Positions 1-64,000 of a stretch of 64,000 nucleotides of DNA are shown one piece after another. Both the position numbers and the translations under genes were made by a program. Position 1 is the first letter of the stretch, and each line of letters begins with the position of its first letter. Source of the DNA: a virus. The stretch lies in the IMG/VR virus record IMGVR_UViG_3300021091_000012; one strand, 5' to 3'. A model generated the notes under the pieces. The model saw nothing but the letters and a program-made list of their open reading frames with translations, was not told the DNA's origin and searched no databases.

Positions 1-975
1 AGACGTTTCACCTGGTATTTGTGATAATGATGCGTTGAGTTTGGCTGCCTCTTCTCCTGAGATTCCAAAAGAAGTTGCCATCTTTCCTAGCTGACTGACA
101 GTATCTTTACTTAGTGCATTTACATTACCGTACTCGTCAACTATTCCCTTCACAACACCTTTGGTGTCAGAAAGTCCTAACAAATAATCCAAACTCGTAA
201 GATCCATTGCCTTGAATGTACCTTCCATTGCCTGCCCTGCAGATAATCCCATTTCATGCATTTCATGGAAGGTGTGATGCATCTTTTCAAGACCTTTCAC
301 TCCTTCATTGAAAGCAAAGAATGCTAATGTTTTAGGGTCGTTTGCGATTGCTCGAGCTGTGGCGTTTAATTTTTCAAAACTCTTTTTATAGGACTCAGTC
401 TCTTCTCGTATTTCAACTATCTGCGCTGCTATTTCTTCGTTTAGTGCTAAATTCTCCTCAAGATGCTTTTGCATCTGTGCTTGAGTTTTTAGATCCTTAA
501 TATGGTTTTGATATTGCTCATTAGTAAGAAGACCCTTATCTACCATTAACTTGTATTCAGCAGCCTGAGATGCGTAAATTCCTGTAAGACCTGTGGCTCG
601 AGCTACTTCAAATTTATACAGACTACTAACCGCTTGCTCCATGTCACCTGCAATGTCGAGTGCGTTTTGGTTAATGTTTTTTATTCGCTCTGCCGCAGCT
701 GCAGCTTCCGCTTGAGTTGCGTTTGTTTCTTTCAACTTTGTTTGGATAGACGCTACTAGTGTATTAGAGTTTTTGTAAGTTCTCTCCATCTCCTTAGCTA
801 GATTTCCAGAGAGTTGCATCTCCTTGGACATCTTATTAAACCCTGCAGTCATAGAGCTTATATCTATGACCATAGCATTAAGAGTAGGTTTATTTTTGGT
901 TATCTCCGCAAATAACTCCTTTATCGCATCCCTTGCTTCTTGAGAACCTTGCCCTATATTGTCGTTTGCCGCCAT
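1..975 (-). CDS. Tape measure-like protein, N-terminal 325 codons (runs off the window)
   Basis: Not in the ORF track. ATG at 973-975 overlaps the upstream TAA (TAATG). The frame is open to position 1: MAANDNIGQGSQEARDAIKELFAE...LGKMATSFGISGEEAAKL, Ala/Gln/Glu-rich and helical. It lies downstream of the tube and chaperone genes. Confidence 0.7.
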   Translation of the reverse strand, partial: MAANDNIGQGSQEARDAIKELFAEITKNKPTLNAMVIDISSMTAGFNKMSKEMQLSGNLAKEMERTYKNSNTLVASIQTKLKETNATQAEAAAAAERIKNINQNALDIAGDMEQAVSSLYKFEVARATGLTGIYASQAAEYKLMVDKGLLTNEQYQNHIKDLKTQAQMQKHLEENLALNEEIAAQIVEIREETESYKKSFEKLNATARAIANDPKTLAFFAFNEGVKGLEKMHHTFHEMHEMGLSAGQAMEGTFKAMDLTSLDYLLGLSDTKGVVKGIVDEYGNVNALSKDTVSQLGKMATSFGISGEEAAKLNASLSQIPGETS

Positions 976-1469
976 TAAAATCTACCAGCACCTCGTGCTC
1001 TAAGTTGTCCTGATGCTAATGCTTTGAGAAAGCCAGTGTCTTTCTGCATCAACGAGTAAATTCTGTTTTCAAAATCCTTTCCGCTCAATCCTGCATCCTT
1101 AGCCATACGCTGAAGTTTAGCATCGTTTTTCATTGCGCTTTGTAAGTATCCAGCTCTTTTATCTAGTATTCCGTGCACATAGTTTCTAGCTCCACTTGCT
1201 AACCAGTCAAAGAAGGTTTCTTTCAACACCTCATCTTGCTTGTCAGAGTCGCTATCCATTCTGGATTTGAGATCTTTTGCTAAATCTTTAAATGCGTCGC
1301 TTTGAGTTGCTGCTGCAACTTGATAATCTTTTTTGTCATTTGTGGCTGCGTCAAGAGCTGCTGCGATCTTATCTACGATCCAGTTAGCGTCCGCTTGCTT
1401 GTTTTCTTTTTGAAGTTTTCGAGCATAGTTGCGGATTGCTTCACGAAGTCTTTGGCTGTCAGATTTCAT
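975..1469 (-). CDS. Hypothetical helical protein upstream of the tape measure-like gene
   Basis: 164-aa ORF with its own TATTTATA motif 13 nt upstream; stop/start coupled to the next gene. Confidence 0.7.
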   Translation of the reverse strand: MKSDSQRLREAIRNYARKLQKENKQADANWIVDKIAAALDAATNDKKDYQVAAATQSDAFKDLAKDLKSRMDSDSDKQDEVLKETFFDWLASGARNYVHGILDKRAGYLQSAMKNDAKLQRMAKDAGLSGKDFENRIYSLMQKDTGFLKALASGQLRARGAGRF

Positions 1470-1482
1470 GTGTTTAGTTTAA

Positions 1483-1490
1483 TATAAATA
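1483..1490 (-). promoter_or_regulatory. Putative late promoter TATTTATA
   Basis: Recurrent intergenic motif, 13 nt before the ATG at 1469 and just downstream of a terminator. Confidence 0.65.
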
Positions 1491-1497
1491 TCAATGT

Positions 1498-1525
1498 AAA
1501 GGAAAAGCCAACGCTTAGTTGGCTT
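1498..1525 (-). terminator. Intrinsic terminator
   Basis: Minus strand AAGCCAAC-TAAGC-GTTGGCTT followed by TTCCTTT, directly after the stop at 1524. Confidence 0.7.
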
Positions 1526-1740
1526 ATCTTCTTGATTGTGATTTTATCTTATTTACTTGAGCTTGTTCTGCTTCGTTTTCTTTTTTACGAATATTTACTA
1601 ACTTTAGATAATAGTATCTTCGTAGGTGTACGGGTAAGTTGTACAACTCAGTGTAAGTCCATCCCATTTTTCCGTAATACATCAGATCAAAGATCTGATC
1701 CTGCATCATGGGCCTGTAATCAGACCCCAGGCCAAAAAAA
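1524..1740 (-). CDS. gp51-like / gpGT-like small tail-hub assembly module, probably a +1 frameshift extension of the upstream ORF (alternative start ATG 1709)
   Basis: QIFDLMYYGKMGWTYTELYNLPVHLRRYY resembles the short helical module that follows gp26-like genes. It overlaps the upstream ORF at a T7 run. Confidence 0.6.
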
Positions 1741-2601
1741 GTTAACATTGATGGGCATAGCCATCTTTTCTTGCTCAAATTGACAGTGTGGACACTCAAA
1801 GCTGAATGTTGTATCGATGTCCGGTGTCACTTCCTTTAGGTAAGCTCTGAGAGCTAAACTATCACGAGATAGCATATTGTCTACATACTTGTTGATAAAC
1901 GCTCGGTCTTCATTATCATCAACTGCAACAATTAGATGCTTTAATCGTGTACTTAATTCTGGATCAACTCCAGAAACTTTACTTAGTTTTTTATATCCTT
2001 TAATAGCTTCTTCAATTTTCTTTTCATCACCATGAGTTAAAAATTTAAGAGAAAGTTTGTTTTTTGCAATTGGAAGATCAAAAGTATGTGTTGTTTGCCC
2101 TGGAGTGAATCGATCCCAGTTGACTTCTTTTGATTCAAACTCACCCAAGTCAATAACATGCTTAGACTTCTCACCACAGTTAGGACAAGTAATTTCAACT
2201 TCGTAATCTTTTCCATAAGCTAAAATACGTGATGCAATAAAGATTGCATTTTTATCTACTGTAAGCAAATCATTATAATTGATCTTAGTTACGATTAAGG
2301 ATTGTAATAGTTTATCAATTACTACACCTTGCTTAATTAAATTCTGAGATGCTAAGATGTCTTCTTCCTTAGCTGTCATATACTTCATCTCAATCTTTCC
2401 ATTAGCCAATGGATGTCCTTCTGGATAAAAGAATCCCTTGGATGGTAGGTCAATTACTTCGGTAGGTACAATAGATGGAGTTGCAGAAACAGTTTCAACT
2501 GTTCCGGTGTTGAATGCTCCCTCTAAAAATTTGGCTTTGATTTCTTCGTCAGTTAGTACCTGCTTTCCTTTTGGGTACTCATCGTTCACAACTTTGCTCA
2601 T
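1720..2601 (-). CDS. Baseplate hub / tail assembly chaperone (T4 gp26-like)
   Basis: IDLPSKG, MTAKEEDIL, RILAYG, two CxxC pairs (CPNC, CPHC) and a C-terminal NFFW; located next to the tail tube. Confidence 0.75.
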   Translation of the reverse strand: MSKVVNDEYPKGKQVLTDEEIKAKFLEGAFNTGTVETVSATPSIVPTEVIDLPSKGFFYPEGHPLANGKIEMKYMTAKEEDILASQNLIKQGVVIDKLLQSLIVTKINYNDLLTVDKNAIFIASRILAYGKDYEVEITCPNCGEKSKHVIDLGEFESKEVNWDRFTPGQTTHTFDLPIAKNKLSLKFLTHGDEKKIEEAIKGYKKLSKVSGVDPELSTRLKHLIVAVDDNEDRAFINKYVDNMLSRDSLALRAYLKEVTPDIDTTFSFECPHCQFEQEKMAMPINVNFFWPGV

Positions 2602-2626
2602 AGATAAAATTAATTAGTAACTTTCT

Positions 2627-2634
2627 TATAAATA
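2627..2634 (-). promoter_or_regulatory. Putative late promoter TATTTATA
   Basis: Motif 25 nt upstream of ATG 2601, just after a terminator. Confidence 0.6.
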
Positions 2635-2646
2635 TGTCGCTAAAAT

Positions 2647-2678
2647 AAAAAAGTCCCACTTTGTTAGTGAGACTCTTT
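2647..2678 (-). terminator. Intrinsic terminator after the tail tube gene
   Basis: Minus strand AGTCTCACT-AACAA-AGTGGGACT followed by TTTTT. Confidence 0.7.
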
Positions 2679-2697
2679 ATTGTTATTATTTTTGATC

Positions 2698-3186
2698 TTA
2701 GTATTCTAATACACAGTAATCAACTCCTAGTGTTAAAGATACTTCAACTGGGGTTTCAGTTGACCAGTCCATGTCACCGAATGTTGCTGTTTTGATGTAA
2801 GATCCTTTAACTTTCCAGTTCTCGATTTTATCACCAACCGGTCCTAGTACAAATATATCAAAATCTCTTTTGTAGAAATCTGCATATCCATCACGGCCTG
2901 TTACTGATTCGTGAGATACACGTACCCATTCCATTACTGCTTGAGCTCCAGAAGGAACAATCGCATCGTACATTGTGATGGTAATATCATTCCACTTACA
3001 TTTTCCTTTCATCTTACGGATAATGTTAATGTGATCTAATACCACCTCACCACACTCAATACCTGGGCGAGACACTTTCTTACACAAGAAAGCTGGGATG
3101 CCTTCTATCGATAGGATGAATCTATTCTGTACCTTGGGTTCGTAGGGTGTGTAGAATATTTCGTTGTTTTCAATTAAATTTGCCAT
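2698..3186 (-). CDS. gp19: Tail tube protein (T4 gp19-like)
   Basis: EPKVQNRF, KGKCKWNDITITMYD, VMEWVR, GPVGD, DMDWS; 162 aa, directly downstream of the sheath. Confidence 0.9.
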   Translation of the reverse strand: MANLIENNEIFYTPYEPKVQNRFILSIEGIPAFLCKKVSRPGIECGEVVLDHINIIRKMKGKCKWNDITITMYDAIVPSGAQAVMEWVRVSHESVTGRDGYADFYKRDFDIFVLGPVGDKIENWKVKGSYIKTATFGDMDWSTETPVEVSLTLGVDYCVLEY

Positions 3187-3205
3187 GCGTCTTTATTAAT
3201 AAGTA

Positions 3206-5593
3206 TTAAGCGTTTTCAAAACTTGCTCCAGTAGGAAGTATGTTAAAGTCGAGTATAATAAATTCTGCTGCTTTTGCTGGTTGAATAAATATCTGTCCAT
3301 ACATGATGTTTCTATCGATAATGTCTGGAGTGTTATTTGTTTCGTCCATAACAACTCGGAAAGCAAACAATCCTTGACGAGCTTTTACTGTTTCTAAGTA
3401 AGGAGTTACAATGTTTAAGAATCGCTGACGTGTTGTAGTTGTGTTGTTCTCAAACACTAAGTAACGGCTTGAAGAGGCAATAAATTTCTTCAATGTAATT
3501 AACAATCGACGAACATTAATTCTATCTAATGCAGAAGGCTTAGCTTGAAGTGTCTTCTGACCCCAGATACAAATTCCTTGTCCAGGGAAGGTTGCAATTG
3601 CATTAATTTTATTTTCGTAAAGGTCGTTTCTTTGCGCCTGGTTTAATCTTAATTCTACATCAACCGCTTCTGAGATGCCTCCACGATTAAGACCTGCTGG
3701 TGCAAACCATTCATATGCTACTGAATCATTAAATGCTATTACACGTGGTACTACCACTGAAGGTGGAACCCATACTGGTTTGTTTTTGTCTGTATCAATA
3801 ATTTTAACCCAAGGCCAGTAAGTTCCTGCGTAGTTAGTATCAATTCCACTATCAGTTACTGCTGCAACAGCGGCTGCTACTGTACTGCCTTGAGTTACCG
3901 GATCAGCTAGCACAAAACAATCTCCTCTATCCTCAGCAACTTCAATTGCCTTGTTAATGATAGCTGAGTGATCTGCTATTGTTGCTCCTGGTGTTACAAT
4001 TAAGTTGATATCAAACTCATCAGCGTTACTGATTACACTAAGTCCTTTAATATATGCCTGACCTCCTGCTGCTGTTGCAGTGCTACAGTTCATACCGAAC
4101 AAATTAGTTGCTGTAGCAGCTGAACCTACTTTTTTAATAACTGCTGGATCTGTTCCATCGAATCCACCTTGAAGTGGAATGGTAAATTTAAGAACACCAG
4201 CTACATCTAGTCCAACAAATGTTGAACCTGAGATGCTTGAACCTCCTACAAACGTTGAGTTGTCGTTTACTTTAGAAGCATTAGGGTGTATAAAACACTC
4301 ATCAAGGTTAAATCCTGTTCCTTTTTGTGCTGTTCCTTTAGCTAAAGGTCTTAACCAGTTATCATTGTCTAAAGATGTAAAATCCCATCCATAGTATGCT
4401 TTTTTGCTGAAAGCTGAGTTGATTTCTGGAGTTGATGTTTCGAGGACGTAAGATGGGAATTCGTAGCTAGATGATATTGGTTGAACCAGTGGTTCGAATC
4501 CAAACGGTTTTACGTTTGCGCTAATTGCTTTGTTTTTTACATCATCAACACACTCTACTCGGATATATTTAGATACGTTATTGTAATCACCTAAACGATT
4601 CACAACGCCTTCGTCGCTTACAGTGTAGTTGCGATCTCCAATTCTTCTAGCGATGTAGTTAGGTGAATCTGGATCTAGATTAAGGTTTGAATAAGACTCA
4701 AGAACTATTGGTCGCTGGTCTGTATCATCATATTCGCGAACTAGCAAAGTAAACGAACCATAATCTGAACCTGGATCTGCTCCTGGTAAGATGCTATTAA
4801 TAATGCTTATCTTGAAAGTTGTATTTGTATTAGAACCATCAGCCAAAGAATACACTTGGAACAATTGAAGTTTTGAACCTCCAATAATTTGAGAAGTAAT
4901 ATATGGTGTTTGTGCTGGTGCATACTCACCGTAGACTGAACTTGAGTAATCTACTAAAGCAGTTGATGATGAATTGAAAGTTATAGAACCTGACTTACCT
5001 GGATTAGTAGCTAAAAAATCACCAAACCAGCTGTGAAGATATCCTTTTTTAGCACCTTTTACTGATTGGCCAAGCACGTTAGCTAGTGAGTTTGGACTAG
5101 ACGGTAAAAGGGATCCAGTTAGGTTCTGTGCAGTAACTCCTGATCCAGATAATGTAAATCCAAATGAACCAGTTGCACTACCTCCATGGAAACCTGAAGT
5201 GTGGAAGTTTGAATTGTCATAGGTATTACCGGTTGAAAAACCAAGAGCGGTAGTTGGCATGATAACACCAACCAATCTAGTGTCAGATCCAGTAGTGTGC
5301 AAGATGTGTACTGCTGTTGCACTATATCCTCCTGCTTGAAGAACACGCACAACTGTTACTGTTGCTGCGCTGTTTAAATAACTCTTAACCGCATACGGTA
5401 CATAAGTCTCTTCACTCAAGCCACCAAACTTTGCAATAAAATCGTCAAAGTTTTCTACTTGAGTAGGTACAAATGCAGGTCCTTTAAGGGTGGGTCCTAT
5501 AATTGCTGCTCCAATTGCTGCAATTCCTGCAGGTAAGAAAGATAGGTCTTTTTCGTTTGTAAAAACACCTGGTGATACTATTCTTTCGGCCAT
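3206..5593 (-). CDS. gp18: Tail sheath protein (T4 gp18-like)
   Basis: N-terminal SPGVFTNEKD; YWPWVK, WFAPAGLNRG, WGQKTLQ, LDRINVRRL, PAKAAEFI. Confidence 0.95.
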   Translation of the reverse strand: MAERIVSPGVFTNEKDLSFLPAGIAAIGAAIIGPTLKGPAFVPTQVENFDDFIAKFGGLSEETYVPYAVKSYLNSAATVTVVRVLQAGGYSATAVHILHTTGSDTRLVGVIMPTTALGFSTGNTYDNSNFHTSGFHGGSATGSFGFTLSGSGVTAQNLTGSLLPSSPNSLANVLGQSVKGAKKGYLHSWFGDFLATNPGKSGSITFNSSSTALVDYSSSVYGEYAPAQTPYITSQIIGGSKLQLFQVYSLADGSNTNTTFKISIINSILPGADPGSDYGSFTLLVREYDDTDQRPIVLESYSNLNLDPDSPNYIARRIGDRNYTVSDEGVVNRLGDYNNVSKYIRVECVDDVKNKAISANVKPFGFEPLVQPISSSYEFPSYVLETSTPEINSAFSKKAYYGWDFTSLDNDNWLRPLAKGTAQKGTGFNLDECFIHPNASKVNDNSTFVGGSSISGSTFVGLDVAGVLKFTIPLQGGFDGTDPAVIKKVGSAATATNLFGMNCSTATAAGGQAYIKGLSVISNADEFDINLIVTPGATIADHSAIINKAIEVAEDRGDCFVLADPVTQGSTVAAAVAAVTDSGIDTNYAGTYWPWVKIIDTDKNKPVWVPPSVVVPRVIAFNDSVAYEWFAPAGLNRGGISEAVDVELRLNQAQRNDLYENKINAIATFPGQGICIWGQKTLQAKPSALDRINVRRLLITLKKFIASSSRYLVFENNTTTTRQRFLNIVTPYLETVKARQGLFAFRVVMDETNNTPDIIDRNIMYGQIFIQPAKAAEFIILDFNILPTGASFENA

Positions 5594-5619
5594 TGTTATG
5601 TTTTGTTGTTAATTTTTAA

Positions 5620-5627
5620 TATAAATA
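5620..5627 (-). promoter_or_regulatory. Putative late promoter TATTTATA
   Basis: Motif 26 nt upstream of the sheath ATG. Confidence 0.6.
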
Positions 5628-5656
5628 TCACAACGTAACTCGAAACCTTACTTTTG

Positions 5657-5929
5657 TTATGAATTTGGTGTAAATTCACCAGATTCTAGGTCTAAAGACC
5701 CTTCACCATACTTTACATCTAACTCTGCTGCTAGTGCTTTTTCTGCTTTGTTAGCTTCAAAAATTTCTTCTTCTATTAGCGCTTCTTGTGCATCTAATGT
5801 TTCTAAATACTCTCTAGTGTTTTTTTGTGCAAGCTTTAGTTGCACCAATTGAGCACCTAAAGTGTTGTACTTATCTTGTAACTCTTTGATTTGAGTTATT
5901 TCTTCTGTTGAGAAAACTTTTTTTTCCAT
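5657..5929 (-). CDS. Small acidic coiled-coil protein (possible fibre/tail chaperone)
   Basis: 90 aa, heptad pattern, C-terminal KYGEGSLDLESGEF; own TATTTATA at 5943-5950. Confidence 0.6.
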   Translation of the reverse strand: MEKKVFSTEEITQIKELQDKYNTLGAQLVQLKLAQKNTREYLETLDAQEALIEEEIFEANKAEKALAAELDVKYGEGSLDLESGEFTPNS

Positions 5930-6026
5930 ATAACTTCTTTTATATAAATATGGTGGTAATTTTCTAAATTAATAAAAAGCATTCCAAGATACTCCATTCA
6001 AAACTATGTTACAAATAAATTAATAT

Positions 6027-6128
6027 TTATTGATTTTCTTTTAGTTTTTGTAATTCTTCATACATTGCTAAAAGTTCTGCTTCTTTTTGAGCAATTAATT
6101 CTTCTTGCGTAAACTTCATTGTACTCAT
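6027..6128 (-). CDS. 33-aa helical peptide, possibly a truncated remnant
   Basis: Below the ORF-track cutoff: MSTMKFTQEELIAQKEAELLAMYEELQKLKENQ*. A-rich leader and a degenerate TATTCATT upstream. Confidence 0.45.
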   Translation of the reverse strand: MSTMKFTQEELIAQKEAELLAMYEELQKLKENQ

Positions 6129-6177
6129 AACGTGTGTTTTTGTATTAATGAATATGCTTGATTTTTTGTAAAGTTGT

Positions 6178-6423
6178 TTATGACATGCCTAGCATGTTAA
6201 CATCATTTGTATTGATAGAGAAGTCACTTACAGAAAGGACATCTCCATCTAAGGTAAAATCTGTTGTGTATGTTAATGGGGTTCCACATGGAACATTTGA
6301 AGTATCTATGGCTAAACCATAGCCGGCTCCATCAACATAAACGTTAATAATTTGGTTGTAATCAAAGTCGATTAATTCAACTGCTTCTAAAGTTTTGTCT
6401 TGTAAGAATTCTTTAAGTGTCAT
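6178..6423 (-). CDS. Hypothetical acidic protein
   Basis: 81-aa ORF that fills the gap and has an A-rich leader. Confidence 0.6.
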   Translation of the reverse strand: MTLKEFLQDKTLEAVELIDFDYNQIINVYVDGAGYGLAIDTSNVPCGTPLTYTTDFTLDGDVLSVSDFSINTNDVNMLGMS

Positions 6424-6443
6424 AATTTTTCCTTTATTAAAGT

Positions 6444-7177
6444 TTATATTAGTAATAATGCGTTTACTGTATTATTTGCTCCTTTTCCTGTATTATTTAT
6501 ATAATTTGGAAAAGCTTGATTAAACGTTTCATCTACTGATCCATTAGTGTTTAATCTTACTATACGGTTTGGTATAAATGATCCACTATATGTTGTAAAT
6601 GCATTTCCCCAATATATTGAACCATTACTATCAATTGCTAAACCGTTTGGAGTAGATGAAGCCAAAGATAAGTCGGTAGGAATTACATTAGCATTGAAAG
6701 TATCATCTAAAGTACCACTAGGGTTAATTCTAATTAGATATCTAGCAGTAGATCCACTATATGTTTGACTTGCATTAGCACATATTATTTTTCCATCGGA
6801 TTGAAGGGCTAGTGAAAGTCCTGAGCCGGCTAGTCCAGTGCCTACATTAAACGTAGTATCACGAGTACCATTTTGGTTCATTCGAACTATTCGGTTAACA
6901 GTAGAACCACTATAGTTAGTAAATACACCTACTGTAACATATTTGCCATCGGGTTGTTGTTGTATATCATGTACCGTATTATTAAATCCTGCTCCGGGAT
7001 TAAAAGTTGAGTCTAGAACTAGATTACCATTTCCATCTATTTTAGCAATTCGGTTAAGGGTAGGGGCATTATATTGAGTAAATCCTCCTCCAAGTAGTAT
7101 ATATTGTATCGATGCTGGTATTGGTGTTGGAATAAACACAGGTTGGGTATCAGTTAAAATGCAAAAGGTGTAAACAT
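6444..7177 (-). pseudogene. Delta-60 (DUF5122-type) beta-propeller repeat protein with an apparent 1-nt frameshift near the start (or intact from GTG 7139)
   Basis: Repeats QPDGKYVTVGVFTNYSGSTVNRIVRMNQNGTRDTTFN. ATG 7177 gives MFTPFAF then TAA; one extra T in the T4 run at 7156-7159 would join it to the main frame. Confidence 0.55.
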
Positions 7178-7180
7178 AGC

Positions 7181-8413
7181 TTATATTAATCTCCTTACAG
7201 AATTTACATAAACATCGGTAGAATCAAAAGTAACTAAAGATATAATATCTATAGCGTTAGCAACTTGCGAACCTGTGTATGCTGATCCTGATGGTTGTTT
7301 TACTACAGACGGAAAGGATACAACACCGTTTCCACCCGAACCTTGAGTTACTCTAATGTTTGCAGTTTTTCCAGGACGGATGTTTGTAAATGCAATATGT
7401 GTAGTTGTAGCATTTGCTAATGTTAATGTAAAAAAATTGCCAGTGCCTAAGTTAATGGATGCTGTTTGTGATGCTATTGATACTGATGATACATTGCCTC
7501 GCAATGACCCTGATAATACTGTTGATCCGGTAACAATAAATGAGCCTGTGATTATTACATCTTGTATAAGTGGATTAACATATGAGGCTGTTGAAGCAAG
7601 TGAAGCGGTACCATAAAATTGTGCATTTTCCCAATCTAGTGATGTGTTTCCAGCGCTATCAAAAGCTCTTCTGCCTTCCCAATCTATTGATCCATTTCCA
7701 GCACTATCAAGAGCTGCTCTGTTTTCCCAACTTATTGATGTGTTTCCAGCGCTATCAAAAGCTCTTCTGCCTTCCCAATCTATTGATCCATTTCCAGCGC
7801 TATCGAGAGCTGCTCTAGCGTCCCAATTTATTGATGTGTTTCCAGCAGTATCGTAAGCTTCTCTAGCGTCCCAATATATTGCTGTAACTCCACTAATATC
7901 GCCCAATACACCATTTACCCATTGAACTCGAACCGTACCATTTTGATCAAATAAAACTGGTTTACCACCACCAATTGTACCTAATGTGTCGATACCACCT
8001 ATAGACCCAGATGCGAATATGCTTGCTGCAATAGAGACAGTTGAACCATCAAATGTGAATCTAGAACTACCACCTAAAACTCCACTGCTATTATATTGTA
8101 CATTATTGGTTGATCCAGCAGCTCTTAAAGTTGTTACATAAGAAGCTGATGTAGCAATTGAAGCAGTTGTTGCAAATGAAGCGGTACCTAAAAGTGAACC
8201 AGTTAATGAACCAGATGCTCTTAAAGCTAAACTTGAGGTTAAGGATGTAGTAGCAAATGATGCACTTACAGCTTGCAGCACATAAGATGCCGTTTGAGAT
8301 GTAGTAGCAAATGAAGCAGTTCCAAGTAATGAACCTGTAAAACCTGATGTAGCAGTTACAGATGTAAGGGCTGCACTAGAGCCAGATACTATGACTTTTT
8401 TCCAATTTGGCAT
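7181..8413 (-). CDS. Ser/Thr/Gly-rich virion fibre protein with 16-aa tandem repeats
   Basis: MPNWKKVIVSGS N-terminus, TAS/TGS-rich stalk, DSAGNxSIxW repeats, C-terminal beta domain (NFFTLTL...IDIISLV). Confidence 0.65.
   Translation of the reverse strand: MPNWKKVIVSGSSAALTSVTATSGFTGSLLGTASFATTSQTASYVLQAVSASFATTSLTSSLALRASGSLTGSLLGTASFATTASIATSASYVTTLRAAGSTNNVQYNSSGVLGGSSRFTFDGSTVSIAASIFASGSIGGIDTLGTIGGGKPVLFDQNGTVRVQWVNGVLGDISGVTAIYWDAREAYDTAGNTSINWDARAALDSAGNGSIDWEGRRAFDSAGNTSISWENRAALDSAGNGSIDWEGRRAFDSAGNTSLDWENAQFYGTASLASTASYVNPLIQDVIITGSFIVTGSTVLSGSLRGNVSSVSIASQTASINLGTGNFFTLTLANATTTHIAFTNIRPGKTANIRVTQGSGGNGVVSFPSVVKQPSGSAYTGSQVANAIDIISLVTFDSTDVYVNSVRRLI
7613..7948 (-). repeat. Seven 48-bp coding repeats with a higher-order 96-bp duplication
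   Basis: 7640-7702 is identical to 7736-7798. Units read D-[ST]-A-G-N-x-S-[IL]-x-W, degenerate in the first two. Confidence 0.9.
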
Positions 8414-8426
8414 ATCAATGTTTTTG

Positions 8427-8488
8427 TGTTGTGGTTAAATACATACACTTATGCCGTGTATATGCCTACTTCCTTTCGGCCAACAACA
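8427..8488 (-). promoter_or_regulatory. Candidate structured cis-regulatory RNA leader (three-way junction)
   Basis: P1 TGTTGT(T)GG/CCACAACA; CC-GAAA-GG hairpin; long stem ATATACAC/GTGTATGT. Lies between the promoter motif (8498-8505) and ATG 8413. Confidence 0.5.
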
Positions 8489-8513
8489 TTTATTTAGTAT
8501 AAATATGTCGTAA

Positions 8514-8753
8514 TTAGTCTTCCACGGCTTTAGCCGCTCTTCTTGCCTCAGCTTTTACAGCTCTTTCTAGTTCAGCTGCTTTTTGAACTTCTGCTTGTGC
8601 TTGCATTTGTTTAATGTGTGCAAGTTCGTGTTCAAGTTTATGTTGAAGGTTTGCTACTAACTTAGCGTCTTTACCACTTATCGTAATAGCGTCTAGCGAG
8701 TGTCTCAGTAGGGTAATATCACCTACTGTTAGATGAATTGAAAAAATATCCAT
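8514..8753 (-). CDS. Small helical protein, paralog of 8756-8953
   Basis: A 34-aa core aligns without gaps to the neighbouring ORF. Confidence 0.65.
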   Translation of the reverse strand: MDIFSIHLTVGDITLLRHSLDAITISGKDAKLVANLQHKLEHELAHIKQMQAQAEVQKAAELERAVKAEARRAAKAVED

Positions 8754-8755
8754 AA

Positions 8756-8953
8756 CTACTTATCTTGTTTTGTAATCTGCTCGGTGTATTGATTCTGTAG
8801 TTTGATAATCATGTTGTAAAAAACCTCAACCTGCTCTCCAGTAATGCTTACCGATTTCATGCAATTCAAGATGAACTCCAACTCTTGAGCATTAAGCTCA
8901 TTTGGATTGTGATTAGGAACCTTTGCTCCAACTATTTTATTGACAATACCCAT
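8756..8953 (-). CDS. Small helical protein, paralog of 8514-8753
   Basis: Core LNAQELEFILNCMKSVSITGEQVEVFYNMIIKLQ. Confidence 0.65.
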   Translation of the reverse strand: MGIVNKIVGAKVPNHNPNELNAQELEFILNCMKSVSITGEQVEVFYNMIIKLQNQYTEQITKQDK

Positions 8954-8982
8954 AACCTATATATACAAAATTTTATTCAGAC

Positions 8983-10074
8983 TTACGCTGTATAGACCCA
9001 GAAATTTCCTGCTGCATCCATGTATTGTGATCCAAGTACTGCAAACTCTCCAGTAACTGGTTTAATAGCACCGTGAGAAGCTTCAGTAAATAAATATGGA
9101 ACAAATGAACCACTAACACCAGATGCTGATGTTGGATCAAATGTATTAGTTGTATCTGTCAGACCTGATTGGAATCCCCAACGATCGGTTATTGAGTCAA
9201 ATCCATATCCAATGTTTCCAGCAGCATCTGAACCTCTATCAATCATGATACCACCATCTCCTGCTGTTGCAGATCCAGATGCTAATACGATAAACTTATC
9301 TTCTACATAAAGGTCTTGAACATTGAGATAGGTTAGAGTACCGTTTACTGTGAAGTCACCTTGTACAATACCGTTACCTGCAATTGTAGTTGTACCAGAA
9401 GCATTACCTATGTTTACTGTAGTACCTGCACCTGCAATGTTAACTGTGGTTGCATTGGTGTTGAATAGTGTAGCAGTACCAGTAGATGTAGTTGTTATGT
9501 CAGCACCGTTTACAGCTAAATCACTAGTTAATGTTAATCCTACAAATGTAGGTGAATCAGATGTTTGTAATCCTAAGTCAACAGCCGAAGCAGCAACTCC
9601 GTTTGTAGTCAGTGTTACTTCGCCTTGTGCGCTTGATGCAATAGATGAACCAGAAACAATATTTGTTCCTGCAAAGTTAATTTTTGATGCTGCTATTGCT
9701 GCGGAATTATCAATATCTGCATCGACAATAACTCCGGAACCAATGGCAGCTACTCCAGCATTACTAATTGTAATATCTCCTGACACACCCGCATAAGCTG
9801 ATGCTGTGACTTGTCCTACTGTTACATACTTGTTTGAACCATCATTGGCAAATAGCTGTGTTGTAGATGTTAACGGTGTTAGTTGGGTTGTAGGAAACAC
9901 AGCCGTTGCTGTTACACCCGTTAAATTTGCTCCGTTTCCAGTAAAAGATCCAGTAAAAGATCCGGTTAAAAATGTAGTAGCTTGTGTTGGCGTTATTTGC
10001 TGATTTGCTTCTACATTCAACTGACTCACTTCAATCGCTGAGCCGGATACGAGTACCTTTTTCCAAGTTGGCAT
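8983..10074 (-). CDS. Virion fibre-like structural protein
   Basis: MPTWKKVLVSGS N-terminus shared with 7181-8413; beta-rich GDFTVNGT...VEDKFIVLASGS segment. Confidence 0.65.
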   Translation of the reverse strand: MPTWKKVLVSGSAIEVSQLNVEANQQITPTQATTFLTGSFTGSFTGNGANLTGVTATAVFPTTQLTPLTSTTQLFANDGSNKYVTVGQVTASAYAGVSGDITISNAGVAAIGSGVIVDADIDNSAAIAASKINFAGTNIVSGSSIASSAQGEVTLTTNGVAASAVDLGLQTSDSPTFVGLTLTSDLAVNGADITTTSTGTATLFNTNATTVNIAGAGTTVNIGNASGTTTIAGNGIVQGDFTVNGTLTYLNVQDLYVEDKFIVLASGSATAGDGGIMIDRGSDAAGNIGYGFDSITDRWGFQSGLTDTTNTFDPTSASGVSGSFVPYLFTEASHGAIKPVTGEFAVLGSQYMDAAGNFWVYTA

Positions 10075-10135
10075 GTTATATTATTTTTGTGTGTTGTGTA
10101 TAATTAGGCTTTGCATATAAATAGTCTGTGGATAT

Positions 10136-10447
10136 CTAATCCAATCCAATAAACAAGTTGTTTGCTGTAAAAATTACTCCTCCATTTGGAGCTGTGCCCG
10201 TTGGATTTGCGCTCTGCGTCGCTAATACTAGCACTCCACTTTGAGATACAGTCAATATTGGTTGATTGTTAAAATTCTTAATTATGAATATGTCGTTGAT
10301 ATTGCTCTTTATCTCCAAAGAGCCAGTAATTATTGCACTACCTGAGAACGGAAAAGCACCTCCTCCATTGAGCGCAAAAGATGCCGTTAATGCATAACTT
10401 GCTGTTGCAACTGAGCCTGATACTTGATTCCCTCTTATTAATGCCAT
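10136..10447 (-). CDS. Small TGS/TAS-rich structural protein
   Basis: 103 aa, immediately downstream of the gp15-like gene. Confidence 0.55.
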   Translation of the reverse strand: MALIRGNQVSGSVATASYALTASFALNGGGAFPFSGSAIITGSLEIKSNINDIFIIKNFNNQPILTVSQSGVLVLATQSANPTGTAPNGGVIFTANNLFIGLD

Positions 10448-10448
10448 G

Positions 10449-11636
10449 TTATGCGAATTTACCTACAGCTACTACTTCATCGGCTGCTATTAAGTTAAAT
10501 CCTAATTCACTTATATCTAAAACCAAAGTACACGTTCCATTTCCGTTATCAACAAAGCTAGTAATGGCATTTGGTTCAACGTGTTGCCCATTTACAAAGA
10601 ACATAAAGTTTGAAACACTTGTTGGTAATATTCCAGTTGGTGCTTGTAGGAATGATGCGGTAAACAGTGCAGTATCCGGTACCGATACGGTTGTAGCTAA
10701 TTTAGCTATATTTGTATTTAAGTATGCTGTAAGTGTAGCGCTCACTAGATTTCCTGGATTTGGTGTTTGTGTAATAGTAGGTTGTGAAATTGTTGTAGGT
10801 ATTCCAGTTGTTAGTGTATCAATTGTTGCTCCATCTACATCTACTGTTGCATCAATAGTAATTTGTCTTGAGTCGAATGCTTTGGAAGATTGTTTTTTGC
10901 TTAGGTTTTTAGCTAGTGTGTCTGGAATAATATATCCAAACATTGTAATTGTAAAAGCCGTTCTTACTACCCGATCTTGATCTTGTAGTAAGTCTGTTGT
11001 GTTTGTAAAGCTATCAATCTTAGTCCTAAACTTAAACCTTTCTGGATCACCCCAAAAAGAACCTTCTGTATATATGACCGGTTCCACTAAGTTATTCATT
11101 TGATCCTCAAACTCTGTCCAAATAATAACATCATACGTAACATCTACAAATTCTGGTATTACTGTTGTTACAAAGCTTTTGATTGGTTTTGAGTTTGTTA
11201 ATACACTAAACTGATCGTATTTGTTTTGCTTGCCATACTTAATCTCCTCCGTAAAATAGAGTTGTGGAAAATTTGCATCTACTTTAGAGCCTAAAGTTTT
11301 ATTTTTAGTTACACTAGTCCTTCTAAATGATATTAGTGGTGTTTGTATTTTTCCATTCTTATCTCTAAAGTAACCATCAGCTTGCATGTTTTTCCACTTT
11401 TCTGGAGCGCCGTGCATGACTGGAACTGGAACTTGTTTTCCGAATTCAGTAACTTGTGGTCTAATTACGTTATCAAAATACCATTTAATACAATAATCTA
11501 GATCAAACAAACCAATGCGCAATTCTTTAAGAGTGTCATCATCTCTTCTCACATCATTTGCTCTAGTGAATCGAGTATCTTCAACTCCCTTTGAAAGCTC
11601 GTATTGTGATTTTGGTAAGTTTTTCTTTGTATACAT
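10449..11636 (-). CDS. gp15: Tail terminator / sheath stabiliser (T4 gp15-like) with a C-terminal beta-rich extension
   Basis: VPVMHGAPEKW, PLISFRR, PEFVDVTYDVIIWT, DQMNNLVE; follows the gp13/gp14 genes. Confidence 0.7.
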   Translation of the reverse strand: MYTKKNLPKSQYELSKGVEDTRFTRANDVRRDDDTLKELRIGLFDLDYCIKWYFDNVIRPQVTEFGKQVPVPVMHGAPEKWKNMQADGYFRDKNGKIQTPLISFRRTSVTKNKTLGSKVDANFPQLYFTEEIKYGKQNKYDQFSVLTNSKPIKSFVTTVIPEFVDVTYDVIIWTEFEDQMNNLVEPVIYTEGSFWGDPERFKFRTKIDSFTNTTDLLQDQDRVVRTAFTITMFGYIIPDTLAKNLSKKQSSKAFDSRQITIDATVDVDGATIDTLTTGIPTTISQPTITQTPNPGNLVSATLTAYLNTNIAKLATTVSVPDTALFTASFLQAPTGILPTSVSNFMFFVNGQHVEPNAITSFVDNGNGTCTLVLDISELGFNLIAADEVVAVGKFA

Positions 11637-12145
11637 TATCTAAACTTTACTATTTGTAGTCTTGTTACCCGCGTCAAGTGAGTACTACACTCTAATGACA
11701 TATTGCGACCAAACTCAACTCCAACACTCTTTCCGTAATCCCTATCCTTCCCTGCAAAAAACTGTATCTGATTGACATTGTCTACTTCGTAAAAGTTGCC
11801 TCGGTCTTCAATAATATCGCCTATCACTGGCGATAATCCTATTTCTTCCAATTTTGGTCGTAAGAATCTAAAAAGATAAGCAGAAGTAACATCGATGCCA
11901 AACTGGTCATCTTGTTGTGCTTGAAATCCTTGAGTTCTATCTACTAGGCAAGTTACTCTAACTGGTTTGTGATACGCTTTTTGAGATGACCCTTCTCCAT
12001 ATAACTTTGTAGCGGCGTCAGTGCTACTTACGTCTGGAATATATAGCTTATAGTAATCCACTTCCTGCTGAATTACGTTGTCTAGTAATTCATTGTTCAC
12101 CTTTAAGATGAAGCTAATGTCTCTGCTGCTACCAAAAAGTGCCAT
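11636..12145 (-). CDS. gp14: Neck / head-closure protein (T4 gp14-like)
   Basis: LYGE, FGID, PVIGDII and FYEVD motifs; gene order 13-14-15. Confidence 0.7.
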   Translation of the reverse strand: MALFGSSRDISFILKVNNELLDNVIQQEVDYYKLYIPDVSSTDAATKLYGEGSSQKAYHKPVRVTCLVDRTQGFQAQQDDQFGIDVTSAYLFRFLRPKLEEIGLSPVIGDIIEDRGNFYEVDNVNQIQFFAGKDRDYGKSVGVEFGRNMSLECSTHLTRVTRLQIVKFR

Positions 12146-13290
12146 TACTTTATGTATATTTGTAGAGGTACTTTGGCTAATTGCTGCTGAATTGAAGTAG
12201 CAATTAGTGCCTCATTCTCTAGTTGTGTTTTTCTACCCATAGTCAACAGTAACGTGTTAAGCTCTGTGATAAGTGTTGCTTTATCCTCTCTTCCCTGAGC
12301 TATTAGATCTGTACCATTGAGGGTAAGTTCAGATCCTGGAATAGGTACTGTACTATACTTTCCGCGAATCAATCCTAGCATCTCTTTTGTGACTGCTAAA
12401 GTGTACTTGTATATCCACTGAACTCCTATATCTTTAATTGTATTATATTGATTTCTGTTGAAAGGAATGCTACTTAAATCTGTAATCAAACTACCGCTTG
12501 CGTTTCCTTTTAGTGGGTTGATTCTATCAGCTTCAACAATATACTCAAACCACAACTTTGTAGTATAAGTTGGGATAGGGAATATTCGTAGTTGATTATT
12601 TCGTAGTTCAAAACTATAATTTGACTTACGAATCTTATCATTCATTTCAATAGCTTGTATTCTAAGTAAGTCAGCATACAGTGGCATTACTAAAAAAGAA
12701 ACAGCTGGTGAGTATGATCCCCAACCAAAGCTGTCTAGTAGCTGCTGTGTACCTGCTCCAGTACCTACGTATGGGTCAAAATACCGTACAATGGCTGGTG
12801 AGAAATCGTGGTAAACTCTTTTTACTTCAATCTTGCTTCCGGATTCATTGACGTCAGCCCATAGTGTATCTAAGTCATATAGGGTTTGGCCTGCTACAAG
12901 ATCAACATATCCCTTTTTCCAGTTTACAGTTCCACCACTTCCTGCTTCAGTACCGTACTCTTTAGCAAGCTGGATTGTTCTATTTAGGCTTGGTGCTATT
13001 ACTTTTCCGTTTAAGTCTGTTATATTAGAAGCTCCAATTAACGTATGCATATAATCTGCTGCGTTATTCATGTTTACTTGAGTAGAAAACTCAGTTACTG
13101 CTTCCTCAAAAGCTGCATAGAAGTTTACATCTTGCAATTCAACTTCTAATATAGGATATCCTAATCGCTTTGCACACCAATCTGCTACACGATCAGCATC
13201 CGACTGAAACCTCAAATCCAAGTCGTAATATCCAAAGGGTGTATTGCCTGGAGCAAAGGAACTGGATCCTGGCCAAATTGCTATGTTCAT
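12145..13290 (-). CDS. gp13: Neck protein (T4 gp13-like)
   Basis: KRLGYPILEVEL, WIYKYTLAVTKEMLGLIRGKY, IPGSELTLNG. Confidence 0.8.
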   Translation of the reverse strand: MNIAIWPGSSSFAPGNTPFGYYDLDLRFQSDADRVADWCAKRLGYPILEVELQDVNFYAAFEEAVTEFSTQVNMNNAADYMHTLIGASNITDLNGKVIAPSLNRTIQLAKEYGTEAGSGGTVNWKKGYVDLVAGQTLYDLDTLWADVNESGSKIEVKRVYHDFSPAIVRYFDPYVGTGAGTQQLLDSFGWGSYSPAVSFLVMPLYADLLRIQAIEMNDKIRKSNYSFELRNNQLRIFPIPTYTTKLWFEYIVEADRINPLKGNASGSLITDLSSIPFNRNQYNTIKDIGVQWIYKYTLAVTKEMLGLIRGKYSTVPIPGSELTLNGTDLIAQGREDKATLITELNTLLLTMGRKTQLENEALIATSIQQQLAKVPLQIYIK

Positions 13291-13324
13291 AGTGATAAGT
13301 TTCTAATAAATATCGTAAAAACGC

Positions 13325-13349
13325 AAAAAGACTCCAATGGAGCCTTTTC
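13325..13349 (-). terminator. Intrinsic terminator
   Basis: Minus strand AAAAGGCTCC-ATT-GGAGTCTTTTT, followed by the promoter variant at 13305-13312. Confidence 0.7.
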
Positions 13350-13369
13350 AATGCTAGTCAAAATAACTC

Positions 13370-13684
13370 TTAGGTTAAATTAATTAATTTCCAAGTTGAA
13401 GACTTGCCGAAATACAAATCGCCACTAGAAGATAATATTAAAGCACCGTTTACTGTTGTAGGTAGTGGGTGATAGCTTTGGAGAAAGGTAAATGAACCAG
13501 TCGTTACGGAAGAGGTTACTGCAATGGATGCGTACGATGCTGTACCAGTTAAGCTTCCAACAAATCCTTGAGAAGCTGTTAGGGAGCCAGTTACTGCATG
13601 AGATCCAGTAAAGTGTCGGAAATTATTATCTATCTCTGTTGTATCAAGAGGACGAGTTAAATCTGCTCTATAAGTTATTGCCAT
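13370..13684 (-). CDS. Small fibre / decoration protein
   Basis: N-terminal PLDTTEIDNNF (LxxxExDxNF-type anchor) followed by seven [ST][GAS]S motifs. Confidence 0.55.
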   Translation of the reverse strand: MAITYRADLTRPLDTTEIDNNFRHFTGSHAVTGSLTASQGFVGSLTGTASYASIAVTSSVTTGSFTFLQSYHPLPTTVNGALILSSSGDLYFGKSSTWKLINLT

Positions 13685-13713
13685 TTTGTAGTTTTTAAAT
13701 AAATATCAAGTAA

Positions 13714-14211
13714 TTAAGTTGATGCGACAAAGTATTCTAATTGCACGGCTGCTGTTGTAGCTCTTGCTTTTATTACGTCTGCTTGTTCAAGATATCCATA
13801 ATACATTTCATCCCAAATTCCAGGTAAGACATAATCAGCTGGCTGACTAGCTCCTAGATTGGCATTGTTAAACATTAGTGATTTTCCTGCTTCTAACGTA
13901 AATATTACAAACTCACCCTCTGTTTGATCTTCATTAACAATTGATATGTTTACTGAATTAGTAGTATCAAGGTTGGTTATTCTTACATATTTAACATTAC
14001 TCTTAACAAAAGAGCCAGCCGTTTGTTGCGCTTCACTGTCTGTAAATCGTAAAATTTCAATACCAGATCCACTAGGTGTAGTAGCAATAGTGTCAACTCT
14101 ACGTAGAGTTTGTGTAATACCTGATATGGTCTTGGTATTTTGAAGAGTCTCCTTGTTTCCATTTGGAAGTGTAATTGACTCTTGTATTGTAATAAGTAAA
14201 TCGCTTGCCAC
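13714..14211 (-). CDS. Hypothetical beta-rich virion protein
   Basis: GTG start with TATTTATA 12 nt upstream; VKYVRITNLD segment. Confidence 0.6.
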   Translation of the reverse strand: MASDLLITIQESITLPNGNKETLQNTKTISGITQTLRRVDTIATTPSGSGIEILRFTDSEAQQTAGSFVKSNVKYVRITNLDTTNSVNISIVNEDQTEGEFVIFTLEAGKSLMFNNANLGASQPADYVLPGIWDEMYYGYLEQADVIKARATTAAVQLEYFVAST

Positions 14212-14245
14212 TACGTATTTTGTTATAAATAGTAGCGTAGTTTGA

Positions 14246-14941
14246 TTAATCCCTATAGTCAGTATAAACTGATAGAATTTTCTCTACAATTTCGTGTCTG
14301 TGATTAGTTCTAAGCGATATGATTCGCACTCCCGGTACTTGCTCTTCCAGTCTTACAAAGAAACTAATTCCAGAATCTTTCTTTGATTTTAAATCAATCT
14401 GAGCTAAGTCACCACAGAATACCATCTTGCCTCCTTTGCCTAGACGACCTAACATCATCTCAGTCTGAGTATGTGTAATGTTTTGACACTCATCAACTAA
14501 TACCATTGTGTTTGGAAACGTACGACCTCGCATAAATGCAAATGGAACAATCTCAATGTAATTTTCAGATACCATTTTATCAATGGCTTCTTTGTTGTAC
14601 AGCATATAAAGATTAGCGTATATTGGAGCTAACCATGGATCCATTTTTTCCTTCATGTCGCCTGGTAAAAAGCCAATATCCTCTTTTGCTACAGTAGGTC
14701 TTGTTATAACTATTTTTTCAATTTCTCGCTTGAAAAACATATCTAGTGCTATTTGACAAGCTACTAATGTTTTACCGCTTCCAGCCATTCCTTTAAGTAG
14801 AACTATTGAATTATCGTAGATAACAGCTTTGGCTGCTTTTTGCTCTTCGTTTAACTCTATCTTAAATTTGATTTGGCCTTTTGGTTTTCTTTTTTCAAGA
14901 TTACTCAACTTTCGTGCCTGCGGTTGCTTATGATCTTCCAT
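14246..14941 (-). CDS. phoH: PhoH-family ATPase
   Basis: GMAGSGKT Walker A, ITRP, GFLPG, FMRGRT, VDECQN, GDLAQID, HRH. Confidence 0.95.
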   Translation of the reverse strand: MEDHKQPQARKLSNLEKRKPKGQIKFKIELNEEQKAAKAVIYDNSIVLLKGMAGSGKTLVACQIALDMFFKREIEKIVITRPTVAKEDIGFLPGDMKEKMDPWLAPIYANLYMLYNKEAIDKMVSENYIEIVPFAFMRGRTFPNTMVLVDECQNITHTQTEMMLGRLGKGGKMVFCGDLAQIDLKSKKDSGISFFVRLEEQVPGVRIISLRTNHRHEIVEKILSVYTDYRD

Positions 14942-14982
14942 GAACCAGTAACTTTTGTTTTATATAAATAGCTTTGCAAAAC

Positions 14983-15010
14983 AAAAAACCCCTCACTAGG
15001 AGGGGTTCTC
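14983..15010 (-). terminator. Intrinsic terminator after the major capsid gene
   Basis: Minus strand AACCCCTC-CTAGT-GAGGGGTT followed by TTTT. Confidence 0.8.
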
Positions 15011-15028
15011 AGTTAGGTTTGTATTTGA

Positions 15029-16636
15029 TTAAACAAGACCCAAATTAGCTACGTATACTTTTCCGTAGAACTCAGGACGAGTAACAACTTTCGCATAGCG
15101 AGTCATTACACCACGTCTTGGAATGAAGTTCTTAGGATCGTACACAAGTGGAGTCAACATTAATGGAATGTATGGAGCATAAACAGCACCAGTTTCCAAG
15201 AATTGGCCACCTCTGAATCCCATCAAGATGGTGTTTTCTTGCATATAAGGGTTTTTGTACACTTCATAACGGCTAGTCAAAGCACCTACTTTTTGTACGC
15301 CCATTGCATACTTGGACTTAGTTCCGTCTCCATCTGCTGCATATCCTGGGATTGATTCGAGGATTGTAGAAACGTCTGGAGAACACACTAGGAAGTTTGC
15401 ACCACCACGAAGAGTTTTAGCGTGGATCTGGTTAGATACTTTTTGTAGTTTAGTACCTAAAGTTGCAAACCAAGTACCTTGGATATAAGCTTGACCAGTA
15501 AATTGAGATGTAGTGAATGAAGAACCTTCATACGCTTCACCTACTTTAGCTGACCAGTACTCAGTTGTAGCTGCTGCAGAGATAAGCATGTCTAGGATCT
15601 CTAAATCGATTTCCATTGATACATATTCTGACAACATAGCTGTCAATTCTCCTTCAGCATCTACTGAGTGGTATGCGTTAAGGTCTTGAGCAAACTCAGG
15701 TGTCCAGCTTGCTTTCAACTTACGAGTCTTAGCAGTTACTGGAATTGAACGCATTTGCAATTCAATTTCTGGAATATTCAAGTCTGTGTCTAATGAACGG
15801 TTGTTAGCATCTACTCCAGTTGATTCGAAGTCATTTCTGTTATTGTTTGTAGGTTGGATAGAGAACGATACTGCAGCTGTGCCGATACTTGGTCCGGCAG
15901 TCAATGCAGATGCGTTTACTACAAATACAAGGTTGTTTCCACTTTTACGTGTAAATGCAGGATAGAAGTCAGTAACTGCTAACGTAGTTGATCCAGATAC
16001 TGGAACAAAGGAACGTACTGCATACTCATCAGCTGTTGTGTTAGATGTAAAGAAGTTTGTATAGCTAAGGGTTCTGTAGCTAGACAATGATGCTGTAAAG
16101 TCACCATCAAAGTTCACGTCAGTGTCACCAACTGATCCAGTTGTTGCTGCGTTTGATGCTACTACAGTATTTACTGAGTAACCAAAACGACCAGCACCAT
16201 AAAGACCGTCTGTAGGATCTCCAGCTGCATTAGTAACACCTTGAAGAGTACCAGTTTGGTTTTGTCCAGTTGGAGCAAATCCAAAAGGCTTCTTATTGTT
16301 ACCATATTTAAAGTCTAAGTAGAATACTAGACCAGAAGGCAAGTTCATTGGCTGTACAGAAACGAATTCTTTAGCAGCGATTTCAGCGAATACTCTTCGT
16401 ACTAACGGAAGAGCTACACCAGTCCACTGCTCGAATCCTGATCCACCTATACCTGCAGTTGTTCCAGATCCTTCTTTTACTAATTGACGAGCTTGGTTTT
16501 CAAGGAGTACAGCCACAGCTGACTTCTCATTTTTACCTTTCAAGCCCTCAAGTAATCCCGTACGAGACCACTTAGAGATAAGAGGTTTTGTTGCTTCACC
16601 TCTGTTCTCGTTATGAATGTTTTCAAACAAGTTCAT
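15029..16636 (-). CDS. gp23: Major capsid protein (T4 gp23-like)
   Basis: LLENQ, VSVQPMNLPSGLVF, AKTRKLKASWTPEFAQDLNAYH, YAPYIPL, GVMTRY. Confidence 0.97.
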   Translation of the reverse strand: MNLFENIHNENRGEATKPLISKWSRTGLLEGLKGKNEKSAVAVLLENQARQLVKEGSGTTAGIGGSGFEQWTGVALPLVRRVFAEIAAKEFVSVQPMNLPSGLVFYLDFKYGNNKKPFGFAPTGQNQTGTLQGVTNAAGDPTDGLYGAGRFGYSVNTVVASNAATTGSVGDTDVNFDGDFTASLSSYRTLSYTNFFTSNTTADEYAVRSFVPVSGSTTLAVTDFYPAFTRKSGNNLVFVVNASALTAGPSIGTAAVSFSIQPTNNNRNDFESTGVDANNRSLDTDLNIPEIELQMRSIPVTAKTRKLKASWTPEFAQDLNAYHSVDAEGELTAMLSEYVSMEIDLEILDMLISAAATTEYWSAKVGEAYEGSSFTTSQFTGQAYIQGTWFATLGTKLQKVSNQIHAKTLRGGANFLVCSPDVSTILESIPGYAADGDGTKSKYAMGVQKVGALTSRYEVYKNPYMQENTILMGFRGGQFLETGAVYAPYIPLMLTPLVYDPKNFIPRRGVMTRYAKVVTRPEFYGKVYVANLGLV

Positions 16637-16656
16637 TTTTTTGCTTTTTAGATTAA

Positions 16657-17739
16657 TTATTTATTAAAGTTTACTAACGTTTTGAAACGATCGTAGATTT
16701 TGTTTTCTTGAAGAATTTTAGTAGGCTTTTGAGCTTTAGATGCAAAACCTTCTACCATTTTCTTTTTAGAAACTGGAGTAGATTTCATAGCCTTTTTAGC
16801 TACCGATTCAGCAAGTGTAGTGTATATCAATTTAGCTTCACGTACATTTTTAGCACGATCAAAAGTTTCAATGATTTTCACTTTTTGACCTTCAGTAAGA
16901 CCTTCACGCTTGATTAATTTATTTACATAAAGTAATTTAGCATTTAATAGGTTTACTTCGTTCAATTTACTACGTAAGAATCTGATTACTTTATAAGCTT
17001 CTTCCAATTCTTCCTCAGCTTTTTCAGCTCTTTCTGAATCTTCACTACCTTCTTCATCTTCTTCACGCAATGCACGGATGATTTCTTCTAGGTCAACTTC
17101 CTCGTCTTCGCCTTCCTCATCATCTTCCATCATCTTCATTTTCTTTTTCTTACCTTCAGATTTAGGGGCTTCGTCGTCATCGTCGTCGTCTTCGTCGTCT
17201 TCCTCTTCCATCATCTTCATTTTCTTTTTCTTACCTTCAGATTTAGGGGCTTCTTCATACTCTTCGTCCTCACCTTCTTCAAGTGATTCTTCTTCGTCTG
17301 AACCTTCTTCCTCTTCACCCTCAAGTTCGCGGATCAACTCTTCTAACTCTTCGTCAGAAATGTCACCCTCTTCTTCAGCAGGCGCTTCTTCTTCAGCAGG
17401 TGCTTCTTCTTCAGCAGGTGCTTCTTCTTCGTCACCTTCTTCAGCTAGAGCCTCTGGATCTTCACCAGCATCGTTTGATGCACCTTCACCTTCCTCATCT
17501 CCAAAGATATCATCTTCTTCATAGATTCCAGCGTTTGAGCGCATTCTTGATTCCATAGCTGCTTCATCTTCTGCAGGTGCTTCTTCTTCGTCACCTTCCA
17601 TCTCTTCTTTAATTTTGTGAGATAGCATGGATTGTAGTTTGGGAGCAAATGCTTCTTCAAGTGCAGCTTTTGCGTTTGCTAATGCAGTCTCACGAACAGC
17701 TTTAGCATCTGCGATTGCGTCTTTTAACAATTTGTTCAT
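16657..17739 (-). CDS. Prohead core / scaffolding protein (gp22-like position)
   Basis: Very acidic low-complexity centre with helical ends and many [LIM]-x-E sites; directly upstream of the capsid gene. Confidence 0.75.
   Translation of the reverse strand: MNKLLKDAIADAKAVRETALANAKAALEEAFAPKLQSMLSHKIKEEMEGDEEEAPAEDEAAMESRMRSNAGIYEEDDIFGDEEGEGASNDAGEDPEALAEEGDEEEAPAEEEAPAEEEAPAEEEGDISDEELEELIRELEGEEEEGSDEEESLEEGEDEEYEEAPKSEGKKKKMKMMEEEDDEDDDDDDEAPKSEGKKKKMKMMEDDEEGEDEEVDLEEIIRALREEDEEGSEDSERAEKAEEELEEAYKVIRFLRSKLNEVNLLNAKLLYVNKLIKREGLTEGQKVKIIETFDRAKNVREAKLIYTTLAESVAKKAMKSTPVSKKKMVEGFASKAQKPTKILQENKIYDRFKTLVNFNK
17123..17253 (-). repeat. Exact 50-bp direct repeat (81-bp period) encoding EAPKSEGKKKKMKMME
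   Basis: 17123-17172 is identical to 17204-17253. Further 18-bp EEEAPA repeats lie at about 17371-17430. Confidence 0.9.
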
Positions 17740-17754
17740 TTTGCTTTTTTGTTT

Positions 17755-17820
17755 GTCCTGAGGCTATTGGAAGCCAGCAATATAGATCATAAGATTAGGA
17801 CACTATAATACGGATAGTGT
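17755..17820 (-). promoter_or_regulatory. Candidate structured leader of the scaffold-capsid operon
   Basis: ACACTAT/ATAGTGT hairpin, then GTCCT/AGGAC enclosing TATTG/CAATA and GGCT/AGCC. Promoter variant TACTTATT at 17828-17835. Confidence 0.45.
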
Positions 17821-17890
17821 ATTTGCAAATAAGTATTACGTAAAAAAAGAAAAACCCATTTTTAGGTAGATTTTCTCAAAAAAAAGATGT

Positions 17891-18553
17891 TTATACTGCT
17901 TTTATTCCCATCTTTCCGACAAAATCAGCTACCTCTCCTGTTTTAACAGTAGCCATTGCTGCTTCTAATGCTCCAAGAGAAAAGCTTCCACCATGGGCAG
18001 CGCCGGTTATAGCACCTTTAAATGCACTAATTGCTCCGACTCCACTATAAACAGCTAGTGCCGCAATAATTGTATAGTATAATGCCGTTGCTGCTTTGAG
18101 TTGAGCAGCATCGTCTGTTATGTTTGCTTTTTTGAACACCCCAGATACTTTTAAAATCCACTTAATACCCATAACATATGCCTTGTGCCATCTGTGAGTA
18201 AATTCAATAATGTTGTGAGCAAACTCCTCCTCACTACCTTTGGCTTGTCCAGGCTTCACTAAACTCTTCCATACAGACACTATCTTACCAATACCTTTTA
18301 CAAAAACTTGCACGACTTTTGGCGCTGCTAGTATGATACCAAGAATACCAATAATACCTAGTGCTTCATTTACCTCACCTTGCGATTGCTCAACGTCTTG
18401 CTGTATCTCATCTTTATTAGCTTCAAATTCAGCTCCTAGTGTTTTGAATGCGCCACCCATAGCAGCGTCCATCGCTGCTATTTGTTTTTTATTTTCCTCC
18501 TCCCTTAGAATTGATTCTACTAAAAAACTAAGTTTTATTGCATCTGCTCTCAC
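17891..18553 (-). CDS. Putative head-internal protein with hydrophobic helices
   Basis: Likely GTG start at 18553 (MRADAIKLSFLVESILRE). Hydrophobic segments ALGIIGILGIILAAP and ALYYTIIAALAVYSGVGAISAF. Confidence 0.55.
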   Translation of the reverse strand: MRADAIKLSFLVESILREEENKKQIAAMDAAMGGAFKTLGAEFEANKDEIQQDVEQSQGEVNEALGIIGILGIILAAPKVVQVFVKGIGKIVSVWKSLVKPGQAKGSEEEFAHNIIEFTHRWHKAYVMGIKWILKVSGVFKKANITDDAAQLKAATALYYTIIAALAVYSGVGAISAFKGAITGAAHGGSFSLGALEAAMATVKTGEVADFVGKMGIKAV

Positions 18554-18947
18554 TTTTTTTAAAAAAAGATTTTGCTTGTTCTGTAATGTCATCAAAACCT
18601 ATAAGAATATCTACATCATCTGGCTTTACAGTTGCTAATATTCCGTTTTTTGTTATCTTCTTAGCTACTGCAGTGTTGTTTCTGAAGTTAGCTGTATTAT
18701 ACTTTTTAGCAGCTGATATATCAAACTTGAAGCTTAATGCATCTTCTGCAGGTGCTGCTTTCTTCTCTTTGTCTTTCTCCTCTTCACCACCAGCGTCAGC
18801 ACCAGCTTTTGGATCAGCCTCAGCTTCCTTATCTCCACCTCCTGCATTGGCGGCTGCAAAAGGATTGCCTTCTTCCTCTGCCTCAAAGATGTACTCGTCT
18901 AGTACTTCGTTGATGAGCTTTAATGTTAATTTATGTGCTCTATTCAT
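18528..18947 (-). CDS. Hypothetical protein (probable head-internal)
   Basis: LINE/LDE/IFE N-terminus, acidic linker and a small C-terminal domain. Confidence 0.6.
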   Translation of the reverse strand: MNRAHKLTLKLINEVLDEYIFEAEEEGNPFAAANAGGGDKEAEADPKAGADAGGEEEKDKEKKAAPAEDALSFKFDISAAKKYNTANFRNNTAVAKKITKNGILATVKPDDVDILIGFDDITEQAKSFFKKSESRCNKT

Positions 18948-18948
18948 G

Positions 18949-19308
18949 TTAGTGAATTTCGTAGTATCTACCTAAAGTACCTCCCATCTCTTCGTACAAA
19001 GCCTCTAGTCTTTGTTGTAGTTTGGCAATTTCACCCACAGTCTTTTTAAATGCCTCGTTGTTGGAACGAAGAGACTTCATATTTCGTTTCACAGTGACTT
19101 CATCAAACCATTCCTCGGTTTCTTGTAAAGCAATACGCTCAGCGTTCTCAACAATCTTACTAATTTTTTCAGCTGCTTCGCGCATGCCTTCTGTACGGTA
19201 GATAATCTTACCATACTCACTAAACTGAGAAACTTCTTGTAAGAATGCTGCTTTCTCATTTAAGGTAGTTTTTTGGTCGATGCTTTCTTTTATTTTCTTG
19301 AGTTTCAT
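18949..19308 (-). CDS. Hypothetical coiled-coil head-associated protein
   Basis: MKLKKIKES...LNE...LQE; immediately downstream of the protease gene. Confidence 0.65.
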   Translation of the reverse strand: MKLKKIKESIDQKTTLNEKAAFLQEVSQFSEYGKIIYRTEGMREAAEKISKIVENAERIALQETEEWFDEVTVKRNMKSLRSNNEAFKKTVGEIAKLQQRLEALYEEMGGTLGRYYEIH

Positions 19309-19309
19309 A

Positions 19310-19927
19310 TTACATTACTGAGATTATATCACTGATTAGTGAGTTAATTTTTGAATACTTGTTTGATTTTTCTTGGTTTGTACCTTCGTTTAATGATGGA
19401 GACATAAATGCTCCTTGAGTTGATGGATTACTTACTAAGTCCCAGCATACGATTTCGAAGTCATCTTGAACTTCCACCTTACCCTCTCCTAGGTTTTTTA
19501 CCGATCCCATTCCTCGAGATGAAATGCCTAAACGAATTCCTGCTCGTAGCAACTCTTTTGCAATGTTTCCTGATGGTGTTGCTAGAATTTCAATTTTACC
19601 CATTAAATCGGTTCCTTGCCACCACAGATCTAATACGTTGTGCGAAACATTGGCAAGATTAACTACTTGTGATTCTGGATGATCTAATTCTCCTAAAGCT
19701 CTTCGCTCTTTAATAAAAACGTTTTTATATTTTTCGCATTCACGCTTTAGTATGGGTAATGGATAGCTTCTACCATTTTGATTGAAGTTCTGCTCGCTGC
19801 CATTACTACCACGCTGCATAACACCTACTACAACGACCTTACCTTCATTTTTGGCCATTGACTCCGTGATTTGTTCCGGAGTTATTTGGATAGATCCAAT
19901 ATAGTCTACTAATACTGCTTTATTCAT
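19310..19927 (-). CDS. gp21: Prohead protease (T4 gp21-like)
   Basis: NQNGRSYP, ALGELDHP, GISSRGMGS, WDLVSNPSTQGA. Confidence 0.95.
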   Translation of the reverse strand: MNKAVLVDYIGSIQITPEQITESMAKNEGKVVVVGVMQRGSNGSEQNFNQNGRSYPLPILKRECEKYKNVFIKERRALGELDHPESQVVNLANVSHNVLDLWWQGTDLMGKIEILATPSGNIAKELLRAGIRLGISSRGMGSVKNLGEGKVEVQDDFEIVCWDLVSNPSTQGAFMSPSLNEGTNQEKSNKYSKINSLISDIISVM

Positions 19928-20667
19928 GGTTTAAATTCTTTGGCTATAGTTTGAATTAACTCTTGTTCTTGATTCATGGTTCCAAGTCTAATCTCCTCAT
20001 CGTAGGCTTGATAGAGCACCTCACCATTGCGATAATCTACAGCGTATGGTTCGCCTTCAATCATAATGTCAAATTCATACCAATCGACTCCAAGCTGATT
20101 ATGATCAATGTCCATTGATTTAATGGGTATTCCAGCTTTAGTAAAAACTTGTGCCAATCTATCTTTGACTACGTTGGCTGCTAGTTCTTTTAGGTTTGCT
20201 AGCTGTCCTACTTTTTTGTTAACTTCAGATAGCTTTGATTTCATTTTAAGAATCGCTTCTGTTGTCTTTTTCCAATACTTTGAATTATCTACAGCTGACT
20301 CTTGTTTTAATTTTATGCTGTGGTCTAGTGCTTGTGAGATTTCTCTTAACATTTTATTCACCTCTAATACTCTTCGATTAATTTTTTGCACTTGAGTATT
20401 AGTGCTGTCTTCTTTGAAGGTTTTGTAGTTTAATTCGTACAATTTAATACTGTGCTTTTTCTCAGAAGATGGTTTGATAGAAAATGAGTATTGATCATCT
20501 TTTACATCGATTGCCTTTGTTCCATCTCCACCCTCTTCTCCAGTCCAAGCTGCTGCAGTCAAAAATCCTGGAATATTGGCTGTTGTACTACCCTCTTTGC
20601 GTAATTTCTTAATATAAGAACGAACCTCGTCTATCTCCTCTCTTGTAAGTTTTTTTTTACTTGACAT
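19924..20667 (-). CDS. Hypothetical head-module protein
   Basis: 247-aa ORF overlapping both neighbours, located between portal and protease. Confidence 0.65.
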   Translation of the reverse strand: MSSKKKLTREEIDEVRSYIKKLRKEGSTTANIPGFLTAAAWTGEEGGDGTKAIDVKDDQYSFSIKPSSEKKHSIKLYELNYKTFKEDSTNTQVQKINRRVLEVNKMLREISQALDHSIKLKQESAVDNSKYWKKTTEAILKMKSKLSEVNKKVGQLANLKELAANVVKDRLAQVFTKAGIPIKSMDIDHNQLGVDWYEFDIMIEGEPYAVDYRNGEVLYQAYDEEIRLGTMNQEQELIQTIAKEFKP

Positions 20668-21511
20668 TTTTAAGTTCTTTTAGGAGTTCGTGATACAATA
20701 ACAAACATAAAACATTTTCTTCTTTTACTGTTTTAACCTTAGAAAAAGAGGAAAGCATATTGCTAACTTCGTTAAGTTTGATTTTTGTTACTTTGTCTGT
20801 AATAGTTGGGATGTATTTTTTAATACTAGCCTTTAGTAGGTCTGCTTCTTTGATTAAGAAGTTTTTTAAAGACACCGTATTAGACACATTGTTAATGTAT
20901 TCTTTGAGTATTGCTCTTTGTTTTAACGATAAGCCTGCATATTTTTCATTGAACTTGTCAATCATCAACTTATAAGCTAGTAACCTTACTTCCTCATCTT
21001 GCTTAATGTAATCTTCTGCAAAAGAGCTACTCTCGTTAAGTATCTTACTCCTTTTCTTGGTAAGATGTTCTAACAAAGTAAAGCGGCTTCTCACCACATC
21101 TGCAGCTTTTGTGATTATTGCACCCTCAAATATCCGATAAATAGATGCATACAGCTTGTATTCGTTTAAATTGGTTTTGAAGAAATCTGAGAGATTGTAA
21201 TGCTTTTTAATCTCCTTGATTAGTATGTATTTCGATTCGCCTAATGCTTTTGTGTTAAGTTTATTTCTCAGCTTAACTACTGTATTAATTAAATAATTTG
21301 CTTTGTCTTGTGATGAATATTTTTCACTCAACAGTGTTTGATAAAGCATCAACTCTTTTGTGAGTAATGTATTAGGTTTAAAATGTTCTCGAATCAGTGT
21401 AAGAGCGGGAGACTTGTCTACACCCTTTATAGTGTCGGCTGCTACTTGTCTTGTTAGTAGTTCAAACAAAATAGCGGTATTTTTAATCTTAGAGTGTGTT
21501 GACTTTTTCAT
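20657..21511 (-). CDS. Hypothetical helical head-module protein
   Basis: HSKIKNTAILFELLTRQ N-terminus; TATTTATT 5 nt upstream. Confidence 0.7.
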   Translation of the reverse strand: MKKSTHSKIKNTAILFELLTRQVAADTIKGVDKSPALTLIREHFKPNTLLTKELMLYQTLLSEKYSSQDKANYLINTVVKLRNKLNTKALGESKYILIKEIKKHYNLSDFFKTNLNEYKLYASIYRIFEGAIITKAADVVRSRFTLLEHLTKKRSKILNESSSFAEDYIKQDEEVRLLAYKLMIDKFNEKYAGLSLKQRAILKEYINNVSNTVSLKNFLIKEADLLKASIKKYIPTITDKVTKIKLNEVSNMLSSFSKVKTVKEENVLCLLLYHELLKELKNVK

Positions 21512-21536
21512 CTAGTAATAAATATGCCCTAAAAGT

Positions 21537-23405
21537 TTATTCCTCTTGTAATAGATTGTCTTCGCTTAACAAATCCGGATCTTTTGCAGCATTTTCGTTT
21601 TTAAGATCGTAGGTTTCTTTCAATGCTTGCCCTTTACCTCCCATATACTTTTCCAGAGAGCTGAGCAACGTGCGATTAGATTCTATTCGTTTTTCTTGTT
21701 CATAAACCTTTCGGATACTTTTGTTACCTAGAGGATCCCATCCTAGCGGATGTTTGTGTGTTGCATATGATCCAGGTTCTTCGGGACGTCCAGCACCTGG
21801 CCATCCGCCTTCAGGCATCTTTTCATCGTATCCTTTTGGAACTCCTCCATTACCTTTGTATAACGATGCCAAGTCGTGTGGCGTTCCAAATGACTGACCA
21901 GTTTTAGATGGATCGTTTCCTTCTGTCTTAATTTGTTCTATTCTAAACTGTTCTTTAGTATCTCGCACAATTCTATCTTGTTCTTCCATCCACTGCTGCT
22001 CGCTCAAATTGAATAAATTTTCATACACCCAATACCTACTGAATAGTTTCTTCTCCACCATATCGCCAGCTAAAGTTACTTTAGATGTCCATAGTTCTAT
22101 TTTTTCTTTTTCGTAGATAGATGACGGAGCTGTTAGGTTAAGGGTAAAGTCAACTAGGTCCTCGTCTTGAAAGCCCTGAGCGTATAAATGCACCAAAGCA
22201 ATTTTATATAATTCAGATACTACAATCTTTTGTACTCTTTCGATTGTTCTGGCAAATCTAAAATCTTGAGAAGCTAAAGTAGCTTTTCCGGTCGTATCTT
22301 CCTCATAACCTAAGTATGCTTTGGGAATTTTTAGAGATCCTAACAATCTATTTTTTAGGTAGTCAATATCCGCAATAGAGTCATACTGAATGCCTGCAAG
22401 TGATTCGATTGCAGTACCGCTTTCTGCACCACGAACTGGAAGGTAAAAATCTTCTAGTAAGTTTTGCATATTATACTTTAGGTTGTACTCTCCAGATTCC
22501 GGATCTACATACGGTACTTTTTGCATTTTACTAGTCATTGACTCCATAAATGCGTCAACTTCGGCTGGAGGGATGTTGCCTATATCAATCTTAAATATAC
22601 GCTTATCTGGTGCACGCATAATACGATGGATCAACATTGCATCTTCCATTAAAGTTATCTGCTTCCATACCTTTCTTGATGGTTCAATTATAGATCGACC
22701 ATAAGGTAAAAAATTAGTATCAGTGAGCAGCCTAAAATGTGCAATCTCATAATTATCAAACTCTTCACTGTTTTTAGCTGAAGAGACTGAATATGCTGAA
22801 GAAAGTGCTGTAAAGTCGCGTTTGAACTTTATTTCATTTGGATCTTCTGGATTCATTCCTTCTTCTCGAATCATCTCATATGCTGAAATTGGTTCTACTC
22901 CAATTACACCATACTGCTCAGCTATATTTAGCTTTAAAAAGAAATCACCATATTTTACAGTGTTACGGATCCATGGCCACAAATTAAATTCAATGTTTAG
23001 GATGTCATAGAATAAGTTGTGTAATACTCTTTGTACTTTTTCATTTGAAGATTGTACCGTTAATACATCTCCAAACTCATTTTTAGCTGTACATTCGTCA
23101 GCGTATATATCAAGAGCAGATGCAATGATGCTATCTGTGTCCATTGATTCATAGTCACGGAACAGCTCTAGTCGAGTGTAGAGTTGCAGTTGACCGGCAT
23201 GCATTGACATGCTACCCGGCATTGTTGAATGTAATCTGGAGTATCGGTCAACTCTTCTGTTAGTTTTTAAGTTGCCGTCTGATTGTATTTTATTTGTGTC
23301 GATAACCTTAAGCTGGTTACCTCCTACATTTCGAATAATTACATCAGTACTAAATAGACGTCTTAGTCTGCCAAATATTGACTGTGATTGTTGATTTTCA
23401 GCCAT
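21537..23405 (-). CDS. gp20: Portal protein (T4 gp20-like)
   Basis: MEDAMLIHRIMRAPDKRIFKIDIGN, EDFYLPVRG, LKIPKAYL. Confidence 0.95.
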   Translation of the reverse strand: MAENQQSQSIFGRLRRLFSTDVIIRNVGGNQLKVIDTNKIQSDGNLKTNRRVDRYSRLHSTMPGSMSMHAGQLQLYTRLELFRDYESMDTDSIIASALDIYADECTAKNEFGDVLTVQSSNEKVQRVLHNLFYDILNIEFNLWPWIRNTVKYGDFFLKLNIAEQYGVIGVEPISAYEMIREEGMNPEDPNEIKFKRDFTALSSAYSVSSAKNSEEFDNYEIAHFRLLTDTNFLPYGRSIIEPSRKVWKQITLMEDAMLIHRIMRAPDKRIFKIDIGNIPPAEVDAFMESMTSKMQKVPYVDPESGEYNLKYNMQNLLEDFYLPVRGAESGTAIESLAGIQYDSIADIDYLKNRLLGSLKIPKAYLGYEEDTTGKATLASQDFRFARTIERVQKIVVSELYKIALVHLYAQGFQDEDLVDFTLNLTAPSSIYEKEKIELWTSKVTLAGDMVEKKLFSRYWVYENLFNLSEQQWMEEQDRIVRDTKEQFRIEQIKTEGNDPSKTGQSFGTPHDLASLYKGNGGVPKGYDEKMPEGGWPGAGRPEEPGSYATHKHPLGWDPLGNKSIRKVYEQEKRIESNRTLLSSLEKYMGGKGQALKETYDLKNENAAKDPDLLSEDNLLQEE

Positions 23406-23429
23406 TCAATGTCTTTTTTAAATAAATAG

Positions 23430-25019
23430 TCATAACAACCAGTTAATGTCCTCATCATTGCCTTGTGCAGTTCTTACTTTGTAGCTACGATTACCAAAAG
23501 TAGGCTTGTATATTGATACTGTAGATTTTATGTTGTTTACTGCCATTCGGTTTAGCTCAATTCCTGCCTGCTTTAATCTTAAAGCCGTGTCTCGAACCCA
23601 CAATCCTTGGCAGAAACTCATAACCAAGTCATCATTGTAGCCGGAGGCAGCTTCTGGTCTACCGGCTTTGTATATAAATACAAATAATTCGTCTAATAAA
23701 CGCTTACTTCTTATTATACAACTATTCTCTCGAATATACAACTCCATCTTAGATATTGTCAAAGGTCTTACTTTATGTGAGTTGGTGAAACCAGCAACCA
23801 TATCTTTTTTGTCTGTTAGATCATATCCCTTTATAAGAAACTTATCTGAATCTAATCCACTATCTTTTGGTGTATAATATAGGTTTTTATATCCACGTTC
23901 TATGATCTGTTGTAGTGTTGCCCAACCTACGTTCGCATTTTCAACTACTAGCAAAGCGTCGTTGTACTCCGTTCCAACAGCAACTAGCATATTACCAAAG
24001 TCTTTGGTCGATATCTGACCTTTGTATTCGGCAACTTGAGTGCATGATTCTATATCAATCACATGGAATGCAGAGTAATCCGATCCATCACCTCTTGCAA
24101 CGTCAGCTGCTACCAAATAGCTTCTAGTGTAGTCAGGAACCTCCCACACCCATAAATTACCATCAAATCCTCTTTTTTCAATAGGCTCTTTTGCAAAGGT
24201 ATTCGTGTAGTGAGTTATTAAGTCTGGAGAAACGACTGTATTTCCAGAAGTACTAAAATCACAGTCACACTCCTGTGCTGCTAATCTTGCTCCTAACTCT
24301 GCCTCTTGCCTATCTCGCCATGCTTGATCTCTTTCCGGATGGACGGTCCATGGTAGTCTTAATGTTTTAAATTTGTTATCTCCAGCCTCAGCTTTTGCCC
24401 ACATTTTGTGAAAAAAGTTACCAGTTCCATTTGGAGTTGATAGTAATACACCTTGACCACCCGTTGATAGCGTTTGCTGTAGTGAAGCCCAGAGCTCCTC
24501 TGCACCATCAACGAAAGCTGCCTCATCTATGATCACAAGCGATAACGCTTCAGATCGACCCGACGTTCCAGTACTAGATACGGCTTTGATTTGTGATCCA
24601 TTTGACAACCTCATTGAGAGTTTGTTACTCTCAACCGCCTTCAACTTTAACCAGCTAGGTAAGTTGTCGAACATTACTCGCACCTTTGTTACGAGGTTTT
24701 TAGATGTATTTTGGTCAATTGCAACTACAAGTACGTTTTTGTCATTTTGAAATAAAATCATCCAAAGTGCATAACCGGCAATCAGTGTTGAAATACCAAG
24801 CTGCCTAGACTTTAATATAATTGTTCTATCATTTTCTTGAAAGTCTTGTAATGCTCCTTCCTGATACGGATATAGGTGGAATAGAATTTTACCTCGAGTG
24901 GGGTGCTGGATCACACAATACTTTTTCATAAAGTAAGATGCAGAGCGAGCACACTTTATGTACTCCTCTTTGATTATCTCCTTTAGCGTTTTTTGTTGAT
25001 CCGACATATTATTTGACAA
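23430..25019 (-). CDS. gp17: Terminase large subunit (T4 gp17-like)
   Basis: LYPYQ, KSRQLGIST, IIDEAAF, STPNG, ADVARGDGSDYS, GYNDDLVMS. Confidence 0.95.
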   Translation of the reverse strand: MSNNMSDQQKTLKEIIKEEYIKCARSASYFMKKYCVIQHPTRGKILFHLYPYQEGALQDFQENDRTIILKSRQLGISTLIAGYALWMILFQNDKNVLVVAIDQNTSKNLVTKVRVMFDNLPSWLKLKAVESNKLSMRLSNGSQIKAVSSTGTSGRSEALSLVIIDEAAFVDGAEELWASLQQTLSTGGQGVLLSTPNGTGNFFHKMWAKAEAGDNKFKTLRLPWTVHPERDQAWRDRQEAELGARLAAQECDCDFSTSGNTVVSPDLITHYTNTFAKEPIEKRGFDGNLWVWEVPDYTRSYLVAADVARGDGSDYSAFHVIDIESCTQVAEYKGQISTKDFGNMLVAVGTEYNDALLVVENANVGWATLQQIIERGYKNLYYTPKDSGLDSDKFLIKGYDLTDKKDMVAGFTNSHKVRPLTISKMELYIRENSCIIRSKRLLDELFVFIYKAGRPEAASGYNDDLVMSFCQGLWVRDTALRLKQAGIELNRMAVNNIKSTVSIYKPTFGNRSYKVRTAQGNDEDINWLL

Positions 25020-25446
25020 GGATTACCGTTATCAGCGTTGTCATTGTTGCAATTAAACCACCTCCTAAGCCTTTAACCCAACCTTGCAAATTTTCATTCT
25101 TCTTTTGCAAAGTGTTTACGTCGTTTTGTAATTCCAAAACTCTAGTAGAAGCTGTTTTATACTTCTCCTCGTGAGTACCAATTTCTTTAAGATAGGTTGT
25201 TATTTTTTCTTCGTTTGAATTTATAATGCTATCCTTTATTGTTAGCTTTGTTTGTGTTCTTTCCAGCACAAATAGAGTTTTATTGTGCTCAGCCACGAGT
25301 GAGTCTAATCGAATTAAATCCTGAGCCACTTTGCGAGCCTTGCTGATGGGCATGCAAACTTGTGGTTCGTTATTTGTAGCGTTTTGAGAAAAAGTCGTCA
25401 AGCTCACTAGCAGAGTAACGACCAGCATTTTTAATTTTCTTGTCAT
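25009..25446 (-). CDS. Exported coiled-coil protein with a C-terminal hydrophobic anchor (spanin-like partner)
   Basis: Signal peptide ending TFS/Q, coiled coil and hydrophobic C-terminus; overlaps the upstream gene. Confidence 0.5.
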   Translation of the reverse strand: MTRKLKMLVVTLLVSLTTFSQNATNNEPQVCMPISKARKVAQDLIRLDSLVAEHNKTLFVLERTQTKLTIKDSIINSNEEKITTYLKEIGTHEEKYKTASTRVLELQNDVNTLQKKNENLQGWVKGLGGGLIATMTTLITVILVK

Positions 25447-25720
25447 AATAGTTTCTGATTTCGATTATTTTATTTTCTGCTGAATCTATTTGCAAATCCA
25501 GTCTTCTAATGTCCAGCTCATAGTTTGCAATCTTTTTATCTAGATCAAGCTGTTTGGTTTTATAATCGATTATCACGCTATTCAGACTGTCAATTTTATG
25601 AATGTAAGCTGAATTGTCTACTACTGTTTTAGAAAAGTTGCGTGTAATTAAAATGTAACCAATCAATATGATCGCTATTGCAGCTAATATTAAATTTGTT
25701 TTTGTAACCTCTATTTTCAT
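25370..25720 (-). CDS. Type II membrane coiled-coil protein (i-spanin-like)
   Basis: N-terminal TM segment LILAAIAIILIGYILI followed by a coiled coil. Confidence 0.5.
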   Translation of the reverse strand: MKIEVTKTNLILAAIAIILIGYILITRNFSKTVVDNSAYIHKIDSLNSVIIDYKTKQLDLDKKIANYELDIRRLDLQIDSAENKIIEIRNYYDKKIKNAGRYSASELDDFFSKRYK

Positions 25721-25724
25721 ATAA

Positions 25725-26168
25725 TTACTTAATGTTTATACTTCGCTTATTCATCTCATTACCGAGGTTGCGTGACATTACTTTTTCAGCAGCTTCGATT
25801 TCATCTTGAGCGTACGCCAGCGCATAGTCGTCTATAAGATCCGACAAATCATCTAACACTTGCGGAAATATTCCAGGTACGTTTTTTCTTATATTCTTAA
25901 ACCAGTCAGCCAACGCTTGTTTAGCTTTTTTTACTTCTGCGCTATCAGCACTGTGTATTGGAAAGTAGGAAGTACCACCATGTCCCATAGAAAGTGCTTC
26001 AGTTTTAGCTGAGTAGTTTTTGTCTACGTAGTTGAAAAACTCTTTCTTTCTAACTGGATCTTTAAGATCTGCAGGAGAAGAAATATCAAATTTTTTCATT
26101 GTTTTTTGGAAAAACTCCTGATATGCAGTGTCTTCCTTTAGTTTTTTTATGATGTGTGAAGTTTTCAT
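25725..26168 (-). CDS. Hypothetical protein (probable head-internal)
   Basis: MKTSHIIKKLKE leader followed by a YQEFF...KKEFFNYVD domain. Confidence 0.6.
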   Translation of the reverse strand: MKTSHIIKKLKEDTAYQEFFQKTMKKFDISSPADLKDPVRKKEFFNYVDKNYSAKTEALSMGHGGTSYFPIHSADSAEVKKAKQALADWFKNIRKNVPGIFPQVLDDLSDLIDDYALAYAQDEIEAAEKVMSRNLGNEMNKRSINIK

Positions 26169-26545
26169 TAGTTGACTGTATTATTTCGGATTCCTTTTAA
26201 TAGATTCAATCTCTCTTCACTTGTAGTAGTAAAACGCTCTACTATTTGTGATATTATATCAACCAAGTCATCTGTACTTGGTGTTCCAGTGGATTGAGTC
26301 AACTTGCGGATAAACATATCTGTTGCCGCTTGAAAGTCCGGATTCAGACCCTCTTCCTCTTCGGGAGCTGGCTCTGGTTGTGCTGGTTTCTGTTTTGGTT
26401 CTTCTTTTGGTGGTTCTGGTGTTGCAGCGGTATTAGGCGTAGCTGCGTCCACAGCATCCTCTTCAGCTTCTTTGATCATCTTTCTTACAAGAATGCGAAC
26501 TGCTTCTCGCAATGCTCTTTCTTTAGTCAACTTAGTTTTCTTCAT
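26168..26545 (-). CDS. Hypothetical protein (probable head-internal)
   Basis: LRE...MIKE leader and a Pro/Glu linker. Confidence 0.6.
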   Translation of the reverse strand: MKKTKLTKERALREAVRILVRKMIKEAEEDAVDAATPNTAATPEPPKEEPKQKPAQPEPAPEEEEGLNPDFQAATDMFIRKLTQSTGTPSTDDLVDIISQIVERFTTTSEERLNLLKGIRNNTVN

Positions 26546-26922
26546 TATTTTAAAAATCTTAGTTTATATATTGTTGAGTTAATTAACTCGTTGATTGTAT
26601 CTAATTGATTTTGGATATACGTATCCTTGACAGTAGAGTGTACTTCTTCAACTTTCTTGCCTAACGCCTTCAAATAAGTAACAACTTGATCTCCACTTTT
26701 GTATGTCTGAAGTCCTGGACACTCATAAGATGATATAATGTCGTATTTTCCTTGGTATGCTTCTACTAGTTTATCAATTAAATCTACAATATTATTGTAA
26801 TACACGCTATAAGCTATATGCTCTGCATACGACCTTGTTTGTAGGTGAAATACATGCACTTGAGTTCTTGAGTGCAGTAAATATGATATTAATTTTTCTA
26901 AATTCTTATTCATTGTTGTCAA
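26545..26922 (-). CDS. Ferritin/Dps-like four-helix protein (DUF5856-like)
   Basis: HVFHLQTRSYAEH, DKLVEAYQG, IQNQLDTI...YKLRFL. The start may be at 26913. Confidence 0.7.
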   Translation of the reverse strand: MTTMNKNLEKLISYLLHSRTQVHVFHLQTRSYAEHIAYSVYYNNIVDLIDKLVEAYQGKYDIISSYECPGLQTYKSGDQVVTYLKALGKKVEEVHSTVKDTYIQNQLDTINELINSTIYKLRFLK

Positions 26923-27313
26923 TTAGTCCAAGAAATTTAGTAGTTTTAGCATCAAAAGTTTTTTTATCTTTTGGATCAAAGTACACTACTTCAACTGCGC
27001 CATCTTTCATCTTCATTTTGCAAACAGCAGCATCTGTCTTTTCAAGTCCGGTCGAAGTGTAGATCAGGCCAAACACAGCCTCTTTCTCCGTTACTTTGGC
27101 CATGATCTGCGCATCGGTGAATATTAGCTCTAACGCACCAAGATCCTCAAGATCGGCTATGAAAATGTGTTCTTCATTTTTTGTGCCAAGAAACTTAAAT
27201 AGAGGTTTGTAGCCATGCTTTGTTTGAAATTCACGGAAGAATGGTACAGCGATCAATTCAGGATTGCTAGCTTGATCTACTTCCCGTAGGGGTATAAGAT
27301 TAATAAGCTTCAT
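26906..27313 (-). CDS. Hypothetical protein (probable head-internal)
   Basis: MKLINLIPLRE leader; TATTTATT at 27331-27338. Confidence 0.65.
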   Translation of the reverse strand: MKLINLIPLREVDQASNPELIAVPFFREFQTKHGYKPLFKFLGTKNEEHIFIADLEDLGALELIFTDAQIMAKVTEKEAVFGLIYTSTGLEKTDAAVCKMKMKDGAVEVVYFDPKDKKTFDAKTTKFLGLIDNNE

Positions 27314-27518
27314 TGTTAGAGCGTTTCTTTAATAAATAGTACAATATGAAGAAGAACGCCGAAGCGCAGTAAAAAATTAAATCCGTAATCCAATAAGAAC
27401 CTGTCCAGTCCATTACCATCTTGAAAAGCGCGTCGAATCCAAGTGGGTTGAAAAATGTTGCTAAGATCAGGGTCAGGCTTGGAAGGATCTCCTTCTTCTT
27501 GTTTTTTTTGACTATCAC
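27300..27518 (-). CDS. Small two-TM membrane protein (holin/antiholin candidate)
   Basis: Basic N- and C-termini flank two hydrophobic segments (FFNPLGFDALF loop). Confidence 0.55.
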   Translation of the reverse strand: MIVKKNKKKEILPSLTLILATFFNPLGFDALFKMVMDWTGSYWITDLIFYCASAFFFILYYLLKKRSNNEAY

Positions 27519-27545
27519 TATCCATGTTAATTACTCTGATTAATA

Positions 27546-27914
27546 CTATTTAATTTTCTTTTTATTTGTCTTTGTCTGCTTAGACTCGTACACAACATTA
27601 ACTCCTAGACTTTTTAATCTTCTCTCTAATTCATTTTGTTCTTCTATATCTCCAAATTTTATATATCTTATAACTTGCTTAAAGGTTTGAAAGCCTAGTT
27701 TTGGAAGTAAGTGAATATTATTAAGTACAGCATGCAATATTTCCTTTACTCCGTATGAAGACATCTTTAATTCATAAACTGTTTCATTAGAGTGGAGTGC
27801 ACCTAAGTACTTTCTCAGCGCCTCTTTGTTTCCGTCTGTACATCCTACTTTCTTTCCTGTATCCTTTTTATACACACAGTACTGATCTCCTTGTTTTTTT
27901 ACTGAATATGGCAT
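27546..27914 (-). CDS. Hypothetical protein
   Basis: Likely start MPYSVKKQGDQYCVYKKDTGKKVGCT at 27914 rather than 27986. Confidence 0.55.
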   Translation of the reverse strand: MPYSVKKQGDQYCVYKKDTGKKVGCTDGNKEALRKYLGALHSNETVYELKMSSYGVKEILHAVLNNIHLLPKLGFQTFKQVIRYIKFGDIEEQNELERRLKSLGVNVVYESKQTKTNKKKIK

Positions 27915-27979
27915 TAGATGCTTCCTTTTTTGATACTCTCTTTTAACCAGTTGTTGAGACGGTTTGTTGATTCTACATA

Positions 27980-28432
27980 TCACCACTTTCTACATGACCA
28001 GTATCTTGCTTTTGTTCTTGGTCCTGGGTTATCGCAATTATGTCGAGCTCTAAATGATCTTCGTCGAGCTGGATCACTCTTTTTAATGCTCATTCCCTTT
28101 TGTCCAAAGTTTACTTTAACTACGTTTCCTGCAGGATTCTTGACGTATACTTTAAACTTCTTCACATCACCTTGCATTGGTTTGCCCAACTTAACAGTGC
28201 GTCCTTGATATTCAGCTTCGTTTAGTTCTATGTTTCCGGCCTTAATATCTTCCATCAAAGCTAATGCACAACCGTCGCAGATAGTCACTTCGTAAACGCC
28301 CTCCTCGGCATTAATCTTCTTGGCTGCTGCTACTGTTTTTTTATAAGCCTCAGAGCCTTTTTTTGCTGGTTTTTCACCTCGAGCTCTCTTGGCTCTTATG
28401 TTTGCCCATAAACCTTCTGACTCTTCTTTCAT
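27980..28432 (-). CDS. Basic two-domain protein of a type common in T4-like phages
   Basis: GLWANIRAKR module, then LNE, then AEYQGRTVKL...RRSFRARHNC...RYWSCRKW. Confidence 0.65.
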   Translation of the reverse strand: MKEESEGLWANIRAKRARGEKPAKKGSEAYKKTVAAAKKINAEEGVYEVTICDGCALALMEDIKAGNIELNEAEYQGRTVKLGKPMQGDVKKFKVYVKNPAGNVVKVNFGQKGMSIKKSDPARRRSFRARHNCDNPGPRTKARYWSCRKW

Positions 28433-28436
28433 ATTG

Positions 28437-29039
28437 TTATGGCGTTGGTACTAATACACCACCAATAGTAGCTGCATTTCTGGACAGCTCTGTTAATTGG
28501 TCTTCGTTTAGTTTAAGTTTCTTTTTTGTAAAGTCAATACCTATTACACCTACCAATTTGTCGTCCATAGTTTTAATTGCAAAAAAGTAGCTAGACTTAC
28601 AATTATACTCATCGGCAATATACTTTAATCCGTAGGTTGCTATAGATTCGTCTTTATAGTCTGATATTAATATTTCATCGTTTTCTAATAGAAAATTAAT
28701 AGGCTTGCTAAAAAGCGTTACTGGAATATTTTGGAAGCTATTCTGCATTGAGGTAGTTCCACTTGATACAGCTTCATATGTCATACTAAACTTAGCGATA
28801 CTTTTACCAGTTGGATAGAAATTACCGCCATTGTGAAATTGAATAAGCCACACTCGATCTGCATGAATTTGTTCTCGAATGTGATCAAGTTTAGCAGTTA
28901 CACGCTCGCTCACATGGAGTGTGTCTAACATCATATCTCCTTTTTTTCTTTTGTCTTGATAATCTTTCAGTATTAAGACTATAACTGGTCCAATAACACC
29001 AGTGATAAATGCTACTAAAATAGGTACTGTCATGCTCAT
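28437..29039 (-). CDS. Single-TM GAF-domain protein (T-holin-like architecture)
   Basis: N-terminal TM, then ADRVWLIQFHNG...SSYFFAI...VGVIGIDF, a GAF-like pattern. Confidence 0.6.
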   Translation of the reverse strand: MSMTVPILVAFITGVIGPVIVLILKDYQDKRKKGDMMLDTLHVSERVTAKLDHIREQIHADRVWLIQFHNGGNFYPTGKSIAKFSMTYEAVSSGTTSMQNSFQNIPVTLFSKPINFLLENDEILISDYKDESIATYGLKYIADEYNCKSSYFFAIKTMDDKLVGVIGIDFTKKKLKLNEDQLTELSRNAATIGGVLVPTP

Positions 29040-29539
29040 CTCTTGCTCTTATAGTCTTCGACTTTAGTTTTTAATTGATTAAGTTCATCGTCTACAACAG
29101 ATTGGATAAAATCTCTACCAGCGTCCTTCCACCGCTCTACCATCCCTTTTTCAGTAACATGCGATTGTGTCACAGATTCGTCAACATACTCTTTTAATGC
29201 TGACTCCACATCTTTTACAAATGCATTTGCGTTTGCTGTAATTTTAGTTGTTTCGTATTCTTTCCACTTTCCTGCCTTTATGATCTCGTGTTCCATGTCG
29301 ATTACACACTGAAAGCAGGTTTTGTGAATTGTCCACATTTTTGCATCTAAGTGATGTTTCATAGCGTTTCCACATCTTGGACAGCATAGTGGTGTTAGCA
29401 TGTCCTTACGTGCTTCGTCCATCTTAGTAAAAGTACGTTTAATGCCATTTTTAATTGTCCAAGTTTTTCCTGACTCTGACCATACATCACCCTCTTTGTA
29501 GGTTTTTTTAAAATTTCCCGTTGTAACAAATAAACTCAT
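29036..29539 (-). CDS. Putative zinc-binding protein
   Basis: CPRC...HKTCFQC. Confidence 0.6.
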   Translation of the reverse strand: MSLFVTTGNFKKTYKEGDVWSESGKTWTIKNGIKRTFTKMDEARKDMLTPLCCPRCGNAMKHHLDAKMWTIHKTCFQCVIDMEHEIIKAGKWKEYETTKITANANAFVKDVESALKEYVDESVTQSHVTEKGMVERWKDAGRDFIQSVVDDELNQLKTKVEDYKSKR

Positions 29540-29865
29540 CTTGATTGTAACTTATATTTTTGTAAAATTAATTCTACGTGTTTGTCAAATTTACGTATTG
29601 CTCTACGTAATTCTAGTCGTGCTGCTTCTGAAATCTTATCACTCTCGTCACTATCAGCAACACCTCTATAGTATTCCTTTCCTCCAGTAGACGATACACT
29701 GATTTTAAAACTGAACTCAGGACTACCTCCCTCCCCAACTTCTACAAAGTCAGAATCATAGTGTAGTGTCATGTTTGTATGTTCAGAAGTCGCAATGGCT
29801 TCTTTCTTTTCGAGAAGTGCTTGCTTGATTGCAGCCTCTTGTAGTTGTTTGTATAAATCTTTCAT
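29536..29865 (-). CDS. Hypothetical protein
   Basis: 109 aa with ATGA overlaps on both sides; LQE/LLE leader. Confidence 0.6.
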   Translation of the reverse strand: MKDLYKQLQEAAIKQALLEKKEAIATSEHTNMTLHYDSDFVEVGEGGSPEFSFKISVSSTGGKEYYRGVADSDESDKISEAARLELRRAIRKFDKHVELILQKYKLQSR

Positions 29866-32087
29866 CGTTGAAATTTTAGATATCCAATGATCTGGTTGAT
29901 TGGAGCGAATGCGCCAGTTAGTTTATATATTTTTTTGTTGTACTTAAACACGACTCCTTCCAAAGGAACAATAGCCTTAAAGCCTCCTAAGTCTTGTAAT
30001 CGTTGTAATTCTCGTTTAAGAAACTTCAAACCCTTATCGTCGTCTTGCATTTCTGGTGATGCCGCTGCTGCATGAATACCCTTTATAGTGTATGCTAATT
30101 CGTCACGCATCTTCTGCACAGTATCATTAGGGTTTATTGATACTAGTTGTTGAATGTTTTGTAGAACGTACACTCCTAGTTTAAGGAACAAGTTTTCTAA
30201 TGGTCGCTTTGCTTCTTTTTGTTGAGCCGCGACACCATTCTTATCGAAGTAATCTACCCATCTTAAAAACTCTGCGTTTTTAATCATTCCGCGAATGTTC
30301 TTGATATTAACCTCTTTGTTTCCAAATCCCCAACGATTAATTAACTGTTGTAGTGTGTTATCATCTATAGCATATCCAAGCTCTTTAGCTTTTTGCTCGA
30401 TATAATTTTTCCACCAAGCTTGGAAGTACATAGATGTCTTATCACCCTCTTTGAGATTGTAAGTCTTACGGATAGTCTCTAATTGCTTAAGCAACTCTTC
30501 TTTTTGTTTTTTGTAATCCTTTGTCTTAGATAGTGTAATAGGATCTGTATGGCGAATTTGAAAAGTTTTTTGATCCGAGGCTTGAACCTTATCAATAGCA
30601 GCCTGAAGCTGTACCGCTCCTTTTGAATCCTCATCCGCTACATTACCATCCTGATCATATTCTTTAAATCCGTGGAGTCTTAGTTGTGTTGCTCCGTAAG
30701 GTACTACGTTTGTAGTTCCAGGAAACAGTACTTCAAAGTTTATGAATCGTTTTCCGTTTTGAAAGAATTGTTCTTTTTGTGTTGGATCCAACTTGTTAAT
30801 TGCTGACTCCATATCTCGCATAGCCTCAACAAACGCAGTTTGAACTGCCCCCTTTCCTACCATCATCTGATCTAACTGATCAGCAGTGATTGAGTTTTCG
30901 GCATAGTTTTTGAGTTGTCCTTTGTTGCGAGCTGCTCTTACTTTGCCATCCTTGTAAGTGACCATTAGATTTTGGCCATCCAACTTCTCTTGAGCAAACT
31001 CCACTTTACCACTCAAAGCCGCGTCAATCATATTACGCGCGTCGACAAATGTAAGATCCAAGTCTTCGTATGGATGAGCCATGTGTCCTGCTGCTCCTCC
31101 TTCTTTAAGGAGCTTTTTGCTTTCGGCTAAGAATGCGGATGGTATCATATGTTTTTTTAAAGCAGGTATGTTTGCTAATAGCATATAAACTACACCTCCT
31201 GGTAAAACTGCTGCTGCTGTATATCCTGTTAATTTTAAAACGTCTTTCATTTGATCTCCGATCTGTTGACGCTCTTGCACGGTTAAGCGTTTACCTGACT
31301 TAACAGAATCAACTAACTTTGCAAACGCTTGTTTAGTTTCTCGATTTTCTTGTTTTAGTTTATCTAAAAAAGCTCCAAATTTGTTTTTTAATTTTTCAAA
31401 CTGATTGCGTAGTACGTTTGGTACCTCTAATTCATCTAATGTAGATCGGGAACGGTTCTCGGCTACTTTTTTTTTTGATAAAATATCAAAAATAGACTTA
31501 ACAGTGTTGTCACTCACTCCTGGATAGTTTGTTTTGAAGTTTTCGTAGTTGTTTGCAGCTAAGTCGGCTCTCAAAACACTAGCGCTTATTCCTTGACCAT
31601 TTAAGTTATCCTTACGACCTTTGTATAATATAGGAGATACATTAATTGGTAGTTCTACAACACCAACTTCAGGTCTGTGATATTTTCCTGTTTCTGGAGC
31701 ATGACCTGCTACAAACATCTTAACCCTATCGTAATCCTTACCTTTTGAGCTAGATCCTAATGTATAAGTTCCAGGCTCTGCTGTTTCAATATACTCGTAA
31801 GCAGCTCGCATTGGATTGTCGTTTGGTGCTTGTTCCACTTTAATGTTTGATACACCTCCAAGTAACAACTTCCAAATCTCCATGGATTGTTGCATTGTTA
31901 TGCCATCGCGTTCCTTTGGTCCAATTAATATACGAACCTCGGATACATTAGGTTGTGATGCATATCGCTTTGCTAGTTCAATGTGACCTATATGTGGTGG
32001 TTTAAAACCGCCTGGAAGCATAACAATTACTCCTTGCGATAATTCGGTAAGTATTTGCTCGACTAGATAGTTAGCTAAAGTGTTCAT
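29862..32087 (-). CDS. Fusion of a HIGH-motif nucleotidyltransferase, a LETM1-like hairpin and an ATP-dependent (RNA) ligase-like domain
   Basis: GGFKPPHIGH and ISASVLR; DQMKDVLK...LPGG...IPSAF; EKLDG, NFE, EGVVF and YKL ligase motifs. Confidence 0.7.
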   Translation of the reverse strand: MNTLANYLVEQILTELSQGVIVMLPGGFKPPHIGHIELAKRYASQPNVSEVRILIGPKERDGITMQQSMEIWKLLLGGVSNIKVEQAPNDNPMRAAYEYIETAEPGTYTLGSSSKGKDYDRVKMFVAGHAPETGKYHRPEVGVVELPINVSPILYKGRKDNLNGQGISASVLRADLAANNYENFKTNYPGVSDNTVKSIFDILSKKKVAENRSRSTLDELEVPNVLRNQFEKLKNKFGAFLDKLKQENRETKQAFAKLVDSVKSGKRLTVQERQQIGDQMKDVLKLTGYTAAAVLPGGVVYMLLANIPALKKHMIPSAFLAESKKLLKEGGAAGHMAHPYEDLDLTFVDARNMIDAALSGKVEFAQEKLDGQNLMVTYKDGKVRAARNKGQLKNYAENSITADQLDQMMVGKGAVQTAFVEAMRDMESAINKLDPTQKEQFFQNGKRFINFEVLFPGTTNVVPYGATQLRLHGFKEYDQDGNVADEDSKGAVQLQAAIDKVQASDQKTFQIRHTDPITLSKTKDYKKQKEELLKQLETIRKTYNLKEGDKTSMYFQAWWKNYIEQKAKELGYAIDDNTLQQLINRWGFGNKEVNIKNIRGMIKNAEFLRWVDYFDKNGVAAQQKEAKRPLENLFLKLGVYVLQNIQQLVSINPNDTVQKMRDELAYTIKGIHAAAASPEMQDDDKGLKFLKRELQRLQDLGGFKAIVPLEGVVFKYNKKIYKLTGAFAPINQIIGYLKFQR

Positions 32088-32620
32088 TGCTTATAAATAG
32101 TGCTTGTTTTTGTGTTTCGTTTGAGTTGAGCTACTTCTATTTTTAATTTTTCCACAGTTTCTACTAGATGTACTAGCAGTTTGCCTAGTGGCTGGTCTTC
32201 CAATGCTTCGTACTTCTTTAGGATTATATCGTCAGCAATAATGTTACCATCTACAAACGCTCGATAATCTTTGTACTTAACTTCATCTAAGGATTGGCCA
32301 ACATAAATCCTTTCCATATTACGAAGTGGTATAAGCTCTCTTCGCTCTACGTCTTTAGTAACTTGGTTGTAGGAAAGGTAGTGGAGTATAAAATAAGCAG
32401 GGTCATTTTTTAAAGTTTCGTCAACAGACGGTTTTCCAATACGAAGCATGTATGGATTGTCAATATGGTTCTGCTTTATTGTTGGCATATTTTGCCCAGT
32501 CCATTGGTGGTAGATATTTTTAATCTTTATCTTACCTAAAACACTTGGATTATAGCTTGTCAATCCTTCTACTACTGGAAAAGGTATTGTGCAATTTTTT
32601 ATAGTGCTACTGTTTATCAT
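32084..32620 (-). CDS. Hypothetical protein with a C-terminal coiled coil
   Basis: Likely ATG at 32620; ends LVETVEKLKIEVAQLK, resembling the tail of fibre chaperone domains. Confidence 0.5.
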   Translation of the reverse strand: MINSSTIKNCTIPFPVVEGLTSYNPSVLGKIKIKNIYHQWTGQNMPTIKQNHIDNPYMLRIGKPSVDETLKNDPAYFILHYLSYNQVTKDVERRELIPLRNMERIYVGQSLDEVKYKDYRAFVDGNIIADDIILKKYEALEDQPLGKLLVHLVETVEKLKIEVAQLKRNTKTSTIYKQ

Positions 32621-32633
32621 ACCTATCCGTAGA

Positions 32634-34082
32634 TTATTTGAAAGCCACCGCTGGTTGGTATCCACCCCCTCCAGCTCCTGCAGATTCTGGTTTAATGAAG
32701 TTTGGATCTGTAGTAACTCCTACCTTGCAAAACTCAACATCATCAATAATACAACCAAAGTATTTGTTACTAATAGCCGATCCTGAAGCCTCGAAACACA
32801 ACTGTGCTGGATACCCATATTGTACTAGCGTGATTGAGAACTTTTCATGCAAGTACCCTGTTTGTGCATCGTAAAAGGATATCACGGGTGTAGTAGCTGT
32901 TCCGTTGAATATTTTAACTACATTTGATTCGGGAGGATACCATCCCGACTGTCCTGCTACTCTATTAGCAGGTACAGGAGCTTGGGTTTGACAGTCGCTT
33001 ATAAATACTGACAAAAAGGATCCAGTATCTGGATACATATCTCCCGTCAAGTCTCTTTTTAGAGTAAAATTTACTTGATAAATTCCACCATTCTCGGTAA
33101 AAACTTGATTTGCTCTAAAGCCAGTAAAGGTTTTTAGCCAAAAATCTTGACTCTTAGTAGTACCACTAGCGCTCACATTAGTTGGAAAGAATAAACGACG
33201 ATGTTTTAGCGATCTTCTAAATAACTCCAAGTTTCCTCCAGAAGTTGAGGTTGAATATAATGATCCCGTAACAAGAGATGATGATACTGCTTGTCTTGTG
33301 ATTGCTGCACCACCAGCTCTGTAAAATGGTTGTAAGTCGATTGAGCTAGACTCCATGTAAGCTCCTAATCCAGAAGATCCAGAAGGTCTACCTATTTGAT
33401 AGCTCATCGTTGCGTAAACTTTTGAGTTGAAGGTTGGTGGTGTTGTGTTTGGAGTCTCTGGTGTACCAACTACAACGTAGTTTGCATATGCATTTGGGGG
33501 TGGTGGAATTGGACTTCTGAATAGAGAAAAATTTCGATTTCCATCAGCTCTTGGATATATTTTCTTATCATAGGCAATCCAACTACTCGTTATGTTATAT
33601 TTTTGAGATCCCAAAGACCCAGATGCTGCTGGATAGTATTTTTCTAAAAAACTTTCCGACGTAAATGCCGCATACCAGTAGCCATTTGATGTGTTACCCG
33701 TACCAAATGTTGCCTCATTAAAACTCCAGTAGGCTGTTTGTATGTTCCAAAGAAAGTCGCTAGCTGCGGAGCCCCATGGTAAGGCTCTATAACTGGCAGT
33801 TGGGACTCCTCCCACTGATACCGCGGAACCGGTGGTGTTAAATGATCTGAATGAGTCAAGAAGACTTGCATCTTTTGGAAAATTAAAAAAAGAATGAGAT
33901 ACCCTAATTATGTGTAGAAAAGGAGAGTACGTAGACTCACTATGGTACCAGCCCAAAGTTCCGCCAGACGTCCAGTTAAATGATATATCGTTAGTAAAAG
34001 CTCCATTCTGCAATGGGGTATTAGCATATGACGTTGATGGAAAATGCTTATAATAGTATCCAAATGGTTTTGTAAAAAACAT
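32634..34082 (-). CDS. Ser/Thr-rich virion structural protein
   Basis: MFFTKPFGY start, many SGS/TGS/SSS motifs and a beta-sandwich-like C-terminus. Confidence 0.6.
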   Translation of the reverse strand: MFFTKPFGYYYKHFPSTSYANTPLQNGAFTNDISFNWTSGGTLGWYHSESTYSPFLHIIRVSHSFFNFPKDASLLDSFRSFNTTGSAVSVGGVPTASYRALPWGSAASDFLWNIQTAYWSFNEATFGTGNTSNGYWYAAFTSESFLEKYYPAASGSLGSQKYNITSSWIAYDKKIYPRADGNRNFSLFRSPIPPPPNAYANYVVVGTPETPNTTPPTFNSKVYATMSYQIGRPSGSSGLGAYMESSSIDLQPFYRAGGAAITRQAVSSSLVTGSLYSTSTSGGNLELFRRSLKHRRLFFPTNVSASGTTKSQDFWLKTFTGFRANQVFTENGGIYQVNFTLKRDLTGDMYPDTGSFLSVFISDCQTQAPVPANRVAGQSGWYPPESNVVKIFNGTATTPVISFYDAQTGYLHEKFSITLVQYGYPAQLCFEASGSAISNKYFGCIIDDVEFCKVGVTTDPNFIKPESAGAGGGGYQPAVAFK

Positions 34083-34092
34083 AAATTAAATA

Positions 34093-36300
34093 TTAATAGT
34101 ATCCGTCGCCGAGGGCAGATGGAATATTTCTGAATTCATCTATCCCACTCCAAAATCCTGCATTGTGAAATACTTCAGTTTGACATCCAATGCCTGCCAC
34201 TTCAGCTTTAACATTAACAACAATATTATCTAAATATGTAACATACTCCGATTGTCTTCCTGTAAAATCAAAGTATTCTATTTTAATATTCATTGATTGT
34301 GATACCTCAAGTGCATCCGCCAATTCTGTATTTAGTTGTACCGGAAATTGTACAAGCTGTGGTGTAAACCCGTTGAGTTGAAATGGTTTAATACTTATTT
34401 CCGATATATAGGCGCTTCCGGATGTTCCTAACGCTTCATCAACTGCTCTAGATCTAAAAATTGGTCGTCCTAAGCCGTTTCCATCAGTTTCAAAATCAAA
34501 CAGCAGTTTACTATAGTATTTTCTAATATTTTGGTTATTTACAACTTTACCTATATATTTTCCAAATCTATTACGAGCTTCACTAGTCCTTGTGCGTTCT
34601 GTGTTTGGTGACTTATTAAATGCACGTGTAAATACTACTGGTGGTGATATGTTTAAATTAAGCGGATCGCTGCCCATATAAACCTCCAACTCTGTGTGTG
34701 GATCTAGTGTACAATAAAAACCTAAAGTATATCTTTGATCCAAAGTATAGTTCTGATAGGTCTTGGTAGTAAAACATCTAGATTGTGTATAGTTTGCTTG
34801 TAGTTTGGTTGACTCTATGAGTACAGAGCTGTCTTGAGTAGAAGCTACTGAGTTAAACCCACCTAATGGATCTTCTGTTAGTGTATCCCAATAATTTTCT
34901 AGTATTGAAACTGGTATAGGTGTATCGCCAATGGTTAATGATCCAGAAGTAAAGTGTCCTATTAGGAGGTATTCGGATTCGCTCTTACCGTATGTAGTTA
35001 TGTTTGGATACGTTGCGTCCGCTAAATACTCTGGTGGTGTTATTATCTGATCGTTAAGTAGTTTATATTCTCCCGTAAGCGATTGTAATTTTACAAAAGT
35101 CTTAATTCGATAAATGTCTCCGCTAATTGGCTTTAAATCTTGAAAAGTAAACTCCAAAAACGACTGCGTAACTGTAGTACTAGTTGAATGTGCCATCTGA
35201 CTTGCGCCATAGGTTATACTCGCTGTAAACTGTGGTTGTATTTTTTTGTAGGTGAAAGTTGTTGTTGTGTTTTTGTTAATTGCGTTTAATGGTATTGCTT
35301 TAATAGTAACCGGCTTATCTATAACAATTTGAGTGTCATTAATTACTTCTACAATATTGCTTCCGTATGTGGTTAGTTGATCTGCCAAACTGCCAGATAT
35401 AGTATACAATTGGGATGGTATTACTGGTTGAAGAGATCTTGTTGTAGGACCTGTAGTGGCTGGATCAAAAAAGGAATATATACCTCCTAAAAACTCCTTA
35501 CGGAAGAATGATGATGTTGATGTTACTGTAGTTCCGAATCGACTTGTTAGGTTAAGCTTATAACCGTTTTCAATATCAGTATCAACGCTTCTTTGTGCTG
35601 TATTGACTAAGTTAGCTGTTGCTGATACTTGCTTTGGGTTGATTAGTATCTGCTGCAGTCGTGGATCTAGAATTTCATTACTTGTACTAAAGTCTCGATC
35701 ATACCCTTGAAAAAATGAATTGATAATAGTGTGTTGAGCTGTACTAGATGTAGTAATACTATATACATAACCTTCACTTCCCGTTGTTTGATTTTGTATT
35801 TTTGCTGGTATAGCTATTTGCGAAACAGAAATACGTGGAGCCTTATCGAATTGCAAGTCGGCATTGTTTCGCTCAAAGGGCAGTACCTCCACCTGTCCCG
35901 ACCATCTTACGTTGTATTTGCCCTGAAACTCTTTAGGTATTGGGTTTCCTTGTAGGTCAACTAATGCCTCACCAACAAGATACACGGTAGCCAATCCTTT
36001 AGCTACAAAATCGTATACTTCAATTGTAAGATAGTAGCTGTTAAAGCGGTCGATGTAGCTAGTAAAGTCAATATACATATTGTTTCCGTTAGCGTCTATC
36101 ATCTCGACGTCGATTGTAGAGTTGAGTCTCAGATTATCACCATTACCCTTTAACACAATAAGACTACGACCTCCTCCAATACTAGGAGGAAACGTAACCA
36201 AATTAAAATACAAAGGAGATGAGGCACTTGCATCTTCTATATAATACTGACCTGTGTTGTATTTTTTTGGTTGTGGTTTCTTGTAGACAGAAAGATACAT
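34093..36300 (-). CDS. Virion structural protein (tail/baseplate associated)
   Basis: 735 aa, beta-rich; TATTTATA 7 nt upstream. Confidence 0.6.
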   Translation of the reverse strand: MYLSVYKKPQPKKYNTGQYYIEDASASSPLYFNLVTFPPSIGGGRSLIVLKGNGDNLRLNSTIDVEMIDANGNNMYIDFTSYIDRFNSYYLTIEVYDFVAKGLATVYLVGEALVDLQGNPIPKEFQGKYNVRWSGQVEVLPFERNNADLQFDKAPRISVSQIAIPAKIQNQTTGSEGYVYSITTSSTAQHTIINSFFQGYDRDFSTSNEILDPRLQQILINPKQVSATANLVNTAQRSVDTDIENGYKLNLTSRFGTTVTSTSSFFRKEFLGGIYSFFDPATTGPTTRSLQPVIPSQLYTISGSLADQLTTYGSNIVEVINDTQIVIDKPVTIKAIPLNAINKNTTTTFTYKKIQPQFTASITYGASQMAHSTSTTVTQSFLEFTFQDLKPISGDIYRIKTFVKLQSLTGEYKLLNDQIITPPEYLADATYPNITTYGKSESEYLLIGHFTSGSLTIGDTPIPVSILENYWDTLTEDPLGGFNSVASTQDSSVLIESTKLQANYTQSRCFTTKTYQNYTLDQRYTLGFYCTLDPHTELEVYMGSDPLNLNISPPVVFTRAFNKSPNTERTRTSEARNRFGKYIGKVVNNQNIRKYYSKLLFDFETDGNGLGRPIFRSRAVDEALGTSGSAYISEISIKPFQLNGFTPQLVQFPVQLNTELADALEVSQSMNIKIEYFDFTGRQSEYVTYLDNIVVNVKAEVAGIGCQTEVFHNAGFWSGIDEFRNIPSALGDGYY

Positions 36301-36319
36301 CTTTTCTTATAAATATATC

Positions 36320-39300
36320 CTAACAAGATATGTAACTAAAATCATCTTTTCTATCAACCGTAAGTATATTGTCAACCATGTCGCGCACTACGTCAATATG
36401 TGAGATAACTAAACTAAATCGGAAGATATCTTTTATGTTAGTAAACAGTGTGTGCATGGAGTTTAGGTTGCTACTATCCAACACACCTAACCCCTCATCA
36501 ATTGCAATAAAGTCTGGTTTTGGTAGATTTGTAATCTTAATCAGTGCAATACGAATTGCTATAGATGATAGGAAGCGTTCCATACCCGAACTAAGCTCTA
36601 ATGGCCACTTATCATCCTCATAGCAAATGAATGCGTTAATGTTCTTACCATCCGTCTCTAATCTAACTTCAAAGTCTGTGATCTGGTTTAGAATCTGGTT
36701 AGTGTGGTGCTGAATGAATGGTACAGCTTTGCTAATTAACTGGTATGGAATACCATCTTTGTACATTGCTTTGCAATATACATCGTATGCGTCTTGCTCC
36801 TCCAGCAACTCTTTCATGCGTGCTATTGTCTTGTTGCAGTCAGTAATAGTTTGAATAGCGACTTGAACCTTGCCATGGTAGTCTTTTACGGTGTTATTAA
36901 GCTTGGATTGATTAACCGCTTTAACATTCTTCTCTTTGTTGAGCTTACTAATCTCGTCTTGGATTGCTTTGTTGTTATCCAAGATTGCAACACTTTCGTG
37001 GTATAGTTTAACGTCAGCTTGAATCTCTTTGATATATGTTTTAAGCTTATCACGATGAGCTTTTGCTCTTTCCAAGCCAACGCTGGCTGTTGTACGGTTG
37101 AGGTCTAGTGCTTCTCTCTCTTTTAGCATTGCTTCGAGTTCTTTGGCTTCTTGATCAATAAACGCGTTTTGTTCGAGAAAATCAACACACTCTTTGCGTT
37201 TTTGAAGAAACTCCGCTACAGTTTGCTTATCCTCTTCTAACTCTTTTTTTGTCTGCATAGCATCTTGGACAAAAACATTAGAGACACAATATTGACAATT
37301 TGGATCGTACTGATGCTCGTTGAGTTTTGACAGCTTTTCTAGCTTATTTTTAGTTGTAAGCTTTAGTGTGTCAAGCTCCTTATCTAACATCACTTTGGCT
37401 GCTAACTCGCTTTGATAGTCGTTGTACAAGTTGGTGTTAAATACCTTCTTTTTGTTCTCAATCTCATAACATTTTAGTGAGTGATCTCGTTCAAACTCTT
37501 GATAGGTTTGCTTACTTGTTTTACACTTATCTTCCCACTCTACTAACGATTGTTGGGATTGATGCAAGTCAGCTTCTAAATTTTCTAAATTTAGACCGTC
37601 ACCCTTGCATGGTTGAAGTTCTTTGTTTAGTTCTAATAGTTTATCGTTAATTTGCTGTATCTCTTCGTTGACTACCTCTAACTCGCTATGAGCCATTTCA
37701 TACTTGTCTTCATATAGCTCTTTAGCTCTCTCCGCATCTCCTAATTTTGTTTCAAAATCTTGCTTTTGGTACTCTTCTAATGTTATAGTTGCCTTACGAT
37801 TGTTTTTATTTGCTAACTCATATAGCGAGTCAAAAATAGTAACATCCAAAAAGTTTGCTAGTAAATCCTTTCGCTCACTCTGTGTCTTATCTATAAAGTT
37901 AGAGTTATTCTGTTGAAGTGATAGTGCTGTTAAAATAAAGTCATCAAACGTACCAACATACGACTGAATGATTTTATCTGTATCTCGCCTCTGTTCACCG
38001 TTAAGTGATACTTTTTCACCATCCTCGTTTATGTACCAAAAGTCAATCTCTACTCGCAGTCTCCCCTTCAAAGCACCATGCTTATACTTAAATGCACGTT
38101 TTTGTATAAAATAATCAACACCCTCAAGTTCAAAATTAAATTGGCAATCAAAGTTCTCACATCTTCTGTTTAGTACCTGGTCGGCTGATTTTGCTCTGAA
38201 GGATTGATCAAATAAACAAAAGCACAAAGCATCTAGTATTGCTGACTTTCCAGCATGGTTTGGTGCAAATAAGCCACATGTTCCAACTTTTGTACCAAAG
38301 TCTACTGTGTTATTTAATCCGTAACTAAACATATTACTAAAAACAAACTTCTTAGGTTTCCACACTACGTTGCGAGCTATCTCTGGAAGCTGTAATTCTT
38401 GATTTAGTTTTTTGTTAATCTCTAAAACCTTTGTAATAGTTTCTTCGTCAGTATTTGTATTTGTAAGGTATTCTTGTAGTAATGCATTTTGATATTGTAC
38501 ACTTCGTACATCGCCTTGATTAAGGCTTGCATCCGTCAAATCAGAACCCAAACCACCAATACTCTTATCTAATCTAATAACAACTGCGTCTTTATTCTTA
38601 TATTGCCTGCGAATTGTTGCTAAGACTCTTTTTATCTGTGCAGAGTCTGTATTGCGTGTTCGTATTCTTAAATTTGTTTTTGCTGTGATTGGTAGGTTGT
38701 CGGGCAAAACTCCATCTGTAATTTCTAGGGTATAGTATCCGTATTCGTTTGGTATGTCATGGAAAGTGCACGCAACACCTTTGTCTGGTGTTAAATTAAT
38801 TAGTGCATATCCATGTCCTTCATATACTTCTCCAAAGTTTTGTTGTACGAGAGATCCTGGATAGAATATGGCTGGCTCGTTTTCGTTGAGTACTTGTCGC
38901 TTATGTATATCACCAAGTGGAGCTACATCAAATCCTGCAAACAAATCCCAACTTAATCCACGTTCTAATACTAATCCACTATCAACGCTACTATTAGCAA
39001 TAGTTCCGTGATATAGTGCAACTAACTTTCTATATTTTTCTGGTTGTTTGATTTGATCGTAAGTAATGTACTTATCAGGTTCATCTAGCAGTGAGAATAA
39101 ACTGATACCAATATCTCCTATCTCATAAAAACCTGAGTTGCGTAGATAAAACAAGTTAGGGTGATTGTTGCTTTCTACAATTGGTGTAAGTGCGTCGAGT
39201 CTGTGTGGATTGTTTAGGTTAGCATCATGGTTTCCTGTGATAACAATAGTTGGACGTCTATCAGCTAATCCGTTAAACAAATACGTTACCATAGCAATGA

Positions 39301-39505
39301 GCTCTGGACTCATATCTGTCTTAGCGTGAACAATATCGCCACCTACAGTAACAATGCTGTTTGGCGGTAAACTATCAACTGCTGCGAATAGTTTATTAAA
39401 AATTTCTTTAAACTCCTTATGTCGTTTCCAGTTGCGCAGATGGACGTCTGCTATGTGCAATATGTGATCTACCCTGTTTAACTTACATTTGATCTTGTTT
39501 ATCAT
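36320..39505 (-). CDS. Fused Mre11/SbcD nuclease and Rad50/SbcC ATPase (T4 gp47-gp46 equivalent)
   Basis: ADVH, GGDIVH, GNHD and GDIH phosphoesterase motifs; APNHAGKS Walker A, coiled coil with CQYC hook, LSSGMERF signature, IAIDEG Walker B, ISH. Confidence 0.92.
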   Translation of the reverse strand: MINKIKCKLNRVDHILHIADVHLRNWKRHKEFKEIFNKLFAAVDSLPPNSIVTVGGDIVHAKTDMSPELIAMVTYLFNGLADRRPTIVITGNHDANLNNPHRLDALTPIVESNNHPNLFYLRNSGFYEIGDIGISLFSLLDEPDKYITYDQIKQPEKYRKLVALYHGTIANSSVDSGLVLERGLSWDLFAGFDVAPLGDIHKRQVLNENEPAIFYPGSLVQQNFGEVYEGHGYALINLTPDKGVACTFHDIPNEYGYYTLEITDGVLPDNLPITAKTNLRIRTRNTDSAQIKRVLATIRRQYKNKDAVVIRLDKSIGGLGSDLTDASLNQGDVRSVQYQNALLQEYLTNTNTDEETITKVLEINKKLNQELQLPEIARNVVWKPKKFVFSNMFSYGLNNTVDFGTKVGTCGLFAPNHAGKSAILDALCFCLFDQSFRAKSADQVLNRRCENFDCQFNFELEGVDYFIQKRAFKYKHGALKGRLRVEIDFWYINEDGEKVSLNGEQRRDTDKIIQSYVGTFDDFILTALSLQQNNSNFIDKTQSERKDLLANFLDVTIFDSLYELANKNNRKATITLEEYQKQDFETKLGDAERAKELYEDKYEMAHSELEVVNEEIQQINDKLLELNKELQPCKGDGLNLENLEADLHQSQQSLVEWEDKCKTSKQTYQEFERDHSLKCYEIENKKKVFNTNLYNDYQSELAAKVMLDKELDTLKLTTKNKLEKLSKLNEHQYDPNCQYCVSNVFVQDAMQTKKELEEDKQTVAEFLQKRKECVDFLEQNAFIDQEAKELEAMLKEREALDLNRTTASVGLERAKAHRDKLKTYIKEIQADVKLYHESVAILDNNKAIQDEISKLNKEKNVKAVNQSKLNNTVKDYHGKVQVAIQTITDCNKTIARMKELLEEQDAYDVYCKAMYKDGIPYQLISKAVPFIQHHTNQILNQITDFEVRLETDGKNINAFICYEDDKWPLELSSGMERFLSSIAIRIALIKITNLPKPDFIAIDEGLGVLDSSNLNSMHTLFTNIKDIFRFSLVISHIDVVRDMVDNILTVDRKDDFSYISC

Positions 39506-40434
39506 AGTTGCATTTTTAATTTAATCAAGTCGAAAAAATCTACCGGTTTTGAACCGGTTATCACTTCAATCATACCCTCATAGCCAACTTCGCTTGGATC
39601 CTTTCCTGGTAGGGTTATCATGCTAACTTGTATTCCGTGATTAATAAAGTATTCTATTTCTTGTACGCTAGTTTTGAATGCATCCTGGTCTAGTGCTAAG
39701 TAAATTTGCTTGACTTTTTCTTTTATTATTTTTGATCTTAGATTGTTTAAGATTCTCTTACCAAACAATGGAATGGCATTGCGTTTAACTGCTATTGCAT
39801 CAAACGCTCCTTCCACTATTGTAATAGGCTCTCGCCAATTTATCTGATTCTCAAAACCTACAATATCTTTAGATACGGGTGGATTTTTGTGTGGAATTGT
39901 AGCTTGTGAATAATAACTTCTACCAACATAGTAATTAAGGGAGTTGTCTTCATTGTAGCTTGGTATTATTACCATACCAGCATACGGTCCTTTTTCACAG
40001 TAACCTACTTGATATCTTAGTATATCTATTGCTGTTAATTTTCTTATATTCAACGCATAGTGTAATGCGTTTCTATAGTCTGGAGTTCCTGCATTGACGT
40101 GTAGTGGTTTGTATCCTTCTGGTAGTGATACCAACTGACGTGATACATCTTGCATCTTGGTTGATGCTCTACCACTATCTCCATACAAGTCTCGCGCTTT
40201 TTTTACTATTTCAAAGGGTGCATTGCTCTTTTTAAGCAATGAAGATATTGTCTGTCCTTTTGCATCACAAACCCAACAATGCCACTTTTGTGTCACTAAG
40301 TTGACTTGAAGTTTCTTCTTGTAATGGTTACAGAAGGGACAATGGTAACTAACCTCTCCAGTCTTTCTATGATTGGTTGGTGATCCTAAAAACGGATCCA
40401 ATATGTTTCTTGCTTGAGATACACTTAACGTCAT
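39502..40434 (-). CDS. DnaG-type primase-like protein (zinc finger + TOPRIM)
   Basis: CPFCNH...WHCWVC, YYVGR, IVEGAFDA, LDQD, KDPSE. ATG 40434 is preferred over TTG 40443. Confidence 0.85.
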   Translation of the reverse strand: MTLSVSQARNILDPFLGSPTNHRKTGEVSYHCPFCNHYKKKLQVNLVTQKWHCWVCDAKGQTISSLLKKSNAPFEIVKKARDLYGDSGRASTKMQDVSRQLVSLPEGYKPLHVNAGTPDYRNALHYALNIRKLTAIDILRYQVGYCEKGPYAGMVIIPSYNEDNSLNYYVGRSYYSQATIPHKNPPVSKDIVGFENQINWREPITIVEGAFDAIAVKRNAIPLFGKRILNNLRSKIIKEKVKQIYLALDQDAFKTSVQEIEYFINHGIQVSMITLPGKDPSEVGYEGMIEVITGSKPVDFFDLIKLKMQL

Positions 40435-40440
40435 ATTAAA

Positions 40441-40471
40441 CAACTATACAAAGTTTTTTGCAATTAGCAAA
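40441..40471 (-). promoter_or_regulatory. Possible Bacteroidota-type host-sigma promoter
   Basis: Minus strand TTTG-N19-TATAGTTG, one mismatch to TTTG-N19-21-TAnnTTTG. Confidence 0.4.
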
Positions 40472-40873
40472 CTAATCTAACCATTTGGTTGGAATTTCTT
40501 TGTCTGCATAAACAAACCCATGTTTGTTACACCAATCTGCATATGTTGTTTTTGATCCTTTTCGTATTTTAGCTTTTGAATTTTGAAACACAAAACGGAT
40601 ATCTAAATCAGGATGTTGTTGCTTTATTAGTATGTGTTTTTTTCTATCTTGCAACACAAATCTACCTTTTGTTTCTATAAAAATTCCATTAGGTAACCTG
40701 AAATCCGGAGTGTATTCGTGATAAGTTACCGGTTTAGTGTACAATACTTTATGCTGTTCATATTCCCCATCAATACTTTGCTGTTTGAGTGCATTGTCGA
40801 TGTCCTCCTCTAAACCACTTCTGTAGCCATGTTTGACAGCTGCCTGCCTTTTTGTAAACCTTTTTTTTGCCAT
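40472..40873 (-). CDS. T7 endonuclease I-like Holliday junction resolvase
   Basis: YRSGLEE, YTPDFRLPNGIFIETKGRF, DRKKH, HPDLDIRFVF, TTYADWC. Likely start MAKKRF at 40873. Confidence 0.92.
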   Translation of the reverse strand: MAKKRFTKRQAAVKHGYRSGLEEDIDNALKQQSIDGEYEQHKVLYTKPVTYHEYTPDFRLPNGIFIETKGRFVLQDRKKHILIKQQHPDLDIRFVFQNSKAKIRKGSKTTYADWCNKHGFVYADKEIPTKWLD

Positions 40874-40874
40874 A

Positions 40875-43649
40875 TTATCTATCAAATCTTACTATGATTG
40901 TTGTATCGGTGTTGTCTGGTAGTTGGATTGGTGTGTTAAGCTTTGCAATTGCCACCAAACAATGGTAGTTGTCATATAAGCCAACAGTGGTAACATACGG
41001 CTTAAAGCTTGAACCAGTCACAAATGGTCTAAATATGTATTGATTGTATTCTGGGCTGTATACCTGCATTGTTGGATTGTTGCTTCTAGTAAACTCTCCG
41101 GGATTAATTGTGCATGATATCTCAGTCTCCCATATTGTATGGGTTCCTCTTGCTTGAATATCTATAACATCCATATATCTTGCTGGGATAGAGGTTAGAG
41201 TTATCATTCCGTGGTTGTGGAATACGTTGCCAACAAATCCATTACCTACATTGAGGGTTTCTTTTAGTAATGTAATTTCTGAATTGGCAAGTGTTCCGTT
41301 GTACACTTTGATATTATCAATTACTCCATCAAAAGCTCGTTGCTTTTTCCAGTCATTGCCAATATAAATATTTGCTTTATTGCTACAAAAAGATGGAATA
41401 GGAACGTCAGATTCTGACGAAATTAGCGCTCCATCAATGTACAATTGTATCATTGATCCACTTTTAATTGCAGCAACGTGGTATAGTTGGTTTAATGTAA
41501 GAATACTACTACTCACAGCAGCAACTTCTATGTTTGTATCTCTTTCAAACTTGATACGAAGGTCGGGCGTTAGGGACAATCTATAAGGTGAGCGTTGGTT
41601 TGCTGGAATTGTATACACATTTGCATTCTCATCAGTACGCAAGTCTATAGCTGGTCCTTCTTTTGTTATGAGAATGCTGCCAGATATGTTTGGTGTTCCT
41701 TGTGGACACACCATCATGGTAATTGCAAAATTGCCATTCTCAAAGTTGTACATATAATCATACTCAGCAACTTCGGTTGATGAAACTATTAAACTCGAAC
41801 TTTGCGCTGATGAAAACTTAGGTACAATTCCTAGAAGATCTTTGGGTGCAGCCGCTGGAGCTGATGATCCAGTTAATTTTACAAACTCAACGTTACTATA
41901 AGCGGTTTGCATACTCCAAGTACCTCTATTAAAACTAGAGGTTATAGATATTGGTCCTTTTTGATAATATCGATATAAGTTATCGAAAGGCCACATACCA
42001 ACTGGAGTTGCGTCTACAGATCCTGAGATAACATTGCCGTAACTCGAAGTATAGGCGCCTGATATGTGTAAGTTTCCATATAAATCATCTACTAATAAGA
42101 AGTTTTGAGTTCCTTGGCTATCGTAGTAAGTGACCTCTAATTTAACTGATTCCGGTAAAAGTGATTCTCCAAACTTAGACTGTGGTAGACTTATGATTTG
42201 AGCTTGATCTTCCAAAAACCTAAACTGCGTATTTATGTTTCCTGATCCGAAGGTAGCTCTTGTGTTTGTATAAAACTTATCGTAAAATAAATTATCTAAT
42301 GAGCGATGAACTACTCTCTGATACTTTCCGTTAGATGTTAGTGGTTCTGTATACTGATAATGCCGATTACCTTGATCAAATAAAACTTCTAGAGGGTTTG
42401 TTCTTGCATGATTAGATGTTGGTTCATAATCTGCCTTGTATACTGAATACACCGGGGTATATTCACAATCTAAATCAATAAGATTTACACTTCCAGTCTG
42501 AGACAAACCAATAAAGGTTGTTAAATTATCGCCCTCAATAAAAAGATCGTTAATTGCTCCGAAATGCTTAGGATCACCAATTTCTCCCGTGTAAGGATCT
42601 ACCGTGTAAAACACAGTATCAATCAAGCTGCTTGTGTTGTATCCTACAATTCCAATCCGACCAGTACTATTTTTATTAATACTTGCCTGCAAAGTCCTTC
42701 CTAAGCTAATCCATCTTCGAGTATCTATTGGCTCTCCCATTACAATTCCACCAGTAGTTGTTGTTGTAAAGTTTGGATAGATTTCACCACTAACACATAT
42801 TACATGTAAATTTCTAGTATTGTCAACTGAGACTGATCCGGTGCTAAAGGTGTTTTTATCTTCTAGAATATCAGCCACTCCATCTAAAACCAACACCAAT
42901 CCGCCCGTAGTTGGATCAAACCTATATAATTCATTATTTTCAAACAATACGTAATAGTAAGACGATACACCATAAACTATTTTTTTGCATGGTGCGTTTA
43001 CGCTAACTTGTGTATCATTTCCAGCATATGGAAGGTCTATAAGATAGGCTCCATTACTTCCAGTATGAAAGGTTACACCACTTGTACAAACACTCACCCC
43101 TTCCATGTTTATATGGGTATAGTTTTCTGAGTAACCTGGAGCTGTTAGTCCTAATTCTGAACCAAGAACTCCTGATGCCATATGAATTTGACCAACCCCT
43201 CCGTTTCCGCAATAGTACAATTGACTGTTTGCTATGTCTGCTGATAGATCGTTTACTGTAAGGCAGTGGACTACAAACGCACTAGAAACAACATTAAGAT
43301 TTTGGTCAAGCACTCTTGTGAGCGTTGTACTATCGGCCGATACTATATATTCGTGATTAAGGTCTAATGAGGTTTTTATTGCGGTAATTGGGTCTCCGGT
43401 GTCAGTATCGAGTACTGTATAATCATCTCTAATATCCAACTTAGCTATTGTTCCGTTGGGTCGGTCGACGGTGTAGATATATTGCGGGTTATCTGTAAGG
43501 GTGACTACTTGCTGTGGTATAGATAAGGCGTTGTTTGCCAATTGATAACTATAATCGCAATAGTTAAGGTGATCTGCCCACAACTTGTAGGTTCTAAATG
43601 GAGTGACTCTTACATCACTCTGATCGAGACTTTTGAAAATTCCTGCCAT
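40875..43649 (-). CDS. LamG/concanavalin-domain baseplate or fibre protein
   Basis: YHVAAIKSGSMIQLYIDG...IYIGN...FDGVIDNIKVYN; C-terminal VGLYD...LVAIAKL. Confidence 0.75.
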   Translation of the reverse strand: MAGIFKSLDQSDVRVTPFRTYKLWADHLNYCDYSYQLANNALSIPQQVVTLTDNPQYIYTVDRPNGTIAKLDIRDDYTVLDTDTGDPITAIKTSLDLNHEYIVSADSTTLTRVLDQNLNVVSSAFVVHCLTVNDLSADIANSQLYYCGNGGVGQIHMASGVLGSELGLTAPGYSENYTHINMEGVSVCTSGVTFHTGSNGAYLIDLPYAGNDTQVSVNAPCKKIVYGVSSYYYVLFENNELYRFDPTTGGLVLVLDGVADILEDKNTFSTGSVSVDNTRNLHVICVSGEIYPNFTTTTTGGIVMGEPIDTRRWISLGRTLQASINKNSTGRIGIVGYNTSSLIDTVFYTVDPYTGEIGDPKHFGAINDLFIEGDNLTTFIGLSQTGSVNLIDLDCEYTPVYSVYKADYEPTSNHARTNPLEVLFDQGNRHYQYTEPLTSNGKYQRVVHRSLDNLFYDKFYTNTRATFGSGNINTQFRFLEDQAQIISLPQSKFGESLLPESVKLEVTYYDSQGTQNFLLVDDLYGNLHISGAYTSSYGNVISGSVDATPVGMWPFDNLYRYYQKGPISITSSFNRGTWSMQTAYSNVEFVKLTGSSAPAAAPKDLLGIVPKFSSAQSSSLIVSSTEVAEYDYMYNFENGNFAITMMVCPQGTPNISGSILITKEGPAIDLRTDENANVYTIPANQRSPYRLSLTPDLRIKFERDTNIEVAAVSSSILTLNQLYHVAAIKSGSMIQLYIDGALISSESDVPIPSFCSNKANIYIGNDWKKQRAFDGVIDNIKVYNGTLANSEITLLKETLNVGNGFVGNVFHNHGMITLTSIPARYMDVIDIQARGTHTIWETEISCTINPGEFTRSNNPTMQVYSPEYNQYIFRPFVTGSSFKPYVTTVGLYDNYHCLVAIAKLNTPIQLPDNTDTTIIVRFDR

Positions 43650-43666
43650 TTAGTATAAATATGACT

Positions 43667-43701
43667 AAAAAACAAACCCTTTACTTTTGGTAAAGGGTCT
43701 G
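43667..43701 (-). terminator. Intrinsic terminator
   Basis: Minus strand ACCCTTTAC-CAAAA-GTAAAGGGT followed by TTGTTTTTT; TATTTATA follows at 43654-43661. Confidence 0.8.
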
Positions 43702-43718
43702 CTAATTGACATACAATA

Positions 43719-44795
43719 TTAGTAATCTAATTTTACTTTTACAAGTGCTTCTCGGTTAAAGCTCTTCAATAGTGGCCGACTTAGTTTTGCTACTGCTACC
43801 AGTCTGTTTAGTGTATCGTACATTCCAATTGTGGTAATGTAAACGCTTGGATTTCTAATCATACTAGCATGTAAAAATTGTCCGCTAGACCCTGTTACGA
43901 ATGTTGGATTGTTAGAAAAGTTAAACTGCCTGTTTGTAATTCTACAAAAGTAATGCGTTGAAGTTACCTTCTCTTCGCTTCTAGCCAAGAAGTTAGATGA
44001 TCCAGAAACCCGCGCGTATAATAGTAAGTGGTTCCTTGGTTGTAATGGGGGAACGAGAGAGTCTAATGTATTTGGATTACGCTTATCAACTGCAAGTCCT
44101 AAACTTGAGCTTAATCGAGTAGCATTAAAAACAAATACACCTTGGTCTGGATAAAATAATCCAAATTGAACTGCAGACTGCGTGACACCTCCCGATCCAC
44201 TATATATACCAAATACTCGACCTGCTTCGTTTATGGTAGGTGAATCACCTTGACCGCTTGCATCTATGAATGTTGAGAATACTGTACCCCAGTTTGCTGC
44301 TGTCGATCCACTTCCTAATCTAAGCTCCCAGTTTCCCGGATCTACTTTTTGACGAAAACGTGAACGTGCTACATTAATAACAAAAATGTCAGCAGGATTA
44401 TCGGTACCACCCGAACCATTACTAAAAGTAAATGTTCTATCTGTTGGTGGTAGTAACATGTTTCTATACTGAGCATAGATTGCTCTGGTTGGTGTGTCGT
44501 TTATATTCTGGCCAGTTGTATTAGGATCACCAAAAGAACCACTTCCATCCTTGTGACCATATGCAATAGCAAATTGAATTGCAGCGTTTGGTGAAGATTG
44601 TGGATTACGATGAAATATATTCATGTAGTAATCTCCAGACTGCGACATTTGTGCAGACGAAGTAAAGAAGCCAATACCCTCAGCGTAGCTTCGGGAGTAT
44701 GGGTTCATATTCTCTGACCAAATTGGTTGTGAGATTGTCTGAATATCTCCTGCTACTATGTCGTCTTCTGTAAAAAATTTATAAATTTCAGCCAT
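43719..44795 (-). CDS. Virion structural protein (baseplate/collar), paralog of the 40875-43649 scaffold
   Basis: FNFSNNPTF and YITTIGMYD...LVAVAKLSRP. Confidence 0.7.
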   Translation of the reverse strand: MAEIYKFFTEDDIVAGDIQTISQPIWSENMNPYSRSYAEGIGFFTSSAQMSQSGDYYMNIFHRNPQSSPNAAIQFAIAYGHKDGSGSFGDPNTTGQNINDTPTRAIYAQYRNMLLPPTDRTFTFSNGSGGTDNPADIFVINVARSRFRQKVDPGNWELRLGSGSTAANWGTVFSTFIDASGQGDSPTINEAGRVFGIYSGSGGVTQSAVQFGLFYPDQGVFVFNATRLSSSLGLAVDKRNPNTLDSLVPPLQPRNHLLLYARVSGSSNFLARSEEKVTSTHYFCRITNRQFNFSNNPTFVTGSSGQFLHASMIRNPSVYITTIGMYDTLNRLVAVAKLSRPLLKSFNREALVKVKLDY

Positions 44796-44805
44796 GTTTT
44801 ATTTT

Positions 44806-45567
44806 TTATTTCAATGGTGTTGCGCTTTGAATATCAAGTTGTAAGAATTGTGAAGGATCAACCGTAATAGATACTGTTTTGAATCCACCAGTCTCATTAC
44901 CAACAAGGGTAAGTAGAGCACGTTTTGTTGTAATGCTTCCAAATGCGTTAGTGTTTTCTTGTGGTTTAGCTTTGATAATGAATTTAGTACCAGTTTTTGT
45001 GATAGTTTTTCCAGCTGTTGTAGCTCCAGTTACCTCATCATCTAAGAAGCTTGTTACTGCCATTGCTCCTTGCGTATTATATTGATTGATTCTAGTATCA
45101 GTACCTGCAGGGCTTGATCCAGCAATTGTGCCATCTGGAGCCACTTCTAAGGAAGCGACCGTGTCATCACTCAAAATAGCTGTATATCCTGCTGAGTCGT
45201 TTCCACCTGCCAAATTGAGTGTACTTGGTGTTACAGTTACTGCTTGCTTTAATGATGTAAGTGTTATGCTTGATGGTTGAACACTAATAACTGGAATACC
45301 AATTACATCTTTTGGTAGTGTGATTAGCTTGTATCTTAGCATTTGTGTTTCGTCTGGTAGTGCTTCTAATACAGGCATGTTTTCAATTACAGCTCCATAG
45401 TAGTTTGTACCCAAAGTGTGTGCGGGATTGTACAAGTCATAATCAATCTCGTCATCTGAGAGAGCAAATTTTACAATGTTTAGTTTTCCGCCTGATGCTA
45501 AAATTTGACGTCCTTTGTTGGTAAGAATAGCGTCTACTGTTACCGTTGTATTATCTAAATACCCCAT
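44806..45567 (-). CDS. Virion structural protein (baseplate/collar)
   Basis: MGYLDN...DAILTNKGRQILA...KFALSDDEIDY. Confidence 0.7.
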   Translation of the reverse strand: MGYLDNTTVTVDAILTNKGRQILASGGKLNIVKFALSDDEIDYDLYNPAHTLGTNYYGAVIENMPVLEALPDETQMLRYKLITLPKDVIGIPVISVQPSSITLTSLKQAVTVTPSTLNLAGGNDSAGYTAILSDDTVASLEVAPDGTIAGSSPAGTDTRINQYNTQGAMAVTSFLDDEVTGATTAGKTITKTGTKFIIKAKPQENTNAFGSITTKRALLTLVGNETGGFKTVSITVDPSQFLQLDIQSATPLK

Positions 45568-45609
45568 ATTGTGTTTTGTTTATTATAAATATGTTCTAAT
45601 TCTAAAAAC

Positions 45610-48600
45610 TTATCTGATTTCAAAATTACCTCTATTTGTTGGTTTTGATGAATACTCCACTCCAGTTCCTACTGTTACTTCAATTACCGGTCCACCATCT
45701 ATTGTGTCTGGACTATCTATATTATAGTCTGGGGAAGTCATTTTACATCCGTTATAGCGAGCGTTTACCATACCATAACTATCTTGTAAATGAAAATCTT
45801 GAACTTGAGCTCTGTAATTTAAAGCTCGAACAGACACATTTTCAATTGCAATATATTGGGTGGAGAAAAAATTATGTGACCGTGCAACAATACCTAACCA
45901 TGGACCGTCCGCCTTAGTTATATATGTATATGATGTTGAAGTTGTTGATGTCACTATTGATGCAGAATATGCTGATGTGAAACTTCCAAAATACAAATCA
46001 ACCCTTTGTCCTACTGTAGCAAATTCTTTCACTCTTACCTGGACCTCATACAAATATTCCTGTGAATATCTATCAGTCGATTTGTAAAAGAAAGCATCTA
46101 ACAATGCAGATCCCGTGACATTAGCTAGTTGCAAAAAGGCAGTAGTGAATGAATTAGTAAAAACTAATCCAAGTGTAGGATCAATTTTCCAATGATAGAT
46201 TGAGTTGAATGATGAAGTTGGTGTTGATCCTGTATAGCTGCTTTGTATTCTTAATCCGTATTGCGATGTCCACAAACTTTGTGCTTCTCCTAGTGACGAT
46301 GACAAACTAACAGATTGTGTAAATGCCAATGGACCAGAAAAAGCCCTTCTTCCATATATATCTTCATTGTAAATGCTATCTGAATTGTTAGCAATTTCAC
46401 TATATGCACTATCTAAGATTGTTGGATTAATTGCTTCGTGGTAGTCATATCTACTAGATGTAATCATATATGGTGCTGATACACCTGATCCTGTACCATA
46501 ACGCTGCCAAGTCTTAAACTCATATTGAGATCCTTCAACTCTTGTATCTCGACCATATTGTGATATTCCAAGATCTATAGTTGTATTTGTACTGCCGCTG
46601 GTGCTTGGATTATTAGCAACTCCGAGTCTGTTATACTCGTTTGCAAAACTTTCATCAAAGGTCGGACAAACTGACACATCTGTTCCATCAACTACAACAT
46701 AATCATACTCTATTTCGTCAAGTACGGGACACAGCTTGACTCCGTGCCTTATAGATTCAAAATCGTAAGTTGGATATTGTATAAGGTCGTTGTACTCCGA
46801 TACTTTATGTTGTTCTCCGCTTAATGTTATGTAGTCGCTTTCATCTCCGCCTATAGTGCCCTCATTAACATAACCATTATTTGCCCAATAAGGCTGATTT
46901 CTAAAAGGCTCTCCATCACCATCCTGTATAGCACCTCCTGGTGTCCATAAAGCTTCTGGACCTACTTGTAATTCTGTGTCGTAGTGTAATTCTTCTCTCG
47001 TTGGTACAGTAGTTCGTACTTTTGCTCGTTCAATAATTGTAGGCTCAATAACCAAACCAACTTGTGTATTTGCTCTGTATGGTACGAATTTTTTTATCAA
47101 CTGGAATAATGAGGAATCGTAGTATCGAATTAATCTTATATAATTTTGTGTGTTGTTTCTTCCAAAAATAAACTTTCTACTCCACTCCCACTTTAATTCT
47201 TGTAAGTCTGGATATTCATCTAATGATAAATGACTAGGATTTCCAATATAGTCATCGATGCTTATTCCACCAAAATGTTCAGCAATGTCTTGATTTAATT
47301 CATTTTGTGGAGAAAGATAAATTCCTAATCGTGAACTATCTGGTGGTTGACTGTCTGCTAAACTTCTTTGAACGCTATTATCTCTATACAACTGTCGATT
47401 ACCCCCTATTATATTGCTTCCAGCTGTGAAAGTATCTTCGATTCTAATTTTTGTACCTACGCTTCGGTTACCTCCTAAGTCAGGCCACTCTAAGGAATGA
47501 CGTTCTACAATTGGTGAATATAGTGGTGGTATAAAATGAAAAAATGAAGCCTCCTTGGTACTAGAATCAGCAAAAGCTGTATTAAACTGATTAGGATGTT
47601 GAGATGCAAAGCTTGTAGTTAAATTATAATTAATACGCTTATTGTCTGAGCCAAGACATAACCTAAAAGCAAGATCATAGTAACTAGATGTACTTCCTGT
47701 TGAAACATCATTTGTGTTTCCTTGAAAGCTTGTTGGCGCTAGAGCATGGTTATCTAGTATTGCATCTTGAAGTGTATCAGTCCAATATCTAAACTCTTGT
47801 ATGCTACCAGTTAGTAAAGTCATAGATGCCGACTGAGCATATGTGTATGATCCAGAACCTGGTACCCATAAGTCTCCTGAAGTGACAAAAGAGGTGTTGT
47901 ATGAGCTACTAGTATTTCCGTCAATATACAAACTAGCAGTATGAGTACATGTTATTTTATCGTGATTTATACGCTTGGCAATGAGCGTGTATGTTTGATT
48001 GTCTGTAATGGTATCGGTCTTGTTTTCTCTCCGCAAAGTTAAGCTCCAAAATGCTCCATCGTATATTGAAGAGCTAACACTCGCTGTTGCCCATCCAGCA
48101 CTACCGCTTAGATAAAAGCCTAAATATTCACTACTTCCATTTTTGTGTGCTTTGATTTGCCACTTGTCTGGAACTTCCATGATTCGCTGTTCCAAAGTCT
48201 GGTTTTTAGCCATTCTAAACCTTAGCTGAGTACTCATAGGCATGAGGTTATTCTCAGATAAAGTTTTCCATGGAATGCGAATAAGCTCGCTAGGATTGCT
48301 TGTATAGTAAGATGCGGAACCATAAAGACTATATCCGTAATAACCAAAAGAAGAACTACTTAAACCATGATAGCCTACATTAAGAGCATAATTAAACCGC
48401 TCATATTGCAAGTCTGTTTTTGTATTAAAATCTGGTTCAGCGCCACCGTACTCTCGAATCCTTAATATTGTTTGAGGAATACCATAACAGTTAATTAACG
48501 CTCGAATACTTCTCTCTGTTCCTTTTGTTTTGAGTAGGAATGGAAGGTTATTAACTATACGCTTCCATATTTCTCTAGTTCTATCCTCACTAGTTGTATC

Positions 48601-50301
48601 CCACTGAGGTTGTGTTGATCCTGAGATGTCTGTGCCTAGTGTGTATGCCCACAACTCTTCTAGGGAGTTACCATTGTCAAAATCAATTCCTAATGTTTGT
48701 GCAACATTATATATTAGATCACGGCTAAATCCTTCGTAAATAGATTCCTGTCTATCGTAGGTCGAGGTTATCTGCTTAACATAAAGCATCAGTATATCGA
48801 AGTAGTGTCCTATCATGTTAGTGAATAGGACATACTCATCATTTGATACATCCTCTAATATATGTGCAGGAATAAGTCTATATAACGCCTTATCGTTGTT
48901 GTTGTCGTATAAACTTGCTGAGCTTATAATCCCTTCATACCATGCTTCAGCTTCAGACGAAGTAACAGAATAATTTACATATGGCTTTGTTGAATTTTGT
49001 TTTGGCCATGTTGAAGGATAAAACTCACCATAACTACTTGACTCGTAGCTTGCTGACTGGTAGTACAAATATTTTTCGTAAGAATCAAAACTACCAAGTA
49101 AGGCTGCTCTTTTTGTTTTTGTATTGATTACGTTTGTTTGAAAGGCTAAACTACTAGATACACTACTACTAGGTAGTCCATTGAGGTTTGTTGTAAGTTC
49201 GGCAATTCTACCATCGTAACTTTCAACTAGAGTCATTTTGTATTTAAAATTCTCTAATCGCTCTGCTGCTGATCCAAATGTTATGTGGTTGTCAAAAGAT
49301 CTATAATCGACATTTAGTTTTACACCTTCTACAAAAGAGCTACTAAGTAGCTGATTTATGATTCCTTCTGTTGTTAAGCTGTTTGCTGATAAAACATCAT
49401 CCCAATCTCTGTAGGCTGTTGATATTGTCGTTTGTTGCTTACTGAGCACATCCCAATTTGGTCCACTAATTTTTGTTTGTCTTCTTGTTGAAGCAGGTGG
49501 TACTAGTGTAATACTATCTCCAATAGGATCGCCTACTTGTTGCGAGATCCATACGGCATCACCCAATACAACACTAGTAGGTAGCGGAGCAGTTAATTTT
49601 AATACAATGCTATGTGGAAACTGACTGAATGTAAATTTGTCTTGAACGTAGTCAAAAATTTTGTATGCTTCAGTTCCTAGTTCGGTTTGCTTTAATAAAA
49701 ATAGATTGGTTAGTGTTTGTGATTTTGGTATTTGCCAAAATCCCTCCGCAAAGAAATTGAGCCATGCTACGTTATCGTAGACGTCGCTTCTAGTAGGAGT
49801 AACTCGTATCTCAAGTCCATCTGAACTAATTTCATGGATTTCGAGCTTATGACCGTCTGCTGAACCTAGATAATTTCTATGAAATTTATATAAGATCTTG
49901 TACTTGCCTGAAATATATCCAAGTTGTTTTAGATCACTTTCAACATCCATTGTAAACTCTAAACCATTTTTGGTATAGGTTTTTACTCTGAAATTAGATT
50001 CTAAATAAGTTCCAATTGCATTGTTTACGTCTACAATTAAAGCATCGTTTGGATAGTTGGCAATGCTGTCTGATTTAATTCCAAACGGATCCACAATAGG
50101 CTTATCGGCTGGTTTAGGTGGTGGTGGTGGAGTGGCTGATGCAGGTGTTTTAGGAAAAAAATCGGGATTGTTTAGTAATCCTTGCGAAAGTGGTTCTAGT
50201 CTACCTTTTGGTCCTGTTAGCGACTCACCTGCTCGTATAGGTTCATACTTTGAACCTTCTAGCTTGATTGTGTTTACTGGTGTTGATGGTTTTTTAGCCA
50301 C
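45610..50301 (-). CDS. Large baseplate wedge protein (gp7/P2-gpI-like motif plus LamG-like region)
   Basis: NNLPFLLKTKGTERSIRALINCYG and IKKFVPYRA motifs; GSIQEFRYW. Confidence 0.65.
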   Translation of the reverse strand: MAKKPSTPVNTIKLEGSKYEPIRAGESLTGPKGRLEPLSQGLLNNPDFFPKTPASATPPPPPKPADKPIVDPFGIKSDSIANYPNDALIVDVNNAIGTYLESNFRVKTYTKNGLEFTMDVESDLKQLGYISGKYKILYKFHRNYLGSADGHKLEIHEISSDGLEIRVTPTRSDVYDNVAWLNFFAEGFWQIPKSQTLTNLFLLKQTELGTEAYKIFDYVQDKFTFSQFPHSIVLKLTAPLPTSVVLGDAVWISQQVGDPIGDSITLVPPASTRRQTKISGPNWDVLSKQQTTISTAYRDWDDVLSANSLTTEGIINQLLSSSFVEGVKLNVDYRSFDNHITFGSAAERLENFKYKMTLVESYDGRIAELTTNLNGLPSSSVSSSLAFQTNVINTKTKRAALLGSFDSYEKYLYYQSASYESSSYGEFYPSTWPKQNSTKPYVNYSVTSSEAEAWYEGIISSASLYDNNNDKALYRLIPAHILEDVSNDEYVLFTNMIGHYFDILMLYVKQITSTYDRQESIYEGFSRDLIYNVAQTLGIDFDNGNSLEELWAYTLGTDISGSTQPQWDTTSEDRTREIWKRIVNNLPFLLKTKGTERSIRALINCYGIPQTILRIREYGGAEPDFNTKTDLQYERFNYALNVGYHGLSSSSFGYYGYSLYGSASYYTSNPSELIRIPWKTLSENNLMPMSTQLRFRMAKNQTLEQRIMEVPDKWQIKAHKNGSSEYLGFYLSGSAGWATASVSSSIYDGAFWSLTLRRENKTDTITDNQTYTLIAKRINHDKITCTHTASLYIDGNTSSSYNTSFVTSGDLWVPGSGSYTYAQSASMTLLTGSIQEFRYWTDTLQDAILDNHALAPTSFQGNTNDVSTGSTSSYYDLAFRLCLGSDNKRINYNLTTSFASQHPNQFNTAFADSSTKEASFFHFIPPLYSPIVERHSLEWPDLGGNRSVGTKIRIEDTFTAGSNIIGGNRQLYRDNSVQRSLADSQPPDSSRLGIYLSPQNELNQDIAEHFGGISIDDYIGNPSHLSLDEYPDLQELKWEWSRKFIFGRNNTQNYIRLIRYYDSSLFQLIKKFVPYRANTQVGLVIEPTIIERAKVRTTVPTREELHYDTELQVGPEALWTPGGAIQDGDGEPFRNQPYWANNGYVNEGTIGGDESDYITLSGEQHKVSEYNDLIQYPTYDFESIRHGVKLCPVLDEIEYDYVVVDGTDVSVCPTFDESFANEYNRLGVANNPSTSGSTNTTIDLGISQYGRDTRVEGSQYEFKTWQRYGTGSGVSAPYMITSSRYDYHEAINPTILDSAYSEIANNSDSIYNEDIYGRRAFSGPLAFTQSVSLSSSLGEAQSLWTSQYGLRIQSSYTGSTPTSSFNSIYHWKIDPTLGLVFTNSFTTAFLQLANVTGSALLDAFFYKSTDRYSQEYLYEVQVRVKEFATVGQRVDLYFGSFTSAYSASIVTSTTSTSYTYITKADGPWLGIVARSHNFFSTQYIAIENVSVRALNYRAQVQDFHLQDSYGMVNARYNGCKMTSPDYNIDSPDTIDGGPVIEVTVGTGVEYSSKPTNRGNFEIR

Positions 50302-50335
50302 TTAATTTTAATATAAATAGGGAAGAGTAAATTTA

Positions 50336-53251
50336 TTAAGGAATAAGGTTGTCGGTGTTTAAGTTTGGTTTTACACCAACTTCTTGCTCTAATCCCGATA
50401 AACCTTCCTCTTCGTTTTGTATTACACTATCATTCTCTATGCGATCCGTACTGGCATCTTCTCGTATCTCAACTCCTTGCTGGAATTGCTCTAACTCAGT
50501 TTCGTCCCATCCCGGGTTAAGTTTAGAAGCTTCATATCCTCTACCTTTTTCGTAGGTTTCGTAAGCCTTACCAAGCTCATAAATGTCAACTGGATTGAAA
50601 ATCCCAGGATTTTCTGGCATAACGAAGTGATATATAAAATCACCTGGTTTAGAAGTATCAGTAAAAGATTCGTCGTATATCATTCTTTTTTGCAATCCCC
50701 ATACTTGATTGCCTTGTGATGGTATATAGTAGCTTGTATAATTGCTTTCTGGAGTAGCGTCTTGTGGTAGTAATAAAAACTTAGCCATCGTTATACCACA
50801 GCGTGGATATCCATATTCTCTGAATCTAGTAGCATTGGCTGCACGGTCTCCAAATTCATTACAATACATAAAATCACTCATCCAACCCTTCAATTCTGGT
50901 TGCCCGTCACTAAATGCTGGAGATGTATTGGTAAAGGTTATTGTTATTTCTATTGTTGTTGTTTTTTCTGGAATACGAAAATTACCTCCTATACCAAACA
51001 TAGCAGCAGCACCCTGCTCTTGCATAGCTTTATAGGTTCTTTTGCTACTAACTGCCGTTCTCTTGTATGGATCCCATTCTGCAGCCTCTGTTGGTATAAA
51101 ACGACCACCCTCTTTAAAAGGAAAGTTATTCAAATAAAATGCCGCATTCCTATCCATTCCGGATGTATTGCATTCGTAAATAGGAGTTGATTCGTTGTTT
51201 ACATTAACAACCTGATATACTGGTGTTTCGACTACCTTAACTTTTATTCTTTTTTTCTTATCTTGTGCCATTATAATATCGGCAACATTTTTGTAAATAG
51301 ATCTTTGTCTTTCTATATCATATTCTTTAGATCCTTTTGGATGACCATTTGGCGAGTTGTATTTATAAAACTCACCCTTAGTTTTACGATCATCTATTAA
51401 ATCCTCAATAGTCCATTTTTTTATTGTTGCCCTTAATAGTAGGCTTTCTACATCCTTTCGATTTTCCAATCTTAATGATCCTTTAGTTTGAATCTGTGTT
51501 CGCTGTGATTGGCTCATATTATTTTTATCTATATATCCCCCCATAAAGCTTCCTTTGAGGACTGCTCCCATGTAATCTAGAATCAAATCCTTTACTTTGT
51601 TTCTGCCAATAATACCTATGTTTTTTGCTGGTTTTGAATATAAATCGTTTATCTCAAGCTCAAATATCACATCTACAATTTCTTTCTCAGGAATTGCTGG
51701 ATTGGGTGACATTAAGGGTTGGAGTGCCTTTGTAGTTGAGTATGTTTTTCCAAATATCTTTATTGGATTATTGTTTGTTACAAGTAAATCAAATATAGGA
51801 TACCATGTGAGTGGAAAGTATGACTTTTCTTTTATTGCAAATACGTCTGTAGCGTCTGGACCTTCAAACTTTACTTGCGAAAGTGACGATAGTTGTGAAT
51901 CCCTCATTGTGATCGTAACTGTAGTCTGATCTTCTACGAGTGGAATTATTTCTATGACAGAACCCTCTTGAATAGCAATTCTATTATCAGTACTGGTTTT
52001 TAGTCTTTCAAAGAATTCACTCGGATCTAGGATATACCAGTTAAACTCCTCTTCACCAGCTTCAGTAGTCACTTTAATCTTGTATCCTGTGATTCCTGCT
52101 CCTACGTATGAAAAAAATTGACCAAATATAGGTGGAACACCTAGTACAGTATTGTCTATTAGTGCCGATGCACTCTCTACATCTATAATTTGAGATAGCG
52201 ATGCTACAGATCTTCCTCCTGCTCTCTCAAATTTTAATTTATCTCGTGTGAAATAGTTTAAAGCTCGATCGACACATTCACCATCTAAACCTATTAGAGA
52301 TGGATTGTTGTTATTGTTATACAAGTCCATCCACTTTATTCCGGGAAAAAAACCTGCACGCTCTGTGGAGCCTAAGGAAATGTCTTCATTGGCTACTATA
52401 TTAGGTGGCATACTTCTCAATGTCCAGGCCATCCAGTCGGGTAGTGAATCATTTATATTGCTTTTTGATCCTTGCTTAAATGCATTTGGATTTTTAATTA
52501 ACAGATTCTTAAATGCCGGCCACAAAAGAGCACTAGCTCCAGATTGGCTAAACCTAAAATCGTGCGGGATTGTTGCTGGTGCTGTCTTTTCTAAATCGTC
52601 GTCATAATATCCAAATGGTGGTAAGCTTCCGTGATGGTAGGTTACAAATACTTCATCTAAAAACGCTCGAGAAATAATACCATCATCTACTACCCAACCA
52701 TCCGTTCCGCCATTTGCTGATCCGTTTGTTATTAGGTTTTTGTACATGAGTGGGTGGCGACGAGGGTCTACCACACTTATGAATACAGAAGTCGTTGTGG
52801 TTGTTCCGTATGCATTTGATATTTCACAATAATACTCTCCTGAGGACTCAAGCGTAACTTCCTCTGCCGGTAATCTTACACCTCGAAAACCCCTTCCGTT
52901 ACGCAATGAGTTAGCAGGTACGAGTGGGGCTCCATCCTTAAACCACTGATAGATTAAGTTGCTTTCGTTACCTGCATAGTTTAAATCAATAAGTGATGGA
53001 TCTTGTGCAACAATAATCATCTCCAACTCCGTACCTGCAGTTATGGAATAAGTACTATTGCGTAGAACCATATCCTCGTAGATTGGTGTACCATCTACAA
53101 ACTCCTTAATAAACGTTTTTTGTGTTACGTTGTTTGGAAGATCGGATGCAATTGCAGGTGGGAACGGGGCTTCGGGCATTAAAAAGAAATTGCCTACACG
53201 CAATGCTACATCTTGTTGATAGGTAGTGAGTTTTGTCGTTAGTTTTTTCAT
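50336..53251 (-). CDS. Ig-like domain virion protein
   Basis: YQWFKDG...ESSGEYYCEISNAYG (I-set pattern) followed by NLITNGSANGGTDGW. Confidence 0.7.
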   Translation of the reverse strand: MKKLTTKLTTYQQDVALRVGNFFLMPEAPFPPAIASDLPNNVTQKTFIKEFVDGTPIYEDMVLRNSTYSITAGTELEMIIVAQDPSLIDLNYAGNESNLIYQWFKDGAPLVPANSLRNGRGFRGVRLPAEEVTLESSGEYYCEISNAYGTTTTTSVFISVVDPRRHPLMYKNLITNGSANGGTDGWVVDDGIISRAFLDEVFVTYHHGSLPPFGYYDDDLEKTAPATIPHDFRFSQSGASALLWPAFKNLLIKNPNAFKQGSKSNINDSLPDWMAWTLRSMPPNIVANEDISLGSTERAGFFPGIKWMDLYNNNNNPSLIGLDGECVDRALNYFTRDKLKFERAGGRSVASLSQIIDVESASALIDNTVLGVPPIFGQFFSYVGAGITGYKIKVTTEAGEEEFNWYILDPSEFFERLKTSTDNRIAIQEGSVIEIIPLVEDQTTVTITMRDSQLSSLSQVKFEGPDATDVFAIKEKSYFPLTWYPIFDLLVTNNNPIKIFGKTYSTTKALQPLMSPNPAIPEKEIVDVIFELEINDLYSKPAKNIGIIGRNKVKDLILDYMGAVLKGSFMGGYIDKNNMSQSQRTQIQTKGSLRLENRKDVESLLLRATIKKWTIEDLIDDRKTKGEFYKYNSPNGHPKGSKEYDIERQRSIYKNVADIIMAQDKKKRIKVKVVETPVYQVVNVNNESTPIYECNTSGMDRNAAFYLNNFPFKEGGRFIPTEAAEWDPYKRTAVSSKRTYKAMQEQGAAAMFGIGGNFRIPEKTTTIEITITFTNTSPAFSDGQPELKGWMSDFMYCNEFGDRAANATRFREYGYPRCGITMAKFLLLPQDATPESNYTSYYIPSQGNQVWGLQKRMIYDESFTDTSKPGDFIYHFVMPENPGIFNPVDIYELGKAYETYEKGRGYEASKLNPGWDETELEQFQQGVEIREDASTDRIENDSVIQNEEEGLSGLEQEVGVKPNLNTDNLIP

Positions 53252-53254
53252 AGA

Positions 53255-56200
53255 TTAGTCGGTTGATTTAATCAACTGCAGTTGATTTGTTAAACCATCA
53301 TTAATGTAATCATATGTCACTGTGTATTGCTCTCCGTTTAATCCAAACCCAAATACAGGTGATCCGGTGAGGATTGTCCCTAATTGTGGTGCTGTTCGAA
53401 CTGCATATAATGACACTGTCCAATTTGGATCTGCCATTTCTTGCTCTATTTTAATCTGCACGTCTGGTATTTTTGGAAAGCCCCACTCAACGCTCAACGC
53501 GTTTATTGTTTTTTTATCTTCAAAGTAATCTTTTATAGCGTCATCGAATAAACGCTTTGCAGCTAATTTTTCGTTAGCTTCTTGTAAATTTTCAAGTCCA
53601 GCATCGTTGAAACTAGAAGCTCCTAAGGTAGGTGCATCTGGCGACTGAGATTTCCACCATTCTTCAAAAATAATATTGACTGTTGCTGTTGTTGTGTTAG
53701 TTTTTTTGAGTTTTTTTACAATATCCAAAGCTTCTGCTGGTGTTACTTTTATTATTTGGATTGGTTTTTTGGGAACACCCAAGCCACCTTGCTCAACTGG
53801 TCGGGTTATTAACTCTATTGGTAATTCAATGGTCATTGTTCCGTCTAAGTTAATTTGATAATCCTTTATATTAAAAGCAACTTCCCCTGCTCCGCTTGGT
53901 AGATTTTCATCACGATAAATCAATACTGGTGTTTCAGATTCTGGATCTACTTTTAAATAATAGCTGTTTGTTGTGGATTTTTGTTTTCCTGTCTCTTCAT
54001 TGGATGGTATTGCTGTATAATACAAAATAAATCTAAATACATTATTCCAATCTGCTTTCCTTCTTTTAAGCTTGTCTGGAACAAAATTTGTTATAGATGT
54101 AAACGTTGGTTTTATGTCTTTGATTGTTTGTATAAGATTCTTTCTTTTGCTAGATCCTAAATCTATTATTGGACGGGTACTGATCACTTTTGCAAACTCA
54201 CGTAGGCTGGCTGGAGTGTTTTCCATGTTTGAGGTAAACTCAAGAAGATTTTCAGCGTAGGCATATGCTGGTGATCCTTTGATAAAAGGAAATACCGAAT
54301 CTGACGTGTTTGATATTTTTTGAAGTGGGCCGGTTGTATCGAGTTTTCTATCTTTGAGAATTATTGTTAGTGTACGATCTACCGTAAGTACTCCATCGAC
54401 TATCTTAGGTGTGGATTGTTTGTTTTTAAACTTAACAACTAATAAACGTTTCAGCAATCCAAACGGATCAAATTTTATATTTGGTAGCAGTGAGGATGGC
54501 ACATTTGTCTTAGGTTTGTTGTTGATTGATAATGCTGATCTTGTATATGTCTCTGTTGATACCATATTTGTTTGCTCTAATGGAATCAAAGATAAAGTTA
54601 TTCCAGTTACTGCTGTTCGGGGTGACGGACATAGTCCCCACTTTTCTGTATATTCTTTGTCTTTGTATTTAGGATCGTTATCAATTATGGATCTTATGAA
54701 GTCAACCTCTGAAGAGCTTCCAATTTTATCAAAACTGTTTTTTATATAATTTTTTTCCCATCCTATTAATTCGAATATGCGCGTACTATTAGTAAGCTCG
54801 TAATCAAGATGCTCAAACATTTTCCAATCATTAGTCCAAAAATTAAGTGCTATTCTTATTTTATTTGTTTTTGGATTAAGTCTCTCAACCACTACTCTAT
54901 TAAATTCCATGTATTGACCATGAGTTGGTCTTTCGCTCTTGTCTGGATAAAGTTCATCTGCAGCCCACAAAACTGCGTCAACCCAATTTCCTTTTGAGGT
55001 TGTGTTAAGATTGTAAATATCTTGTGTGTAATACTTTTTCTGTAAATTATTTGCCATTGCCTTTGTCCATGGATCTTTGAGAGTTATGGATTTAGGTAGA
55101 GTTGATTTAGTTCCATTTGAATTTAAAATAGTAGACGTTAATCGTGCCTCCATATCGTACTCTTCTAAAGTAACATATACCTCGTCCATAGGTTTGCCTG
55201 GACCTGCTGTCAAAAAGTTCTCTAAACTGATTCGAGGTGCACCTAAAAAGTAATTTTCAGGATTTATTTTTGTGTCAGGTAGTACTAATTCTCTTGTAGG
55301 AGTCCAGTTTAAAATTGCATTACCAATATAGCAACTAAATATAGCACGAACTCCATTGATACCATAGATGCTACCTCTAATAAAATCTTGGATTTCTGTA
55401 ACGTCTATGTCTTGATAAGCTTTTACGTAAAACGAACCTCCTGCCTTTTCAAACTTATACACATCTCGGGAAAAGTATCCTCCTCTGATTTGGCTATCCG
55501 GACTATAAAAAGCTTTCTCGTATCCTATATTTTTTAATATACCCGTTTCTATTTGATAAGGTCTTGGATGCATCATATCCATGTTGTATCCAAATAAATC
55601 CACACGATTTGGTTTTTTTAAATCTGTGGTTTTGATATTTGTAAAATCACGATTTACAAACTCGCTATTATTTGATGTCCAGTTTTCTATCCCATTTGTA
55701 GCACTTCCATTCTGAACTAGATTTCGATAAAAGTAAGCGTCTAAATCTGGATTATAAACTTCAATTGTGACTGGCTCTGAAAAAACAGAACCTATGTCGT
55801 TGGATATTTCACAAACCCATGTGCCAGCTGATTCTGGTTGAATTCTTTCAAATCGTATACTACTGCCGCTTACCAGTACTTTACTCTGTAAAGACGGTGT
55901 TTCGTAAGTGCGAATAATTCTATCATCCTGACGCCAGAGATAGTACATATCTTGATTAGGAGCTTTGATTGTTGGAATACCATTTTCTACATTATAGGTA
56001 TCTGGTTGAATTGCACCTACATTCAGAGTAAAGGTTGATCCGATGTAAACCTTAATAACACCATCTTCAAACTTGTACAAGTTGTTTCCGGTTGCATTAG
56101 CTGTATTTGCTGATACTATCTGCGGTCGGGAAGCTTCCCAAACCGGTATGGTAATAATAGGCGGTCTATTGACTACGACGGGCAATAAATCATACTCAGT

Positions 56201-56308
56201 TAAATTTTCGTTGATGCTGCTAGTTTGTACAAACGTAACGCTTCCCGATGTTTTTGCGGAAAGGTTATCGTTTAAGTTGCCATCTAGTGTACCATCTAAA
56301 TTTCTCAT
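53255..56308 (-). CDS. Ig-like domain virion protein (paralog of 50336-53251)
   Basis: YLWRQD...ESAGTWVCEISNDIG followed by NLVQNGSATNGIENW. Confidence 0.7.
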   Translation of the reverse strand: MRNLDGTLDGNLNDNLSAKTSGSVTFVQTSSINENLTEYDLLPVVVNRPPIITIPVWEASRPQIVSANTANATGNNLYKFEDGVIKVYIGSTFTLNVGAIQPDTYNVENGIPTIKAPNQDMYYLWRQDDRIIRTYETPSLQSKVLVSGSSIRFERIQPESAGTWVCEISNDIGSVFSEPVTIEVYNPDLDAYFYRNLVQNGSATNGIENWTSNNSEFVNRDFTNIKTTDLKKPNRVDLFGYNMDMMHPRPYQIETGILKNIGYEKAFYSPDSQIRGGYFSRDVYKFEKAGGSFYVKAYQDIDVTEIQDFIRGSIYGINGVRAIFSCYIGNAILNWTPTRELVLPDTKINPENYFLGAPRISLENFLTAGPGKPMDEVYVTLEEYDMEARLTSTILNSNGTKSTLPKSITLKDPWTKAMANNLQKKYYTQDIYNLNTTSKGNWVDAVLWAADELYPDKSERPTHGQYMEFNRVVVERLNPKTNKIRIALNFWTNDWKMFEHLDYELTNSTRIFELIGWEKNYIKNSFDKIGSSSEVDFIRSIIDNDPKYKDKEYTEKWGLCPSPRTAVTGITLSLIPLEQTNMVSTETYTRSALSINNKPKTNVPSSLLPNIKFDPFGLLKRLLVVKFKNKQSTPKIVDGVLTVDRTLTIILKDRKLDTTGPLQKISNTSDSVFPFIKGSPAYAYAENLLEFTSNMENTPASLREFAKVISTRPIIDLGSSKRKNLIQTIKDIKPTFTSITNFVPDKLKRRKADWNNVFRFILYYTAIPSNEETGKQKSTTNSYYLKVDPESETPVLIYRDENLPSGAGEVAFNIKDYQINLDGTMTIELPIELITRPVEQGGLGVPKKPIQIIKVTPAEALDIVKKLKKTNTTTATVNIIFEEWWKSQSPDAPTLGASSFNDAGLENLQEANEKLAAKRLFDDAIKDYFEDKKTINALSVEWGFPKIPDVQIKIEQEMADPNWTVSLYAVRTAPQLGTILTGSPVFGFGLNGEQYTVTYDYINDGLTNQLQLIKSTD

Positions 56309-57399
56309 TGATTACGTGAAACTTTGAATATCCAGGAATTATCATAAATTTGATAACCCGAACATTCTGTATTGGGAACTCTAATTAAAAATCTATAATA
56401 TCTTTCTGGTTGAAATGATTGGAATGGTAAAACAAAATAGTTACCACTCTCAGTTGCACTTATTTTTGTGTAGTCGCTAAAATTGATTATTGCATCGTCT
56501 GTATGTGCACTATATACTGCATATTGAGATCCTGAAGGTAAGACATGATTATTTAATATTCCGGAAGCTGTGACAAACGTTGGTGTTACATAATTAGAAT
56601 ATGCAGATACATTAAATCGAATTACAGATGATTCGGAGTATTTTTCTTGCAAGTTTGTAATTGCAATAGTAAATGGATTGTGTACGTCTAGTTGTGGAAT
56701 AGATGTCTGATATGACGAATCGTCAATGCTAACTTCAAGTATTGGTGCATATACTGTATGGGTATCTTTGCTAAAAAATTTAATACTCTTAAACGTAGAA
56801 GCAGATGCTTCGTCTGCTGCTGTCTTCTTCAGTAAGAATCCATAAAAATCTATTGATCCAGAAAAAGCTTTATCAACTATGCTAGATACGTTTATGTTAA
56901 GGTCGCCAACTTTGTAGTCAAACGATTGTGTTGCTGATGCTGAGGTGTACCATGTTCCACCTCCTGCTGTAGTTATGTATGATCCAGTAGAGTTTGCAGC
57001 AAACGAGGATGTAGTCCACTTGGTTGTCGTATCTGTTAGTGCGTTTCTATATCGCCAACTAACACCCTCAGTTGTTTCTGGTATGTTTCCATATCGTCCA
57101 ATACCCATATTCCAACTCTGCGAAACAGCATAACACTCTATGTTGTATTCTAACGGTACCTCTTCTTCCTCTGTCACAAACAGCTTTAAATTCCAATTAC
57201 ATTGTGCCAAGGTATGTCCCATGTTAGTTATTTCATCTGAGATATTGTTTAGATCAAAATCAACTAACACTCTAGAATTATATGGTGTTGATCCATCTAA
57301 AGTTTTAGAAATATCTAATACAGCATCTAACCCTGTATTTTTATTTGGGTAGCGTTCATATATTGTAGCGTCTTTTTTAGGATAAAATCGTAGTATCAT
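56305..57399 (-). CDS. DNRLRE/CBM96-like baseplate-associated protein
   Basis: KDATIYE...NTG...SRVLVDFD...GVSW...GGGTW...YGFLLK...APILEV. Confidence 0.55.
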   Translation of the reverse strand: MILRFYPKKDATIYERYPNKNTGLDAVLDISKTLDGSTPYNSRVLVDFDLNNISDEITNMGHTLAQCNWNLKLFVTEEEEVPLEYNIECYAVSQSWNMGIGRYGNIPETTEGVSWRYRNALTDTTTKWTTSSFAANSTGSYITTAGGGTWYTSASATQSFDYKVGDLNINVSSIVDKAFSGSIDFYGFLLKKTAADEASASTFKSIKFFSKDTHTVYAPILEVSIDDSSYQTSIPQLDVHNPFTIAITNLQEKYSESSVIRFNVSAYSNYVTPTFVTASGILNNHVLPSGSQYAVYSAHTDDAIINFSDYTKISATESGNYFVLPFQSFQPERYYRFLIRVPNTECSGYQIYDNSWIFKVSRNQ

Positions 57400-57400
57400 A

Positions 57401-59320
57401 TTAGAATGTTGCTATGCGTCCTTTAATATCATTGTTAGGATATCTTACTTCAAAAATTGCTGGATCTAAGCTTGGATAAATTATTCCATTTTTAGTAGCA
57501 GTTTCAATATCATAATAAACATCACTATATCCTGACAGCTCGTTGTTGAGGTTTTTGATTCTAACAGCTGTGACTGTTTGTACTCCTTTTGCTTTCAGTA
57601 GTATATTGTAGATGTCGCCAATTAAAATTGGTTGATTTATTTGCCACTTATCTATATTAAAAAAATCTTTTATTAAAGTAATGCAGTTAAGAATAACTTC
57701 ATTTGAATTAAATCCAGAAATAGGAATGACGTCAAAATCAATTCCAATATTTACAATATATGCGTCTCGTATGTTAATGCTGTCGGTTAACATTCTATAT
57801 TGAGATAGATAAGTTTTTAGGTTTTCCTTTACTGCTCTATTAACTATCGTACACTGCTTGTTTTCATTGTATCCTAGTATGTACATATTAAGTGCAAGCG
57901 GATTTGCAACTGTGTTGTTTACATCTATCGTATTGATATTATTTTGTTCGTCTGGTGTGATAAATACTTTAGCAACACTACCATAGACGTTTGGCATTGC
58001 GTATGCTCTAAGGATATAATCCTCCTTAGTTACAGCTCTATTCTGTGAGTTAAATTGAGCTAAAGTGTTTTGCCTAACCTCATCCAAAGTTTCTTCATCT
58101 CGACCACCTACTGCAGGGGTAGGATTGTTTACAGCTATAGAGTTTATAATATTTGCGTTAAGATCTGCAGTACTGGTTGGTAGTCCATCAGTACTCACCT
58201 CTGTTGCAGTAATTTGCGTAATAGTATTGCTTGATACATTAGAGCTAACTCCACCTCCTACGAGATAGGTAACTGTTAGGGTTGTGTTTGATGGTGCAAT
58301 TCCATAAGCGCCAGTAAAGATTGGCGATTGTGGATCAATAGATCCATCAATATCATCCTTTCCTGTTGGCAACTTTAAGCCAATATTTTCCGGAGTTGCT
58401 AATAGTTCTTCATCTGGTGACGAACTAATACCTGATCCAAATTGTACTTCAATACCATTATCGTTTACTCTTGTAATATATCGACGTGGAGTCTTTTTAA
58501 GCTTCAAAAGACAAGGAGTGTCTTCGCTATATACTGCAGCATCGGGATCATTAAATGCTGTGTTTTCTACTTTTTCAAAGATAGTGTCCTGAGCTAAGTA
58601 AGGTACCTCATACCAATCATTACCATCTGCATCTATAATACTTTCAATAGCAATTAGATCCGGATCTTGTATTTGAAATTTAAAAAACTTTTTTACTTCG
58701 TCAACTACTATTTGTGCGGTTTTTGGTGTAGCGGATATTGCTTTTACGGTCTTTTTTGCTAAAAAATAATTAGCTGCTCCATTGTTGTCAATAGTATATA
58801 CGGTATATTCTGTTGGAGAGTATATGTTGTTTACTGAAAAGTCGACATCTTCTTGAATTAAGAACTCAACTTGCTGTGGTGTTCCAGTGTATGTTGCAAC
58901 GGTGGTTGTACTTCGTACTCTCATTCCTGATGGAATACGTAATAGGTATGCTGGGTTTGGAGCAGTATCTTCAAAACTTCCAGAAGCAGGTACTAGTTGG
59001 TATACGTCTATGTCGACTTGCGATGGTATTTTTAGTTTTGGTTTATATCCCATTGCAGCTGCAATAGCCATTACATTGCGCTTTTCCGTAGCGTGTAATA
59101 GTAGTGATTCTTTGAATTGAGAATCAATATAGTAGTTTAGCACATCACCCACATATGCCGCCATCTCAACAAACATCATACCAGGTGATGCTTCATTGAA
59201 ATCGCTATAAGTATTTGGATAGTAGGTCTTTGTAAATTCAATAAGGCCTTTCTTTAGGGAATCAAAATCCCGTCCTAAATACTTAATATCTTTTGATGTT
59301 GTTTTTGATATGTTAGCCAT
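57401..59320 (-). CDS. gp6: Baseplate wedge protein (T4 gp6 / baseplate J-like)
   Basis: RDFDSLK, DFNEASPGMMFVEMAAYVGDVL, GGRDEET, QNRAVTKEDY. Confidence 0.9.
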   Translation of the reverse strand: MANISKTTSKDIKYLGRDFDSLKKGLIEFTKTYYPNTYSDFNEASPGMMFVEMAAYVGDVLNYYIDSQFKESLLLHATEKRNVMAIAAAMGYKPKLKIPSQVDIDVYQLVPASGSFEDTAPNPAYLLRIPSGMRVRSTTTVATYTGTPQQVEFLIQEDVDFSVNNIYSPTEYTVYTIDNNGAANYFLAKKTVKAISATPKTAQIVVDEVKKFFKFQIQDPDLIAIESIIDADGNDWYEVPYLAQDTIFEKVENTAFNDPDAAVYSEDTPCLLKLKKTPRRYITRVNDNGIEVQFGSGISSSPDEELLATPENIGLKLPTGKDDIDGSIDPQSPIFTGAYGIAPSNTTLTVTYLVGGGVSSNVSSNTITQITATEVSTDGLPTSTADLNANIINSIAVNNPTPAVGGRDEETLDEVRQNTLAQFNSQNRAVTKEDYILRAYAMPNVYGSVAKVFITPDEQNNINTIDVNNTVANPLALNMYILGYNENKQCTIVNRAVKENLKTYLSQYRMLTDSINIRDAYIVNIGIDFDVIPISGFNSNEVILNCITLIKDFFNIDKWQINQPILIGDIYNILLKAKGVQTVTAVRIKNLNNELSGYSDVYYDIETATKNGIIYPSLDPAIFEVRYPNNDIKGRIATF

Positions 59321-59321
59321 T

Positions 59322-59738
59322 TTAATCTAAGTTTACTTCTAATTGCACTGATCTTGTATCAAATTTATTGCCATCCAAGCTGATTGATAATTTAATGCCT
59401 AACTTGTTATAATCGTAATTGGGTGTTAGTATTAGCTCGTTTATAAATATGTAAGGAAGCCAATACCCAAAAGCTTCTCTTATTCTATCATCTAAAGTTT
59501 CTATAGTTTCCTCTGTGAGGTTGTCAAATAAAGTTTTACGAATGTCACAACCAAAAAGAGGTTGCATTACTCGTTCTCTAGTATTTGTGAGTAATAAGTT
59601 TTTGGCATTAGCAATTGCTTGATCGAGTGTCAGATAGTTTAATTTGAATCGATTATCAGATCCAAACAAAGGCAATCCAATCCCAATTGCAACATTAGGT
59701 TCAAAATCAAGTGGATGTATTTTTACTTGGTATGCCAT
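59322..59738 (-). CDS. gp25: Baseplate wedge protein (T4 gp25-like)
   Basis: NLLLTNTRERVMQPLFGCDI...LFD...WLPYI. Confidence 0.9.
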   Translation of the reverse strand: MAYQVKIHPLDFEPNVAIGIGLPLFGSDNRFKLNYLTLDQAIANAKNLLLTNTRERVMQPLFGCDIRKTLFDNLTEETIETLDDRIREAFGYWLPYIFINELILTPNYDYNKLGIKLSISLDGNKFDTRSVQLEVNLD

Positions 59739-60211
59739 TATAATTTACCTTGATGTTGATCCGCTGCTTTCATTACACCGGAATAGTCTTTTATAAATTG
59801 TGACGTTGGGTCACCATAACCTCCACCCATTTCTGGCAATGGAGAGTCATCGCTCATTAGCGAATTTAAACTCATTCCATCTCCCCCTTGCATTCCTGCA
59901 AACATTTGACTTGTCATTAGTTGGCCACCATTCATATCTGGCCATTCCTCCTCTTCGTGTGGTTGTGCTATCATAGATTCGTACGTTTCGTTAAGTAACC
60001 CACCAAGAGGTCCCTCAAACATTACTGGAGGTATGGTTCTTTTTTGTAGTGGTTTTTGTTTTACTTGTGTTATTGCTGCTGGTTGTGTTTGCGTCTTTGT
60101 TGACTCTCGAATCACTGGCTTTCTAATATCTTTTAATTCTTCTTTAATAATAGTTCGCACTTCTTCGCGTATAACCTTTCGCATTAAATTAATAAATTCA
60201 GATGCTTTCAT
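59738..60211 (-). CDS. Hypothetical protein
   Basis: Start corrected to ATG 60211 (MKASEFINLMRKVIREEV), which has TATTTATA 12 nt upstream. Confidence 0.65.
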   Translation of the reverse strand: MKASEFINLMRKVIREEVRTIIKEELKDIRKPVIRESTKTQTQPAAITQVKQKPLQKRTIPPVMFEGPLGGLLNETYESMIAQPHEEEEWPDMNGGQLMTSQMFAGMQGGDGMSLNSLMSDDSPLPEMGGGYGDPTSQFIKDYSGVMKAADQHQGKL

Positions 60212-60242
60212 AGTGTATTTTAATATAAATAGTTGGGGAAAA

Positions 60243-63200
60243 TTATTTGTATCCAGTAAACGGAATTGGTGCAATTCCGGTATTTGGTGGTGGGATTACT
60301 AGGCCTTGTGTTAATTTTAGTTGTGCCTCAAATCCTTTAGCCATCTCTCTTACAAAGCCAGAGGCACCATCCTTAGTTAACGCTTTCATTGGAGTAAACT
60401 GACCTATATTAAAAACCACATGCTGTGTTCCGGTAGGTCCAGCCCATCTTGCTCCAGTCCAAAAAGCTCTTGCTGCAAGACCAAATGTGATGCTTATTAT
60501 TTTTGCATCCAAATTAATAGCTTTTTCTTTAATCTTTTCCAGATCAACTTCGTGACGCTCTTTTAATTCTTTTAGTTTTTTGCTAACATACTCCTTAACA
60601 TCATCAATTACTTTATTTACTTCCTTTGCAATAAAGTTAACGAGCTTTTTAAAATAAACCTCTAGTTTTTCCAAAAGGAACTTTACAAAAGACTTTTTTG
60701 CGTTTAACACTTTGCTCATATCTTCTATGAATTCAAACGCACCCTTAGTGGACACTTTTAGTTCTTGATTTTCTACAGCCTCTTTTAGACGCGTACTCGT
60801 TAGTGATTTTAAAAGCTCACGCACTCGGCCGAGATGCTTTGCTTCTAGTTGAATTAAACCATCTATAACCTCTACATTAGTTAAGAGCTGAAATAAGTTT
60901 GACGCATTCGTAGTATCTTGCACCAAGCTGATGATTTGTTCAGGATCTTTTGGTGGGTCTTTAAAAACTGCTGTTAATGATTCGAGTGCTGGTAATAAGG
61001 ATGTGTTTTCTATGCTTGCTACAAAACGGTTCCAATCTTCTATGTATTCCTTACCGTTTGTAATAGCTTTAAAAAACTCAATCAACCCATACACTGTCAT
61101 CTCTATAACAGTGATATCAGCCATTTGTGCTAAAAACTCTTTTTTTTCTTTTTCTAATGTTTCACACTTTGCTGGGTCATTATTTACTCTTAACTTTTTA
61201 TAATCACAAATACCCTCTGCAATGTTCTTTATATGAGTTTCATTTGCTGCTAAACTATATTGGTTTTCTTTAAATATGTTTTTTTGTAGATCAGCTCCCC
61301 CTCGAGCTGCTTTACCTATTGCTTGACTAAGTTTTGAGTAATACTTTATTTTATTCTTATAATCCTGTATCTTTCGCTTTTTAGCTTCAATTTCAATTTG
61401 TTTTGTTTCAAAGTCTTTCTTATCACTTCCTAGCGGTACTAGTTTTAATAAATACCATTCGATTTCTTTTTGAAACTTTACAGATTTTTCCTCTATAAAT
61501 TCTTTTGCTTTTTTGTATTGTTTTCTTAGAAATGATAGCGCCTTATCAATTAACGGTTTAACTTCTGTTGCTAAGTCCATAAAAAGTTTCTTTAAGGAAA
61601 CTGCCTGCTTTTCTAACCATTTACCGGCATTTTGAACCATTGATTTTTCCTTACTGTCTGGTTTTTTTGTTTCTTGGGCCTTTTTTCTTCCTTCTCGAAT
61701 CTCTTGTATAATATCAAATAGATTATCAATATCATCTATCAATGATGATATCTGTTCAATATATATTTTGTATTTTTCTAATCGTCTTTCGAATAGTATT
61801 TTAAAGGTCTCAAATGTTGTTTTAGATTGTGCAACAATATTTTGCACTATTTGTGAATATTCACCCAATCCTAAATCGTCCATATATGCAAATACGGCAT
61901 CGGCACTGGTGGGCTCTTCTAATAAGTCAGTTTTTAACTTGTTTCTTAACGCTCTAGTTTGCTCCAAATCTCCAGGTCCACTAATTTTTCTTTCTACGTC
62001 TTTTAAATAATCTTGCTTAATCTGTAGGTTGGTAAGTAGTGGTGGATTGTTTGGATCTCTAAAATTAGGTTGATATTGTTCTAGCGTTGGTACAAATGGT
62101 ATTTTTGGTTTTGATGCTAGTGCTTTTTTTAAATCATCTTTAACATCTTTAAACTTTTCTAGATAGGTTCCATTTTTTATATTTTCGCGAATCAAAATTA
62201 ATTCGCTCTTAATAATATCAAACTCAATCTCTAAAGACTTTTTTAGTGTTTTGACTTTTTCAATAATTAAGTTTAGCTGCTTTAGGGCTTTTTCAATTTG
62301 TTTGATTTCTTTTTGAGTTCTTTCAATCTTTTTAGCATGGGTTTTCTTAAACTCATCTACTCGCTTTTTTGTCTTGGTATACAAATTACTCTTCAAACCG
62401 TCCTTGCGCTTACTAAAAAGCTCTTTTACTTTTTCCTCTGCCTTTTTTTTAATAAAATCAATCTTTGGTTGAATATACTCCTTGATTTCTTTTATTTTTT
62501 CATCTTTTTGTATTTCAAGCTTTTTTAGCTCTGGCTTAATGTATCGCTCAACTGCATCTAGTTTACTAAGAGCGTTATACAATCTGTTGAATTTTGGTGA
62601 CTTTGAACGTACTCTATTAAGGTAGGCTAAGTACTGTGCTGGATCAACAGCTATGTTTGCAATCTGCTCAAATGAAGTTAAAAACTCGCTTATTCTAGAA
62701 TACAGATACACTTTTATATCAAAAGTTGTGTTTGTTGGATTTTCATCAAAAAAGATACCTCTATTAGCTGATCCTACTGCGTTACCACTAGTCTTTTTAA
62801 AGACTTCAATTTTACGCTTAATCTTATTAATAAGAGTAAGTGTCGACTTTAGATCTTCAAAGCTTTGAATTTTAAAATCACGCAGCGTGTTAATTAAGTC
62901 AATCTCTTCTTTAAAAATTCTATTAAAATCTTCTACGTCAATCTGTTCAGCTATTTCGTCTCTCAAATTATCAACCAAATTTAATAAATCCTTAATTCTT
63001 TTTTTATCCTCTTCAATAACATCCTTAATAGCAGCAATAACTTCTTTAATGTACTCAGGTAACATACCAACCTCTTTGGTTAGTGTCTTAATTTTTTCAA
63101 TTAATTCTAATACTTCTTGACGTTTTACCTTTGCCTTATTAACCAACTGTTCAACCGTATTAATTAAACCACGAACAGCTGCTTTGTCGTTTGTAATTTC

Positions 63201-63476
63201 TTTTGCCAAAAAATAAGCTTTGATGATTTCTTTCATCATTGTTTCGTTTGGATTATTTGAAATCCCACTAACGCCGATTGAGTATGGTGGTGGAGCAGTT
63301 GGGTTCAATCCCGGAGCTGGTAGTGATGGGGGTGTTCCTTGAGGTAGTCCTGCTTTTACTGTATTTGAGTAATATTCAACTATCAACCTAGACCAATCCT
63401 CTGCTCCAGTAACTGCTCCTGCGTCAATATCAGCTAATAGTGGCTGAACAAACATTGTTTCAAAATCGTAAGGCAT
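60243..63476 (-). CDS. Giant Lys/Glu-rich coiled-coil protein with Pro/Gly-rich globular ends
   Basis: 1077 aa; short Pro/Gly-rich termini flank a long charged helical region. Confidence 0.7.
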   Translation of the reverse strand: MPYDFETMFVQPLLADIDAGAVTGAEDWSRLIVEYYSNTVKAGLPQGTPPSLPAPGLNPTAPPPYSIGVSGISNNPNETMMKEIIKAYFLAKEITNDKAAVRGLINTVEQLVNKAKVKRQEVLELIEKIKTLTKEVGMLPEYIKEVIAAIKDVIEEDKKRIKDLLNLVDNLRDEIAEQIDVEDFNRIFKEEIDLINTLRDFKIQSFEDLKSTLTLINKIKRKIEVFKKTSGNAVGSANRGIFFDENPTNTTFDIKVYLYSRISEFLTSFEQIANIAVDPAQYLAYLNRVRSKSPKFNRLYNALSKLDAVERYIKPELKKLEIQKDEKIKEIKEYIQPKIDFIKKKAEEKVKELFSKRKDGLKSNLYTKTKKRVDEFKKTHAKKIERTQKEIKQIEKALKQLNLIIEKVKTLKKSLEIEFDIIKSELILIRENIKNGTYLEKFKDVKDDLKKALASKPKIPFVPTLEQYQPNFRDPNNPPLLTNLQIKQDYLKDVERKISGPGDLEQTRALRNKLKTDLLEEPTSADAVFAYMDDLGLGEYSQIVQNIVAQSKTTFETFKILFERRLEKYKIYIEQISSLIDDIDNLFDIIQEIREGRKKAQETKKPDSKEKSMVQNAGKWLEKQAVSLKKLFMDLATEVKPLIDKALSFLRKQYKKAKEFIEEKSVKFQKEIEWYLLKLVPLGSDKKDFETKQIEIEAKKRKIQDYKNKIKYYSKLSQAIGKAARGGADLQKNIFKENQYSLAANETHIKNIAEGICDYKKLRVNNDPAKCETLEKEKKEFLAQMADITVIEMTVYGLIEFFKAITNGKEYIEDWNRFVASIENTSLLPALESLTAVFKDPPKDPEQIISLVQDTTNASNLFQLLTNVEVIDGLIQLEAKHLGRVRELLKSLTSTRLKEAVENQELKVSTKGAFEFIEDMSKVLNAKKSFVKFLLEKLEVYFKKLVNFIAKEVNKVIDDVKEYVSKKLKELKERHEVDLEKIKEKAINLDAKIISITFGLAARAFWTGARWAGPTGTQHVVFNIGQFTPMKALTKDGASGFVREMAKGFEAQLKLTQGLVIPPPNTGIAPIPFTGYK

Positions 63477-63478
63477 GG

Positions 63479-64000
63479 TTATGGATTTTCTTCCGTATTT
63501 GTTTCTTCTGTATCTTCGAAAAATTCACCAAGACCCACCTGATTTAAAGGCACCGGCTGTTCATTTGATGCGTCATTAGCACCAATATCCACTCCTTCTA
63601 TTCCATCTGACTCTCCTATTTCGTCTACGACTACTGGTGGTGTTTGAGTACCTCCATTGCCAGCTGGTGCTGGTGCTGCTTGAATTGTACCTGCAAAGCC
63701 TCCTTGCTTTTGCCAGTCCACGTTTCCGTAGGGTCCCCAGGTTGAGTGCCCTTTTGGAACTATTGCGTATGGTCCATCTTTTGAACTCACGGGATTTTTA
63801 CTTGGGTAAGGTTTATTTGGCGGATAATACTCCCAGTGCCATGCCTCTGAAGATACTGATCTTAAAAATCCAAATCGATGTGCATTAAAAGTTAACCATT
63901 GCATTATCTTTCCTCCTTGATTAAATGGATTTCCTGGATATGATGGATATCCTCCTGTGTTTAAGTCTAGCGCAATACCGTTACCGTGATTAGACTTTCC
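63479..64000 (-). CDS. C-terminal part of a peptidase M15 (VanY/D,D-carboxypeptidase or L,D-endopeptidase-like) peptidoglycan hydrolase
   Basis: The frame is open to 64000: GKSNHGNGIALD (SxHxxGxAxD) and WLTFNAHRFGF...SEAWHWEY (ExWH). Confidence 0.85.
   Translation of the reverse strand, partial: GKSNHGNGIALDLNTGGYPSYPGNPFNQGGKIMQWLTFNAHRFGFLRSVSSEAWHWEYYPPNKPYPSKNPVSSKDGPYAIVPKGHSTWGPYGNVDWQKQGGFAGTIQAAPAPAGNGGTQTPPVVVDEIGESDGIEGVDIGANDASNEQPVPLNQVGLGEFFEDTEETNTEENP

Follow-up and report, generated by a model that had tools for sequence, protein, structure and literature searches.

A tail-fibre gene in 64,000 nucleotides of viral DNA (IMG/VR record IMGVR_UViG_3300021091_000012; this whole stretch is referred to below as the window) is preceded by a small RNA that folds as a three-way junction, and about 140 distinct copies in viral metagenome contigs share this junction. 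Comparison of these relatives confirms that the leader is a real and widely conserved three-way-junction RNA. It is a new RNA family, uncatalogued in Rfam 15. From its position and anatomy we consider it moderately probable that the leader acts in cis on the fibre gene, as an attenuator or operator of its translation, with the fold hindering initiation.

Tail fibres determine which hosts a phage can attack, but little is understood, T4 apart, of how their amounts are set against those of other late proteins. The leader described here is a widespread RNA element tied to a single fibre gene family; it is represented by at least 140 distinct sequence variants from environmental viromes and by one cultured phage–host pair (vB_FspM_immuto and Flavobacterium sp. 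LMO8) that allows direct experiments. The same core occurs in phages that rely on Shine–Dalgarno initiation and in phages that do not, which amounts to a natural experiment on initiation control in Bacteroidota, where the rules of initiation are still being worked out. Should the junction bind a ligand or a protein, it would define a new class of sensor and offer phage engineers a compact regulatory component.

The window comes from a large phage genome whose genes run on the minus strand. Its products include a tail sheath (PHROG 23 match) whose closest cultured relatives, at about 45% identity, are those of Microcystis phage Mel-JY01 and Flavobacterium phage vB_FspM_immuto, the sheaths of T4-like cyanophages being more distant relatives. 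Mel-JY01 carries ribosomal protein S21 in its structural module (locus L201, 2198–2425); an apparent S21 in the window was rejected as a chance-level match inside a large ORF without S21 likeness. Ahead of the fibre gene, 92 nt separate the stop codon of a 79-amino acid ORF (8514–8753) from the fibre ATG at 8413, and the parts of the RNA are found in this interval (Table 1). ARAGORN identified no tRNA or tmRNA gene between positions 8000 and 9000.

Table 1 The leader RNA, its parts and the neighbouring genes in the window
Feature	Position	Strand	Basis or remark
Late-promoter-like octamer	8498–8505	minus	9 nt upstream of P1
Whole RNA motif, 66 nt	8424–8489	minus	match to covariance model R1
P1, 5' strand, with bulged U at 8482	8480–8488	minus	compensatory changes
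P2 hairpin, 2 bp and GAAA loop	8472–8479	minus	basal C–G pairs nearly invariant
J2/3 linker, AAG	8469–8471	minus	letter conservation
P3	8436–8468	minus	3 basal bp, 2-nt 3' bulge, G–U/C–G/A–U step, variable distal stem
P3 hairpin loop, 7 nt	8449–8455	minus	first 5 nt complementary to 8413–8409
J3/1, single A	8435	minus	letter conservation
P1, 3' strand	8427–8434	minus	ends 13 nt before the ATG
A-rich unstructured linker up to the start codon	8414–8426	minus	composition across the family
Regulated gene, 410-amino acid tail-fibre protein starting MPNWKK	7181–8413	minus	PHROG 9017, tail fiber
p79, small helical protein, conserved upstream neighbour	8514–8753	minus	nearest-ORF counts, AlphaFold2
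p65, small protein, paralogue of p79	8756–8953	minus	iterative searches

A preliminary description, made by eye from the letters of the window, had proposed a closing helix (P1), a 2-bp GNRA hairpin (P2), an AAG linker and a long stem (P3), with the closing helix ending 13 nt from the start codon. All of these elements were found where that description placed them on the minus strand, and the 3' strand of P1 ends exactly 13 nt ahead of the ATG. P1 pairs 8488–8480 with 8434–8427 to give 8 bp, with the U at 8482 bulged. Folding of the single sequence, carried out on both strands, gave a stability no better than chance: the minimum free energy is −15.9 kcal/mol (z = −1.30) and 23 of 200 shuffled sequences are at least as stable, and the consensus fold scores −15.4 kcal/mol against a minimum of −16.7. 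The case from the window sequence alone would therefore have been weak, and we call the structure real because of the comparison with relatives rather than from single-sequence folding. A 7-codon mini-ORF (8466–8489, minus strand) begins one base ahead of P1 and stops in the base of P3; its ATG is missing from most homologues and it is probably accidental.

Relatives of the leader were collected in two ways. A search of viral contigs with the fibre protein identified 80 loci, and nearly all of those that include the fibre N-terminus share the leader. Fifty aligned distinct leaders from this protein-found set were used to build a covariance model (R1), which finds a single copy in the 64-kb window (81.1 bits, E ~1e-21; the next-best match has E = 1.3) and matches 70 of the 80 loci, in every case on the gene strand, with three of these copies lying outside the seed. 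The second set was obtained blind to the protein, by scanning viral contigs with a DNA pattern made from the conserved junction letters only. Among the 120 matches listed, 119 are real copies and one is a chance match, and the scan supplied a set of 92 distinct sequences. Model matches lie on the gene strand without exception in both sets (71 of 71 in the first and 99 of 99 in the second).

The preliminary description had named covariation in homologous leaders as a check to be made, and the outcome is clear: the leader is conserved, with compensatory changes beyond those seen in controls. Paired positions are filled by standard pairs in 94.3% of cells in the first set and 96.1% in the second, compared with 28–47% when the structure is slid along the alignment, and 14 of the 22 pairs have changed on both sides in each set. 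For four of five covariation measures, none of 500 shuffles reaches the observed value in either set; for the fifth, which concerns further standard pair types, 7 of 500 do so in the first set and none of 500 in the second. The covariation score is 0.32, against 0.13–0.17 in shuffles, and RNAalifold independently recovers P1, P2 and both parts of P3. G–U pairs make up about a tenth of the cells, and one of them is kept in 86 of 92 sequences; being both frequent and conserved, they imply that only the sense strand can fold, and hence that the conserved molecule is RNA.

One cultured carrier was identified, Flavobacterium phage vB_FspM_immuto (137891–137948, 44.5 bits), in which the RNA stands directly before a gene annotated as a 'putative tail fiber-like protein' and an A–U pair substitutes for one otherwise invariant G–C pair. 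The RNA was not found in Pelagibacter phage HTVC008M or in Microcystis phage Mel-JY01 (best E = 0.6). When bacterial and archaeal genomes were scanned with the same pattern, a single real copy was present among 120 matches, on a contig binned with a Pelagibacter MAG, and we therefore conclude that the motif belongs to phages.

The two sets together define an almost invariant core. It consists of the two G–C pairs closing P1, the two pairs with which P2 begins, both linkers (AAG and A) and the foot of P3. P1 is a helix of 8 bp in which a single bulged base precedes two invariant G–C pairs, and compensatory changes are seen at six of the eight pairs in the first set and at seven in the second. 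The two basal C–G pairs of P2 are nearly invariant and its third pair covaries; the length of P2 (2–8 bp in other copies) and its loop are free to vary. Of the linkers, J2/3 reads AAG in 49 of the 50 distinct protein-found leaders and J3/1 is A in all 50 (these letters were fixed in the pattern scan, so that the second set is not independent at them). P3 is built in a constant order of three base pairs, a 2-nt bulge, a G–U pair, a C–G pair, a freely covarying pair and a variable tip. Its middle basal pair is A–U or G–C with no exception, in a ratio of 32:18 in the first set and 22:70 in the second. The second base of the P3 bulge tracks this pair, being A with G–C and U with A–U in 135 of 142 sequences, which may reflect either a base triple or shared descent. 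A tertiary pair between the P1 bulge and a P3 bulge base was considered and rejected, the contingency table having no pairing pattern.

The leader begins downstream of a promoter-like octamer, which the preliminary description had placed 84 nt from the ATG; this distance is correct, the octamer occupying 8505–8498 on the minus strand with the fibre ATG at 8413. Across the window the octamer is present 20 times where 8.8 would be expected, a count equalled in none of 100 shuffles, and 18 of these copies occupy the gene strand (for example at 5620–5627, 10116–10123 and 43654–43661). Most other promoters had been said to lie 4–26 nt from their ATG, and this holds for 11 of the 18 gene-strand octamers when distance is taken to the ATG of the next ORF of at least 40 amino acids. 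The octamer looks like the late promoter of the window's phage, and a transcription start at the leader is suggested by the motif. It differs from the late-promoter octamer of T4, of which it is a near mirror image. Elsewhere, its first seven letters are found 2–10 nt before P1 in 103 of 147 distinct copies.

The distance from the RNA to the gene is tightly constrained: in 138 of 143 copies, 6–27 nt (median 12) lie between the end of P1 and the ATG. In the other five (loci L014, L015, L018, L094 and L167) the RNA is 108–119 nt from the ATG; these longer spacers contain extra hairpins, and the one in L014 ends 3 nt before the start codon. Across the family the linkers are 55% A and 5% C. Among the 138 copies with a start codon within 60 nt, two classes were assigned. 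Class I has 100 of the 138 copies, the window included. The promoter-like motif mostly ends 2–10 nt before P1 and most members, the window among them, are without a Shine–Dalgarno-like site; an A-rich linker leads from P1 to the ATG. Class II, with 24 copies, has no promoter motif. A Shine–Dalgarno-like site is present, and the small upstream gene has its stop codon no more than about 3 nt from the first base of the motif. In 19 of the 24 class II copies the Shine–Dalgarno-like site overlaps the 3' strand of P1, which in this class holds four of the six Shine–Dalgarno bases of the fibre gene, and for one class II copy (L092) the free-energy minimum is the junction itself, with the Shine–Dalgarno site paired. 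Shine–Dalgarno sites precede 67% of the ORFs in class II loci but 10% of those in class I loci, from which we conclude that initiation follows different rules in the hosts of the two classes. Class I fits hosts among the Bacteroidota.

A further feature of the initiation region is that a hairpin loop of the RNA is often complementary to it. Complementarity of at least 5 nt between a loop and the start codon plus the following Pro codon is seen in 44% of 136 RNAs, compared with 1.4% of random hexamers, although these figures are inflated by kinship in the main clade. In class II the complementary loop belongs to P2 in 16 of 18 copies, its sequence constant while the stems around it covary; in class I it is that of P3 in about a third of the copies. 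In the window, P3 loop bases 8455–8451 match 8413–8409, that is, the start codon and the next two bases. Pairing of a loop with the start codon is a putative feature of many copies; about 45% of copies have no loop that matches the start region over at least 4 nt. A second candidate, base pairing between the P1/P2 junction and the start region, was tried and set aside: the CCA Pro codon is preferred both with the RNA (125 of 151) and without it (8 of 9).

These observations give the leader the placement of a cis-regulatory element: it stands beside the start codon, on the gene strand and before the same gene throughout. Overlap with the ribosome-binding site is seen in class II, by way of the Shine–Dalgarno bases in P1; class I has no such site to overlap, and the case there is one of proximity to the start codon and of loop complementarity to it. 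The search for an intrinsic terminator between the promoter motif and the ATG found none. The leader is not a transcription attenuator, since it has no terminator and just 13 nt are left after P1.

The preliminary description suggested a translational operator or switch that sets fibre stoichiometry. Translation control is supported by the anatomy, with the RNA near or over the ribosome-binding region, and the setting of stoichiometry would be a reasonable purpose. We envisage that the conserved core keeps P1 closed beside the ribosome-binding region. In hosts that use Shine–Dalgarno sites, the site of the fibre gene would be sequestered as part of P1. In Bacteroidota-like hosts, which would include that of the window's phage, no Shine–Dalgarno site would be involved and P1 would abut a short A-rich landing region. 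In many copies a loop would in addition pair with the start codon region: that of P3 in the window, that of P2 in class II. When folded, the leader would keep fibre output below that of other late genes with the same type of promoter. Relief in class II could come from translation of the small gene ahead of the RNA: its stop codon touches P1, and ribosomes terminating there could open the fold and couple the two genes. Outside class II, a factor of some kind could act on the conserved core. Repression, the mechanism of its relief and its purpose are what we infer from this arrangement. In hosts without Shine–Dalgarno sites, the effect on initiation of a helix that stops 13 nt short of the ATG may be only weak. 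Because a simple hairpin would suffice for occlusion, the invariant junction suggests that there is an extra partner; the core probably either holds the RNA in a three-dimensional form in which the loop meets the start codon or is read by such a partner.

One candidate for this partner is a protein, as already proposed in the preliminary description, which pointed to the neighbouring small proteins. In this reading a phage-encoded repressor or activator, either p65 or p79 or unassembled fibre protein acting through its conserved N-terminus, would bind the RNA as an operator, tying synthesis of the fibre to its assembly. We regard this as possible but less likely than not, the candidates being named from synteny. 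The leader is part of a module with a fixed order, in which one or more small helical protein genes are followed by the RNA and then by the fibre gene. Among the 120 protein-blind matches listed, 117 lie just upstream of an MPxWKK-type fibre gene, and in two of these loci (L179 and L183) the protein begins VPNWKK from a GTG start instead of ATG; two further matches have a homing-endonuclease gene between the RNA and the fibre gene. In 128 of 136 contexts the closest ORF upstream belongs to the small-protein family, and the RNA follows about 146 of 150 terminal small genes. Within this very variable module the RNA core and the fibre N-terminus are the two most conserved parts. The constancy of the small-gene neighbours and the conservation of these two parts speak for a protein-bound operator. 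The fibres are strongly mosaic in their C-terminal portions, whose lengths run from 120 amino acids to more than 1700, and tblastn searches of cultured phages with the fibre or its N-terminus gave no match. Against an operator protein, the remaining four terminal small genes precede a fibre paralogue without the RNA, and for this reason a role for the small proteins as fibre partner or chaperone fits better than one in RNA binding. Their structure also speaks against it, p65 and p79 being near-neutral helical hairpins without a recognisable RNA-binding fold or family.

The small proteins themselves form a viral-only family of 50–100 amino acids, with about 200 ORFs in loci L001–L204 and one or two copies directly upstream of an xxWKK-type fibre gene. 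Iterative searches started from p65 and from p79 reach one and the same family of 197 ORFs. No member has a Pfam or PHROG match, and the clusters that resemble p65 in a protein atlas are viral only and unnamed. The AlphaFold2 model of p79 is a helical hairpin with a long helix (pLDDT 87), and a fold search with this model returned only generic helical hairpins with E above 2. Likeness of the small proteins to T4 gp57A received an hhalign probability of 0.07, in a weak test with a single-sequence template. The family may serve as a fibre partner or chaperone.

The partner might alternatively be a metabolite or an ion, the leader then being a riboswitch in which a ligand stabilises P1 and turns fibre translation off or on. 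Like a protein partner, this would refine our reading of the leader as a translational attenuator or operator rather than replace it, and we regard it as rather unlikely. A riboswitch would be expected to keep its core invariant while helix length and sequence vary, as is observed, and P1 would double as the expression platform, together with the Shine–Dalgarno site in class II. One core is moreover shared across hosts with different initiation regimes, so that any effector would have to be universal or phage-made. Against this, the RNA offers only about eight conserved unpaired bases for a pocket, a structural protein downstream gives no hint of a ligand and no known riboswitch model matches. 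The preliminary description had been unable to match the leader to a known riboswitch or ribozyme, and comparison with Rfam bears this out, no Rfam 15 family matching. Searches with E values up to 10, of the surrounding 1.4 kb and of a 106-nt slice, returned nothing beyond chance microRNA and snoRNA rows, and ten diverse other carriers searched at E = 5 gave nothing at the RNA.

Two groups of known riboswitches come close. The glutamine riboswitch (glnA RNA) is a small junction RNA known from marine phage metagenomes, and it resembles the leader in being a small junction with a purine-rich conserved segment. Its Rfam model (RF01739) matched neither the 106-nt slice (E = 10) nor the ten other carriers (E = 5), and membership in that family is ruled out by this result. 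SAM-II, the SMK box and preQ1-II are translational riboswitches in which the Shine–Dalgarno site lies inside the aptamer. Like them, the leader places a folded domain before the ATG and, in class II copies, a strand of the closing helix holds the ribosome-binding site; unlike them, it matches no Rfam riboswitch, and its carriers are lytic phages that have it ahead of a gene for a structural protein.

A bolder combination of these ideas, which we consider possible but not probable, is that the junction is a sensor of a small molecule or a phage protein that switches synthesis of the receptor-binding fibre, with an anticodon-like loop clamping the start codon. If true, this would apply both to T4-like phages of Flavobacteria and to those of Shine–Dalgarno-using marine hosts; the loop would be built like the anticodon loop of initiator tRNA, and the junction would represent a new riboswitch or operator class dedicated to the host-recognition proteins of phages.

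Translational control by structured RNA has several precedents in phages. The T4 lysozyme gene (gene e) has a hairpin that occludes its ribosome-binding site, and the late promoter lies inside this hairpin so that late transcripts escape. The leader resembles gene e in that the initiation region of a gene in a T4-like phage is placed in local structure. It differs in that the promoter-like motif is upstream of the whole structure and a late transcript would carry the structure intact. Known phage translational operators include the gene 32 pseudoknot and the RegA and gp43 sites of T4, and the coat-protein hairpin of RNA phages. As in these, a structure at the initiation region would limit one protein, the limiting being what we propose here. 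In the phage operators, however, the structure is a hairpin or a pseudoknot and its protein partner is proven; the leader is a three-way junction whose partner is putative. The gene 32 pseudoknot is cited as a phage translational operator in a 2023 catalogue (PMC10690425), which also describes GP20-a, GP20-b and unnamed candidates from IMG/VR, all covarying RNAs within 25 nt of phage gene starts. GP20-a and GP20-b differ from the leader in sequence, fold and downstream gene; both are in Rfam and neither was matched. We found no description of the leader in the literature searched, although the 8,495 unnamed IMG/VR candidates of that catalogue could include it (PMC10690425).

Three other explanations do not involve control of initiation and fare less well. 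The RNA could be a 5'-terminal stabiliser or processing signal that sets the half-life of the mRNA. The class I motif does end 2–10 nt before P1, which would put the helix at the very 5' end of the transcript, but in class II no promoter precedes the RNA, which lies within a polycistronic message. The invariant junction, the fixed spacing to the ATG and the Shine–Dalgarno site within the helix would all be unneeded, and we judge this improbable. It is very improbable that the RNA is catalytic, for instance a ribozyme that cleaves itself, and in this way separates the message of the small gene from that of the fibre: phage DNA is a setting in which new ribozyme classes were found and the junction is suitably small and conserved, but no Rfam ribozyme model matches and the tight coupling to the start codon and the Shine–Dalgarno site would be unexpected.

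Least credible of all is that the conserved segment acts as DNA, in module exchange or as a homing target; HNH and GIY-YIG genes inserted at exactly this place in two contigs and the mosaic C-terminal parts of the fibres are what it would predict, but compensatory changes preserve the helices as the sequences drift, and frequent, conserved G–U pairs suit one strand alone. The insertions are an HNH-type and a GIY-YIG-type endonuclease gene lying between the RNA and the fibre in L086 (minus strand, around 1802–1861) and L145 (minus strand, 11255–11315), respectively; in L086 the first three codons of the fibre gene precede the insertion. The conserved segment seems to serve as a homing site.

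Some further features of the fibre genes of the window can be recorded. The 410-amino acid protein has tandem repeats of about 32 amino acids (DWEGRRAFDSAGN...), seen in the translation of 7580–7860 (minus strand), and the gene downstream of it (6444–7139, minus strand) encodes a DUF5122 beta-propeller repeat protein (Pfam E = 2e-32). A paralogous fibre gene, whose product starts MPTWKK, has a 41-nt leader (10075–10115, minus strand) that resembles the 3' end of the RNA only, having the 3' strand of P1 and the A-rich linker, with the remaining parts missing. The MPTWKK leader may be a decayed copy of the RNA.
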